Positions 1 to 64,000 of a stretch of DNA of 64,000 nucleotides are shown here, piece after piece. How positions within the stretch are numbered: position 1 is the first letter of the stretch; each line of letters begins with the position of its first letter. A model generated the notes under the pieces. That model made no database searches and was not told the origin of the DNA. It worked only from the letters and a program-made list of their open reading frames with translations. The position numbers were made by a program, and so were the translations under genes. The DNA comes from Mobula hypostoma (taxonomy: Eukaryota), in NCBI RefSeq assembly GCF_963921235.1, contig NC_086097.1, positions 117,182,001 through 117,246,000 of the forward strand, given 5' to 3'.

Positions 1-227
1 ACCAATTGGTATTTATTTTTAAGTTATACGTTTACTATTTTATATCGGTGATTGATAGTAACTGATTAACTTACCAAGCTGAGTGACAGAACTTTGCACA
101 GATTTTACTTCTAGCAACAGACAGAGGGACATTAAGTAGACATAATGATGAATAGCAGGAGGCAAGACTGAAGTACAAGAGAAGGTGATCTTGTAAAAGC
201 TGAATTTTGCAGCAGAGTGCCAACTCT

Positions 228-810
228 GAACACAAGAGATTTGACAGGTGCTGGAAATCCAGAGCAACAAACTCAAAATGCTGAGGGAACTCAGCAGATA
301 ATTCAGCATTCATGAAGACGAATAAACAGTTGAAGTTTCGGGTTGATACCCTTCACTAGAACTGGGAAGGAAGGAGGAAGAAGCCAGAATAAGAAAGTGG
401 GGGTGAAAGGAAGGAGTAGATGCTGACAAGGGTTTGGAGGAAGAAAAAGCAAATCAAGGTATGGAGGAAGGCAGCTACATACAGGAGGATAGGGGGGAGA
501 TGAAGTGAAAAGCTGGGAGGTGATAGGTGGAAGAGGAAAAGGGATGAAGAAGGAATCTAAAAAGAGAGGAGAGGAAAAAAGGAAGGAGAAGGGTCAACAG
601 AGGGAGACGATGGGCAGGTAAGGAGAAGAGATGGAGGTACGAGGGGAGGCAGAGAATTGGAAATGGCAAAAAAAGGAGGAAGGGAAGCGGGTAGAAATTA
701 TTAGAAGTTGGAGAAATCAATGTTCATGGTATCAAATTGGAGGCTATCCAGATAGAATATGAACTGTTACTACTCTAACCTGAGAGTGGCCTCATTGTGG
801 CCGTAGAGAC
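228..810 (-). mobile_element. Penelope-like element 3'/pLTR fragment, degenerate
   Basis: Similar to the better-preserved PLE copy at 1817-2386 (…gctggaaatccagagcaaca…gaactcagcag…; …ttggaggcta.ccaga..gaatat…ttac..ctc.aacctgag.gtggc). Degenerate hammerhead-like motif at about 326-365. Confidence 0.65.
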
Positions 811-814
811 TGTA

Positions 815-1246
815 AAGGCTGATTTACACTTGTGCGTACGGGCTACTCCGTAGGCCTGATTTATACTTTTGCGTAACCCTACGCTGTAGCGAGCATACGT
901 AGTTGTGTCTATGTCGCTCTGCAATTCACCACCAAAACGCTAGTTGGTGGTGGGGTTTCTATGCCACTGTGTTGAGTTTCTTCATGAGAGACAAGGACGA
1001 GGAAATGCATTTCAAATATTTTCAGATGTCGGCAGGTAGATTTGACGATTTGGTTCATCGTTTCCAACCATTTATTTTGCATCAGTGTACAGACATGGCA
1101 GAGAAAAGCAACCGGAAATGAGATGCTACCAAGCAGACCAATCACAGTTGTTGCGGTCTGCGTCGCCGCGATGCGTGAGTTACATTTTTGGGGAGGTGCA
1201 CGTCACCCTACGGCATACATTTGACGCAGAAATATAAATTGGGCTT
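815..1246 (+). mobile_element. Non-autonomous PIF/Harbinger DNA transposon (internal deletion derivative)
   Basis: Imperfect TIRs AAGGCTGATTTACACTTGTGCGT / ACGCAGAAATATAAATTGGGCTT, flanked by TA..TA. Internal peptide [35 protein letters not shown] resembles the F..YFRMS...F..L N-terminal motif of Harbinger DDE transposases. Confidence 0.75.
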
Positions 1247-1816
1247 TAGTCTAGTTGAGTTGGAGGCATGCAATTCAATTTGTTTTCACTATCTGGACAT
1301 AATGCTGTCATTTGACACAAGGATCAGTAGTGAAGGAATATTTTGGAGATTCCAGACTCTTTGATGCTTGAGTACCTGACAACCTGCAGATAGCGATCAT
1401 GTAGGCATGCTTTAGACCAGTATAGATTTCTGTGGCTGTGACTTTCATCCAGAACAAATTTCTCAATGGATTTCACCTTGAATATCTCAGCAATCTGAAT
1501 TTATTGAGCAATAGGTAAGTTATGATTCCATAACCTAGTATAGGGACCACTGCACAGTTGTCTGGCTCTACTATGCGGGCAAGTGGTATGAACTACCACA
1601 AATGTGTGCTGCAAGTTTTCGAACAAAACTTTATTAGTAACATTTTAAATTCAAGATTGTTTAATGTCATTTCCAGTACACAAGGGTGAAGGAGAACAAA
1701 ATAATTATTACTCCAGATCTGATGTAACATAAAGTAAAACACAATAAGATAAAGAAAAAATAATAATAATAAAAGACAGAATAAATATAAATATGCAAGA
1801 TAACTTATATATGTAA

Positions 1817-2540
1817 CACACATCAAAGTTGCTGGTGAACGCAGCAGGCCAGGCAGCATCTCTAGGAAGAGGTACAGTCGATGTTTCAGGCCGAGACCCT
1901 TCGTCAGGACTAACTGAAAGAAGAGCTAATAAGAGATTTGAAAGTGGGAGGGGGAGGGGGAGATCCAAAATGATAGGAGAAGACAGGAGGGGGAGGGATG
2001 GAGTCAACAGCTGGACAGGTGATAGGCAAAGGGGATACGAGAGGATCATCGGCCAGGAGGCCCAGGAAGAAAGACGGGGGGGGGTACCCAGAGGATGGGC
2101 AAGGGGTATAGTCAGAGGGACAGAGGGAGAAAAAGGAGAGTGAGAGAAAGAATGTGTGTATAAAAATAAATAACAGATGGGGTACGAGGGGGAGGTGGGG
2201 CATTAGCGGAAGTTAGAGAAGTCGATGTTCATGCCATCAGGTTGGAGGCTACCCAGACGGAATATAAGGTGTTGTTCCTCCAACCTGAGTGTGGCTTCAT
2301 CTTTACAGTAGAGGAGGCTTTGGAGGGACATATCAGAATGGGAATGGGACGTGGAATTAAAATGTGTGGCCACTAGGAGATCCTGCTAGCTCGTCCTTCA
2401 GTTAGTCCTGACGAAGGGTCTCGGCCTGAAACGTCGACTGTACCTCTTCCTAGAGATGCTGCCTGGCCTGCTGCGTTCACCAGCAACTTTGATGTGTGTT
2501 GCTTGAATTTCCAGCATCTGCAGAATTCCTGTTGTTTGCG
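1817..2540. mobile_element. Young Penelope-like insertion with inverted pLTR arms
   Basis: 1817-1918 and 2397-2500 are near-perfect inverted copies. Flanked by TSD CTTATATATGTAA (1804-1816) / CTTACATATGTAA (2543-2555). Confidence 0.8.
2403..2440 (+). ncRNA. Minimal type I hammerhead ribozyme motif of a Penelope-like element
   Basis: TAGTC-CTGACGA-AGG(GTCTCGG)CCT-GAAA-C-GTC^GACTG. Core CUGANGA, 3-bp stem II, GAAA, loopless palindromic stem III (ACGT), GUC cleavage triplet, stem I TAGTC/GACTG. Confidence 0.75.
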
Positions 2541-4254
2541 AGCTTACATATGTAAATTGGTTGCACGTCCATAAAGTGGTGATAGGCACAGGTGTGTCTG
2601 TGCAAAAGGCTACTGACTGGAAGTGATAAAGAAGTGGTGGTTGGGGTTGGGGAGAGTGGTTTAGAGTTGATCAGCCTTTACTGCTTGGGGAATGTAACTG
2701 TTTTTGAGTCTGATGATGATGCTGTGTAGCTTTGTGCCTGATGGAAGTGGGACAAACTGTCCATGAGCATGGCGGGTGGGATCCTTCATGATGTTACTGG
2801 CCATTTTCTGGCACCTTTCTTTTTATACCGCATGTGCCTAATGGCGGGTAGGCTGATGCTGGTGATGTGTCGGGCTGTTTTGACTGCTCATTGTGGAGCC
2901 GTCCTGTCCGCCACAGTGCGGTTTCTGTTCCGAGCAGTGATGCAGTGTATTAGGATGCTCTCCACTGTGGATCTGTGGGATGATATGTGTCGATGTGCAT
3001 AGTCCAGCTCTTATCAGCCTCCTCGGAAACTAAAGATGTTGGTGAGCTTTCCTGATTGGGTAGGATGTCTTCTGGGACTAGGAGAGGTTATATGAAGTGT
3101 GCACTCCCAGGAGTTGGAAACTCCCCGTCCTTTCTACTGCTGTGCTGGTGATGTAAAGGGGAGTGTGAGTGGTACAAGTACTCCTGAAGTCAATAACCAT
3201 CTCCCTTGTCTTGTTGATATTAAGGAAGAGGCTATTTGCCTGGCACCAAGTTTCGAGTTCTTCCACCTCCTCTCGGTAGCTGTCTCATCGTTGTTGGTGA
3301 TGAGCCCCAGAACTGTTGCATCATTGACGAACTTGACAATGGGATTACTCGGGTGTTTGGCTGTCCAGTCACGTGTGAGCAGAGTCTACAGCAGTGGGCT
3401 TAGCACTCAGCTCCTGGGGGCACCCATGCCGAGGATGATGGGCAGGGAGGAGAGCTGTGCATCCTGACCATCTGCGGTCTGTTGGTTAGGAAGTCCAACA
3501 CCCAGTTGCACGGTGATATATTTAGACTGAGGAGTAGGAGGTTGTCCACCAGGATCTGTGTGACTATATTGTTGAATGAGGAACTAAAATCCAGAAACAG
3601 CATTCTGACATTGGTGCCGTGGTTTTCTAAGTGTTTCAGGGCCAGGTGAATGACAGATGCTATGTCCCACAGACCTCAATGAACAAACTTCTATTCCTCT
3701 GTCTAAATACATGACTGTGGAACTGTGCTCTGGCATCTGTCGTAGAGCAGTTCTATTAGTAAGCATACTGATGTGTGTCCAATGTGGCAGGAATGGAGTT
3801 TTTGATAGGTTCCATTTTGAGTGATTTTAAAAAAACTTCAGGATGATTGTTGTAAGTGTCACTGGATGGTAGTTGCTTAGTTCTGAGAGTTTTTTGGTAC
3901 AGGGATGATGGTGGCTGATTTGAAGTGTGTGGGGACAACAGCCTGGATGAACGAAGTGTTGAAGATGTCCACGAGTATGTCACTATGTACTCACCCTGAG
4001 TACTCAGCCTGTGATGTTGCCTGGCCTTGTCTAAATAATCTCTGACATCAGCCAACATACAACCACAAGCACCCACCACTGTAAGGACCGTCGCAGAGGT
4101 AATGGTCTTACGTATGTATTTGTAGTGGCCAAGACAATATGGTATTAGAATATCTATTCACAGAGCTGAGAACAGGTATGTGCATCACTATTAAAAGAAT
4201 GCTCTCCCTTCCATTCTACCAAAGAAGATGAGCTCACATTTTAAACATTCATGT

Positions 4255-4375
4255 GCACAAGAGATTCTGCAGATGCTGGAAATCCAGAGCAACACACACA
4301 AAATGCTGGAGGAACTCAGCAGGTCAGGCAACATCTCTGGAGAGGATTAAACAGTCGATGTTTTGGGCTGAGACA
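4255..4375 (-). mobile_element. Short PLE pLTR fragment
   Basis: cacaagagattctgcagatgctggaaatccagagcaacacacacaaaatgctggaggaactcagcagg…cagtcgatgttttgggctgagac. Confidence 0.65.
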
Positions 4376-6135
4376 TTTAATCATAGCATTCTTGTGTCGA
4401 GGCCAATTCACTTAAACTATCAGTAACCTGAAACCAGGCTCATCCTTTTTGGCCTTCTATGTATTATCGGAAACTTTGAAACTTTACACTGTTCCAAATA
4501 ATTCATGCACACAATGAACAGCGGCGTCCTCCACTGATCCCTACTGGACTCAGCCTTCAACTTGCATAACCTGCCCATTCCTCCTTTCTGTTAATCAATC
4601 CTCAGTGCAGGCCATCGTATTGCTATGATTCCATCCACTCTGTGTCTGCTGAAAACACTAGTCAATTAATACACAATTATCTATAACTACTTAAAAAATT
4701 TCTGAGATTTTTTCAAGTACTATCTTCTTTTCATAAATCTGTTAATTCTACACGTTCCTCATTTTTTTAAGTATCACTTCTTTAGTTATAGATTTCCTTC
4801 TATTTATGTTAATCTCAGAAGTCCATCATTTTCTCCTTTCCTTTTCCCTCTTTTTTTAAATGATGGGATTACAATTGTGACCCCATCAGGTATGGAAATT
4901 TGGAATATAGCAACCAGCACATCTCCCATTTCCATTACCAACCATTTTCAAAATCTTGACAACTTTATTTGATTGAGACATGAAGCAAAATTCTCACATC
5001 CTCATCTTCACCTAGCTGTCCAACGATGCCACATTGTGAATTCCATCTCATCTGAGATACTTGTGTATTTTGTTATCACTCGACTCAACTGTTGTAATAA
5101 TCTACCGGCAAATGTTCCATTTCTGTCAATTTGAACTGATCTAAATCTTTGTCCCGGAATTCTACCCCCCAACTTCCTGTTGCATATTCTCAGATATCAA
5201 TGGCAGACTTGTCTTCAGCTGCAGTTGCCTAATTTTTAAAATTATCCCCTTAAACCCATACTTGATGCAGTTTTCAATAACCTGAATCTTCATGTATGTT
5301 GACATTGAATATTTTTTGAAAATGTTCCTCTAAGGAAATTTAAATACTAATTTAAGAACACCTTAAGTACTAATTTGGGAGCATTTCTTATGTTTTTTTT
5401 TGTTTTAGGTATCAATCATTATTTGTTTTAGCAGGTTATTTTGCTAATTACCACACCACTTCTCAAATATTTTATAATGTACTGTCAAAAATATCTAACT
5501 TTCAGTCTGTGTCATGCCATGCCCATATCCTGCTTTTTGAAATCAATGATTTTGTTCACAGACGTATTTCTTCCAAAAGTAAGTCACTGATTATTTTTCC
5601 CTACTGGATGTATTAGAATGCTCTTCGTATATTGTCCAAACAGTGAGCAAGACAGTAACCAGCTGAACAAGAAACAGAATGCTCACATAACAGAAATATG
5701 GAATTTAAAAAAAACAATTCTGAAAATATTAAGTAAGCTAGTGACAAGTATGGAGAAAGATGGGATTAATGTGTTAGGATAACAATCTTTTGAACTGAAT
5801 CCATTGAATGTTGAGTTGATACTGATCTTCAAAAAAAAATATCAATGAGGCAATGTTGGATAAGAGATGAAAATTTAGAAGAGAAAAGAAATTAAATCAG
5901 CAACAAACTAAACTAAATCCAGTTCCGATTGAACTGTTGGAGGTGGTGGTCGAAGTTCAAGGTTCAAAATACATTTATTACCAAAGTATGTATACATTAT
6001 ACAACCTTGAGATTCATCTCCTAACCAGCAGCCACAAAACAAAGAAACACAAAGGAACCTCTTAAAAAAGAAACTGGGAAACACACAACACACAATGAAA
6101 AGCAGTTGTACAGACAATAGAAGTAGGCAAATATG

Positions 6136-6770
6136 ATAGACAGACAGACAGACAGACAGACATACTTTATTGATCCTAAGGGAAATTGAGTTTCGTCACA
6201 GTTGCACCAACCAAGAATAGAGTATGAATATAGCAATATAAAACCATAAATAATTAAATAATAATATGTACAAACGTTTGTAAATTATGCCAGATGGAAA
6301 GTCCAGGACCAGCCTATTGGCTCAGGGTGTCTGATCCTCCAAGGGAGGAGTTGTAAAGTTTGATGGCCACAGGCAGGAATGACTTCCTATGACTCTCAGT
6401 GTTGCATCTCGGTGGAATGAGTCTCTGGCTGAATGTACTCCTATGCCCAACCAGTACATTATGTAGCGGATGGGAGACATTGTCCAAGATGGCATGCAAC
6501 TTGGACAGCATCCTCTTTTCAGACACCATCGTCAGAGAGTCCAGTTCCATACCCACAACATCACTGGCCTTACGAATGAGTTTGTTGATTCTGTTGGTGT
6601 CTGCTACCTTCAGCCTGCTGCCCCAGTACACAACAGCAAACATGATAGCACTGACCACCACAGACTCATAGAACATCCTCAGCATCGTCTGACAGATGCT
6701 AAAGGACCTCAGTCTCCTCAGGAAATAGAGATGGCTCTGACCCTTCTTGCAGACAGCCTCAGTGACCACT
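6136..6770 (-). mobile_element. Young Rex1/Babar-type LINE, 5'-truncated, with (TGTC)n tail
   Basis: ORF 6314-6817 …KKGQSHLYFLRRLRSF…FYESVV…SFLPVAIKLYN. Nearly identical to the copies at 22949-23880 and 37070-38065. Confidence 0.85.
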
Positions 6771-7182
6771 GAGCATTCAGTGCTGAAGTTTACGAAAGAG
6801 AGTCCAGCCACAGACATGAAGCCACAGCCTCAGTTCAAAGCAGAGTCAAGTAAGTATCACAGAGCAGCAAGCTGAATCAGCCCATCCCTCTCCTCTGGCC
6901 CAAACACCCTGACCCTTTTTCAATCTGGCCCAGGGCTTAAATCATCCAGACATTGGGTTGTTCTTCACTCTTGGACCTGGGTTCTGTCACTTCTATAGAC
7001 TCTGGGACCTGGACCCCGGCACCTCATTTCAGTTTATTCTCGATCTTTCCAATTCAGCCCGGTGCTTAAATTGATTGAACCCTGGGTCTTTCCTTGCTCT
7101 CGAGGACGAACCTAATCTCTGCCTTGATTCTGCCTTGCCTCGACTCACCTCGGATCTGTCACATCAAATCGCTTCCAAGTTT

Positions 7183-10100
7183 GAAACATAGAAACATAGA
7201 AAACCTACAGCACAATACAGGCTCTTTGGCCCACAAAGTTGTGCCAAACATGTCTCTACCTTAGAAATTACTAGGCTTGCCTATAGCCCTCTATTTTACT
7301 AAGCTCCATGTACCTATCTAAACTTCTCTTAAAAGACACTATCATATCCGCCTTCACCACCATTGCCGGCAGCCCATTCCACGCACTCACCGCTCTCTGT
7401 GTAAAAAATTTACCCCTGACATCTCCTCTGTACCTACTCCCCAGCCTTAAATCTGTGTCCTCTTGTGGCATCCATTTCAGCCCTGGGAAAAAGCCTCTGA
7501 CTACCTATATGATCAATGCCTCTCATCATCTTATACACCTCTATCAGGTCACATCTTATCCTCCGTCACTCCAAGGATAAATGATGAGTTCACTCAACCT
7601 ATTCTCATAAGGCTTGCTCCCTAATCCAGGCAACATCTTTGTAAATCTCCTCTGCACCCTTTCTGTGGCTTCTACATCCTTCCTGTAGTGAGGCGACCAG
7701 AACTGAGCACAGTACTCCAAGTGAGGTCTGACCAGTGTCCTATATAGTTGCAACATTACCTCTCGGCTCCTAAATTCAATTCCACGATTGATGAAGGCCA
7801 ATACACCGTACGCCTTCTTAACCACAGAGTCAACATGCGCAGCTGGTTTGAGCGTCCTATGGACTCGGATCCCAAGATCCCTCTGATCCTCCACACTGCC
7901 AAGAGTCTAACCATTAATACTACATTCTGCCATCATATTTGACCTACCAAAATGAACCACTTCACACTTATCTGGGTTAAACTCGATCTGCCACTTCTCA
8001 GCCCAGTCTTGCATCCTATTAATGTCCCTCTGTAACCTCTGACAGCCCTTCACACTATGCACAACACCTCCAACCTTTGTGTCATCAGCAAACTTACTAA
8101 CCCATCCCTCCACTTCCTCATCCAGGTCATTTATAAAAATCACGAAGAGTAAGGGTCCCAGAAGAGGTCCCTGAGGCACCTCACTGGTGAACGACCTTCC
8201 ATGCAAATATGACCTGTCTCCAACACTCCTTGCCTTCTGTGGGCAAGCCAGTTCTGGATGCACAAAGCAGTGTCCTCTTGGATCCCACGCCTCTTTACTT
8301 ACTCAACAAGGCTTGCATGGGGTACCTTATCAAATGCCTTGCTGAAATCTATGTACACTACATCTACTGCTCTTCCTTCATCAATGTGTTTAGTCACATC
8401 CTCAAAAAATTCAATCAGGCTCGTAAGGCACGACCTGCCTTTCACAAAGCCATGCTGACTATTCCTAATCATACTATATTTCTCCAAATGTTCATAAATC
8501 CTGCCTCTCTGGATCTGCTCCATCAAATTACCAACCACTGAGGTAATACTCACTGGTCTATAATTTCTTGGGCTATCTCTACTCCCTTTCTTGAATAAAG
8601 GAACAACATTTGCATCCCTCCAATCCTCTAGAACCTCTCCCATTCCCACTGAAGATGCAAAGATCATTGCCAGAGGCTCAGTAATCTCTTATCTTGCCTC
8701 CTACAGTCGCCTGGGGTACATCTTATCCGGTCCCGGCGACATATCCAACTTGATGCTTTCCAAAAGTTTCAGCACATCCTCTTTCGTAATATCTACATGC
8801 TCAAACTTTTCAGTCTGCTGAAAGTCATCACTACAATCACCAATATCCTATTCCATAGTGAATTCTGAAGTAAAGTATTCATTAAGTACATCTGCTATTT
8901 CCTCCGGTTCCATACACACTTTCCCACTGTCACACTTGATAGGTCCTATTCTTTCACATCTTACCCACTTGCTGTTCACATACTTATAGAATGCCTTAGG
9001 GTTTTCCTTAATTCTGCCTGCCAAGGCCTTCTCATGGCCCCTTTTGGCTCTCCTAATTTCCTTTTAAGCTCCTTCCTATTAGCCTTATAATCTTCTAGTT
9101 CACTAACATTACCTAGCTCTCTGAACCTTTGGTAAGCTTTTCTTTTCTTGACTAGATTTATTACAGCCTTTGTATACCACAGTTCCTGTACCCTACCAGA
9201 ATTTCCCTGTCTCATTGGAACCTACCTATACAGAACTCCACATAAATATCCCCTGAATATTTGCCACATTTCTTCTGTACTTTTCCCTGAGAACATCTGC
9301 TTCCAATTTAAGCCTCCAATTTCCTGCCTGATAGCTTTATTATTCCCCTTACTCCAATTAAATGCTTTTCTAACTTGTCTGTTCCTATCTCTCTCCAATG
9401 CTATTGTAAAGGAGACAGAATTATGATCACTATGTCCAAAATGCTCTTCCACTGAGAGATCTGACACCTGACCAGGTTCATTTCCGAATACCAATCAAGT
9501 ACAGCCTCTCCTCTTGTAGGCTTATGTACGTAATGTGTCAAGAAACCTTTCTGAAAACACCTAACAAACTCCACCCCATCCAAATCCCTCGCTCTAGGGA
9601 GATGCCAATCGATATTTGGGAAGTTAAAATATCCCATCACGACAACTCTGTTATTATTACACCTTTCCAAGATCTGTTTCCCTATCTGCTCCTCGATAAC
9701 CATGTTACTATTGGACGGCCTATGAAAAACACCCAGTAAAGTCATTGACCCCTTCCTGTTCCTAACCTCTACCCACAAGACGTCCACCTTTTCTGCAGCC
9801 ATGACACTATCTCCGATCAACAGTGCCACGTCCCCACTTCTTTGGCCTCCCACCTTGTCCTTTCTGAAACATCTAAAACCGGCACTTGAGGTAACCATTC
9901 GTGTAGTGTCTCTGTAATGGCCACCATATCATATATCCAAGTACTGATCCACGCTCTAAGCTCGTCCGCTTTGTTCACAACACTCCTTGCGTTAAAATAG
10001 AAACATCTCAAAACTTCAGTCTGAACACGTCCCTTCTCTATCACCTGCCTATCCTCCCTCTTGCACTGTCTATAACCATATAACCATACAACGATAACAG

Positions 10101-13100
10101 CACAGAAACAGGCCATCTCGGCCCTTCTAGTATGTGCCGAACTGTTACCCTCACCTAGTCCTACCGACCTGCACTCAGCCCATAACTCTCCATTCCTTTC
10201 CTGTCCATATATCCAATTTAACTTTAAATGACAACATCGAACCTGCCTCAACCACTTTTGCTGGAAGCTCGTTCCACACAGCTACCACTCTCTGAGTAAA
10301 GAAGTTCCCTCTCATGTTACCCCTAAAATTTTGCCCTTTAACTCTCAACTCACATCCTCCTGTTTGAATCTCTCCCACTCTCAATGGAAAAAGCCTATCC
10401 ATGTCAACGCTATCTATCCCCCATATAATTTTAAATAGCTCTATCAAGTCCCCCCTCAACCTTCTACACTCCAAAGAATAAAGACCCAACTTGTTCAACC
10501 TTTTTCTGTAACTTAGGTGATGAAACCCAGGTGACATTCTAGTAAATCTTCTCTGTACTCTCTCTATTTTGTTGACATCTTTCCTATAATTTGATGACCA
10601 AAACTGTACACAATACTCCAAATTTGGCCTCACCAATGCTTTGTACAATTTCAAAATTACATCCCATCTCCTATACTCAACGCTCTGATTTATAAAGGCC
10701 AGCATACCAAAAGCTTTCTTCACCACCCTATCCACATGAGATTCCACCTTCAGGGAACTATGCACCATTATTCTTAGATCCCTCTGTTCTACTGCATTCT
10801 TCAGTACCCTACCATTTACCATGTATGACCTATTTTGATTAGACCTACCTAAATGTAGGACTTCACATTTATCAGCATTAAACTCCATCTGCCATCTTTC
10901 AGCCCATGGTTCTAACTGGCCTAAATCTCTCTGCAAGCTTTGAAAACCTACTTCATTATCCACAACTCCACCTATCTTAGTATCATCTGCATACTTACTT
11001 ATCCAGTTTACCATCCCATCATCCAGATCATTAATGTATATGACAAATAACATTGGACCTAGTGCAGATCCCTAAGGCACACCACTAGTCACCGGCCGCC
11101 AATCTGACCACCACTCTCTGGCGTCTCCCATCCAGCCACTGCTGAATCCATTTTACTACTTCAATATTAATACCTAACGATTGAACCTTCCTAACCAACC
11201 TTCTATGTGGGACCTTGTCAAAGGCCTTACTGAAGTCCATATAGACAACATCCACTGCTTTATCCTCGTCAACTTTCCTAGTAACCTCTACAAAAAAATT
11301 CAATAAGATTTGTCAAACATGACCTTCCACACACAAATTCATGTTGACTGTTCCTAATCAGACCCTGTCTATCCAGATAATTAGATATACCATCTCTAAG
11401 AATACTTTCCATCATCTATCCACCACTGACGTCAAACTCACAGGCCGATAATTGCTAGGTTTACTCTGAGAACCCTTTTAAACAATGGAACAACATGAGC
11501 AATACGCCAATCCTCTGGCACCATTCCCGTTTCTAATGACATTTGAAATATTTCCGTCAGAACCCCTGCTATTTCCACACAAACTTCCCTCAAGATCCTA
11601 GGGAACATCCTGTCAGGACCCGGAGACTTATCCACTTTTATATTCCTTGAAAGCGCCAGTACTTCCTCTTCTTTCATCATCATATTTTCCATAACTTCCC
11701 TACCTGTTTCCCTTAGCTTACACAATTCAATATCCTTCTCCTTAGTGAATACCGAAGAAAAGAAATTGTTCAGAATCTCCCCCATCTTTTTTGGCTCCAC
11801 ACCTTGCTGTCCACTCTGATTTTCTAAGGGACCAATTTTATCCCTCACTATCCTTTTGCTATTAATATAACTGTAGAAACCCTTTGGATTTATTTTCACC
11901 TTACTTGCCAAAGCAACCTCATATCTTCTTTTAGCTTTTCTAATTTCTTTCTTAAGATTCTTTTTACATTCTTTATATTCCTCGAGCACCTCATTTACTC
12001 CATGATATGTATATTTATTGTGGATATCTCTCTTTTTGTGAACCAAGTTTGCAATATCCCTTGAAAACCATGGCTCTCTGAAACTTTGAACTTTTCCTTT
12101 CAACCTAACAGGAACATAAAGATTCTGTACCCTCAAAATTTCACCTTTGAATGACCTCCATTTCTCTATTACATCCTTCCCATAAAACAAATTGTCCCAA
12201 TCCACTCCTTCTAAATACTTTCACTTCTCCTCAAAGTTAGCCTTTCTCCAATCAAAAATCTCAACCTTGGGTCCAGACCTATCCTTCTCCATAATTATAT
12301 TGAAACTAACGATATTGTGATCACTGGACCCGAAGTGCTCCCCAACACAAACCTCCGTCACCTGACCTATCTCATTCCCTAACAGGAATTCCAACAATGC
12401 CCCTTCTCTAGTAGGTACCTCTATGTATTGCTGCAAAAAACTATCCTGCACGCATTTTACAAACTCCAAACCATCCAACCCTTTTACAACATGGGCTTCC
12501 CAGTCTATGTGTGGAAAATTAAAATTTCCCACAATCACAACCTTGTGCTGACTACAAATATCTGCTATCTCCTTACAAATTTGCTCCTCCAATTCTCACT
12601 CCCCATTTGGTGGTCTATAATACAGCCCCATAAGTGTTACTGCACCTTTCCCATTCCTCAATTCCACCCAAACAGCCTCCCTAGACGAGCCCTGTAAACT
12701 ATCCTGCCAGAGCACCACTGTAATATTTTCTCTGACAAGCAATGCAACACCTCCCCTCTTGTCCCTCCGATTCTATCACACCTGAAGCAATTAAATCCAG
12801 GAATATTTAGTTGCAAATCACACCCCTCCTGTAACTATGTTTCACTAATAGCGACCACATCATACTTCCAGGTATCAATCCATGCTTTAAGCTCATCCAC
12901 CTTTCTTATAATGCTCCTAGCATTAAAATAAATGTATTTAAGAAATTTTCCACCTCTTACTCTCTGTTTATCACTAACGGTGCAAACAATGTTACTATTT
13001 TTTTCTTCCTTCTCCGCTATATCTGTTCCTACACTCTGGTCCCCCTCCCCCCTTGTATCTAGTTTAAATCCACTGGAGCCTCTCTAGCAAACCTACCTGC

Positions 13101-15250
13101 AAGAATATTTGTCCCCCTCCAGTTCAGATGGAAACCGTCCCGCCGGAACAGGTCCCACCTTCCCTGGAAAACTGCCCAATTATCTATAAATCTGAAATCC
13201 TCCCTCCTGCACCATGTCTTAAGCCACGTGTTCATTTGTGCTATCTTACTATTTCTAAACCCGCCTGCACGTGGCACTGGTAGCAATCCTGAGATTGCTA
13301 ACCTGGAGATCCTGTCCTTTAACTTGGTGCCTAACTCTCGAAGCTCAACTTTCAGGACCTTCTCACTCTTCCTACCAACGTCATTGGTCCCTACATGGAC
13401 CACGACATTCGGTTGCGCACCCTCCCTCTTGAGAATACCGAGAACTCGATCCGAGATATCGCGGACCTTAGCACCAGGGAGGCAACAGACCATCCAGGAT
13501 TCTCGATCTCTTCCACAGAATCTCTTGTCTGTCCCCCTAATTATCGAATCCACTATCACTACTGCTCTCCTCTTTTCCCTCCTTCCCTTCTAAGCTGAGG
13601 GTACCGTCTCGGTGCCAGAGACGCAACCACTGCAACTTGTCCCTGGTAGGTTGTCCCCATCAACAGTATCCAAAACGATGTACTTATTATTGATGGGAAC
13701 AGCCACGGGGGTGCTCTGCTCATTCTGTCTGTTCCCCTTCCCTCTCCTGACAGTCACCCAGCTACCTGTCTCCTGACCCTTAGGGGTGACTATCTCCCTG
13801 TAACTCCTGTTTATTTCTGCCTCTGCCTTCCGAATGACCCGAAGTTCATCTAGCTCCAGCTCCAGTTCCCTAACTCGGTTTGTCAGGAGCTGTAGCTGGA
13901 TGCACCTTTTACAGGTGTAGTCATCAGGTCTACAAGCTTTCACTATTTGTGAGCCAACCTCCTCTTCCCCAGTCTCTTCAGTTCAGTTCCCACCCCCCAA
14001 CAATTCTAGTTTATACTCTCCCCAGTAGCCTTAGCAAACCTCCCCACCAGGATATTGGTCCCCCTCCGATTCAAGTGCAACCCATCCTTTATGTACAGGT
14101 CACACCTGCCCCAAAATAGATCCCAATGATCCAGAAATCTGAATCCCTGCCCCTGCTCCAATCCCTCAGTCATGCATTTATCCTCCACCTCATCCTATTC
14201 TTATACTCACTGTCAGGTGGCACAGGCAGTAATCCCGAGATTACTACCTTTGCGGTCCTGCTACTCAACTTCCTTGCTAACTCCCTGTTGTCTGTTTTCA
14301 GGACCTCTTCCCTTTTCCTACCTATGTCATTGGTACCAATATGTACCACAACCTCTGGCTGTTCTCCCTCCCACCGCAGGATATCTTGGACACAATCTGA
14401 AACATCCCGGACCCAGGCACCTGGGAGGCAAACTACCATCCGAGTTTCTTTCTTGCATCCACAGAATCGCCTGTCTGTCCCCCTCACTATAGAGTCCCCT
14501 TCACTACTGCCTATATCGGCCTTTCCCCACTCTTCTAAGCCACAGGGCCAGACTCTGAGCCAGACGCACAGCCACTGTCACTTCCCCCAGGTAGGCTGTC
14601 CCCGCCCCCCCCCCCCAGTAGTACTCAAACAGGAGTACTTATTGTCAAGAGGTACAGCCACAAGGGTACTCTCTAGTACCCGACTCTTCCCTTTCCCTCT
14701 CCTGACTGTGACCCACTTGTCTGTCTCCCATGGCCCCGGTGTGACCACCTGCCTATAACTCCTTTCTATCACCTCCTTGCTCTCCCTGACCAGGCGAAGG
14801 TCATTGAGCTGCATCTCCACTTCCCTAACTTCGTCCCTCAGGAGCTGCAGCTTGACACACCTGGTGCAGATTTGGCCGTCCGGGAGGCTGGGAGACTCCA
14901 GGACCCCCCAGATCTGACAGCGAGCACAGAAAAGTAGCCTCACACACATACTTCCTCCTTTCCACAATTAACACAGTTAAACCTACTCGCCTCGTCCTGT
15001 TACTGCCTAAGCCTGTTGAGCCAAAGCCCTACCACTCTGCTGCCTCTCACTCCGCTGCCCACTGGATACAGCGGTCCTCTTTTTAAACCTTTTGCCCTCT
15101 ACTGGCTGACATCACGTGCCTGCGCAGTCTTGCCTCTCTTTTATCCCAAGTAGTAAAAAACTCCCTTCGCTCCAAAAAACCAGCCATTCCCTCACAGCTT
15201 TCTTGCTCCGAATCACAGCCTTCTTGCTCCAAATCCCAAAAGTTGGCTCA
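7183..15250 (-). mobile_element. Near full-length degenerate CR1 LINE (5'UTR, ORF1 zinc finger plus SGNH esterase, ORF2 APE plus RT), split by a nested CR1
   Basis: ORF1 fragments CARCQIW…CTRCVKLQLL and MRGTDRRFCG…VVCLPGA…VVHIGTND…SGLLPVP. ORF2 fragments NARSVVNKADEL, YIDFSKAFDKVPH, SKFADDTK, RPHLEYCAQFWSP. (TTTCTATG)n tail at 7183-7200. Confidence 0.92.
10073..13927 (-). mobile_element. Second CR1 LINE nested in the first (partial ORF1 plus ORF2)
   Basis: ORFs 10175-11053 (YADDTK RT core), 11438-12205, 12221-12592 (APE) and 13059-13559 (SGNH esterase). (TATGGTTA)-type tail at 10073-10088. GTCTA duplicated at 10068-10072 and 13928-13932, and the host CR1 resumes after it. Confidence 0.9.
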
Positions 15251-15827
15251 TTCCCCGCTCTCTGGCCCACCACACCAGAACCATTCAGCACCTTCGAGAC
15301 TTCAGTTTACACCGCAAGGTTGTACAGACAGCTCAAGAGCTCAACTCTGAGAGGGCAGCCTTCTGGCACTGGGTGGCAGGCTGGTTATTCAACGGTGATC
15401 TTCACTATAATGGTCATTGTTAAAGGTGATTGGGTTTCCTGGATGTCAGGAAACCCAGTGGGTGAAATTAAGCTGAATCCAAGAGCTGAGTGTTTGGGTA
15501 CACATTTGTAACAGTTAGCATATTTTTTCTCCAACCCAGCAAGATTAACAGTAAACACCATTTTGTAATTATTTTCTCCCTCCCCACTCACCCATGTCGA
15601 CCAACATTAGGGAACCTCAAAATGAAACAAAATCTTCCTTCCACTTTTCTTACAATTGGGATCCAACCACAGATGGGATACTGTTAAGGGCATTATGTAC
15701 ACAGTACTAACAATAGACATGGTCTACAACTGTAAACACTCTGAACTTGGAACCCATACTTAGACCTGAGCAGTGCCCTTGTTAGACAAGTTCCCTCACC
15801 CAGCTGGCCTTTAGCCCATTAATCAGG

Positions 15828-16120
15828 CCATGGTAGCACAGGAGTTAGCATAACACTATTGCAGCGCTAGAAATTGGCATTTAATTTCCACTGCATTGTC
15901 CAAGCAGTTGTATGTTCTCCTTGTGACCACGTAAGTTTACACTGGGTGCTCTGATTTCTTCCCATGTTCCAAAGTAGCACAGCTAGGGTTAGGGTTCAGT
16001 CAGTGGTGGGCATGCTATGTTGGCACTGTAAGTGCACAATGCTCACTGATTTGATTTGATCCAAACTACACATTTCACTGCATACTTTAATAGACATGCG
16101 ACAAATAAAGCTCATCTCAT
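15828..16120 (+). mobile_element. tRNA-derived V-domain SINE, degenerate
   Basis: A-box-like ggtagcacaggagttagc. V-domain-like gtatgttctccttgtgaccacgtaagtttacactgggtgctctgatttcttcccatgttccaaag. Ends acaaataaagct. Confidence 0.65.
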
Positions 16121-18350
16121 CTTCTCGTAGAATCATTGGAAAGTACAGCTCAGAAACAACCCTTCGGCCCATCTAGTCTATGCTGAACCATTGAAGTGGT
16201 CTAGTCCCATTGACCTGCACTGGGACATGGCTCTCCAGACGCCTGCCATCCATGCACCGATCTCAACTTCTCTTAAACAGGGAAGTCAAGCTCGCATGCA
16301 CCACTTGCACTGGCAACTCCTTCCAACAAATAAACCAATACAGATAAATACATAACATTAGCTTATGTACTGTACATAGACTGGTGATGATATATGGAGT
16401 GATGCTAACTCTGCTGGCTTATCACCCAGTGCAAAATAACTATGACAAGACAGGTACCATTAGTTCCTCTTGAATAACCTAATAAGCAACAACCTATTTC
16501 TGGGTTGCTCTGCCCCTTTTCTATTCGAGCTGACCTGTCTCCCAGCCAAGATACTATTTTAAATATTTCCATTGTTCTGCATGCTCCTCTTGACTGATGA
16601 TGAGTCTGCAGCTTGGTCAGGGCTGCCATTAGTTTCCTCCTCATCTTCAGTTCACTTTATGCTCTGGAGTCCAATCAAATTAGAGTCCAAGTAGGGATCC
16701 CTTTTCAAAGTTCAATATTCAATGTAAATTTATTCTCGATGTATGTACGGTATGTACGGCACTTGAGATTCATTTTCTTGCAGGCATTTAAAAAAATTCA
16801 AAGGAATTTTATGAAAAAGCTATGTGTAAGCAGAGCACTTTCAGAGCAATGTCCTCTGTTCAAAGTATTGCACCTAACATAGAATCTGAAAACCATTGAT
16901 TGAAGTGATACAGATTCAGCACAGTACAGTATAAAATTGTTAATGGGCAAATGTAGCGTAGTTTGGGATTACAGTCAGTCAAATATGGAAAACTAACAGA
17001 TGATTCATGGCCCAGGTGCAGGTCGATGGGACAAGGAATGATTAGAGTTCTGCACAGACTAGACGGGGCGCAGGGCCTGTTTCTGTGTTGAGGGCTCTGC
17101 GGTTCTATGACTCTGCTGCATTGAGGTGTGGAACTAGACAGGGAATCAATGTAGCACCTACTTCATCTGGTCAGGCAATTCAGAAAAAGGAAACACAAAT
17201 TAAAAATTCTATGTTCTATCAAATTGCTGTTAGTCACAAATAATTTGAAGAAAAAGTCTTTACAGGTAATAATTTAATCAACTGAAGCTCTGACAGAGAA
17301 TGGTAGATTGTAGATAAAAATTGTGAAAATCATGGCAAGAAAATTAAGGGTAAAGGTGCTAAAATCTTTACTCATTTTCCTCTTGTACTTAACACACCTT
17401 ACCTGGATCCATACCACACCTCACCTGGAACCACCTGTTGCTGACCACACCTTGCTTCAGCCCTTACCTCCACTCTTGTATATTGGCCATCCCCCCTCTA
17501 TTTGTCAGTCCAGATGAAGGGACTCTACCCAAAGTATCAGCTGTCCATTTCCCTCCTGTAGGAGCCATGCATTCTGTGTTGTGCATTAATTATGTTTATT
17601 ATGGTAACTCGTCACATTAGTGGCGTCGTAAAAGCAAAGGGAATAAATTACATAGTCATGCTTACTTTGTGGCAGATTGTAGCTTGGGACTGCAGAAGTC
17701 AAATCTTACTGACTGCTGAGGTAACACTCAATAATGCCAAATTATGTGTTTGCTGCTTGCTCTCAATGGATGGAAATGGGGAAATTGACTCTTTGGAGCA
17801 ATCGCTGGAGCTATGGGCATGTCGTGCAAGTATAACAGCTCCATCCATAGCCGCAGGCTGGAGAGAATTGTTCTGTTCAGATATTGGATCAGTTTTGCTG
17901 CTACATTTCCCTAGATGCTATCTGACCTGCTGAGTTCATCCAGCGTTTTGTGTGTTGCTTCATATTCCAGCATTTGCAGTCTCTTGTGTCTCCTCTTTTA
18001 CTACACTTTCTTGTAGTCTAGCTCTTACATTCTTAATAATCTTTTTCAAGGTGTCCTCCATGCTGGGGAAACTATTGTTCATGATAGAGCTGGCTGTGTT
18101 AACAACTTCATGCAGCTTTTACCGATTCTGTTCAGTGGCCCCTCCATACCAGATGCTGGTGCATCCAGTTAGAATGCTTCCCACGGTTGGTCTGTAAAAA
18201 CCTGTGAAAGCCTTTGGTGAGATATTACCAGGTCTCCTCAAACTCCTGATGAAATATAGCCGCTGTTGTGCCTTCTTTGTAACTGCATCGTTATATTGAA
18301 CCCAGGATAGAACCTCAGAGATATTGACGCCCAGGAACTTGAAGCTGCTC

Positions 18351-21300
18351 AGCGTGTGGTGTGTCTGAAGTGATACACATACCCATTCGCCTCCTCCCTC
18401 AACTCCACCGAGGAACCCAGACAGTCCTTCCAGGTGAGACACCTCACATGCAAGTCTGTTGTATCCACTATACCGGGCACTCCCGGTGTAGTCTCCTCCA
18501 CATTGATGGGACCTGACGTAGATTGGGGGACCGCTTTGTCAAGCATCTCAGCTCCATCTGCAAAAAGTGGAGCTTTCCGGGGGCCAACAATTTCAATTTC
18601 TATCCCCAGTTCCCTTCCAATGTGTCGGTCTGTGATCTCCTCTTCTGCCACAATGAGGCCACTCTCAGGTTGGAGAGACATCACTTCATTTACTGTCTAC
18701 TTAGCCTCTATCAGGCCTGATGGCATAAGACCATAAGACCATAAGACAAAGGAGCAGAAGTCAGCCATTCGGCCCATCGAGTCTGCTCCGCCATTTTATC
18801 ATGAGCTGATCCATTCTCCCATTTAGTCCCACTCCCTCGCCTTCTCACCATAACCTTTGATGCCCTGGCTACTCAGATACCTATCAATCTCTGCCTTAAT
18901 TACACCCAATGACTTGGCCTCCACTGCTGCCCATGGCAACAAATTCTATAGATTCACCACCCTCTGTCTAAAAAAATTTCTTCGCATTTCTGTTCTGAAT
19001 GGGCGCCCTTCAATCCTTCAATCATGCTCTCTCGTACAAAACTCCCCAATCATGGGAAACAACTTTGCCACATCCACTCTGTCCATGCCTCTCAACATTC
19101 AAAATTTTTCTATGAGGTCTCCCCTCATTCTTCTAAGCTCCAAGGAATACAGTCCAAGAGCGGACAAACGTTCCTTATATGTTAACCCTCTCATTCCCGG
19201 AATCATTCTAGTGAATTTTCTCTGTACCCTCTCCAATGTCAGCAGATCCTTTCTTAAATAAGGAGACCAAAACTGCCCACAGTGCTCCAAGTGAGGTCTC
19301 ACCAGCGCCTTATAGAGCCTCAACATCACATCCCTGCTCCTATACTCTATTCCTCTAGAAATGAATGCTAACATTGCATTCGCCTTCTTCACTACTGACT
19401 CAACTTGGAGGTTAACTTTAAGGGTATCCTGTACGAGGACTCCCAAGTCCCGTTGCATCTCAGAACTTTGAATTCTTTCCCAATTTAAATAATAGTCTGC
19501 CCGTTTATTTTTTCTGCCAAAGTGCATAACCATACACTTTGCAACATTGTACTTCATTTGCCACTTCTCTGCCCATTCTTCCAGTCTATCCATGTCTCTC
19601 TGCAGACTCTCCGTTTCCTCAGTACTACTGGCCCCTCCACCTATCTTCATATCATCAGCAAACTTAGCCACAAAGCCATCTATTCCATAATCCAAATTAT
19701 TCATGTACAATGTAAAAAGAAGCGGCCCCAACACAGACCCCTGTGGAACACCACTGGTAACCGGCAGCCAGCCAGAATAGGATCCCTTTATTCCCACTCT
19801 CTGTTTCCTGCCAATCAGGCAACGCTCTATCCACGCATGTAACTTTCCCGTAATTCCATGGGCTCTTATCTTGTTAAGTAGCCTCATGTGTGGCACCTTG
19901 TCAAAGGCCTTCTGAAAATCCAAATATACAACATCCACTGCATCTTCCTTGTCTAGCCTACTGGTAATTTCCTCAAAAAATTGTAATAGGTTTGTCAGGC
20001 AGGATTTTCCTTTAAGGAATCCATGCTGAGTTCTGCCTATCTTGTCATATGCCTCCAGGTACTCAGTAACCATCATCCTTGATAATCGACTCCAACAACT
20101 TCCCAACCACCGATGTCAAGCTAACAGGTCTATAATTTCCTTTTTGCTTCCTTGCCCCCTTCTCAAATAGCGGAGTGACATTTGCAATCTTTCAGTCCTC
20201 CGAAACCACGCCAGAATCTATCGACTTTTGAAAGATCATCGCTAATGCCTTCGCAATCTCCACAGCTACTTCCTTCAGAACACGCGGGGGCATTCCATCT
20301 GGTCCGGGAGATTTATCTACCTTTAGACTCATTAGCTTCCTGAGTACTTTCTCTGTCGTAATTGTGACTGCGCACACTTCTCTTTCCTGCCACCCTTGAG
20401 TGTCCGGTATACTGCTGATGTCTTCCTCAGTGAAGACTGATGCAAAATACTCGTTCAGTTCCTCTGCCATCTCCTTCTCTCCCATTACAATTTCTCCAGC
20501 ATCATTTTCTATCGGTCTTATATCTACCCTCACCTGTCTTTTACTCTTTATATACTTGAAAAAGCTTTTAGTATCCTCTTTGATATTATTTGCTAGCTTC
20601 CTTTCGTAGTTAATTTTTTTCCCTCTTAATGACCTTCTTGGTTTCCTTTTGTAAGGTTTTAAAAACTTCCCAATCCTCTGTCTTCCCACAAATTTTGCTT
20701 CCTTGTATGCCCTCTCCTTTGCTTTAACTTCGGCTTTGACTTCTCGTCAACCACAGTTGCACCCTTTTCCCACTCGAAAATTTCTTCTTTTTTAGAATAT
20801 ATCTGTCTTGCACCTTCCTCACTTCTTGCATAAACTCCAGCCACTACTGCTCTGCTGTCTTTCCCGCCAGTGTCCCTTTCCAGTCAACTTTAGCCAGTTC
20901 CTCTCTCAGGCCACTGTAATCTCCTTTACTCCACTGAAATACCGACACATCAGATTTCGGCTTCTCTTTTTCAAATTTCACAGTGAACTCAATCATGTTA
21001 TGATCACTGCCTCCTAAGGGTTCCTTCACCTCAATCTCTCTAATCACCTCCAGTTCATTACACAATACCCAATCCAGTACAGCCGATCCCCTAGTGGGCC
21101 CAACAACAAGCTGCTCTAAAAAGCCATCTTGCAGACATTCTACAAATTCTCTCTCTTGAGATCCAGTGCCGATCTGATTTTCTCAATCCACTCACATGTT
21201 AAAATCCCCCACAATTATCATAACACTGCCCTTCTGACAAGCCTCTTCTATTTCCAGTTGTAATTTGTAGTTCACATCCCTGCAGCTGTTTGGAGGCCTA

Positions 21301-22705
21301 TAAATAACTGCCATCAGGGTCCTTTTACCCCTGCTATTTCTTAGCTCAACCCATAAAGATTCTGCACTTTCTGATCCTATATCACCTCTTTCTAATGATT
21401 TAATATCATTTCTTACCAATAAAGCCACACCTTTCCCTCTGCCTACCTTCCGATACACCGTGTATCCTTGGAAGTTCAGCTCCCAGAGACATGCATCCTT
21501 TAGCCAGGTCTCAGTGATGGCCACAATATCATACCTGCCAATCTGTAGCTGTACGACAAGATCATCCACCTTATTCCTTATGCTGCGTGCATTTAAGTAT
21601 AACACCTTAAGTCCAGTATTTGATACTTTTTGCTTTGATTTCACTGCAACTTTATTGCACTGCAACTCATTCCAATGGCTACAAATTTGCCCCACCACCT
21701 GCCTGTCTTTCCTGACATCTTTACTGCTCACTATCTTAGATTTATTTCTGTTTTCCTCTTCCTCCGCTCTGTCATTCCAGTTCCTATCACCCTGCCAAAT
21801 TAGTTTAAACCGTCCCTAACAGCTCTATTAAACTTTCCCACCAGTATATTGGTCCCCTTCGGGTTCAGGTGTAACCTGTCCTTTTTGAACAGGTCATACT
21901 TCCCCCAGAAGAGATCCCAATTATCCAAGAATCTGAAGCCCTGCCCCCTACACCAGTCTCTCAGTCACGCATTCATCTGCCTGATCCGACTATTCTTGCT
22001 AGCACGTGGCACAGGATAGCAATCCCGAGATTACTACTCTGGAGGTCCTACTTCTCAGCTTCGTTCCCAACTCCTGGGAATCTCTCTTCAGGACCTCCTC
22101 CTTTGTCCTATCTATGTCATTGGTACCAACATGTACCAAGACAACTGGCTGCTCACCCTCCCCCTTCAGAATATTCAGGACCCGATCCGAGACATCCCGT
22201 ACCCTGGCACCTGGGAGGCAACACACCATGCGGGTATCTCTGTCAGGCTCACAGAATCTACTGTCCCTTCCCCTGACTATGGAATAATTTTTCCACCTTC
22301 TAGTCATTTTCTCCCCTCTCCTTCCCCTCTTCTTCATTTCTCCACTCTAGCCTCTTACCTCTTCTCCTAACCTGTCTATCTCCTCTCACTGGTGTCCCTC
22401 CTCCTTCCCCACCTCCCATGAACCTAATCTGTTCCTATAGATCTTCTGTCAGATTCCTTTTTCTCCAACCCTTTTCCGCTTATCACCTTTCAACTTCTTG
22501 CTTCATCCTCCATTCTCCCACCCAGCCTCACTTTCTTATTCTGCCTTCTTCCCCACTCCTTTCCAGTCCTAAAGAAGGACCTTGGCCCGAAACATTGACT
22601 GTTTATTCATTTCTGTAGATGCTGCCTGACCTGCTGAGCTCCACCAGCAGTCTCTGTGTGTGTTTTTGTCTCTGAATCATCAGCATTTGCAGGATATCTG
22701 TGCTT
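18351..22705 (+). mobile_element. Penelope-like element fragment (GIY-YIG C-terminus plus pLTR), split by a CR1
   Basis: GDRFVKHLSSICK at about 18523. 3' part at 22286-22705 has a degenerate hammerhead cagtcctaaagaagg…cccgaaacattgactg. Confidence 0.7.
18725..22285 (-). mobile_element. CR1 LINE, 5'-truncated within the ORF1 esterase region
   Basis: ORF 19099-20106 is the RT (YLDFQKAFDKVPH, SGVPQGSVLGP, FADD). 21192-21731 is the APE (LNARSIRNK, VGDFN). 21999-22337 is the esterase (VHVGTND). (CATAAGAC)n tail on the + strand at 18725-18747. Confidence 0.92.
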
Positions 22706-22948
22706 ATGATTCACCTTTTCCACTGCTGGTGTGAGTTCCCTGACATCCCCATCCTGAAGTTCACAGCCCATTCCTTAGTCTTATTGATGTTGAATACAAG
22801 GTTGTTGTTGCGACACCACTCAACCAGCTGATCAATCTTGCACCAACAAGCCTCCCTTGTCACCATCTGAAATTCTGCCAATGATAGTTGTGTCATCGGC
22901 AAATTTTTGGATGGCATTTGATCTGTGCCCGGCCACAGAATTGTGGGT

Positions 22949-23880
22949 CATAGTCATAGTCAAAGTCATACTTTTTTGATCCCGGGGGAAATTGGTTTTC
23001 GTTACAGTTGCACCACAAATAATTATATAATAATAAAACCACAAATGGTTAAATAGTAATATGTAAATTATGCCAGGAAATAAATCCAGGACCAGCCTAT
23101 TGGCTCAGGGTGTCTGACCCTCCAAGGGAGGAGTTGTAAAGTTTGATGGACACAGGCAGGAATGACTTCCTATGACACTCTGTGTTGCATCTCGGTGGAG
23201 TGAGTCTCTGGCTGAATGTACTCCTGTGCCCAACTGGTACATTATATAGTGGATAGGAGACATTGTCCAAGATGGCATGCAACTTGGATAGCATCCTCTT
23301 TTCAGACACCACCGCCAGGGAGTCCAGTTCCATCTCCACAACATCACTGGCTTTACGAATGAGTTTGTTGATTCTGATGGTGTCTGCTACTCTCAGCCTG
23401 CTGCCCCAGCACACAACAGCAAACATGATAGCACTGGCCACCACAGACTCGTAGAACATCCTCAGCATCGTCCGACAGATGTTAAAGGACCTCAGTCTCC
23501 TCAGGAAATAGAGACAGCTCTGACCCTTCTTGTAGACAGCCTCAGTGTTCTTTGACCAGTCCAGTTTATTGTCAATTCGTATCCCCAGGTATTTTTAATC
23601 CTCCACCATGTCCACACTGACCCCCTGGATGGAAACAGGGGTCACCAGTGCTTTAGCTCTCCTCAGGTCTACCACCAGCTCCTTAGTCTTTTTCACGTTA
23701 AGCTGCAGATAATTCTGCTCACACCATGTGACAAAGTTTCCTACCATAGCCCTGTACTCAGCCTCATCTCCCTTGCTGATGCATCCAACTATGGCAGAGT
23801 CATCAGAAAACTTCTGAAGATGACAAGACTTTGTGCAGTAGTTCAAGTCCGAGGTGTAATTGGTGAAGAGAAAGGGTGTA
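22949..23880 (-). mobile_element. Young Rex1/Babar-type LINE, 5'-truncated, with (TGACTA)n tail
   Basis: ORFs 23097-23468 and 23595-23880 (QKFSDDSAIVGCI). Same family as the 6136 and 37070 copies. Confidence 0.85.
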
Positions 23881-24163
23881 AAGGGTGTACAGAGAGCAGA
23901 GCAGAAGACTAAGCCCATGCTTCCTTGAGGTGCGCCAGTGTTGATTGTCAGTGAGGAGGAGATGTTACTTCCAATTTGCACTGACTGTAGTTCCCCGGTG
24001 AGGAAGTCAAGGATCCAATGGAAGACGGAGGTACAGAGGCTTCTGGATAGTGAGAAAAATCTTCTGGTTAAATCCACAACATTTTATAAACACATGTTTT
24101 CGATAGTGAGTGAAAGGAATAAAATGGATTAAAAAGTAAGTCAATAACTATCTGAAAAAGAAT

Positions 24164-24600
24164 CTAGTCTTCCCAGCATATATGACAAATAAACTTCTCC
24201 GACTTCAACCTGGGTACAGTTATCGATGATAACTGACGTTTCGATGACAAACTCTGCCATCTGCTCCAGGGATGATGTCTGGCCAAGTCTAGTCCGGTGG
24301 TATTTATACCCTGGTATCCCATCCCTCCTGATTGGTTAGTCCTCATCCAATCAGGTTTTCACTCTCACACCTTGTTTACAATCAAATTCGAGTTCTTACT
24401 TAAAGTGAGAGATTTGTCTTTGTTAAAATTCTTTTCCTCTAGTTTTATTTCAATGGCTTCCTTTACCAGGTGATCTCAAAATCCAATGGCATGGCACAGT
24501 AGTTTTGTGCCGTTGAAGTCAATCCTATGGCCACTGAGAATGCAATGTTCTGTCACCGCAAATTTCTCCGTGTAACCGTCCTGTGCTCCTTGAAGCGGGC
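24164..24600 (-). mobile_element. Second PLE family: GIY-YIG C-terminus plus pLTR with degenerate hammerhead
   Basis: Minus-strand translation RFKEH…AVTEHCILSGHRIDFNGTKLL…LVKEAIEIKLEEKNFNKD. Downstream GATGGCA-GAGTT-TGTCATC-GAAACGTC (stem II plus GAAAC GUC). Confidence 0.7.
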
Positions 24601-24696
24601 CGAGACCTTTCTTCTGAATTTAGCTGCAGCGAGGGTCTTGGCCCGAAATGTCGACTGTTCTCTCTTCTCCACAGATGCTGCATGGTCTGCTGAGTT

Positions 24697-26811
24697 AGAA
24701 ACATAGAAACATAGAAAACCTACAGCACAAAACAGGCCCTTTGGCCCACAAAGCTGTGCCGAACATGTCCTTACCATAGAACTACCTAGGCTTACCCATA
24801 GCCCTCTATTTTTCTAAGCTTCATGTACCTGTCCAGCAGTCTGTTAAAAGACCCTGTCGTATCCAACTCACCATTGTGCCTGCAGCCCATTCCACGCACC
24901 CACCACTCTCTGCGTAAAAAAAACTTACCCCTGACATCTCCTCTGTACCTACTTCCAAGCAACTTAAAACTGTGTCCTCTCGTGCTAGCCATTTCAGCCC
25001 TCTGACTATCCACACGATCAATGCCTCTCATTATCTTGTACATCTCCATCAAGTCACCTCTCATCCTCCGTCGCTCCAAGGAGAAAAGGCCAAGTTCACT
25101 CAACCTATTCTCAGAAGGCATGCTCCCCAATCCAGGCAACATCCTTGTAAATCTCCTCTGCACCCTTTCTATAGTTTCCACATCCTTCCTGTAGTGAGGC
25201 GACCAGAACTGAGCACAGTACTCCACATGGGTCTGACCAGGATCCTATATAGCTGCAACATTACCTCTCAGCTCTTAAACTCAATCCCATGACTGATGAA
25301 GGCCAATGCACCATATGCCTTCTTACTGTGCAGAGTCAACCTTCACAGTAGCTTTGAGTGTCTTATGGACTTGGACCCCAAGATCCCTCTGATCCTCCAC
25401 AATGCCAAGAGTTTTATCATTAATGCTGTATCCTGCCATCATATTTGACCTACCAAAATGAACCACCTTTCCCTTATCTGGATTGAACTCCATCTACCAC
25501 TTCTCAGCACAATTTTGCATTCTATCGATGTGTCGCAGTAACCTCTGACAGCCCTCCGCACTATCCACGACACACCTAACCTTTGTGTCATCAGCAAATG
25601 TACTAACCCATCTCTCCACTTCCTCATCCAGGTCATTCATGAAAATCATGAAGAGAATGGTCCCAGAATAGATCCCTGAGGCACACCACTGGTCACCGAC
25701 CTCCATGCAGAACATGACCTGTCTACAACTACTCTTTGGCCTTCTGTGGGCAAGCCTGTTCTGGATCCACAAAACAATGTCCCCTTGGATCCCATGCCTC
25801 CTTACTTTCTCAATAAGCCTTGTATGGGGTATGTTATCAAATGCCTTGCTGAAATCCATATACGCTACATCTACTGCTCTACTTTCATCAATGTGTTTAG
25901 TCACATTCTCAAAAGAATCAATTAGGCTAGTAAGGCTTTTGACAAAGCCATGCTGACTATTCCTAATCATATTATGCCTCTCCAAATGTTCATAAATCCT
26001 GCCTCTCAGCATCTTCTCCATTAACTTACCAACCACTGAAGTAAAACTCACTGTTCTATAATTTTCTGGGCTATCTCTACTCCCTTTCTTGAATAATGGA
26101 ACAACATCCGCAACCCTCCAACCCTCCAGAACCTCTCCTGTCCCCATTGATGATGCAAAGATCATTGTCAGAGGCTCAGCAATCTCCTCTCTCATCTCCC
26201 ACAATAGCCTGGGGTGCATCTCATCTGGTCCCAGTGACTTATACAACTTGATGCTTTCCAAAAACTCCAGCACATTCTCTTCCTTAATATCTACATGCTC
26301 AAGCTTTTCATTCTGCTGTAAGTCAACCGTACAATCACCAAGATCCTTTTCCGTAGTGAATACTGAAGCAAAGTACCTATTAAGTACCTCTGCTATCTCC
26401 TCCCTGTCCCGTTTGGTGGCTCAATAATTTCAGCGCTGCACTCCGGAGTGAAGGTTCCTGAGTTCGAATCCAAGTCGGGTTGAGCGTCGAGCTAGCAACT
26501 CGACCTCGTAAAAGCAAGAATAGCTTGCTACGGAAACTCCATCATGTCAGTGCCTCGATAACTCCACTGCCGAGTTAAAGGCTGTTCTTCTTCTTCTATC
26601 TCCTCCGGTTTCATACACACTTTTCCACTGTCACACTTGAATGGTCCTATTTTCTTACGTCTTCTCCTCTTGCTCTTCACATACTTGTAGAATGCCTTGG
26701 GGTTTTCCTTAATCCTATCTGCCAAGGCCTTCTCATGGCCCCTTCTGGCTCTCCTAATTTCTTTCTTAAGCTCCTTCCTGCTAGCCTTATAATCTTCTAG
26801 ATCTCCATCAT
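24697..26811 (-). mobile_element. CR1 LINE, 5'-truncated, inserted into a PLE pLTR fragment (24625-24696 and 26812-26836)
   Basis: ORFs 25494-26273 (YMDFSKAFD, FADDTK) and 24792-25226. (TTTCTATG)n tail. Confidence 0.9.
26404..26595 (+). mobile_element. Young CpG-rich tRNA-derived SINE with (TTC)n tail, nested in CR1
   Basis: A box TGGTGGCTCAAT (26414), B box GAGTTCGAATCC (26460). Perfect 11-bp TSD CTATCTCCTCC at 26393-26403 and 26596-26606. Confidence 0.85.
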
Positions 26812-27496
26812 TACTGCAGCATTTTGTAGGTGTGTTATATTCTTATCTTCTCAAATTGTATAGAGTAGATGTATAGAGTCCATCAAGGCTTCCGATGTAG
26901 ACAACCTTTAAATCACAGCTGAATGCAAATCCATGAAGTTAGTAATGTTAAAAAATAAAAAAAAATAGATGGAACATGTATTTTTTTCTAGATACCTCGA
27001 ACATAGGTGAGTACTTTGTCAGGCATTTCTCCAAGTCCGATTTTCATAGATGTTTTCTGGGTGTGATAAGTGTTTGAGCAATGGGTCCCCAAGAGGTTTT
27101 ACATTGAATAAGACAGACTTTGGGACTTCATTGCTACTTTTAAAACAGTTGTGGCTATGCAGATAAATTATGACATTCTCATATGGTTCCTTGCTGGACA
27201 TTACAAATTTTTACAACCTATTTATTTATTCTTTTAAAAATCTTGCGGCTTCCAACTGTATAAGCTAGCTGGGAAGCAATTTAGATTTAATTATCTTGAT
27301 GGGAAAGTAATGACATTAGTTCAGATGCTGATTTTACACACTTCTGTTTTACGTCATTTGAATTTTAACGTAATGCTTTTATTATTATTTAAAACACAGC
27401 TTCTGCTAACTGCTGCTGGGAGTTCTATTTGAACGGAGCTGGTCAGTCATTGAGACTGCTGCAAAGACCTTGCGCTTTGGGAGGTCAAATGTGAGA

Positions 27497-27850
27497 AGTT
27501 CAAAGTGTAATTTATCAGCAAAGTACACATGTATACTACCCTGAGATTCATTTGCTTGTGGGCATCCACAACTGTGCAAATATAGTATAGTACAAAAAGA
27601 GAAAAAAAACAACAAAATAATAATAAATAAATATTGAGAACACGAGTCGTAAAGTTCTTGAAGGATAGTCCATAGGTTGTGGAACCAGTTCAGTGTTAAG
27701 GTGAGTGAAGTTATCCCCTCTGGTTTCAAGAGCCTGATGGTTGAGCGGAAATAAATGTTCCTGAACCTGGTGCTGTGGAACTTGAGGCTCCTGTATTTCC
27801 TTCCTGATGGCAACAGTGAGAAGAGAGCGTGGCCTGGATAGTGGGGAATT
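27497..27850 (-). mobile_element. Rex1/Babar-type LINE 3' end
   Basis: LPSGRKYRSLK…TRFRNIYF…IRLL C-terminus. Recurrent 3'UTR (agttcaaagt..aatttat.a.caaagtac…ccctgagattcat) also seen near 5955, 16707, 34878, 38600 and 54335. Confidence 0.7.
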
Positions 27851-27904
27851 ATGAGAGGCAGAGATAGGACTGATGGAGCTCCCCCCTCCCCCTGTGGTTT
27901 GATA

Positions 27905-28345
27905 TGTCAAATACTAGAGGGGTGAAAGTTTAAAGGAGATTTATATGGCAAATTCTTTTGATAGACAGTGTTCTGTGTGCCTGGAATATGCCTCGAAGCT
28001 AAATGATAGCAAAGGTTGAAGGCATTTGACAGGCACATAAACAGGGTGGAAATAGAATGATATACAGTAGATCATGTGCAGGCAAATATAAAGTTTAGAT
28101 TGGCAGTGTAACCAATCTGAGTTTTTTACTCAGAGAGTGATTAGTGTGTGGAATGGGCTGCTGGCAATGGTGGTGGAGGCAGATACTACAGGGTCTTTTA
28201 AGAGACTTTTGGATAGGTACATGGAGTTTAGAAATATAGAGGGCTATAGGTAAACCTAGTAACTTCTAAGGTAGGGACATGTTCGGCACAACTCTGTGGG
28301 CCGAAGGGCTTGTATTGTGCTGTAGGTTTTCTATGTTTCGATGTA
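27905..28345 (+). mobile_element. Two adjacent short CR1 3'-end fragments
   Basis: Matches the 3' ends of the CR1 copies at 7183 and 24697 (ttttactcagagagtg…aatgggctg…ggcacaac..tgtgggccgaaggg…ggttttctatgtttc). Confidence 0.7.
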
Positions 28346-28696
28346 CATGTGATAAGTAGCTGTGAATCTAAATCTGAATCTGTTCGATGTTCTCTGCATA
28401 TGCTGTAATCCAATCCAAGACCTACTGAAAGGTTTGAAGACCAAATGTGTTATTTAATGCTGCCGCTGAATGCCACAAAGGGTTTTGCTGCGAAGGTCAG
28501 CACCACAGAGTGAATATCTTACCTCAGACCTCGTGGCAGGCCAGGCCCAGATCTGAGACACCTTTGACTTAGATTAGATTAGATTAGATTAGATTGACTT
28601 CAAGGTAAAACTACAGGTTCATGGCCAAGGTGGAAAAGGGGAAGGCAAGTTAATTTTTTAAACATTATTTCACATGAATGATTTTCATTATTGATG

Positions 28697-29562
28697 TGTA
28701 AGGTGAAGGGCTAGCACTATCCCTCAGCCGAAAGCCACAGGCACTGTGTCAGTTATCGATTGGCTCATTTGAAGAATGCTGCAGTCCTTCGTTTGTCTGC
28801 TTTTGGTGCCGTTGTCTGGCTTCCGCCATCAAAGCACCACTAGTGCACAAATAAAGTGTGCGTGGGGCTCTTCTCTCTCTTGCTTTGAGGCTCAACATGT
28901 TGCTGGGATTGTGGAAAGACTGGAAGTATGCTGCAAAGAGAGGGACCATGCGTACACTCAGATAAGTTTTTGTGTAACTTGAATATTTTAGTGAACATTT
29001 TAGTGTTTGTCCATGTTTTGTTAATAAACAGTTAAAATACTCACCTGTAGTTGGTGTCTTCTGGCCCATTTCCTGTCTGGTTGCATCACTGCCTGGTATG
29101 GGAACTGTAGCTCCCTTAATTGCAGGACTCTGTAGAGAGTGATGTGGACAGCACAGCTTATCTGTAGTTCTGAACTTCCCACTATTCAGGGCATTTAGAG
29201 AGAATTTAGAGAGACAAGTGTAAGAAAAGGACCCGAAGGATTATTCGGGACCCAAGTCATCCCAACCACAATCTATTCCAGCTGCTACCATCCGGAAAAT
29301 TGTACCACAGCATAAAAGCCAGGACCAACAGGCTCCGGGACAGCTTCTTCCACCAGGCCATCAGATTGATGAGCTCACACTGACTTGAGTGTACTCTGTA
29401 TTACATTGACTGTTCTATTTATTATAAATTATTATAATTACTATCATTGCACATTGCTCATTTAGATGGAATGTAATGTAAAGATTATTACGCCACATGT
29501 ATGTGAAGGATGTAAGAAATAAAAGTCAATTCAATTCAGTTCAGATCTGCTTCTGTGCATCA
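28697..29562 (+). repeat. 5' LTR (28697-29070 plus about 29541-29562), interrupted by a LINE
   Basis: Aligns end to end with 31539-31930 (e.g. agttatcga.tggc.cat.t.aagaatgctgcag, gcttccgccatca.ag, tgtgtaacttgaat.ttttagtg, aataaa..gttaaaatact). Starts TGTA and ends GCATCA. Confidence 0.85.
29071..29540 (+). mobile_element. Rex1/Babar-type LINE 3' fragment inserted in U5 of the 5' LTR
   Basis: GCITAWYGNC…LQRV…DPSHP…LLPSG…RTNRLRDSFFHQAIRL. AATAAA followed by an (AATTC)n tail. Absent from the 3' LTR. Confidence 0.8.
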
Positions 29563-29564
29563 GT

Positions 29565-29582
29565 CGACATCACAAACAGGAT
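29565..29582 (+). promoter_or_regulatory. Decayed primer-binding site, tRNA-Ser(CGA)-like
   Basis: CGACATCACAAACAGGAT lies 2 nt after the LTR end. Compared with TGGCGTCACGAACAGGAT (complement of a vertebrate tRNA-Ser-CGA 3' end, recalled from memory) it matches 14/18. All four mismatches are transitions, two at CpGs. Confidence 0.65.
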
Positions 29583-29601
29583 TTGTTAATGGAACATTTG
29601 G

Positions 29602-29931
29602 ATGGCGAGTAAGGATATTTGGCTCAATATTGAGGATAGGGAGGAGAGGTCAGAGGAGAGTCTGCAATTTCCCTTTGAAATGATCGCCTTCCCCCTCATG
29701 TAACAGAGACAGTACAGGCTAGACCATGTGTTGATATACCCATTGGGGGCTTCAGCCCATGGCCCCTCCACACCCCACGGGACAGGATGAGGATGAAGAA
29801 CGTGGAGTGGATAGCACAATAGCCCCCTGAGGTGGAAGCATAAGAAACTGGCGGAACTGAGGGATAGATATAGACAAAAGCCAGAGGAGCCTCTGTCCTC
29901 TTGGCGAGTGAGAATTTGGGATGCGGGGGAT
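29602..29931 (+). pseudogene. gag: ERV gag N-terminal fragment (class III-like)
   Basis: ATG at 29602. After frameshifts reads KLAELRDRYRQKPEEPLSSWRVRIWDAG, matching the EL….RQ(K/R)PGE….W..R.WD.G motif of ERV-L/ERV-S Gag. Confidence 0.7.
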
Positions 29932-31500
29932 GCTGGAGAAATAGTCTCTACAACACATTCTTGTGGATGGTGTATGAATATGCAAATCGCACTAACATTT
30001 TGGATTGCTGGATATGTATAAAGACTCCAGCTCAAGCTGCAGAAGGGGTTTTGCTAATACCAATTCCCTTTGATGAAGAGGTGAAGGACTGATAGAGGAA
30101 CATCCAGCTTCTCTGGAATTCACATTCCGTTTTGGGGAAAATGCAGGGGTTTGGGTTGGAGTAGTCCATTCCAAACAAACTTGCCTGATAGTATGACAAT
30201 GGTCATAAGGAACTTGAGCCTCAGTGTAAACCCTGGTGGAGTAAGTGCTTTGAGGGCTGTATTTCTCTGCTTATAATTCACTTTTTTTTATTTAATTGAG
30301 ATATAGTGCAGAGTAAACCCATTCGACCCTTCGAGCCACACTGTCCAGCAACCCCCGATTCAACCCTCACCTACGGTAATCATGGGACAATTTACAATGA
30401 CCAACTAACCTCCAAACTGGTATGATTTGGACAGTGAGTGGAAACCAGAGCGTCCAAAGGAAACCCACTGGGTTACGGGGAGAACAAATAACCCATTAGG
30501 TCATGGGGAGAACGTACAACCCACACAGTCACGGGGAGAACATACAACCCACTGGGTCACGGGAGAATGTACAACCCACTGGGTCACGGGGAGAACGTAC
30601 AAACTCTTACAGGCAGTGGTGGGAATTGAACTGGGGTTGCCGGTACTGTTAAGTGTGGTGTTATCCACTACACCACCGTGCCACCCAAAGGTCTTGGCAC
30701 TGAGAATAATTTCACAGCCAACATGAAAGGAAAGTGTCGTTGGTGTAGGCGACATGATGAACACAGTTCTGGTCCAAATGTGAGCAGGAACATTATCCTG
30801 GGATGACCGTATCTACACCAGATGATACTGTGAAGGGAGGCACTCCCTGGTCACTGAATGGGACATACTGGATATGTGGCTCCCGCGCCTGACCATGGCT
30901 CCCCATGAGTGGCATGGCTGCTTCTATCTGGGATATGTCTTTCCACACATAGATGATCTTAGTGTTCTGGATGAGCACGCTGCTCATGATGGTCGGTGTG
31001 GTAAGAGGAAGAAAGAGGTTGAATGTTAGCCTTTCCCATTTGTGTATGGCCAGGCTGTTCTGGGAAATGATAGTTCTGGCCTCCACGATGGAGATGCTGG
31101 TCAATGAGATGGCCATGGCCTCCCAACAGATAGAAGATGCGCTTTGCCAAAATAATGGACATTCAGACAGCTGTGTTGTAGGTTTGACTGGTGTTAGACT
31201 ATCTAGTTGAAGAAAAGGACAGCACCTGTGCTGTTATTAGCCGAGAGTGATGCATCCAATATTCTGCCTGAGTTGGGGAACATTACTAAGCTGGTTGGCC
31301 ACATCTGACTGTTGATGAATAATATTTGGAAAGTGGGGGACCAGTTTGATAGCTACTGTACTCTGGGGCGGCAAGGGAGGCTGGTGGCCTTTTGGGAACT
31401 AGCAGGCTGTGGTAAAATACATAGTGACTATTGGCCTTCTGGTACTGGGTATCGTAGTTTGATGTCTTACGTGTCCATGGGGATTGCGCTAGCCTGCAGA
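29932..31500 (+). pseudogene. env: ERV env (gamma-type), disrupted and interrupted by a SINE
   Basis: NTFLWMVYEYANRTNILDCWIC (CXXC at 30006-30017). LNGTYWICGSRA*PWLP/EWHGCFYLGYVFP. Basic cleavage site RGRKR at about 31003-31018. AVL*V*LVLDYLVEEKDSTCAVISRE*C (ISD plus CX6CC, 31170-31253). Hydrophobic VVKYIVTIGLLVLGIVV at about 31408-31460. Confidence 0.85.
30290..30690 (-). mobile_element. V-domain SINE inserted in env, with an internal 28-bp tandem expansion
   Basis: Minus strand starts gggtggcacggtggtgtagtggataac and has B box GGTTCAATTCCC-like cagttcaattccc. Five copies of ACCCACTGGGTCACGGGGAGAACGTACA at 30462-30601. Confidence 0.8.
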
Positions 31501-31538
31501 CCAGGTATTACGGTGCATGTCTTTTGAGGAGTGAAATA

Positions 31539-31930
31539 TATACTGTGAAGGCTTAACACTATCTGCCAGTCGAAAGCTGCTGGCACCATTTAGTTATCGA
31601 CTGGCCCATGTAAAGAATGCTGCAGCCCTTCCATTGCCTGCTTTTGGCACCACAGTGCTAGCTTCCGCCATCAGAGTACCAGTAGCGTATAAATACACTG
31701 TGTGTGAGGCTCTGCTCAGTCTCACTTCAGGGGCTCACCATGAGCAGTGCCGTGCAGCGATCGGAAGTGTGATGCAGATAGAGGGCCTGTGTGCACACTT
31801 AAATAACTGTGTGTAACTTGAATGTTTTAGTGTTTTGCCTTTGTTTTGGTAATAAATTGTTAAAATACTAACTCGTAGTTGTTGTCTTCTGTCCCATTTA
31901 TTGAATCTGTGAATTTGCTTCCTTGCAACA
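31539..31930 (+). repeat. 3' LTR
   Basis: Homologous to the 5' LTR. Preceded by PPT-like GAGGAGTGAAA. Contains TATAAATA (31688) and AATAAA (31851). Ends TGCAACA and is followed by TGTTG. Confidence 0.85.
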
Positions 31931-32349
31931 TGTTGGCTTTTAGCTTGCTTCTCATTATTTGCGACACTTTCTAGACTGTTGACTTCAATTGCAATAGTCC
32001 TGTAATGCCTCTACTTACAATAATATTAAAAATTAACAAAAGATAATCAGAGACTGTCTCTTGGTATCAAAAGTCAATTGCAGCTTTTGCAGCCAACAAT
32101 GACCTCTCTTCCCTTCCTGATGATTTTGGGCCCTCGTACTGACGGAGAGGTGCACTGTGGGACATGACTTATTCACTATGCCATTCAATGATTTGCATGC
32201 AGACCACACTGCTGGATACTGGGATGCAGAGAATTGGTCCACCATGTTCGGGCAACATGAGTTGCCATGGATGGTCATTCCAGGAAGGGGAATTGGGCAA
32301 GTACGATCTGACCAGATAATTGAAGATTTCTGCAATTTCAGTCAATAAG

Positions 32350-33575
32350 CTCTGCAGCTGGATGCCTGACTTTCTTACTTGAAACCACAGTCAGTGTAGA
32401 TGGGACAGAACACCCTGCTGACAATCGTCACCAGCGCACCTCAAGAATATGTGCTTAACCTACTGCTCTAGATTGATATGGTCCATTCCATCATGGGTAA
32501 AGCCCTCCCCACCATTGAGCACATCTACACTGAACAGTGTCACAGAAAAGCAGCATCTATCATCAGGGACACCCTCCCCCCACCCTAGCCATGCTCTCTT
32601 CTCACTGCTGCCAACAAGAAGAAGGTACAGGAGCCTCAGGACCCACACCACCAGGCTCAGGAATAGTTATTACCAATCCACCATCAGGCTCTTGAACTAA
32701 AGGGGATAATTTCACTTGCCCTATCACTGAAATGATATGGACATAGTTTCAAGGACTCTTTATCTATGTTCTCGATACTTATTGCTTTTTATTTATTATT
32801 ATTATTACTTCTCTCTTTTTGTACATGCACAGTTTGTTGTCTTTTGCACACTGGTTGATCACCCAAATTGGTGCTGACTTTCACTGATTCCATTGTGGCT
32901 CTTATTCTATTATGTATTTATTGAGTATGCCTGCAAGAAAATAAATCTCAGGGTTCTGTGTGGTGACGTATATGTCCTTGGATAATAAATTTACTTTGAA
33001 TTCTACAACCATGACTGTGTGATTAGACGCAGAGCAAGAACCATCTATAAATTTGCCGATGACACAACAGTTGTCAGCGAAATCTCTGATGGTGTTGAGA
33101 AGGTATGCAGGAGTGAGATAGACTAGTGGCTTTACTGGTATCACAATGATAACATTGCACACAATGTCAGAAAGACCAATGAATTGATTGTGCACTTCAG
33201 AAAGGGGAATTTGAGGAAGCACACACCAGTTTCTCATCAGAAATGCAAAGGGTGAGCAGTTTCATGTTTCTGGGTGTCAACATGAAGATCTATCCTGGGC
33301 CCAACACACTAATGAAATTACGAAGGAGGCATATCAGTAGCTATACTTCATTGGAGCTTGAGGAGATTTGGAATGTCACCAAAGACTCTATCACACTTCT
33401 ACAGATGGATCACGGAGAGCATTCTAACTGGTTACATCAGCGTCTGTTCAGAGGGATCACTACACAGGATCAGAAAAATTGCAAAGGGTTATATACTCAA
33501 CCAGCTCCATTATCAGCAGAAGCCTCCCCACCATTGAGGACATCTTCAAAAGTCAATGCTTCAAAAAGAGATTAA
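32350..33575 (+). mobile_element. Degenerate Rex1/Babar-type LINE fragments
   Basis: HPSHALFSLLPTRRRYRSLRTHTTRLRNSYYQSTIRLLN plus 3'UTR. A second piece has aaatttgccgatgacacaacagttgtc (KFADDTTVV) and VSSFMFLGVN. Confidence 0.7.
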
Positions 33576-34407
33576 CACAAAGATGAGAAAGTTCAGGAGC
33601 CGCTGCAGTGGTGTTAAAAATAATATAGTTAGAGTTCTCTCCAACACAGTAGCTATGGGTTTAAAAAAAGCATGGTAAAATGATCCTGTGTGACAGCACG
33701 TGATGTTTTAGAAAAAGATAAATAAAATAACACAGCATAGACCGGCCCTTCAGCCCATTCATCAAGCACCACTTACATGAATCCTGCACTCATCCCACTT
33801 TATTCTCTCCACATTCTCATCAAGTCTCTCCTAGGATCTGCCGCCCACCTACACATGGCCAACCTTCAGTGGTCGATTAGCTTACCAACCCTGCCTGGGA
33901 CGTGGGGAGGAGACAAGAGCGCCTGGCGGTCTCTAACATAGCCACATGGAGAGCATCCAAAGTCAATATACACGCACAATTTGGGGTCAGGATTGAACCC
34001 CATCTCCTTGCATTGTGAGGCAGTAGCTCTACGAGCTGTGTCACTAGCTTGGGGTAGAAATATTCTGACAGTCGTATCTTGTCAGGGCTCACATGCACTG
34101 TGAGGATCACACTCAGAGGCAGGCACAGTTCTCCACCAGAGGTGAAGCTGTTAAGTTCCCAGTTCTCAACTAGAACTGTTGCAACACCTCGGACCATTGA
34201 AGATTGAGTAATGAGGCTGAGTAATGGGCAGGACATTGAGACAAGCACTTCCCATCTCCAAGGTTCCACGGGATATTGTGCTGCTGGAATTGAGAACTAA
34301 GGGAAGAGCACCCTACCAGAAAAGAAGAGATAATTTGCAGAGATTTCAGCCTTGTTTTGCTTGTCTGGAGCGGTGTCATACCCTTCTGGCCCGGTGAGCC
34401 CCCACTG

Positions 34408-34770
34408 CTTAAAAGGCCTGAATGGATTAGATATGGCAAAGTTATTTCCCATGGTAGGGGAGTCTAGGACAAGAGGCATGTCTTCAGGATTGAAGGACGT
34501 CCATTTAGAACAGAGATGCGGAGAAATTACTTTAGTCAGAGGGTGGTAAATCTGTGTAATTTGTTGCCACGAGCGGCTGTGGAGGCCAAGTCACTGGGTG
34601 TATTTAAGGCAGAGACAGATAGGTTCTTGATTAGCCAGGACATAAAAGGGTATGGGGAGAAGGCAGGGGAGTGGGGATGACTGGAAGAATTGGATCAGCC
34701 CATGATTGAATGGTGAAGCAGACTCGATGGGCTGAATGGCCTACTTCTGCTCCTATATCTTATGGTCTTT
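34408..34770 (+). mobile_element. CR1 3'-end fragment
   Basis: LKGLNGLDMAKLFPMVGESRTRG… followed by the CR1 3'UTR ending tcttatggtctt. Confidence 0.8.
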
Positions 34771-35459
34771 ACCACCCTGTAAAAGCCATTTCTAGTGTTT
34801 GTGACCCCTTTTGTGGAGTGTGTATTTGTATTAAAATATCATAAGAACAATGCCACTTATGTGTTATCATCTCATAAGTTCAAAATAAATTTGTTATCGA
34901 AGTACGTATATGTCACCATTTACTACCCTGAGATTCATTTTCTTACAGGCATTCACAGTAGAACAAGGAAATGAAATAGAATCAATGAAAATCTGCACAC
35001 AGAAGACTGACAAACAACCAATGTGAAAAAAGACAAACTGTACAAAGAAGTAAATAAATAATACTGAGAACATGAGTTGTAGAGCCCTTGAAAGTGTGTC
35101 CATAGTAAATGCATCATACTCAAAAAGGATTGTGCTAAAATTTCCCAAAATGTGCTGTGCGTGCAGTGTCTCTGACCCCATTTTGCTATTGATTTATGGT
35201 TTTAATACCTTGGTATAACTCATTAGGCATTGAGCTAGTTGACTGCATTTCTTGTCCCTCAACTTTCTAACATGGTGTGAACTTTCCCAGAACTTTCCTG
35301 GAGCATAGAAGAATGAGGGGAGATTTATTAAATTATGAGGGATAAAGACAGGATAAATGCAAGCAGGTTTTATTGCACTGATGAGAACTTGAGTTCGTAG
35401 GGTTTTTTTTATTTTAGTGATGCAATGGGAAAAAGACCTTTCTAACACTTTGAGATGCG

Positions 35460-35895
35460 TCACCCAGCAATCCCCAGATTTAACCCAGCCTATTCACTGG
35501 ACAATTTACCATGACCATAAGACCATAAGATTCAGTAGCAGAAGTAGGCCATTCAGCCCATCGAGTCTGCGCCATTCAATCATGGGCTGATCCACTTCAA
35601 CTGGTCGTCCCCACTCCCCTGCTTTCACCCCATACCCTTTGATGCCCTGGCTAATCAACAACCTCGCCATCTCTGCCTTAAATACACCTAATGACTTGGT
35701 GAACTAATGACCAACTAATCTACTCTATGGTACGTCTTTGGACTGTGGAAGAAGTCGGTGCACCCGGAGCCAACCCACGCGGTCACGGGAAGAAGATGCA
35801 AACTTCTTACTGATGGCATCGGAATTGAACTCATAACTCCAAAGTCCCGAGCTGTGACAGAGTCACACTAATGGCTACACTACTGTGGTGCTGTG
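35460..35895 (-). mobile_element. V-domain SINE with a CR1 3' fragment (35513-35700) inserted
   Basis: SINE body resumes at atgaccaactaatctac. The CR1 piece begins with the (GACCATAA)n tail. Confidence 0.65.
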
Positions 35896-36481
35896 GTTAC
35901 GAGTGAAACTAGAGGGTGAAGCGAGTATGGGACAAGCAGGCTGTGGACAAGCGGGTTTGAATTCAACGTTTCAGAGAAGTTGGGTAAAGTCATGGATGGG
36001 TTGGGGAGGCAATGGAGGCAATGGATCAGGTGCAGGTCGATGGGAGTAAACAGAGTAATAATTCAGCACCGACTACATGGGTCGATAGACCTGTTTATGT
36101 GCCGTGGTGATCTATGACCTACAGCTCTAACAAGCAGGAACAAGCAATCGCCCCGAATTCAGCCTTCACAAAGAAATCTTATGAATCTAAAATTGAATCC
36201 TACCATTGCAGCTTGTCAGTTTTAAGTTCTGCTATAACATACCTGGAAATTAAATGAAATACTATCTGGAAAATAGATATCAAGCCCGTTGGGTTCTCTG
36301 AAAAACCCAATAGGTTCAATAATATTCATTGGAACAAGAAGTCTGCCTCCCACTCTTGGTTTACTCCATGTGTAACTGTAGCCTTACTTGTATCACAGTA
36401 ACTGAGACTTCATTGCTTCTGAGGATAGTGACCTTGACTTGTGTCAAACTACCTGCTCTGAATAACTGGAAATGAAAGATG

Positions 36482-37042
36482 CACTCTGTGGCCACTTTAT
36501 TGGGTATCTCCTGTACCTAATAAAGTGGCCGCTAGTGTTTGTTTCTGTTCTGCTGCTGCTGTAGTCCATCCGCTTCCAGAGTTGATCTGTTGCGCATTCA
36601 GAGCTGCTCTTTTGCACACCACTACTGTAACATGTGGTTATTTGAGTTACTGTCACTTTCCTGTCAGCTTGAAACAGTCTATCCTCCCCTAAGCTCTCTC
36701 ATTAACAAAGTGTTTTTCCCCACAGAACTGCCAGTCACCGGAAGTTTTCATTTTCTACATGATGCTCTGTAGACTCTAGTGATTGCTCTGTGTGAAAATC
36801 CCAGGAGATCAGCGGTTTCTGAGGTACTCAAAGCACCCCATCTGGCACCAACCAATCATTCCACAGTCAAAGTCATTTAAATCACATTTGTTCCCCATTT
36901 TGATATTTGATCTGAACAACTGAAGCTCTTGACCATGCCTGCATGCTTTTATGCATTGAGTTGCTGCAACATGATTGGCTGATTAGATATTTACATTAAC
37001 AAGCAGGTTTACAGGTGTACCTAATAAAGTGGCCATTGAGTG
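36482..37042 (-). mobile_element. Tc1-derived non-autonomous DNA transposon (TC1DR3-like)
   Basis: TIR CACTCA.TGGCCACTTTATTAGGTAC, TA at 37043. Remnant of the transposase paired-like N-terminus (…TVTQITT.Y.SGVQKS.SE…MDYSS). Confidence 0.85.
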
Positions 37043-37069
37043 TATATCATGTGGTCAGCCACATTAAGG

Positions 37070-38065
37070 AATGTGTGCTTGCAACACTGTGTGTCCGACA
37101 AAGTGATCAGCAGCACTGGGGCTCCAAAGGGGATTGTCTTGTCTCCCTTTCTCTTCACCATTTACACCTCGGACTTCAACTACTGCACAGAGTCTTGTCA
37201 TTTTCAGAAGTTTTCTGATGACTCTGCCATAGTTGGATGCATCAGCAAGGGAGATGAGGCTGAGGGCTACGGTAGGAAACTTTGTCACAAGGTGTGAGCA
37301 GAATTATCTGCAGCTTAATGTGAAAAAGACTAAGGAGCTGGTGGTGGACCTGAGGAGGGCTAAGGCACTGGTGACCCCTGTTTCCATCCAGGGGGTCAGT
37401 GTGGACATGGTGGAGGATTACAAATACCTGGGGATACGAATTGACAATGAACTGGACTGGTCAAAGAACACTGAGGCTGTCTACAAGAAGGGTCAGAGCC
37501 GTCTCTATTTCCTGAGGAGACTGAAGTCCTTTAACATCTGTCGGACGATGCTATGAGTCTGTGGTGGCCAGTGCTATCATGTTTCCTGTTGTGAGCTGAG
37601 GCAGCAGGCTGAGGTAGCAGACACCAACAGAATCAACAAACTCATTCGTAAGGCCAGTGATGTTGTGGGGATGGAACTGGACTCTCTGACGATGGTGTCT
37701 GAAAAGAGGATGCTGTCCAAGTTGCATGCCATCTTGGACAATGTCTCCCATCCACTACATAATGTACTGGTTAGGCACAGGAGTACATTCAGCCAGAGAC
37801 TCATTCCACCAAGATGCAGCACAGAGCGTCATAGGAAGTCATTCCTGCCTGTGGCCATCAAACTTTACAACTCCTCCCTTGGAGGGTCAGACACCCTGAG
37901 CCAATAGGCTGGTTCTGGACTTACTTCTTGGCATAATTTACATATTACTATTTAATTATTTATGGTTTTATATTGCTATATTTATACTCTATTCTTGGTT
38001 GGTGCAACTGTAACAAAAACCAATTTCCCTCGGGATCAATAAAGTATGACTATGACTATGACTAT
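37070..38065 (+). mobile_element. Young Rex1/Babar-type LINE, 5'-truncated
   Basis: STGAPKGIVLSPFLFTIYTSD…QKFSDDSAIVG, YKYLGIRID…, SFLPVAIKLYN. AATAAA followed by (TGACTA)n. Confidence 0.85.
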
Positions 38066-39289
38066 TACTCAAGGTGCTTTGCTGAGACATCTGCATGCTG
38101 AAAATGAATTGAAGTGGCATCTTAATGATTTTTTATTCTATCCTGTTCTGATACATTGACAACGCAGCCTGTAGAGTTACTGTCTCACAACATCTGTCTG
38201 CATGTTCTCCTTCTGACTGTGTTGGTCTCCTTTAGATCTCCTAGTTTCCTTCTACAAGCCAAATACAAACACTTTGATAGGTTATTTGATTGCTGCTAAT
38301 TCCCCCCGGCATGAATGTTGGTGGTAGAATCTCAAACTTCAATCTTCAAAGTAAATTTAAGATTTTTTCCATTTTTTCAGCCTTTATTAATTGATAGTAC
38401 CATGTCCTGCTCTCTCCTGCTACTCGATACAGAGTATATATTATCAGTATCATTGATGCTAATTGTATACCCTATATCAGATCACTGAACATCAATATCT
38501 TTGGGAAAAAAAATCTTTGGAGGTGATGAATTCCATCCTGCAAAAAATGCTTTTCTTAATTTTAAAGTCCAGGGTAATAAATAATATTAACATGTATTCA
38601 AAGTTCAAGGTAAATTTATTATGAAAGTACATGTATGTCACCATATACTAGCTTGAGATTCATTTTCATGCAGGCATTGACAGAAGAACAGAAAAACACA
38701 ATAGTAATACTGAGAACATGAGTTGTAGAGTTCTTGAAAGTGAGTCCATAGGTTGTGGAATCAGTTCAGAGTTGTGGTGAGTGAAGTTATCCATGCTGGA
38801 TCAGGACTGAAGAGTAATTACTGTTCCTGAATATGTGGTGTGGGACCGAAGGCTCTTGTACCTCCTTCCTAAAGGCAGCAGTGAGAAGGGAGGATGGATT
38901 GGATGGTGAGGGGACTATAGATGGGATTAGTGTATCATGTGCTTGATAGTTGGCACAGATTTGGTGTCTGAAGGGCCTTTTTCATTATTATGTGTTAATA
39001 TGTCTCCCTCCTTCATCCTAACTGAAGAAAGGGATGTGATTTTTTAAATATACATTATCGGCCTCCAGTAACTGAGAGTTTTTGATTTATAATGACTTTT
39101 TAAAATATCCATAATAAGTCATAGTATTCAATGCTATGATATATAAATTCATAACTTTGTTGGAATATTTCTTGCAATTGAAGGAATAAGGTTTTACCTG
39201 CAGTATGAGTGATATTAAAACTTGAGTAATAAATCTTTTTAACTGCTGTATATTCAGCAAACTCAGTGATTAAAAAATTATTTAAAGAT

Positions 39290-39505
39290 ATACCACAATA
39301 ATAGGCTCTTCTGGCCCAATGAGCTTGTGAACCCAACTACGCCAATGTGACCCATTAACTGATTAACCCAGACAACTTTTGAAGGTGGGAGGAAACCAGA
39401 GCACCCGGAGAAAACCCAGGCGATCACTGAGAGTATGTACTAACTCCTTACAGACAAAGGCAGAATTTGAACCCTGTGATTGTGTTATGGTAACTGCTCC
39501 ACTGC
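39290..39505 (-). mobile_element. V-domain SINE, degenerate
   Basis: gtgggaggaaaccagagcacccggagaaaaccca…actccttacagac. Confidence 0.6.
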
Positions 39506-40589
39506 CATTGTCAGAACAGCAAAGCTGCAGAAGTTTCATCTTGGATTTTTCTCATGCTTGTCAACTTGTTTCAATAAACAGACCAGAGGATTAAGACTTT
39601 TAACTTTGGGTTGATTGTGAATGGAACAGAACAGTGGGAGCAGAATACAATTCCCTCACCCAAGGAATATATTACGCACAAACTCGATCTGCAAGTCAAA
39701 TGTTCTTCATAACTAAGACAAAATAATTGCAGAACTAGTGTGAAAGAGCAGAAGAGTGAGGTGAAAAAGAGATGGTGTTGGCGTGATGTGACAAGCGGTC
39801 TCCATCTGTGCGCATTGTCCTTGTGCTTCTCTTGTCAGTTCTGGACCAGCCTGAGAGGCGCCCTGCACAGAACAATGTGTGCTGCTCCGCTGAGAGTAGA
39901 GACATGGTGGATCCTGATGCTTTTACCATCCGAAGGTTCTTCACAAGTTAAGAATGAGCATGAAGCGTGTTGCTAATGGACATTTTATTTGGCGTTACAA
40001 GAACAAAGAAGAAAAAGGGAGAAGGAGCACGAGGAGGGAGAATGAAGAAAGTCCAGGTTGGGGGGGGGGGGGATGGGGAATAGCAAAGAAAGGTGTTCTG
40101 GTCTTCCTAACATTAAAAAGTCAGATAGTCAGATTCAAGCAATAGGATACCCAACAGGAAAACCAAGTTTCAGAAAAAATACAGAAGCAGCTGTGACTAC
40201 TGAAGCACTGACTGAACAGTTGCACATACAGTATATAACTATACATGTGGAACTTTAAGCTCCATTTTCTGTTGGGTTGACTCATGCAGTGCATAGAAAA
40301 ACTGGAACCAACACCACAGATTGCAATTGAAGAGCACGGCCAATGTTCACACCTTGCATGATTTCACCTGTAAAATACTGCTAATGTGATTTACTCTGGG
40401 TAACATTGATTTTCCATTGTATTACACCTAAGCAAAACAATTGTAAGATTCAATTTGCCAGCATTTGTAATCTGCACAAGACCCGATTAATTTCTTTCCA
40501 GTTAACATCAATTGGCGTATGATAAAACACAATGCTGAAGTTCTTGTTAAACATTTGCAGCCACTTAGGTTGGAATCTATTTCTCTGTA

Positions 40590-40922
40590 AAGATTATTAG
40601 CTTTATTTGTCACATATATCACAAGATCAACCATATAATGAAACTCGTCATTCCCTTCAACGACCAACACATTTTTCGATGAGCTAGGGGGCAGCCTGCA
40701 GGTGTCACCGTGCTTCTGGTACCAATTTAGCATGTGACTGCTTACTAACCCTAACTCAGCAGTCCTTTGGAATATGGGAGGAAACCGATGCACTTGGAGG
40801 AAATCTACAGAGTCATATGGAGAACGTCCAGTCTCCTTAAAGCAGTGACATGAATTCAGTCCAGATGGTTCTTACAGCAGCTTCTATAAAGGATTGCATG
40901 AGCCATAGTGTTACCATGCCAC
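40590..40922 (-). mobile_element. V-domain SINE (subfamily ending …acaaataaagctaat)
   Basis: ttagctttatttgtcaca…tttggaatatgggaggaaaccgatgcacttggaggaaa…ttaccatgccacc. Confidence 0.6.
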
Positions 40923-41346
40923 CTACATATAATATAAACTCACTTTGTTTCCTAAAATGTATTCACTCAAATAATAAAACAGAGCACAGCCAATTTTAGT
41001 GATAGAATGTGCAGTGTGCTCTTTGTAATAAGTGCACTAATATGTGAAATTAAACTTGTTCATTTTGAGTTGCGGGTACAGCTAAGAGATGTGACTTAAC
41101 ATTGGTTACATTGCAAGGATCTACCCCTTGGTAATAATGATCAGTTAGACACAGAGAAAATCTGTATTGACTGACAAATGCCTTTATTGTCTCAACTAAA
41201 AAGCACGATGGTCCGCAAACTAACTAATTGTGTGTGCACACCCACTGGGATTCCCTGACTCTCCATCACCAGGCAATGAAGAGAAAAGGTATTACCCTGG
41301 AAAGGAGCCTATGCTGGCCAGGTGTTCCTCGTGGTCCCAATCTAAT

Positions 41347-41425
41347 CTCCACGAGTCTGACGTGGAAGTCCTCCACGAGTCTGATGTGGAAGTCCTCCAT
41401 GTGTCTGATGTGGAAGTCCTCCACA
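41347..41425. repeat. 24-bp tandem repeat, about 3.3 copies, each unit self-complementary
   Basis: CTCCACGAGTCTGACGTGGAAGTC / CTCCACGAGTCTGATGTGGAAGTC / CTCCATGTGTCTGATGTGGAAGTC / CTCCACA. Confidence 0.9.
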
Positions 41426-43169
41426 TCTGTGGTGGTTGGTCTCTGGAGAGTTGTCACTTCCTTGCATTTGAAGCTGCTTACTTTCAAAAACTTATCATCA
41501 TTTCAAATGTTGTATTTCTCTCTAGTTGGCTCAAGGTCACCTGACTGACCTTCTTGTTGGCTCTGGTCCAGGGCTACAACCAACATTGTCCGATGGCCTT
41601 TGCCCTTGGCCTCATACTTCTGTTCTTTTCAACTCTGACTGGTTCAAACCAGGTATACCAGGTGACCCAGACACTGAGTCTAATGAGATTACAGATTGCT
41701 TCTCCTGCAAGCCTGCCACTTTGTATAATAAAAAGCTATTTGTCTGAGAATGGTTTCAGGTTTAGCAGGTTCTTAGCTGAAACTGCTTGTGTCCACATTC
41801 AATTGCTTTGATCAAGTCATCCCAGAGCAAGAATCAGTTATTCAAACAGTTCACAAAGTGTCGGCTGCAAGTACAGTTTCACAAAATGGCCACCTCCAAT
41901 CCTGTTCACTGATAGTAATTTTTTTTCTGGACAGCAGTTACTCCCGTCTTTATCCTCTAGGCAACCTAATTGTCTCTCTTGTTGCTTACATAGAAAGAAG
42001 TCATCTACTTTTCTCTGTTCATGTCAGTAAGTGTTATTTTGTAGGTAACTAGCATCTTTGTTATTGAATCTAATAATGAATATAAAACAAATTAATCATC
42101 ACCACACCATGGAACCAACTGCTTTAGGATTTACTCACTAAAAGACCAAGACCTAAGTAGAATCCACTAGTAAAGTCTACAAAATCACTACCCGTGTCAT
42201 TTGTCTTTCAATAAACCAAACAACTTCAGTAAAAATAACCTCTCTAACATGTGTTACATTACTTAGGCAGTTGTTTTGGATAGAATTTAACTCTACACGG
42301 GCCCTCATCTCCTAGTGGAGCATAGGCCATTGCCCACATCCCGCCCATTGTCCTCTGAAGTCGATGGTTTCGTTGGAGTTCATCAACACCATTGCAATCC
42401 ATGCCATCCACTGTACAGGGGATTGGCCTCTACAGCTTCACCAGAGCCCTGTGCACCGGACTTACCTGCTTCCAACTCTCATAATGGGGACAGAGGATTG
42501 GGTTTAGGAGGTGACAAAGTTTAAGGCCTCAGAAAATTAATTTTACTAAAAGCATTATTTGAAAATTTTAGGAAAGCTTTTATGTTGTTTAAAATATTAA
42601 TGCACAACAAAATGCCTTTCTCCAAACTATAGCCCAATTTTATTGACAATTTTATCAGTCCTGCTTTTAATTACAACTTTGGCTCCATAACAAAGTCTTC
42701 AGTGTCTGGGATCTCATAGTGGAGAAATGAGATAACATGCTGTATGAATTCAAAATAAAAACAGTTTTTATTTAGTTATGCACCAGATAGTTTTATATTA
42801 AGTCTCGGAATTTCGTACAAAATACTCAGAAAATGAAACGGTTTCCTACAATTAACATTCTACTACAATTATAATGATTTTTTGTCCAGTTTTTGAAAGA
42901 TATTTCCATTATAAAGTAATTACATAGAAACACTTAAATACAGGTTGTTTGTATAATTCTTCTATTGCAAATAATTCCATCAAAGAAACATAAGTATTTA
43001 GCTGAATAAGTATCAATTATAACATGAGGGTTAAGGAGAAAAAGTCTAGTCTTGAGCCATTAAATTAATCTGCATGAAAAAAAATTAAATTTAAGATGTT
43101 GTTTTCCAGAACAGTTTTAAAGAGCAACCTTGAAGTCAAGAACATGAAGTTGACAAATGATTGTATTTA

Positions 43170-43415
43170 ATTTTATTTAGATATATAGTATAGAGCAGGC
43201 CCTTCCGACTCAACGAGCCTCTTTGTCCAGCAACTGACCAATTTAACACTAACCTAATCACATGACTATTTACAATGACCAATTAATCTACCAATTGGTA
43301 CGTTTCTGGAGCGTGGGAGTAACTCAGAGCACCCAGTGGAAACCCACGCACTAATGGGAAGGATTACAAACTTCTTACGGAGGCACTGGAATAGAACTCC
43401 CAACTCCCAACTCTG
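43170..43415 (-). mobile_element. V-domain SINE, degenerate
   Basis: tttacaatgaccaattaatctacc…cagagcacccagtggaaacccacgc…aaacttcttac. Confidence 0.6.
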
Positions 43416-43765
43416 ATCATCTGCCTTAGCTTCACACCCAGTCCTCTCTTTAACTTCCTGTCACCAATCCACAATTATGTGCAGGATCAAATGAAAAAGA
43501 CAATAATTTTCAATCTCTATAAGGAATTGCATTATATTCAGTTTAGGAAGATGGAGTAAATAGTAGCTCTTCACAAAATGAAAAAGGGAGTGTTATTGTA
43601 ACAAGATGATCTCACAGTAATAATGGCTAAATATGTGTATCCCATAAATTTTACATCTGGCAATTATGTTAACTAGTTTGGACTAGCATGATTAGGGTTT
43701 AGTGTATAACAAAAGGAAAAAAAAATGTAAATGGAATGAGCTTTAGATGAGTAACGTTAGCATGT

Positions 43766-43845
43766 CAGGGACTCCCAACACTTTTTATGCCATGGGCCCC
43801 TCCCATTAACTGAGGGTCCCATGGACCCCGGAATGGGAACCCCTG
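43766..43845. mobile_element. 80-bp hAT (Charlie-like) MITE
   Basis: Termini CAGGGACTCCCAAC … ATGGGAACCCCTG resemble the CAGGGGTTCCCAA TIR. An 8-bp TSD is not recognisable on the left. Confidence 0.55.
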
Positions 43846-44061
43846 ACTTAGATGAAATCTGCTAAAAGTTACACTAGAATCTCACACTGGAACTAATGGG
43901 TGCAAGGATTTGGAATAATAGGATATTCCCCACCCATTGCCTAACAAAAAATGGATGGAATGTAGTGGAAAAATGTACTACAGGATGAAGATTTCAAAGA
44001 CTTGGGTGAAGATTTTTTTGGTAGAGGACCCATAGGCCGATTAATCTTGTGCAAATATAGA

Positions 44062-44392
44062 GATTAGAGATTAGCTTTATTTGTCACATGTACATCAAAG
44101 CATCACAGCATACAGAGAAATGCATCATTTTGTGTCAACAGCTAACACAGTCCACAGATTCTACTGGGAGCAGCCTGCAAATGTCACCATGCTTCCAGTG
44201 CCAACATGTTAGCTCACTGACACTAACTCTGTCAGTGCATTTCTGGAATGCGGAGGAAAACCAGAGCACCTGGAGGAAACCCTCATGGTCATGGGAAAAA
44301 TGCACAACGATGGCAGTGGGAATTGAACCCCAGTTACTGATCACTTTTGTTGTAAAGCAATTGCGCTAACTGCTATATAACTGTGCCACCCA
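44062..44392 (-). mobile_element. V-domain SINE
   Basis: gattagctttatttgtcacatgtacatc…gaaaaccagagcacctggaggaaaccc…gggaattgaacccc…ctgtgccaccc. Confidence 0.65.
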
Positions 44393-44964
44393 TGGGGGGA
44401 AATAGGGGGAAATATCACAGCACTGACCTCTGAGACACAGTGTTTATAGACGGAAATTAATAAAGATGGATTCACTCTTTGCATTCCTGAGCTGGACAAA
44501 GTCCTGGTTGATTAACAACTTTAATTTAACAGAGGAAACAAAACAACGCAAATAACTTGTACCATAGTTATCCATTATCTATGCAAATGAAAAAGGATAA
44601 TTGTATTACTCAAAAAAACATTGTCCAATTTTTCAAAAATATACCATAACTGTTAATTCTCAAATTGGTAGTTGGTCCTTATAATAATTTGTATGACTTT
44701 ATGTCATGATTATGTAAGATTGGCAGGCTAGAGGCACTACAGTCATTAGTGGTCAGATGAGGAGAGTTTGATATGTGTGCATGGTTTTGCCAAATAAGTA
44801 ATAATTGTCACTTAACATATACTGTTCAAGATTCCACAAGGATAAACAATGAGGAAATTATTGTTTATCTAGGTTGGTGGGAATTACCTGTGGCAATAAC
44901 AAGTGAGGATTACAACATGGTGGATAAATTCCAAAGTGCCTGGCTTCTGTCACTAGCATTACCG

Positions 44965-46010
44965 CTTCCCACTTTGTCTCCTGCAAAAATGCAATTCCCT
45001 TTTCTCAGTTCCTTCATCTCCATCACATCTGCTTCTAGGATGTGCTTGTCTTTCCATGACATCAGAGATGTCCTCAACCTTCAAAGAAGGGGGTTTACTT
45101 TCCTCCACCACTGATGTTGCCCTCATCCGCATCTCCTCCATTTTCCAAATATCTGTGCTCACCCCATCTTCCCACCATCTTAACCGTGATAGAGTTCCTT
45201 TCGTTCTTATCTACCACCCCATGGACTTCCACATTCAACACATCATCCTCCACAACTTCTGCCATCCTCAAAGAGATCCTACCACCAAACACATCTTTAC
45301 CTCCCTTCCTCCCTCCGCTTTCCGCAGGGATCACGCCCACTGTCATTCCCTTGTCACATTCATATCTGCTGGTGTCCGCTGCTCCTGATCAGGCCTCTTC
45401 TACATTGGTGAGGCACATTGCAAACTGGGTCACCGCTTCATCAAGCACCTCCACTCCATCCGGTAAAAGTGGAACTTCCAGGTGACCAAACATTTTAATT
45501 CCGATTCCCATTCATATTCCAACATGTCAGTCTATGGCCTCCTCTTGTACCACGATGAGGCCACCCTCAGGGTGGAGGACCAATACATTATATTCCATCT
45601 GGGTAGCTTCCAACCCATGAATACCAATTTCTCTTTCCAGTTAAAAAAGACCTTCTCCTTCGCCTCTTCTTCTATTCCCCATTCTGGCCATTTACTTCTT
45701 CTCACCTGCCTATCACCTGGGTCCTCCCCCATCTTCTTTCACCCTCCTCTTCTATCAGATTCCTTCCTCTCCAGCATTTTTTCTTTCCTTCTCTCATAGC
45801 TTCAGCTATCACCCTCTAATTATACTCCTTCCTCTCCCCCCACCTTTTTATTCTGGCGACTTCCCCCTTCCTTTCCAGTCCTGAAGAAGGTTTTGTCCAG
45901 AGCATCAACTGTTTATTAATTTCCATCGATACTGTCTGACCTGTTGAGTTCCTCCAGTATTTTGTTTGTGTTGCTTTTGATTTCTAGCATCTCCAGAATT
46001 TCTCTTATTT
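44965..46010 (+). mobile_element. Penelope-like element: RT C-terminus, GIY-YIG endonuclease remnant and pLTR
   Basis: …RDRVPFVLIYHP…; VRCS*SGLFYIGEAHCKLGHRFIKHLHSI (YIG at 45401); KHFNSDSHSYSNMSVYGLL. Degenerate hammerhead at about 45876. Confidence 0.8.
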
Positions 46011-46926
46011 ACATATTTTCCTAGTTGGATGTCTACTTGAAATTCCTAACCTACCATAACTAGACATTTGAAGTTTATTCTATGTCCTTATTTTTCCTTT
46101 TGACCAGTAAGTATTAGGGCCTACAGCTCTTTCCTTGCATTTAAAGATTCATTTTAGTTATCCCATGCACATTGAAACATTGAAACACATAGTGAAATAT
46201 ATTGTTTTGCATCAGAGATCAACACAGTTCAAGGATTGTGCTGGCGTCAGCCTGTTAAGTCTTGCCATGCTGCCAGTGCCAACTCACTAATTCAAACACC
46301 AGTCGTACACTTTGGAACAGAGCACCTAGAGGAAATTAATACAGTCACGGGAAGAATATACAAACTCTTTACAAACGTTGGCAGGAACTAAACCCCAATC
46401 GGTGATGACTGGCACTGTAAGGTGATTGCACTAACTGCTACGTTACTGTGAGGAGCTCCTTTTGCACAGCTCCTGGCCTTGTAGTTGATTAAAAACTCTC
46501 TAAAAATATTTCTCCAAACAAAAAACATCATTTCTGTAAGACAGATGCTATATATGACTACCTAATTCTGTAGTCCTATTTGTGCAGGGAATAATATTGG
46601 TTGTGTGGCATGGAGAAGACAGGTCTCTACCAAAGGAGGTGTAAGGCACTCGTTCCCTCCACTTGCTTTTTGAAAAATCCACCAAGAACAATTAAATTGA
46701 TCATGGAAAGTCCGTGATCGCCACATCAATATGACAGGGCACATAATGAATTAACAAATAATATTGGGAGATTGTGAAAATCGAGTGGCTAGTTTAGGTA
46801 CGATATTTGGTATGTATTGTTTTTCTTATTGTCACTGTTAAGGGATTGAGGAACGTTAATAAGTGTTGAGACAGAGATAACAGTTGTTCTTCAACTGCTG
46901 TGGCTGAATCTGGCCTGCCAACTTTC

Positions 46927-47054
46927 CTGACGAAGGGTCTCGGCCTGAAACGTCGACTGCACCTCTTCCTAGAGACTCTGCCTGGCCTGCTGCGTTCACC
47001 AGCAACTTTTATGTGTGTTGCTTGAATTTCCAGCATCTGCAGAATTCCTGTTGT
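46927..47054 (+). mobile_element. 128-bp PLE pLTR insertion beginning at the hammerhead core
   Basis: CTGACGAAGGGTCTCGGCCTGAAACGTCGACTG…; perfect 12-bp TSD CTGCCAACTTTC at 46915-46926 and 47055-47066. Confidence 0.85.
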
Positions 47055-47889
47055 CTGCCAACTTTCTGCCAAAAAATCATGTATTAAGTAGACTGGCTAT
47101 ATCAATTTTCTAAGAGATACCTCAATCATCTCAAGTGCTACCAATTCAGAGCAACAGATCTGCTAGGTCACGCAAGCAAAATGCAGAAGCTGTATTTGGA
47201 CTCTGTTGTCACAACACTACACCTTTGTTAATTGATTTTGTGTTGAGAGAATGCAACGTTTTGTATAATTTTACATTGTTTTTTCCTTGGCTTTCCTTAA
47301 CCTAACTTATCAGTTACATATATTTGTGACCTAAGTCTCCCTGTTATATCCTTGCAACTCCTTTAAATTGTGCCATTTGTTAAAACCCACATCTCTCATT
47401 CTTCTGAGCAAAATGTTCTGCCTCAAGATTTTCTGCTTTATGTTCACCTGCCGCGTCTAACCAAAAGGAACAGCTGTGTCACATTAGATGACAATATTAA
47501 TCATTCAGATGTAAAGAACTGATGAAAGAATACATGTCAAAAAGAAGACATCAAAAATGAATGTAAAAGTGAACTTGAATTGTAGAAGGTTAAGAAGGTC
47601 ATTGTGTCTTTCTAGACTACCATCAGAATGACAAAAATATTATTACCGGATGTGTCAAGTGTACATGGAGAAAAGGCAACATAGTTTGCATGGAAGGTTT
47701 TTGAGTTTAAGTTTTGGTGTATCAGTGAACTGCTGTTTATGTTCTTGTAACCACTCCTTAAATCTCAGAGGTTGAAGGAGTTGAAAGTGAAGAGATTACT
47801 CGATACTTACATCAGGTTCTCTCAGACTTTTCTTAAGGTTTGCACATTTACATTTGTCTAAGCTTAAACCCCCTTACTGAAGACGTGTT

Positions 47890-48338
47890 GTCACTGAGGA
47901 TCACCACCTTGTCAAGGTGGAGAGGCTTGTGAGTTCCTGAGATCCCCAGCATGATGGCATCTGGTGCTTAGCTCCTGGTAGGATCATCCATGGCAAAGAG
48001 TGATCCAGACTAAGAGCAATCCAACCATGACCTCAGTGGTGGAACCAGCAGAAGATGATGACACTTCACAATGGCAGTGAAGGGTCTCCAGTCATCTTGC
48101 GTTCCATGGCACTGGACGCTGACCCTGATCGGTCAAGGACGGTGTGGTGTCTGCCCATGGCTCAGCTTCCCCATGTTAATCAAAGTCACACAGGTATTAT
48201 CCATTGAGGAAATCCACTCTAACCTCCCAGTTATGTGGAAATCAGATCAGTCTCTGCAGCAACCTAAGGACCATCCAATAGACAACTTGTTTGGAGAACA
48301 TTGTACTCAACTCGAGTGATCGCACTGCTACTACTACC
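47890..48338 (+). mobile_element. Probable RTE-clade (Rex3/Expander-like) derived non-autonomous retroposon
   Basis: atcaccaccttgtc.aggtggagaggcttg…cctggtagg.tc.tccatggcaaa…ccagactaagagc resembles RTE 5'UTRs. Short (CTA)n tail. Confidence 0.5.
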
Positions 48339-48707
48339 AGAGACTTGTGATTATTACCTATAATGATGCAGTATATCAGTCCTAACTCATTATAGTATAT
48401 GGTGCTATTCTTTTTGCAATATACTACGACAGTGACCACTACTCAAAAGTGCTTTGGTTGAGCTGATTTAATGAAAGGCAGTGGTCCCTTTTATGGTTTC
48501 CTCCTGGAATAATGAATTGTTGTAAGATGAAGTTTCCTGTTGGGAAATGAGCACTTTGTGGAAAAGTGTTGGATGAAGGTGGAATCATAGTTCTTACACC
48601 TCTGGTAATATGAGGGCACCGTGGCAACGCTTATGCGTCAGGTGAAATCTTGTCATCTGAAAAAATGTTGTACGCCAGTCTTATTATAGTGCACGTTACT
48701 TATTCAA

Positions 48708-48955
48708 GATACTGTGCAGAACAGGCCCTTGTAGCTCTTCGAGCCAAGCCTCCCAATAACCCCCAATTTAAACCTAGCCTAATTGTAGGAAAATTTACAA
48801 AGACCAATTAACCTACCAATTGGTACGTCTTTGGACTGTGGGAGGGAACTGGAGCACCCAGAGGAAACCCACACGGTCACAGGGAGAGCATACAAACTCC
48901 TTACAGACAGCGGTGGGAATTGAACCCGGTTCGCTGGTACTGTAAAGCATTGTGC
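48708..48955 (-). mobile_element. V-domain SINE
   Basis: gtctttggactgtgggagggaactggagcacccagaggaaacccacacggtcacagggagagcatacaaactcc…gggaattgaacccgg. Confidence 0.7.
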
Positions 48956-49511
48956 AGAAGGAATGCCTTGACATTACTTGCCTGAACCTTTCAAAACCTC
49001 ATCATTCACCTAATCAGTCCTGATGAAGGGTCTCACCCTGAAACGTTCCTTTCCATAGATGCAGTCTGATCTGCTGAGTTCCTCCAGCACTCTGTATGCC
49101 TCAAACATAGAACTTCAGGTTTCCAGTAACTTCTTCAATCCCTTCTTTTGTTCTGTGGGTAACCATGTTCAGAGCATACATTGCTGGAAATGGCACACTT
49201 CTGCCTTCACTCCATAATGGATCACAACTTGAGAGAAACGATTTTGAGCTGGTGTTCCATGGTGGGGATATTATTCTTAACAATAAAAATGCAGCCTGGA
49301 AGAAAACCAAGTGCTGGGAAATGCACCAAATTTAGCAGCACATGTGGAAAGAGAAATAGAAATAATGTTTCAGCTTGAAGACATTTTAAGATTCTACTCA
49401 ATACTGTGCTCTAAAGCAAGATACCTTGACTCTATTTCTTTGTTCTCAAATTAGCACAGAAATAGAGAAATACTTAAGGTTAGTCTCATTTGTCATTTCA
49501 ACATCAAAACA

Positions 49512-51406
49512 TATGAGAGAAAACTGGCAGAGAACATAAAAACGGACTGTAAAAGCCTTTATAGATATGTAAAAAGGAAAAGACTGATAAAGACAAATGT
49601 AAGTCCCCTGCAGACAGAAACAGGTGAATTGATTATGGGGAGCAAGGACATGGCAGACCAATTGAATAATTACTTTGGTTCTGTCTTCACTAAGGAGGAC
49701 ATAAATAATCTTCCAGAAATAGTAAGGGACAGAGGGTCCAGTGAGATGGAGGAACTGAGTGAAATACATGTTAGTAGGGAAGTGGTGTTAGGTAAATTGA
49801 AGGGATTGAAGGCAGATAAATCCCCAGGGCCAGATGGTCTGCATCCCAGAGTGCTTAAGGAAGTAGCCCAAGAAATAGTGGATGCATTAGTGATAAATTT
49901 TCAAAACTCGTTAGATTCTGGACTAGTTCCTGAGGATTGGAGGGTGGCTAATGTAACCCCACTTTTTAAAAAAGGAGGGAGAGAGAAACCGGGGAATTAT
50001 AGGCCGGTTAGCCTAACGTTGGTGGTGGGGAAACTGCTGGAGTCAGTTATCAAGGATGTGATAACAGCACATTTGGAAAGCGGTGAAATGATCGGACAAA
50101 GTCAGCATGGATTTGTGAAAGGAAAATCATGTCTGACGAATCTCATAGAATTTTTTGAGGATGTAACTAGTAGAGTGGATAGGGGAGAACCAGTGGATGT
50201 GGTATATTTGGATTTTCAAAAGGCTTTTGACAAGGTCCCACACAGGAGATTAGTGTGCAAACTTAAAGCACACGGTATTGGGGGTAAGGTATTGGTGTGG
50301 GTGGAGAATTGGTTAGCAGACAGGAAGCAAAGAGTGGGAATAAACGGGACCTTTTCAGAATGGCAGGCGGTGACTAGTGGGGTACCGCAAGGCTCAGTGC
50401 TGGGACCCCAGTTGTTTACAATATATATTAATGACTTGGATGAGGGAATTAAATGCAGCATCTCCAAGTTTGCGGATGACACGAAGCTGGGTGGCAGTGT
50501 TAGCAGTGAGGAGGATGCTAAGAGGATGCAGGGTGACTTGGATAGGTTGGGTGAGTGGGCAAACTCATGGCAGATGCAATTTAATGTGGATAAATGTGAA
50601 GTTATCCACTTTGGTGGCAAAAATAGGAAAACAGATTATTATCTGAATGGTGGCCAATTAGGAAAAGGGGAGGTGCAATGAGACCTGGGTGTCATTATAC
50701 ACCAGTCATTGAAAGTGGGCATGCAGGTACAGCAGGCAGTGAAAAAGGCGAATGGTATGCTGGCCTTCATAACAAGAGGATTCAAGTACAGGAGCAGGGA
50801 GGTACTACTGCAGTTGTACAAGGCCTTGGTGAGACCACACCTGGAGTATTGTGTGCAGTTTTGGTCCCCTAATCTGAGGAAAGACATCCTTGCCATAGAG
50901 GGAGTACAAAGAAGGTTCACCAGATTGATTCCTGGGATGGCAGGTCTTTCATATGAAGAAAGACTGGATGAACTGGGCTTGTACTCGCTGGAATTTAGAA
51001 GATTGAGGGGGGATCTGATTGAAACGTATAAGATCCTAAAGGGATTGGACAGGCTAGATGCGGGAAGATTGTTCCCGATGTTGGGGAGGTCCAGAACGAG
51101 GGGTCACAGTTTGAGGATAGAGGGGAAGCCTTTTAGGACCGAGATTAGGAAAAACTTCTTCACACAGAGAGTGGTGAATCTGTGGAATTCTCTGCCACAG
51201 CAAACTGTTGAGGCCAGTTCATTGGCTATGTTTAAGAGGGAGTTAGATATGGCCCTTGTGGCTACAGGGGTCAGGGGGTATGGAGGGAAGGCTGGGTTCT
51301 GAGTTGGATGATCAGCCATGATCATAATAAATGGCGGTGCAGGCTCGAAGGGCCGAATGGCCTACTCCTGCACCTATTTTCTATGTTTCTATGTTTCTAT
51401 GTTTCT
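49512..51406 (+). mobile_element. Young 5'-truncated CR1 LINE with an RT frame broken only by one stop
   Basis: ORFs 49629-50681 and 50709-51302 are in the same frame, separated by TGA in EVQ*DLG (other copies read QRDLG). (TTTCTATG)n tail at 51378-51406. Inserted in a V-SINE. Confidence 0.93.
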
Positions 51407-52627
51407 AAAATATACAGCAAAATACGTTGTTTGTGTCAAATCAGCAATGACCACGCTGGGCAGCCCGGAAGTGCCACCAGCATAGATTGGCCACAATTCA
51501 CTAATGCTAATGAAGTTCGTCTTAGGACTGTGGCAGGAACCTGGAGTACCCAGAGGAATCACATGCAATCAGGGGGAAAACATACAAACTTCTTAAGGAC
51601 AGTGGCGGGAATCGAACCCAGATGGATTATTGCTGGCGCAGTAAAGCACTTGAAGGATAACTCCAAGTCCTTTAGCTAGATTGGAAGACAGCTATTAAAC
51701 TGCTAGTGGTAGCCTGCTGCCTGTGCTCATGCCATATAACTAAGAGGAATTAAACCTGGATCTCTTGTGCTGTAAGGCACTGCGCTAACTGCTATTTTGC
51801 TGTGCCAGCCATCCACTTTTAAAATTAGAGTTTGCAGTTAAAAATATGGTTCCTGAAATGTGGTCAAATGATTGACAACTTGCAGCCACCAGGACCATTA
51901 CTGAACACACACTATATCAGTATCTGGATATTAATCTAAATATTGTGTTCATTTCAAAAGTCAGCCATTGCAGCAAATGGCCATTTGCCTTTAGGGTTAA
52001 ATATGTATACTTCCAACCTGATTTAATCATGTGAATTCAAAATACTGTGCACCTTTTGATTCAATTAACATTTTAGTGATGCCTATCCTTAATTTGCTCC
52101 TGTTTTGTGATCTGAAGGTGACCAACGCACTGTTCTAAACTATCAGTAAATTTGCTTTTTTTTTGATTACACGGGTGGATCTTTCATATTGAGGGAAGAA
52201 TTTTGAGATCCAGTATTCAGTAACACTTTTTTGACAAAGGCAACACTCTAATTTGAACTTGATGGATTTGGATCAAACTTTGAGCTCATCAGCCTTCGTG
52301 CATGTGGTATTTGACCTGAGAAGTGCCTTGGACATCATTGGAGACAGGTGGCATTGCATCACTCTAAAGATCTCTGAATCTGAGCTGATTTCATATCGAC
52401 TGATCAGATTAAAACCTAGATTAGCAAGAAGCAATGAACTCAGCAAGATAAATCTGCTTCTGTTTTCCAGCATCTGCAGGATCTCTTGTGTTTAAAACCC
52501 TGTTGGGATTTTCCACAAAACTATGTACTCATGTTCCCTTTCTTGCTAGTTTTTTTTTACTATTTATTCTCCTCTATCTGACTTGCTTATGGTGATTATT
52601 TTTGGATATATTGGATAATCTGTTGAA

Positions 52628-52990
52628 TATTGAAGAGGCTAGATAGAGTGGATGTGGAAAGGATGTTTCCTATAGTGGGAAGCTCAGGACCAGAGGTAAC
52701 AGCCTCAGAATAGAAGGACGTTCCTTTCAAACGGAGATGAGGAGGAATTTCTTTAGCCAGAGGGTGGTGAATCTGTGGAATTCATTGCCCCAGATGGCTG
52801 TAGAGGCCAAGTTATCGAGTATATTTAAAATGGAGGTTGATAGGTTCTCAATTAGTAAGGGTATCAAAGGTTACAGGAAAAAGACAGGAGAATGGGATTG
52901 AGAGGGATAATAAACCAGCTGTGATGGAACGGAGGAACATACTCAATGGGTTGAATGGCCTAATTCTGTTCTTATGTCATACGGTCTTCT
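52628..52990 (+). mobile_element. CR1 3'-end fragment
   Basis: ctagatagagtggatgtggaaaggatgtttcc…ttctttagccagagggtggtgaatctgtggaattc…. Confidence 0.8.
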
Positions 52991-53384
52991 AACAAGTGCA
53001 ATTTCATAAACCCCGTTTGTTTGCTTGGCGGACTCATTTTCAAGTTGTGCTTTTCAATTTTTTTCTTCTTATGTCCTTGCTCAGTAAGTTTCACAACCAT
53101 TTTCCTAAACAGTAGTTTAAAAACAGAACTGAATTTCCACAATAGTTCTCTTAAAGTATGCCTTGCCTTTGCTTATTGATCCCTGGATGTGCCAGTTCCC
53201 ACTGAAACTTAACACGAATCTTTCACTGGAGCTATGGTCATCAATGCAAAGAACAATTGCAGAGGTTTAATTTCAGATTTGTGGTAAAACATGCAGAAAT
53301 ACAGATTTATGGTGCATTTTTCTTCAGCTGTGCTCCTGATACTGAGCTTATGTTACTGAAACCAGATGTCAAAACCTTACTCAT

Positions 53385-53600
53385 ACACAGGGTGGCCACT
53401 TTATTAGATACAGGAGTGAAACCCAGTGATGCTCATTCTTCTGCACACCACTGCTGCAACACATGGCCATCTGAGTAACTCTTCAGTAAGCTTGAACCAG
53501 CCTGACCTTTCTTCTGTGAAGTCTTTCACTAACAAGACATTTTTCACCCACAGAACTCACTGATTTTTTTTTGTATCTTTCTCTGTATACTCTAGAACTT
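53385..53600 (-). mobile_element. Tc1-derived element fragment
   Basis: gtggccactttattagatac TIR plus an internal segment homologous to 36600-36780. Confidence 0.55.
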
Positions 53601-53879
53601 TGGGATTGTAACATTTAACTGTCATTCATTCTTTGGAGCTCGCCTCTGCTTTTTGTGGATGCTTGTGGAGGAGAAGAATTTCAGGATATGTATTGTATAC
53701 ATCTCTCTGACATTAAATGTACTTGTAATGAAACCTATTGAGGTTGCTGTGTGTGATTTCAGAGAAGGTTACGAGGTCAGCAGGGCCTGTACTGTGCTGT
53801 AATATTCTATGTTCAATATTGTATGTTTGTACAGCTACTTAGAGTTTTTCCAGGTGTCGATCAGTCTTTCTGCTTGGTG

Positions 53880-55180
53880 TCAGTAACTGTTTTTGAGTCT
53901 GGTGAATCTGGTGTAGATGCTATGTAGCCTCCTCCCTGGTGGGAGTTGAACAAACAGTCCATGAGCAGGGTGGGTGGGATTCTTCATGATAGTTCTGGAT
54001 TATTTCCAGCACTTTTCCATATACATATCTTTGATGGCAGGTAGGCTGGTGCCAATGATGCACAGGACAGTTTTGACTACCCATTGTAGAACCTTCCTAT
54101 TCGCCGCAGTGCAGTGCAGTGATGTCAGGGTACTCTTCACTGCAAATCTGTAGAAGACCGTGAGTATTGATGCATAAAGAACAGCTCTCCACAGCCTCAG
54201 CAGACTTGGTAAGCAAATCAGAACAAATACATATGTGAAACATTAGATAAAATAATCTGAGGTGCTTTCATTCTGCTTTGATTCCTTGCAAAGAACAAAA
54301 TCTCTGAATTGCAACATGATAATTTTTTATTTTTAAAGTTCAAAGTAAATTTATTATCAAAGGACATATATGTCACCATATACACCCTGAGATTCATTTT
54401 CTTGCAGGCATACTCAATAAATCCACAGTAGAATAACAACCATACCAGATCAATGAAAGACTGTACCAGCTTGGGTGGTCAAGCAGCATGCAAAAGACAT
54501 AAACTGCGCAAATACAGAAAGAGGACAGATCCTCTGAAATGAAATAACACCAAGGAATTTAAAGTTTCTGACCCACCTCTGTTCCCCTGTTAAGGACTGG
54601 CTCATGGACCTCAGATATCCTCCTCCTGAAGTCAATAATCAGCTCCTTGGTCTTGCTGACGTTGAGTGAAAAGTTGTTGTTATGGCACCACTCAGCCAGA
54701 TTTTCAATCTCCCTCCTATAAGCTGATTCATCACCACCTTTGATTTTGGCCTACAACAGTGGCGTCAGCAGCGAACTTGAATGTGGCATCGGAGCTTCAT
54801 TCAGCCGCACTGTCGTAAGTGTAAAGCGAGTAGAGCAGAGGCCTCATAGTGCACAGATATTGATGCCAATCTGAACTGGCTGGGGTCTTCAAGTGAGAAA
54901 ATTGAGGATCCGATTATACAAGGAGGTCTTGAGGCCAAGGTCTTGAATCTTTTTCCATTAGTTTTCAGGGGATCATGGTAATGAATGCTTAGCTGTAGCC
55001 AATAATGAGCATCCTGATTATGCATCTTTGCTGTCCAGATGTTCCAGGGTTGAGTGAAGAGCCAATCAGATGCATCATCTGTGGACCTGCCTCTCCCGTA
55101 CGCAAACTGAACCAGATCCAAGTCGCTTCTCAGATTGGATTTGATATGTTTCATCGCCAACCTCTCAAAACACTTCATTT
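53880..55180 (-). mobile_element. Degenerate Rex1/Babar-type LINE fragments
   Basis: [14 protein letters not shown]…[21 protein letters not shown]. 53880-54210 is homologous to 2690-3050. Confidence 0.7.
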
Positions 55181-55486
55181 ATTTTACTTCATGGAAAGTA
55201 TTAGTTGTTTCCATCAGAGTTGTTTTATTGTCAATAATTTTTGTTAAAATACTTCAAAAGTTGTTATAAAACAGCATTACCATCCAGGTTTTAGATTATG
55301 CATCATGGCAGTATTCAGCAAATAAGATTTAGTGTAAAATTAACATTACACTGGAAATATAGAAATAAGAAAGAAAACGAAGCAGATTAATTCCTAACTT
55401 CATATTGCTGGTGGTGAACCTCAATAATAGGATTCAATATTAGCAAATAATGTTGACGATACACTCAGCCACCACTTCACTCGGTA

Positions 55487-58400
55487 TAAGACAATAAGAC
55501 CACAAGACATAGGAGTAGAATTGTCCATTTGGTTCATCGCGTCTGCTCCACCATTCAGTCATGGCTGATCCTTTTTTCCCCTCCCCAGCACCACTCTCCG
55601 ACCTTCTGCCCGTAACCTTTGAAGCTCTGTGTAATCAAGAACCTATTAATCTCTGCCTTAAATACACCCAATGACTTGGCCTCCATAGCTGCATGTGGTA
55701 ACAAATTCCACAAATTCACCACTCTCTGGCTAAAGAAATTTCTCTGCATCTCTGTTTTGAAAGGGCGCCCCTCTATCCTGAGGCTGTGCCCTCTTGTTCT
55801 AGACTCCCCACCATGGGAAACATCCTTTCCACATCTACTCTGTCGAGACCTTTCAATATTCCAAAGGTTTCAGTGAAATCCCCCAGCATCCTTCTGTATT
55901 CCAGTGAGTACAGACCCAATGCCATCAAGCGTTCCTCATATGATAACCCTTTCATTCCTGGAATCAAACTTGTGAACCTCTTCTGGACTCTCTCTAATGC
56001 TAGCACATCTTTTCTAAGATGAGGGGCCCAAAACTGTTCACAATACTCAAGGTAAGGCATCACCAGTGCCTTATAAAGCCTCAACATCACATCCCTGCTC
56101 TTGTATTCTAGACCTCTTGAAATGAATGCTAAAATTGCATTTTCCTTCCTCACCACCGACTCAACCAGCAAGTTAACCTTTAGGGTGTTCTGCACAAAGA
56201 CTCCCAAGTCCTTTTGTGTCTCAGATTTTTGGACTTTCTCCCCATTTAGAAATTAGTCTATACATTTATTTCTTCTACCAAAGTGTATGACTATGCATTT
56301 TCCATATCTTATTTTGTATCTTATTTGCCACTGCCTTGCCCATTGTCCTAATCTATCTAAGTCCTTCTGCAATTTACATGTTTCCTCAACACTACCACCA
56401 ATCTTCGTACCATCTGCAAATGTGGCAACAAAGTCATCTATTCCATCATCTAAATCATTTAGATACAGCATAAAAAGAAGTGGTCCCAACACCGACCCCT
56501 GCGGAACACCACTGGTCACTGGCAGCCAACCAGAAAAGGATCCTTTTATTCCCACTCGCTGCCTACTACCAATCAGCCAATGCTCTAACCATGCCAGTAA
56601 CTTTCCTGTAATACCGTGGGCTCTTAACTTGGTAAGCAGCCTCATGTGTGGCACCTTGTTAATAGCCTTCTGAAAGTCCAAATATACAACATCTATTATA
56701 TCCCCTTTATCTATCCTACATGTAATTTCCTCAAAGAATTCCAACAGGTTCATCAGGCAGGATTTTCCCTGAGGAAACCATGCTGACTTTGTACTATCTT
56801 GTCCTGTGTCACCAAGTACTCCATCAGCTCATCCTTAACGATTGATTTTAACATCTTCTCAACCTCTGAGGTCAGGCTAACTGGTTTATAATTTCCTTTC
56901 TGCTGCCTTCCTCCTTTCTTAAAGAGTGGCATGACGTTTACAATTTTCTATTTGCAACCTGCAATCATATTGTGGCACCATTCCTGAGTCCAGTGATTTT
57001 TGAAATGTCATTTCTAGTGCCTTCACAATCTCTACCACTACCTCTTTTAGAACCCTAGAGTGCAGTTCATCTAGTCCGGGTGACTTATGTACCCTTATGT
57101 TGCTCAGCTTTTTGAGCACATTCTCTCTTGTAATAGTAACTGCACTTATTTCTCTTCCTTCACACCCTTCAACATTAGGCATACTACTACTGCCTTCCAC
57201 AGTGAAGGCTGAAGCAAAATACGCACTTGGTTCATCTGCCATCTCCTTGTCCCCCTTTATTATTTCTCTTGCCATTTCCTAGCAGTCCTATATCCACTCT
57301 CTCTTTTATTTTTTACATACTTGGAAAAAAGCTTTTACTGTTCACTTTGATATTATTTGCTAGAATGCTTTCATGTTTCATCTTTTCTCTCCTAACAATT
57401 CTTTCAGTTGCTTTCTGTAGGTTTTTAAAAGCTTCGCAATCCTCTATCTTCCCATTAATTTTTGCTCTGCTGTATGCTTTTTGCTTTTACAATAGTTTTG
57501 ACTTCCCTTGTCAGCCATGGTTGTACTATTTTGCCATTTAAGTATTTCTTTGTTTTTGGAATACACATGTCCTGCACCTTCCTCATTTTCCCCAGGATCT
57601 TATGCCATTGCTGCTCTGCTGACATCCCTGCCAGCATCGTCTTCCAATTTACTTTGGCCAACTCCACTCTAATACCACTGTAATTTCTATCACTCTACTG
57701 AAATACTGCTACATCAGACTTTACTTTTTCCCTATCAAATATCAAGTTGAACTCAATCATATTGTGATCACTGGTTCCTAAGGGTTCTTTTACCTTAAGC
57801 TCTCTAATCGTCTCAGTTCATTACATAACACCCAATCCAATATAGCTGGATCCCTTAGTCGGGTCAATGACAAACTGCTCTAAAAAGCCATCTCAGCATT
57901 CAACAAACTCACTCTCCTGAGATCCACTTCCAACCTGATTTTCCCAATGAACCTGACTGTCAAAATCTCCCATGACTCTTGACACAACTTGTCAATTTCC
58001 TGGTGTAATCTGTGCTCCACATCCCAGCCACTGTTGGGAGACCTGTATATAACTGCCATCAAGGTCCTTTTACCCTTGCAGTTTCTTAACTCAACCCACA
58101 AGGATTCAACATCTTCCAATCCTATGTCACATCTTTCTACTGATTTGATGCCATTCTTTACCAGTAGAGCCACACCACCCCCTCTGCCTACCTTCCTATC
58201 CCTCCGATACAACGTGTAACCTTGGACATTTCGCTCCCAATAACAACCATCTTTCAGCTACGATTCAGAGTTGGTCACAACATCATACCTGGCAATCTGT
58301 AATAGTGCAACAAGATCATTCCCGTATTTCTTATACTCCGTGCTTTGAGATATAACACTTCGAGTACCGTATTCGCTACCCTTTTTGATTCTGCATCCCT

Positions 58401-59592
58401 AATCCCTAGTGTTAACTAGGGGGCCGTGCACAATCCGGATTTGATGGAAACAGCCATGAGAAGCATGGAGGAACACCTGGAGAAACTTCTGAAATGCCTG
58501 CTTCACTGTTGCTGCTACTGTGCGATCGAGAATCTCCGGAGGGGAAGGCCCCAAACCCTCGGCTTTGCCTATTGCCTGTTGCTGGGGCCAGGGTCAAAGC
58601 GCTCAGCAGAGATGGAGCTGGGTTCTCAGTGTCGGACGGCTGGTCGGAGGCTCGAAGTTTTCGGACAGACTCAGAGTCGGACTGTAGTCAGATGCTTCCA
58701 GTATGCTGCATTGGCAAATTTGCAGCGCTGGAGGCTCACCGTCTGCGTGAGATGATGGGACTTTCGAGAGACTTTGAGACTTTTACCATGCCCATGGTCT
58801 GTTCTTATCAAATTATGGTATTGCTTTGCACTGTTGTAACTATATGTTATAATTACATGGTTTTTGTCAGTTTTTAAGTCAGTTTGTCATGTGTTTCTGT
58901 GATATCATTCTGGAAAAACATTGTATCATTTCTTAATGCATGCATTACTAAATGACAATAAAAGAGGACTGCGTGTCCTCATAATCTAATCTAATCTAAT
59001 GTACTGATACTCACTCTGTTAGCTGTGACTATGTCCCATCACCTGCCTGCCCTTCCTAACAGTCTGACTACATGCAATCTTTACTTTTTTACCATCGTCC
59101 TTTCCTGAGTCCCTTCACTCCAGTTCCCACACCCCTGCTAAATTAGTTTAAAACCTCCCCAACAGCTCTAACAAACCTGTCCATGAGAATATTGGTCCCC
59201 CTCGGGTTCAGGTACAACTCGTCACTTTTAAGCAGGTCATACCTCCCCCAGAAGAGATCCCAATGATCCAAGAATCTGAAGCCCTGCCCCCTGCATCAAT
59301 TTCTCAGCCACACATTTATCTGCCAAATCATCCTGTTTCTACTCTCAGTGGCAGGTGGCACAGGGAGCAGTCCAGAAATTACTACCCAGGAAGTCCTGCT
59401 TCTCAACTTTCTACCTAGCTCTGTAAATTCTCTTTTCATGACCTCTTTGTTTTTCCTCCCTATGTCCTTGGTACCAACATGTACCAAGACATCTGGCTGC
59501 TCCCCCTCCCTCTCCAAAATGCGATCCAAGATGTCCCTGACCCTGGCACCTGGTTGGCAACATACCATCCAGGTGTCCCGTTCATGTCCACA
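55487..59592 (-). mobile_element. CR1 LINE (ORF1 esterase part plus ORF2), degenerate
   Basis: ORFs 55773-56207, 56253-56753 (YLDFQKA, GVPQGSVLGP), 57880-58212 (APE) and 59296-59568 (esterase, VHVGTKD). (TAAGAC)-type tail. Confidence 0.9.
58404..58995 (+). mobile_element. Non-coding CpG-rich retroposon with (AATCT)n tail, nested in CR1
   Basis: Interrupts CR1 …gcatccctaat|gtactgatac with CTAAT on both sides. AATAAA precedes the (AATCT)n tail. No recognisable ORF. Confidence 0.7.
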
Positions 59593-60728
59593 ATACCTGT
59601 GTACCTTGTTGTCAATGCAAATATCTAATCAGCCAATTATGTGGCAGCAACTCAAAGCATAAAAACATGGAGACATGGTCAAGGGGTTCAGTTGTTGCTC
59701 TGACCAAACATCAGAATGGGGAAGAAATGTGATCTCTGTAACTTTGATCATGGAATGATTGCTGGTCCCAGATAGGGTGATTTGAATATTTTAGGAAATA
59801 CTGATCTCTTGGGATTTTCACAAGCAACAACCTGCAGAGTTTACAGAGAATGGTGCAAAAAACAAAAAATAAAAACATCTCATATGCAACTGTTTTGAAA
59901 GCAAAACCGCCTTGTTAATGAGAGAGGTCAGAGTAGAATGGCCAGACTGGTTCAAGCTAACAGAAATGTGTCATCAAGTAAATTAACCACGTGTTACAAC
60001 AGCAGGAGAGCATCTCTGAGCACACAGCACATCGATGTTTGAAGTGAGTGGGCTACAGCTGTAGAAGACATACAATCAGTAACCACTTTATTAGGTGCAG
60101 GAGGTGGCCACTGAGAGTATCTTAACAAGTTATTAATGAACATCTTTAATATCAAACATGTGTCAGAGATACATCTCAATTTTCAATCGTTCAACATGAT
60201 AATTTAAGCAGTGAAGGTCTTAGTGTGATAAACTATCAGAATCCCATACTTAATAAACACAGAAATACTTTGTTACAAAAGATTACTTTTAAATAATTTA
60301 TTTGTTCACAACTAGTGGCAATGCTGGCAAAGCATTATTTATTGTAAATCCATAATTGTCCTGAACTCATCCTGGCAGGTGTTCCCTGACAGCATTAAGC
60401 AGAGATTCTGATATTGGCTCACTGTGTATTTGATTTATGTAACATAATTCATAACACTAAATAGCGATTTCAGATGAATTATGAACCTTTCAAATGCAGT
60501 CATTGTTGTAATGCAGGGGAAATAACAGCTGGCAATTTATGGCAGTAAACACCTAAAAAAAACTAATACTCACTATGTAATCTGTTTCATTCATGATGGA
60601 TAGGAAATAAATATTGACCAGAAGATAATTACTTAGTTGCTCGAAGTAGTCTCATCAGTTCCCAACAGCCCATAGTGAATATAGTCCGGGCCTTGCTTAA
60701 TCTTTTATACACTACACACAGAGAAATA

Positions 60729-61281
60729 CACGAGGTAGCCACTTTATTAGATACCTTCTGTACCTCTTGAAGTGGCCACTCATTTTCTGTTTCTGTCTGC
60801 TGCTGTAGCCCGTCCACTTCAAGGTTCGACATGTTGTGCATTCAGAGGGGCCTTTCTGTACACCACTGTTGTAACATTTGGTTATTTGAGCTACTGTTTC
60901 CTTCCTGTCAGCTGAACCAGTCTGGCCATTCTTCTCTGACCTCTCTCACTAACAAGGTGTTTTTGTCCACAGAAAAAACACTCACTAGATGTTTTTTTTT
61001 TATCTTCACACCATTCCCTATAAGCACTAGAGACTGTTGTGCATAAAAATCTCAGGGGATCAGCAGTTTCTGAGATACTCAAGCCACCCCCTCAGGAACC
61101 AACAATCATTCCATGGTCAAAGTCACATTTCTTCCCCATTCTGGTATTTGGGCTGAACAACAACTGAACCTCTTGACCATGTCTACATGCTTTTATGCTT
61201 TGAGTTGCTGCTACATGATTGACTGATTAGATAGTTGCGTTAGTGAGCAGGTGTAGAGGTGAACTTAGTAAAGTAGCCACA
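60729..61281 (-). mobile_element. Tc1-derived non-autonomous element
   Basis: SISETADPLRFLCTTVSSAYREWCEDKKKTSSE…ERGQRRMARLVQ. Degenerate TIRs. Confidence 0.8.
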
Positions 61282-61550
61282 CCATGTGACATAAAGGATG
61301 AGATACAATAATAAGGGACATGTAGCTGACAGGCACATTATGATCATTTCTTTGTAGGTGATTCACACAAACATTCTGATGCAGAGGGTCATACTGCCTT
61401 CATAAATCAATCGCCCCAACCCCCACACCACCACCCCCGAGGAAAAGTTTGTCCAGGCTACGCTCAGTTAAAGCTGCTGGTGGGAACACAGAACTCTGAA
61501 GTAAGCTTGAAGATATGGCTGATATTCACCAGGTGTCCCCAAAAGACATA

Positions 61551-62111
61551 CAGTCAGTGCCCACTTTATTAGGTACACCTGTACAGCTGCTCGTTAATGC
61601 AAACATCTAATGAGGCAATCATGTGGCAGCAGCTCAATGTATGAAAAATGTAGACATGGTCAAGAGGTTCAATTGTTGTTCAGACCAAACATCAGAACGG
61701 GGGAGACAACAGGAATACGATTTGAGTGACTTTGACTGTCGAATGATTGATAGTGCCAGACAGGGGGGTGTATTTCAAAAAATGATCGTCTCCTGAGATT
61801 TTCACTTACAGCAGTCTCTGGAGTTTACAGAGAATGGTCCGGAAAACAAAAATAAATATCCAGTGAGCAGCAGTTCTGAGGGTGAAAATGCTTGTTAATG
61901 AGAGAGGTCAGAGGAGAATGACCAGACTGCTGCAAACTGATAGGAAGTTGACAGTAACTCAAACAACCACACTACACTGCTTTGCTGAATTTCTACTCTG
62001 AATACAACACACATCGAACCTTGAAGTGGATGGGCTACAGCAGCAGAAGACCATGAACATTCACTCAGTGGCCAGTTTATTAGGTACCATCTGTAACGTG
62101 GCCACTGATTG
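61551..62111 (+). mobile_element. Tc1-derived non-autonomous element
   Basis: TA-CAGTCAGTGCCCACTTTATTAGGTACACCTG … GTGGCCACTGATTG. Same body as the other copies. Confidence 0.85.
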
Positions 62112-62269
62112 AATGCTATGTTCACTGCAGTAGCTCAATTGCAATTCATTATCTGCCAATAAACGAAACAAGAGCTGTGTGGGAGGCCACCATCACTGTC
62201 TCCAAACCATGTTTCGTCCTTCCGGAGCTTTAATTTGCCAACAGTCCTGCATGACTTCTAATAGATTAG

Positions 62270-62510
62270 GTGCCATGATAGCGTAGTGCTCAGCATAATT
62301 CTATTACAGTGACTGCAGCCCGTGTTTAGTTCCACCACTGTCTGTAATGTGTTGGTACGTTCTCCCCATGAGGGCGTAGGTTTCCACAGTGTGCTCCAGT
62401 TTCCTCTCACATTGTAAAGCTGTACAAGTTAGTGCATCTTTCAAATGGGAGTGATTGCGCAGCATGTGCTCGGTGGGCTGGAAGGCCCGTTACCTTCATG
62501 TATTCCCAAC
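62270..62510 (+). mobile_element. V-domain SINE, degenerate
   Basis: gtgccatgatagcgtagtg…tacgttctcccc.tg..ggcgtaggtttcc…gtgctccagtttcctctcaca. Confidence 0.6.
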
Positions 62511-63030
62511 AAAAATTAAAAGAATGCCACTAATTGGCTGACCTACATGGCACTGACATGAGACACCATTGGCTGACCCACATGACACTGACATGAGATA
62601 CCATTTCCCAGCAAGGGTTACGTTGGAGTAGCTGGGAACCCCCGAACTGGGCTGAACTTACTTCTAAAATGCACAGTTAGACTTCTCATCACGCAGCTTA
62701 CAGTAAGCCTTGAAACACTCACATTATGTGGTAACAGGGGGCGATCCTGAGGCTGAGGCAGAAGATTAGAGGGTAGATTTTACTTCCCCTACAGTCTGTT
62801 GGGCTCATACAATTGGATAGAGTGGTGGTGGTACAAGTCTGTCACTGTGGAATACTGGTTTATAATACTCATGGCTGGACCTCTGCAGCCATACATTACG
62901 GGGCTGGTTCCCACAGGTGTGTCACAGTGTAAAACTGGCAGGAAAGGCTGTTGAGGAAAGGACAGTCACAGTATAAATTGGGATACATTAATGATAGGGA
63001 CAGGTTATTCATTGCTTACGCTGGGATAGA

Positions 63031-63487
63031 CACTCAGTGGCCACTTCAATCCGTACAATAGTAGAACCTGATGTGAGTTTTGTTGCTGTTGTACTTCAAG
63101 GTTCAACGTATTGTGCATTTGGAGATGCTCTTCTCCACACAACTGTTATAGCACATGATTATCTGAGTTACTATCACCTTCCTGTCAGCTTCAACCAGTC
63201 TGGTCTTTCTCCCCCGACCTCTGTCATTAAAAAGGCCTTTTCGCCCACAAAACTGCAGTTTCTGAGATACTCAAGCCACCCTGTCTGGCACCAACACCCA
63301 TTCCCTGGTCAAAGTCACTTGGATCACATTTCTCCCCCATTTTGATGTTTGGTCTAAGCAACAACAGAACCTTTTGACCATGTCTACATGTTTTTATGCA
63401 TTGAGCAGCTGCCACATGATTGGCTGATTGGATATTTGCTTTAACGAGTGGGTGTACGGGTGTACATAATAAAGTGGCCACTGAGTG
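63031..63487 (-). mobile_element. Tc1-derived non-autonomous element
   Basis: TIRs CACTCAGTGGCCACTT / AATAAAGTGGCCACTGAGTG. Peptide MGEKCDPSDFDQGMGVGARQGGLSISETA. Confidence 0.85.
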
Positions 63488-63867
63488 CTTATGGTTTGGA
63501 GCAGATGATGGTGTTCCAGCACAAAGCTCTTGTTCTTTTCATTGGTGGAGAATGAAGTGCGGCTGAAATAGCTTCAGTGAACCTAATTTATATCATTAAA
63601 AGAAAGCAACTAGTGGAGAATGTGTCCATAGATAATTTTGAGATCCTTACGTAATGTGAGAGCTGAAGGCAGACAACCTATTGGCCATTATTCCAGAACA
63701 CCTCATTGAACCTTGCAGAGAATAACTAATCCTCCCTCTGGTAGCTTTTCCCTCCCACTCTCATCTTCTTCTCTTCCCTACTCTGGCCTTCTACCTCTTC
63801 TTACCTGCCAATCAGCACAACATGGTGGGCCGAAGGACCTGTACTGTGCTGTAATGTTCTACGTTCT

Positions 63868-64000
63868 AAGTAAGACCATTACACCATAAGATATCAGAGC
63901 AGAAGCAGGCCATTCAGCTCATCAAGTCTGCTCTGTCATTCAATCATGGGCTGATCCAATTCTTCCAGTCATCTCCACTCCCCTGCCTTCTTCCCATACC
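63868..64000 (-). mobile_element. CR1 3' end, running off the window
   Basis: taagaccat…ccataagata…gcagaagcaggccattcagc…, same as 35513 and 18725. Confidence 0.75.

Follow-up and report, generated by a model that had tools for sequence, protein, structure and literature searches.

What kind of retrovirus left the remnant at positions 28697–31930 of the window (the whole 64-kb stretch of Mobula hypostoma DNA that was analysed)? The segment is a real, old and dead retrovirus fossil that has been heavily deleted, and no viral protein can now be produced from it. It contains paired LTRs, a Gag major homology region (MHR) of class III type, a near-complete, broken env and two nested repeats, with no space for pol. 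Its parts follow the order primer binding site (PBS), gag, env and polypurine tract (29565, 29848, 29952–31477 and 31526), all on the + strand. Based on these features, it is probably a pol-less proviral fossil that combines a Gag fragment of class III (ERV-L/ERV-S) type with a gamma-type env and stems from one old germ-line integration in a ray ancestor. The architecture is known; any novelty would lie in the host group and in the likely great age.

Termini, nested repeats and age

A preliminary description of this DNA had reported two diverged direct repeats of about 390 bp with TG…CA outer ends, and both observations hold. The 5' LTR (28697–29562, + strand), whose 393 bp are split by a LINE, begins with TGT and has AATAAA at 29023; the 3' LTR (31539–31930, + strand, 392 bp) has TATAAA at 31688 and AATAAA at 31851 and ends in ACA at 31930. 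The inner ends are decayed. Using blastn, positions 28703–29071 matched 31545–31899 at 73% over 371 columns (E = 4e-55), with a local alignment score of 230 where the highest of 200 shuffles reached 28, and the match resumes beyond the insert for the last 17 bases (29546–29562 versus 31914–31930). The flanking TGATG (28692–28696) and TGTTG (31931–31935) are likely the two copies of a 5-bp target-site duplication (TSD), as had been proposed. Five bases is the best of three lengths compared (1/4, 4/5 and 2/6 agreeing for four, five and six bases), but only four of the five agree (chance of at least 4/5 = 0.017), which is only suggestive. TGT…ACA ends with a 5-bp TSD are given as class III marks in the available part of PMC8278194; the class I TSD is 4 bp (PMC11905727 Table 1).

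The two inserts noted previously at 29071–29540 and 30290–30690 are both real, with slightly different edges. The first (29072–29544, + strand), nested in the 5' LTR where ~13 LTR bases are missing, derives from the 3' end of a LINE that is present in high copy; its tail is microsatellite-like. It resembles other LINE-like frames of the window (best tblastx E = 2.5e-13), and its summed contig depth was 1.5e5–9e5 versus 10–140 in bins containing only the element (run X1). The second (30282–30686, - strand) is a tRNA-derived SINE nested in env. Its head, read on the minus strand, is box A/B-like, a 28-bp unit is expanded in tandem inside it (30462–30602), and related pieces lie at several other sites in the window (best E = 8e-21); it resembles the elasmobranch HE1/V-SINE kind.

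Two bases past the 5' LTR lies a decayed PBS-like 18-mer (29565–29582, + strand), also noted previously, which has no TGG start and likely corresponds to tRNA-Ser: 14 of its 18 letters agree with what we take to be the 3' end of tRNA-Ser(CGA). Compared by eye to the rows seen in table S6 of PMC4724089, it agreed at 9/18 positions with the Ser-type row and 10/18 with the Trp-type row. A printed source for the 18-mer was not found in the literature, and the 64-kb window had no match to tRNA genes or Rfam families. At the other end, a decayed polypurine-tract-like 13-mer with 11 purines (31526–31538, + strand) directly adjoins the 3' LTR. The stretch between PBS and Gag remnant (29583–29847, + strand) is leader and/or decayed gag and, judging from lengths, is likely ~0.6 kb shorter than in the frog element XtERV-S: the PBS-to-MHR distance is 286 nt, and PMC8278194 gives XtERV-S a 158-nt leader plus 237 codons over the corresponding stretch.

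The two LTRs are 76.6% identical over 376 columns (K2P 0.287 +/- 0.033, or 0.271 without CpG sites), in keeping with the old age proposed at the outset. Absolute dates of 65, 144 or 287 million years, obtained at 2.2e-9, 1e-9 or 0.5e-9 per site and year, were judged unreliable. The same insertion is common to a second species (organism B, run X5; 1.7% diverged), in which contigs span both LTR-flank junctions at ~98% identity; the LTR divergence is ~16 times that between these two species. In a third organism (organism C, run X9), a single piece of 185 bases covers the gag remnant and differs from it at 3 places, which is too little for orthology, and run X10 yielded just short pieces on the element that are uninformative on expression.

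Gag and Env remnants

The Gag capsid remnant (29848–29928, + strand) contains the MHR at 29869–29928 and corresponds to the Gag motif that had been described. In the alignment of PMC8278194 Fig. S6, read by eye, the MHR residues W12, W17, D18 and G20 are present in 7/7 class III rows and 0/16 other retroviruses. The element has all four of these class III-only columns and five of seven class III-invariant ones, in agreement with the class III type first proposed. A search of all six frames of the 64 kb gives a single instance of this four-residue pattern, which falls in the expected slot on the + strand (chance 0.07 per window and ~2e-4 for the slot). Plain identity over the 20 MHR residues separates the classes poorly (by eye, 6–11/20 for the class III rows seen, including 11/20 for a bullfrog ERV and 9/20 each for HERV-L and MuERV-L, versus 7/20 for PERV-C and GALV). 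Over all 27 residues of the piece, the best full Gag match seen was HERV-S (13/27 identical, by eye; Vargiu et al. 2016, PMC4724089, in part), compared to 11/27 for HERV-L. A Pfam scan of the 68-residue frame containing the piece found no family, homologue searches found none among 38 and 11 candidates (weak evidence) and a degenerate Gag pattern had 0 matches in viral contigs. A class III assignment, for which the defining criterion, RT, is deleted, appears supported by the sequence of the 27-residue Gag remnant and by the termini.

The MHR stops at 29928 and env homology begins at 29952. Nothing of pro-pol or of the env signal peptide is left at the intervening deletion junction (29929–29951, + strand), and the remainder of gag is gone too. 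The junction bases may be readable as both gag and env, as after a template switch at a short shared stretch; this reading is unproven because those bases suit either gene.

The env is split by the SINE. The N-terminal part of SU (29952–30281, + strand) has CWIC at 30006–30017, and the downstream part (30687–31477, + strand) has the C-terminal part of SU, a basic cleavage site and TM, with 6–8 frameshifts and 7–9 stops. All the env motifs quoted in the preliminary description were found in the frames: besides CWIC, GTYWICG at about 30860, RGRKR at 31004–31018 and, following a heptad region, the ISD (about 31160–31205), CX6CC (31227–31253) and a hydrophobic membrane anchor (31418–31459), these last three surviving in that order as remnants with stops. 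CX6CC is present in 25 of 27 ISD-bearing env homologues.

A phmmer search of 1.84 billion proteins with the env returned only two matches with E <= 0.001, from the stingray Hypanus sabinus (P0007, XP_059826944.1; 1.6e-11) and the sawfish Pristis pectinata (P0008, XP_051893589.1; 2.2e-4). Both are batoid proteins, consistent with the cartilaginous-fish host that had been guessed from the letters, and they ranked first and second among 29 homologues in a frameshift-aware comparison. They are the closest sequences to the element, with open frames in place of its shattered one. The N-terminal part of SU is 52% identical to residues 28–71 of the sawfish protein (E = 1.9e-9 within the window), with a frameshift-aware score of 123 versus a shuffle maximum of 50. 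The downstream part scored 363 against the stingray protein (109/230 identical) and 288 against the sawfish protein (82/216 identical; shuffle maximum 48 for the latter). Searches with retroviral HMMs, suggested earlier as a check, gave a divided result: the Gag frame was blank and Pfam on single frames (stops as X) returned 0 families in 6/6 frames, but an env profile (A1) matched in three frames (iE = 2e-10, 6e-6 and 2e-3). Because direct Pfam searches were blank, the identity of env derives from its two homologues, both of which are TLV_coat proteins; together with CWIC and ISD/CX6CC, they bear out the gamma-type env first described. A PDB sequence search with two of the six single frames found no match.

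No env relatives were confirmed in viral contigs. A metagenome scan for related envs gave seven loci from 197 candidate stretches, none with the class III MHR pattern and none resembling the LTR of the element; two of the seven, on teleost-like contigs (L001 and L002), are linked to an epsilon-like Gag with another MHR type.

Proposed history and alternative origins

In the history that we favor, a class III retrovirus whose envelope was of class I (compare XtERV-S and HERV-S) would have used that envelope to enter the germ line, would have taken a host tRNA (likely Ser) as its primer and would then have integrated with a 5-bp duplication. Two internal deletions would have taken roughly 5–6 kb from a ~8-kb genome, most simply after integration or, alternatively, while a helper virus was assisting reverse transcription. 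Insertion of the LINE and SINE and neutral decay would have followed.

A fairly unlikely alternative, though one of some weight, is that the gag-env deletion arose once and that a short, non-autonomous element was then spread by a helper virus, as for MaLR, Harlequin and the deleted copies of XtERV-S. The PBS, polypurine tract, LTRs and nearly the whole env are retained and the enzymes lost; among the 19 deleted copies of XtERV-S, 11 share a similar structure (PMC8278194); and the same genome has other env-like contigs (10 differing at 30811 and 3 at 30007, run X1). Against such a family, no contig showed a second copy of the junction and LTR bins were at only about 2–10 times single-copy depth, although this is a weak test since the 80% cut-off would miss siblings as diverged as the element's own LTRs (77%).

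We give a similarly modest chance to a parent virus from the SnRV-related class III branch known from cartilaginous fish (CmiERV lineage I and ERV-SA.a-Ppe) instead of ERV-S/L proper. SnRV-like ERVs make up the class III-type lineage described from elephant shark (PMC4422223). In the available part of Chen et al. (bioRxiv 10.1101/2021.11.23.469661), ERV-SA.a-Ppe pairs a class III pol with a class I, gamma-type env in an anamniote and is classed as SnRV-related by Pol; to judge from the abbreviation, 'Ppe' may stand for Pristis pectinata, the source of the best full-length env relative. The MHR is instead close to ERV-L/ERV-S (11/20 and 13/27 to the bullfrog ERV and HERV-S rows seen), but this is no real exclusion, the compared rows being without an SnRV Gag. 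ERV-S proper is recognized by a tRNA-Ser PBS and no dUTPase after integrase, and SnRV-related elements by a Pol that groups with snakehead retrovirus. Of the ERV-S-like lineage originally proposed, the class III-type MHR stands, but ERV-S, ERV-L and SnRV-like are not separable on 27 residues without RT.

It is improbable that the left half (class III) and the right half (class I) have separate origins, were never part of one virus and were joined by deletion or ectopic recombination. The gag-env link is visible solely across a deletion, and for a slow lineage the LTRs are very far apart: with the 2.2e-10 that PMC4422223 assumes for sharks, a divergence of 0.29 would mean an impossible ~650 million years. 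However, the LTRs are homologous over their whole length and both halves therefore belong to one LTR family, the flanks agree at 4/5 bases, and class III with class I env is the rule in env-bearing class III ERVs, according to PMC4724089. Least probable is a class I (epsilon-like) ERV or Gypsy element with the Gag motif by chance: related envs on L001 and L002 do accompany an epsilon-like Gag and every database search left the Gag piece unrecognized, but the MHR is of class III type with a chance of ~2e-4 in its slot, the flanks agree at only 1/4 bases at the class I TSD length (4 bp; PMC11905727 Table 1) and an ordinary Gypsy origin was rejected on account of the retroviral env.

Related elements and implications

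One of the closest parallels to the proviral fossil proposed here is XtERV-S, from African frogs (Yedavalli et al. 2021, PMC8278194). It has a class III-type MHR, TGT…ACA ends, a 5-bp TSD (4/5 here), a short env (441 aa in XtERV-S) that carries ISD, CX6CC and, close to the N-terminus of SU, CWIC, a Ser primer (presumed for the ray element) and internally deleted copies. XtERV-S is intact with identical 705-bp LTRs, whereas the ray element is dead, has no pol and has 392-bp LTRs 23% apart; it retains env and has lost most of gag. HERV-S combines class III features with a class I env, as the preliminary description stated and the accessible part of PMC4724089 agrees. There, that env is related to PRIMA41/PABL, and the NCBI name of the ray env relatives is 'PABLB member 1 Env-like'. 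HERV-S differs in its primate host, the env of the ray element being nearest to batoid and not mammalian proteins. ERV-L and MuERV-L share the MHR type and, probably, the 5-bp TSD; ERV-L has no env and mostly a Leu or Met primer (PMC4724089). MaLR provides a pol-less class III precedent.

The novelty is smaller than first suggested because XtERV-S already has the same architecture, internally deleted copies included, and because class III pol with gamma-type env has been reported in an amphibian and fish survey that included cartilaginous fish; gamma-type Env ERVs were found in six cartilaginous fish (Chen et al., bioRxiv 10.1101/2021.11.23.469661, main parts). The locus alone changes little, because it is dead and its architecture known. 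We know of no infectious counterpart of ERV-L/ERV-S elements. A review (PMC4977317) lists HERVS/L-like elements for tetrapods, whereas its entries for cartilaginous fish are all SnRV-like or epsilon-like; the class III panel of PMC8278194 has no cartilaginous fish in it. An ERV-S/L-type element of a cartilaginous fish was not found in the literature, taken exclusive of the supplementary data of Chen et al.

An ERV-S/L-type capsid signature next to a gamma-type env in a ray would broaden the host range, and an old calibration point would come with it; the element also supplies an LTR and env probe to find pol-bearing relatives. It is possible, if on balance somewhat doubtful, that the locus is what remains, since the Mesozoic, of a retrovirus truly of the ERV-S/ERV-L clade, which has until now been described from tetrapods and would here have infected a cartilaginous fish. 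If so, the pairing of class III gag-pol and gamma-type envelope would be an ancient and stable retrovirus type that circulated in the sea too, and not the product of separate envelope captures on land; its surviving descendants would be the open env frames of living rays.

Paired LTRs and two nested repeats

The candidate class III-type endogenous retrovirus (28697-31930) is bounded by direct repeats at 28703-29071 and 31545-31899 that pair at E = 4e-55 with a local score of 230, compared to a maximum of 28 across 200 shuffles, and the match resumes past an insert (29546-29562 with 31914-31930). This confirms the LTR pair claimed in the preliminary description. Identity was 76.6% across 376 aligned columns (53 transitions and 35 transversions), giving a K2P distance of 0.287 ± 0.033, or 0.271 with CpG sites excluded. 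Both LTRs carry AATAAA at corresponding positions, a TATAAA lies at 31688 in the 3' LTR, and the element's termini are TGT (5') and ACA (3'). The flanking 5-mers agree at four of five bases (chance 0.017), compared to 1/4 and 2/6 at lengths of four and six bases.

Directly 5' of the 3' LTR lies a 13-mer with 11 purines, and an 18-mer occupies the primer-binding-site position (PBS; 29565-29582), two bases past the 5' LTR. This 18-mer agrees at 14 of 18 letters with what we take to be the 3' end of vertebrate tRNA-Ser(CGA), which would suit a serine primer; a text search found no printed source for a matching tRNA-Ser 3' end. Against the nearest rows in the available part of table S6 of PMC4724089, it agrees at 9/18 (Ser) and 10/18 (Trp).

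Two repeats are nested in the element. One is a LINE 3' end (29072-29544) that terminates in a short microsatellite and was recognized by tblastx matches to other LINE-like frames of the window (best E = 2.5e-13); Pfam searches with two pieces of it were blank. The other is a minus-strand SINE (30282-30686) with a tRNA-like head and related pieces elsewhere in the window. Its interior (30462-30602) holds five copies of a 28-bp unit, an expansion that looks local because most contigs of the family skip part of it. Both inserts are very high-copy, with summed contig depths of ~1e4 to 1e6, compared to 10 to 140 for element-only bins in sequencing run X1. Without them, the element measures ~2.36 kb and the inter-LTR span 1.57 kb.

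Outside the element, inverted arms of ~160 bases (27686-27845 and 32576-32734; 80% complementary) flank it at a distance and represent a LINE end in two opposite orientations. The strong negative GC skew across positions 4000-28000 comes from piled-up remnants of LINE reverse transcriptases, most of them on the minus strand. One LINE-like frame (18122-18538, minus strand) matches Pfam PF09004 ALKBH8_N (E = 3.9e-8), a model that likely also captures a LINE C-terminal segment.

Gag and env remnants

Database searches with the Gag piece at 29848-29928 (PDB, protein homologues, Pfam and, by degenerate pattern, viral contigs) did not recognize it, and the evidence for its class is a by-eye comparison with published alignments. 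The piece is identical at 13 of 27 residues to the reconstructed HERV-S Gag and at 11 of 27 to that of HERV-L (supplement 3 of PMC4724089, as accessible). Positions 29869-29928 correspond to the major homology region (MHR) in Fig. S6 of PMC8278194, a panel without any SnRV Gag. Seven columns are invariant across its seven class III rows, and the window agrees at five. Raw identity across the 20 MHR residues gives a weak separation: class III rows share 6-11 of them with the window, PERV-C and GALV 7 each. W12, W17, D18 and G20 are invariant in class III and absent from the 16 remaining rows; the window carries all four, bearing out the class III-type motif first described, and the pattern occurs once in its six frames. 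In two metagenome loci described below, L001 and L002, the epsilon-like Gags have the other MHR type.

For env, single frames matched nothing in Pfam or PDB. Using phmmer, one frame searched against 1.84 billion proteins had two matches at E ≤ 0.001, both TLV_coat proteins: P0007 (XP_059826944.1, Hypanus sabinus) and P0008 (XP_051893589.1, Pristis pectinata). That both are batoid proteins points to a ray as host. With P0008 as query, 29 proteins were retrieved from 2,911 candidates, and 13 of the 20 other relatives with a species name came from sharks or rays. In a frameshift-aware comparison of all 29 homologues with the window, P0008 and P0007 ranked top, a ranking biased because both were found using the window and the others via P0008. 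P0008 scored 123 and 288 over the two env parts (30 shuffles per part gave maxima of 50 and 48); the P0007 score over the downstream part was 363. The expected homology emerged for env by phmmer and frameshift-aware comparison, and neither for env by single-frame Pfam searches nor for Gag in databases.

Env homology runs from 29952 (P0008 residue 28, directly past its likely signal peptide) to ~31477 (residue 410 of 421), and its downstream part is disrupted by 6-8 frameshifts and 7-9 stops. The gene thus retains almost its full extent and is dead. Its TLV_coat relatives, together with CWIC, a basic cleavage site, the ISD, a CX6CC remnant and an anchor, confirm the gamma-type assignment.

Env-like frames of 325-493 amino acids are annotated in four ray species (P0007, P0008, P0010 and P0016, from Hypanus, Pristis, Hemitrygon and Narcine). 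In the env alignment (columns 570-590), the first heptad region is seven residues longer in 9 of 21 homologues, including all four ray proteins; XtERV-S and HERV-S have the shorter form. The window env resembles the long form in sequence, with its length made ambiguous by a frameshift. Two metagenome loci (L001:142-4689 and L002:142-4670) carry gamma-type env and epsilon-like gag frames on one strand, with env ~1.5 kb upstream. Either env precedes gag in the gene order, or the assembly is tandem or permuted via an LTR.

With the MHR ending at 29928 and env beginning at 29952, the element lacks the remaining gag, pro-pol and the env signal peptide. The PBS-to-MHR distance is 286 bases versus ~870 in XtERV-S (158-base leader, MHR at residue 238; available text of PMC8278194), which suggests a second deletion upstream of the MHR.

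Age and a second host species

Parts of 29580-30280 were present in 9 of 15 listed runs: four possibly from the source (organism A), four from organism B (one study) and one from organism C. Three contigs from X5, an organism B run, differed at 11 (28316-29100), 22 (29522-30406) and 27 (30690-32500) positions, or 1.7% overall. They span the junction of each LTR with its flank, as well as the left edge of the SINE, so the provirus predates the A-B split; they cross the LINE edges by just 29 and ~24 letters, below the 31-letter threshold. The LTR distance, ~16 times the A-B distance, corresponds to 65 to 287 million years at rates of 2.2e-9 to 0.5e-9, the slower being that assumed in the accessible part of PMC10699275. 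The 2.2e-10 assumed in PMC4422223 (as available) gives an impossible age, which means that this rate is inapplicable or the LTR distance an overestimate. An old element, as originally proposed, agrees with both the K2P distance and the shared insertion.

Proposed origin and known relatives

The provirus is real and well hidden, and the preliminary description read it largely correctly. Class III membership is suggested by the MHR together with the termini; the target-site duplication (TSD) is suggestive, and the element has no RT. The most likely founder is a class III retrovirus whose gamma-type envelope was covalently linked; presumably by infection, it would have reached the germ line of an ancestor of rays and integrated with a 5-base duplication. 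Most of the coding region would have been lost, probably after integration, followed by the LINE and SINE insertions and then decay.

A helper-dependent family of deleted copies is a possible but doubtful alternative; XtERV-S has 19 deleted copies (PMC8278194, available text). We hold equally tentative an SnRV-related parent virus: elephant shark carries SnRV-like and epsilon-like lineages (PMC4422223, in part). Both are variants compatible with much of the class III account. A chimera of two insertions is improbable, the LTRs being homologous from end to end and the flanks agreeing at four of five bases. Least credible is a class I element whose Gag motif arose by chance; the four-residue pattern is expected 0.07 times per 64 kb (300 dinucleotide-model random sequences), or ~2e-4 in the PBS-env slot.

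The cited precedent of HERV-S stands: in the accessible text of PMC4724089 it has a class I envelope, kin of PRIMA41 and PABL, and all class III envelopes detected there cluster with class I. XtERV-S joins class III gag-pol to a class I TM, with a Ser primer, 5-bp TSDs and TGT/ACA ends (PMC8278194, in part), and our element works like both. As far as the available texts go, the class III panel of PMC8278194 has no cartilaginous fish, PMC4977317 gives HERVS/L-like elements for tetrapods, PMC6001957 assigns class III ERVs to a clade infecting all major vertebrate lineages, and PMC1224870, PMC8672886, PMC12287698, PMC5381603 and PMC11905727 hold nothing decisive. Chen et al. (bioRxiv 10.1101/2021.11.23.469661, main text) report gamma-type Env ERVs in six cartilaginous fish and ERV-SA.a-Ppe, species unnamed, with class III pol and class I env. 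The literature searched, mostly outside subscription journals, yielded no description of an ERV-S/L-type element of a ray or shark. The architecture is already known; judged against the main-text description of ERV-SA.a-Ppe, the host group and age may be new.
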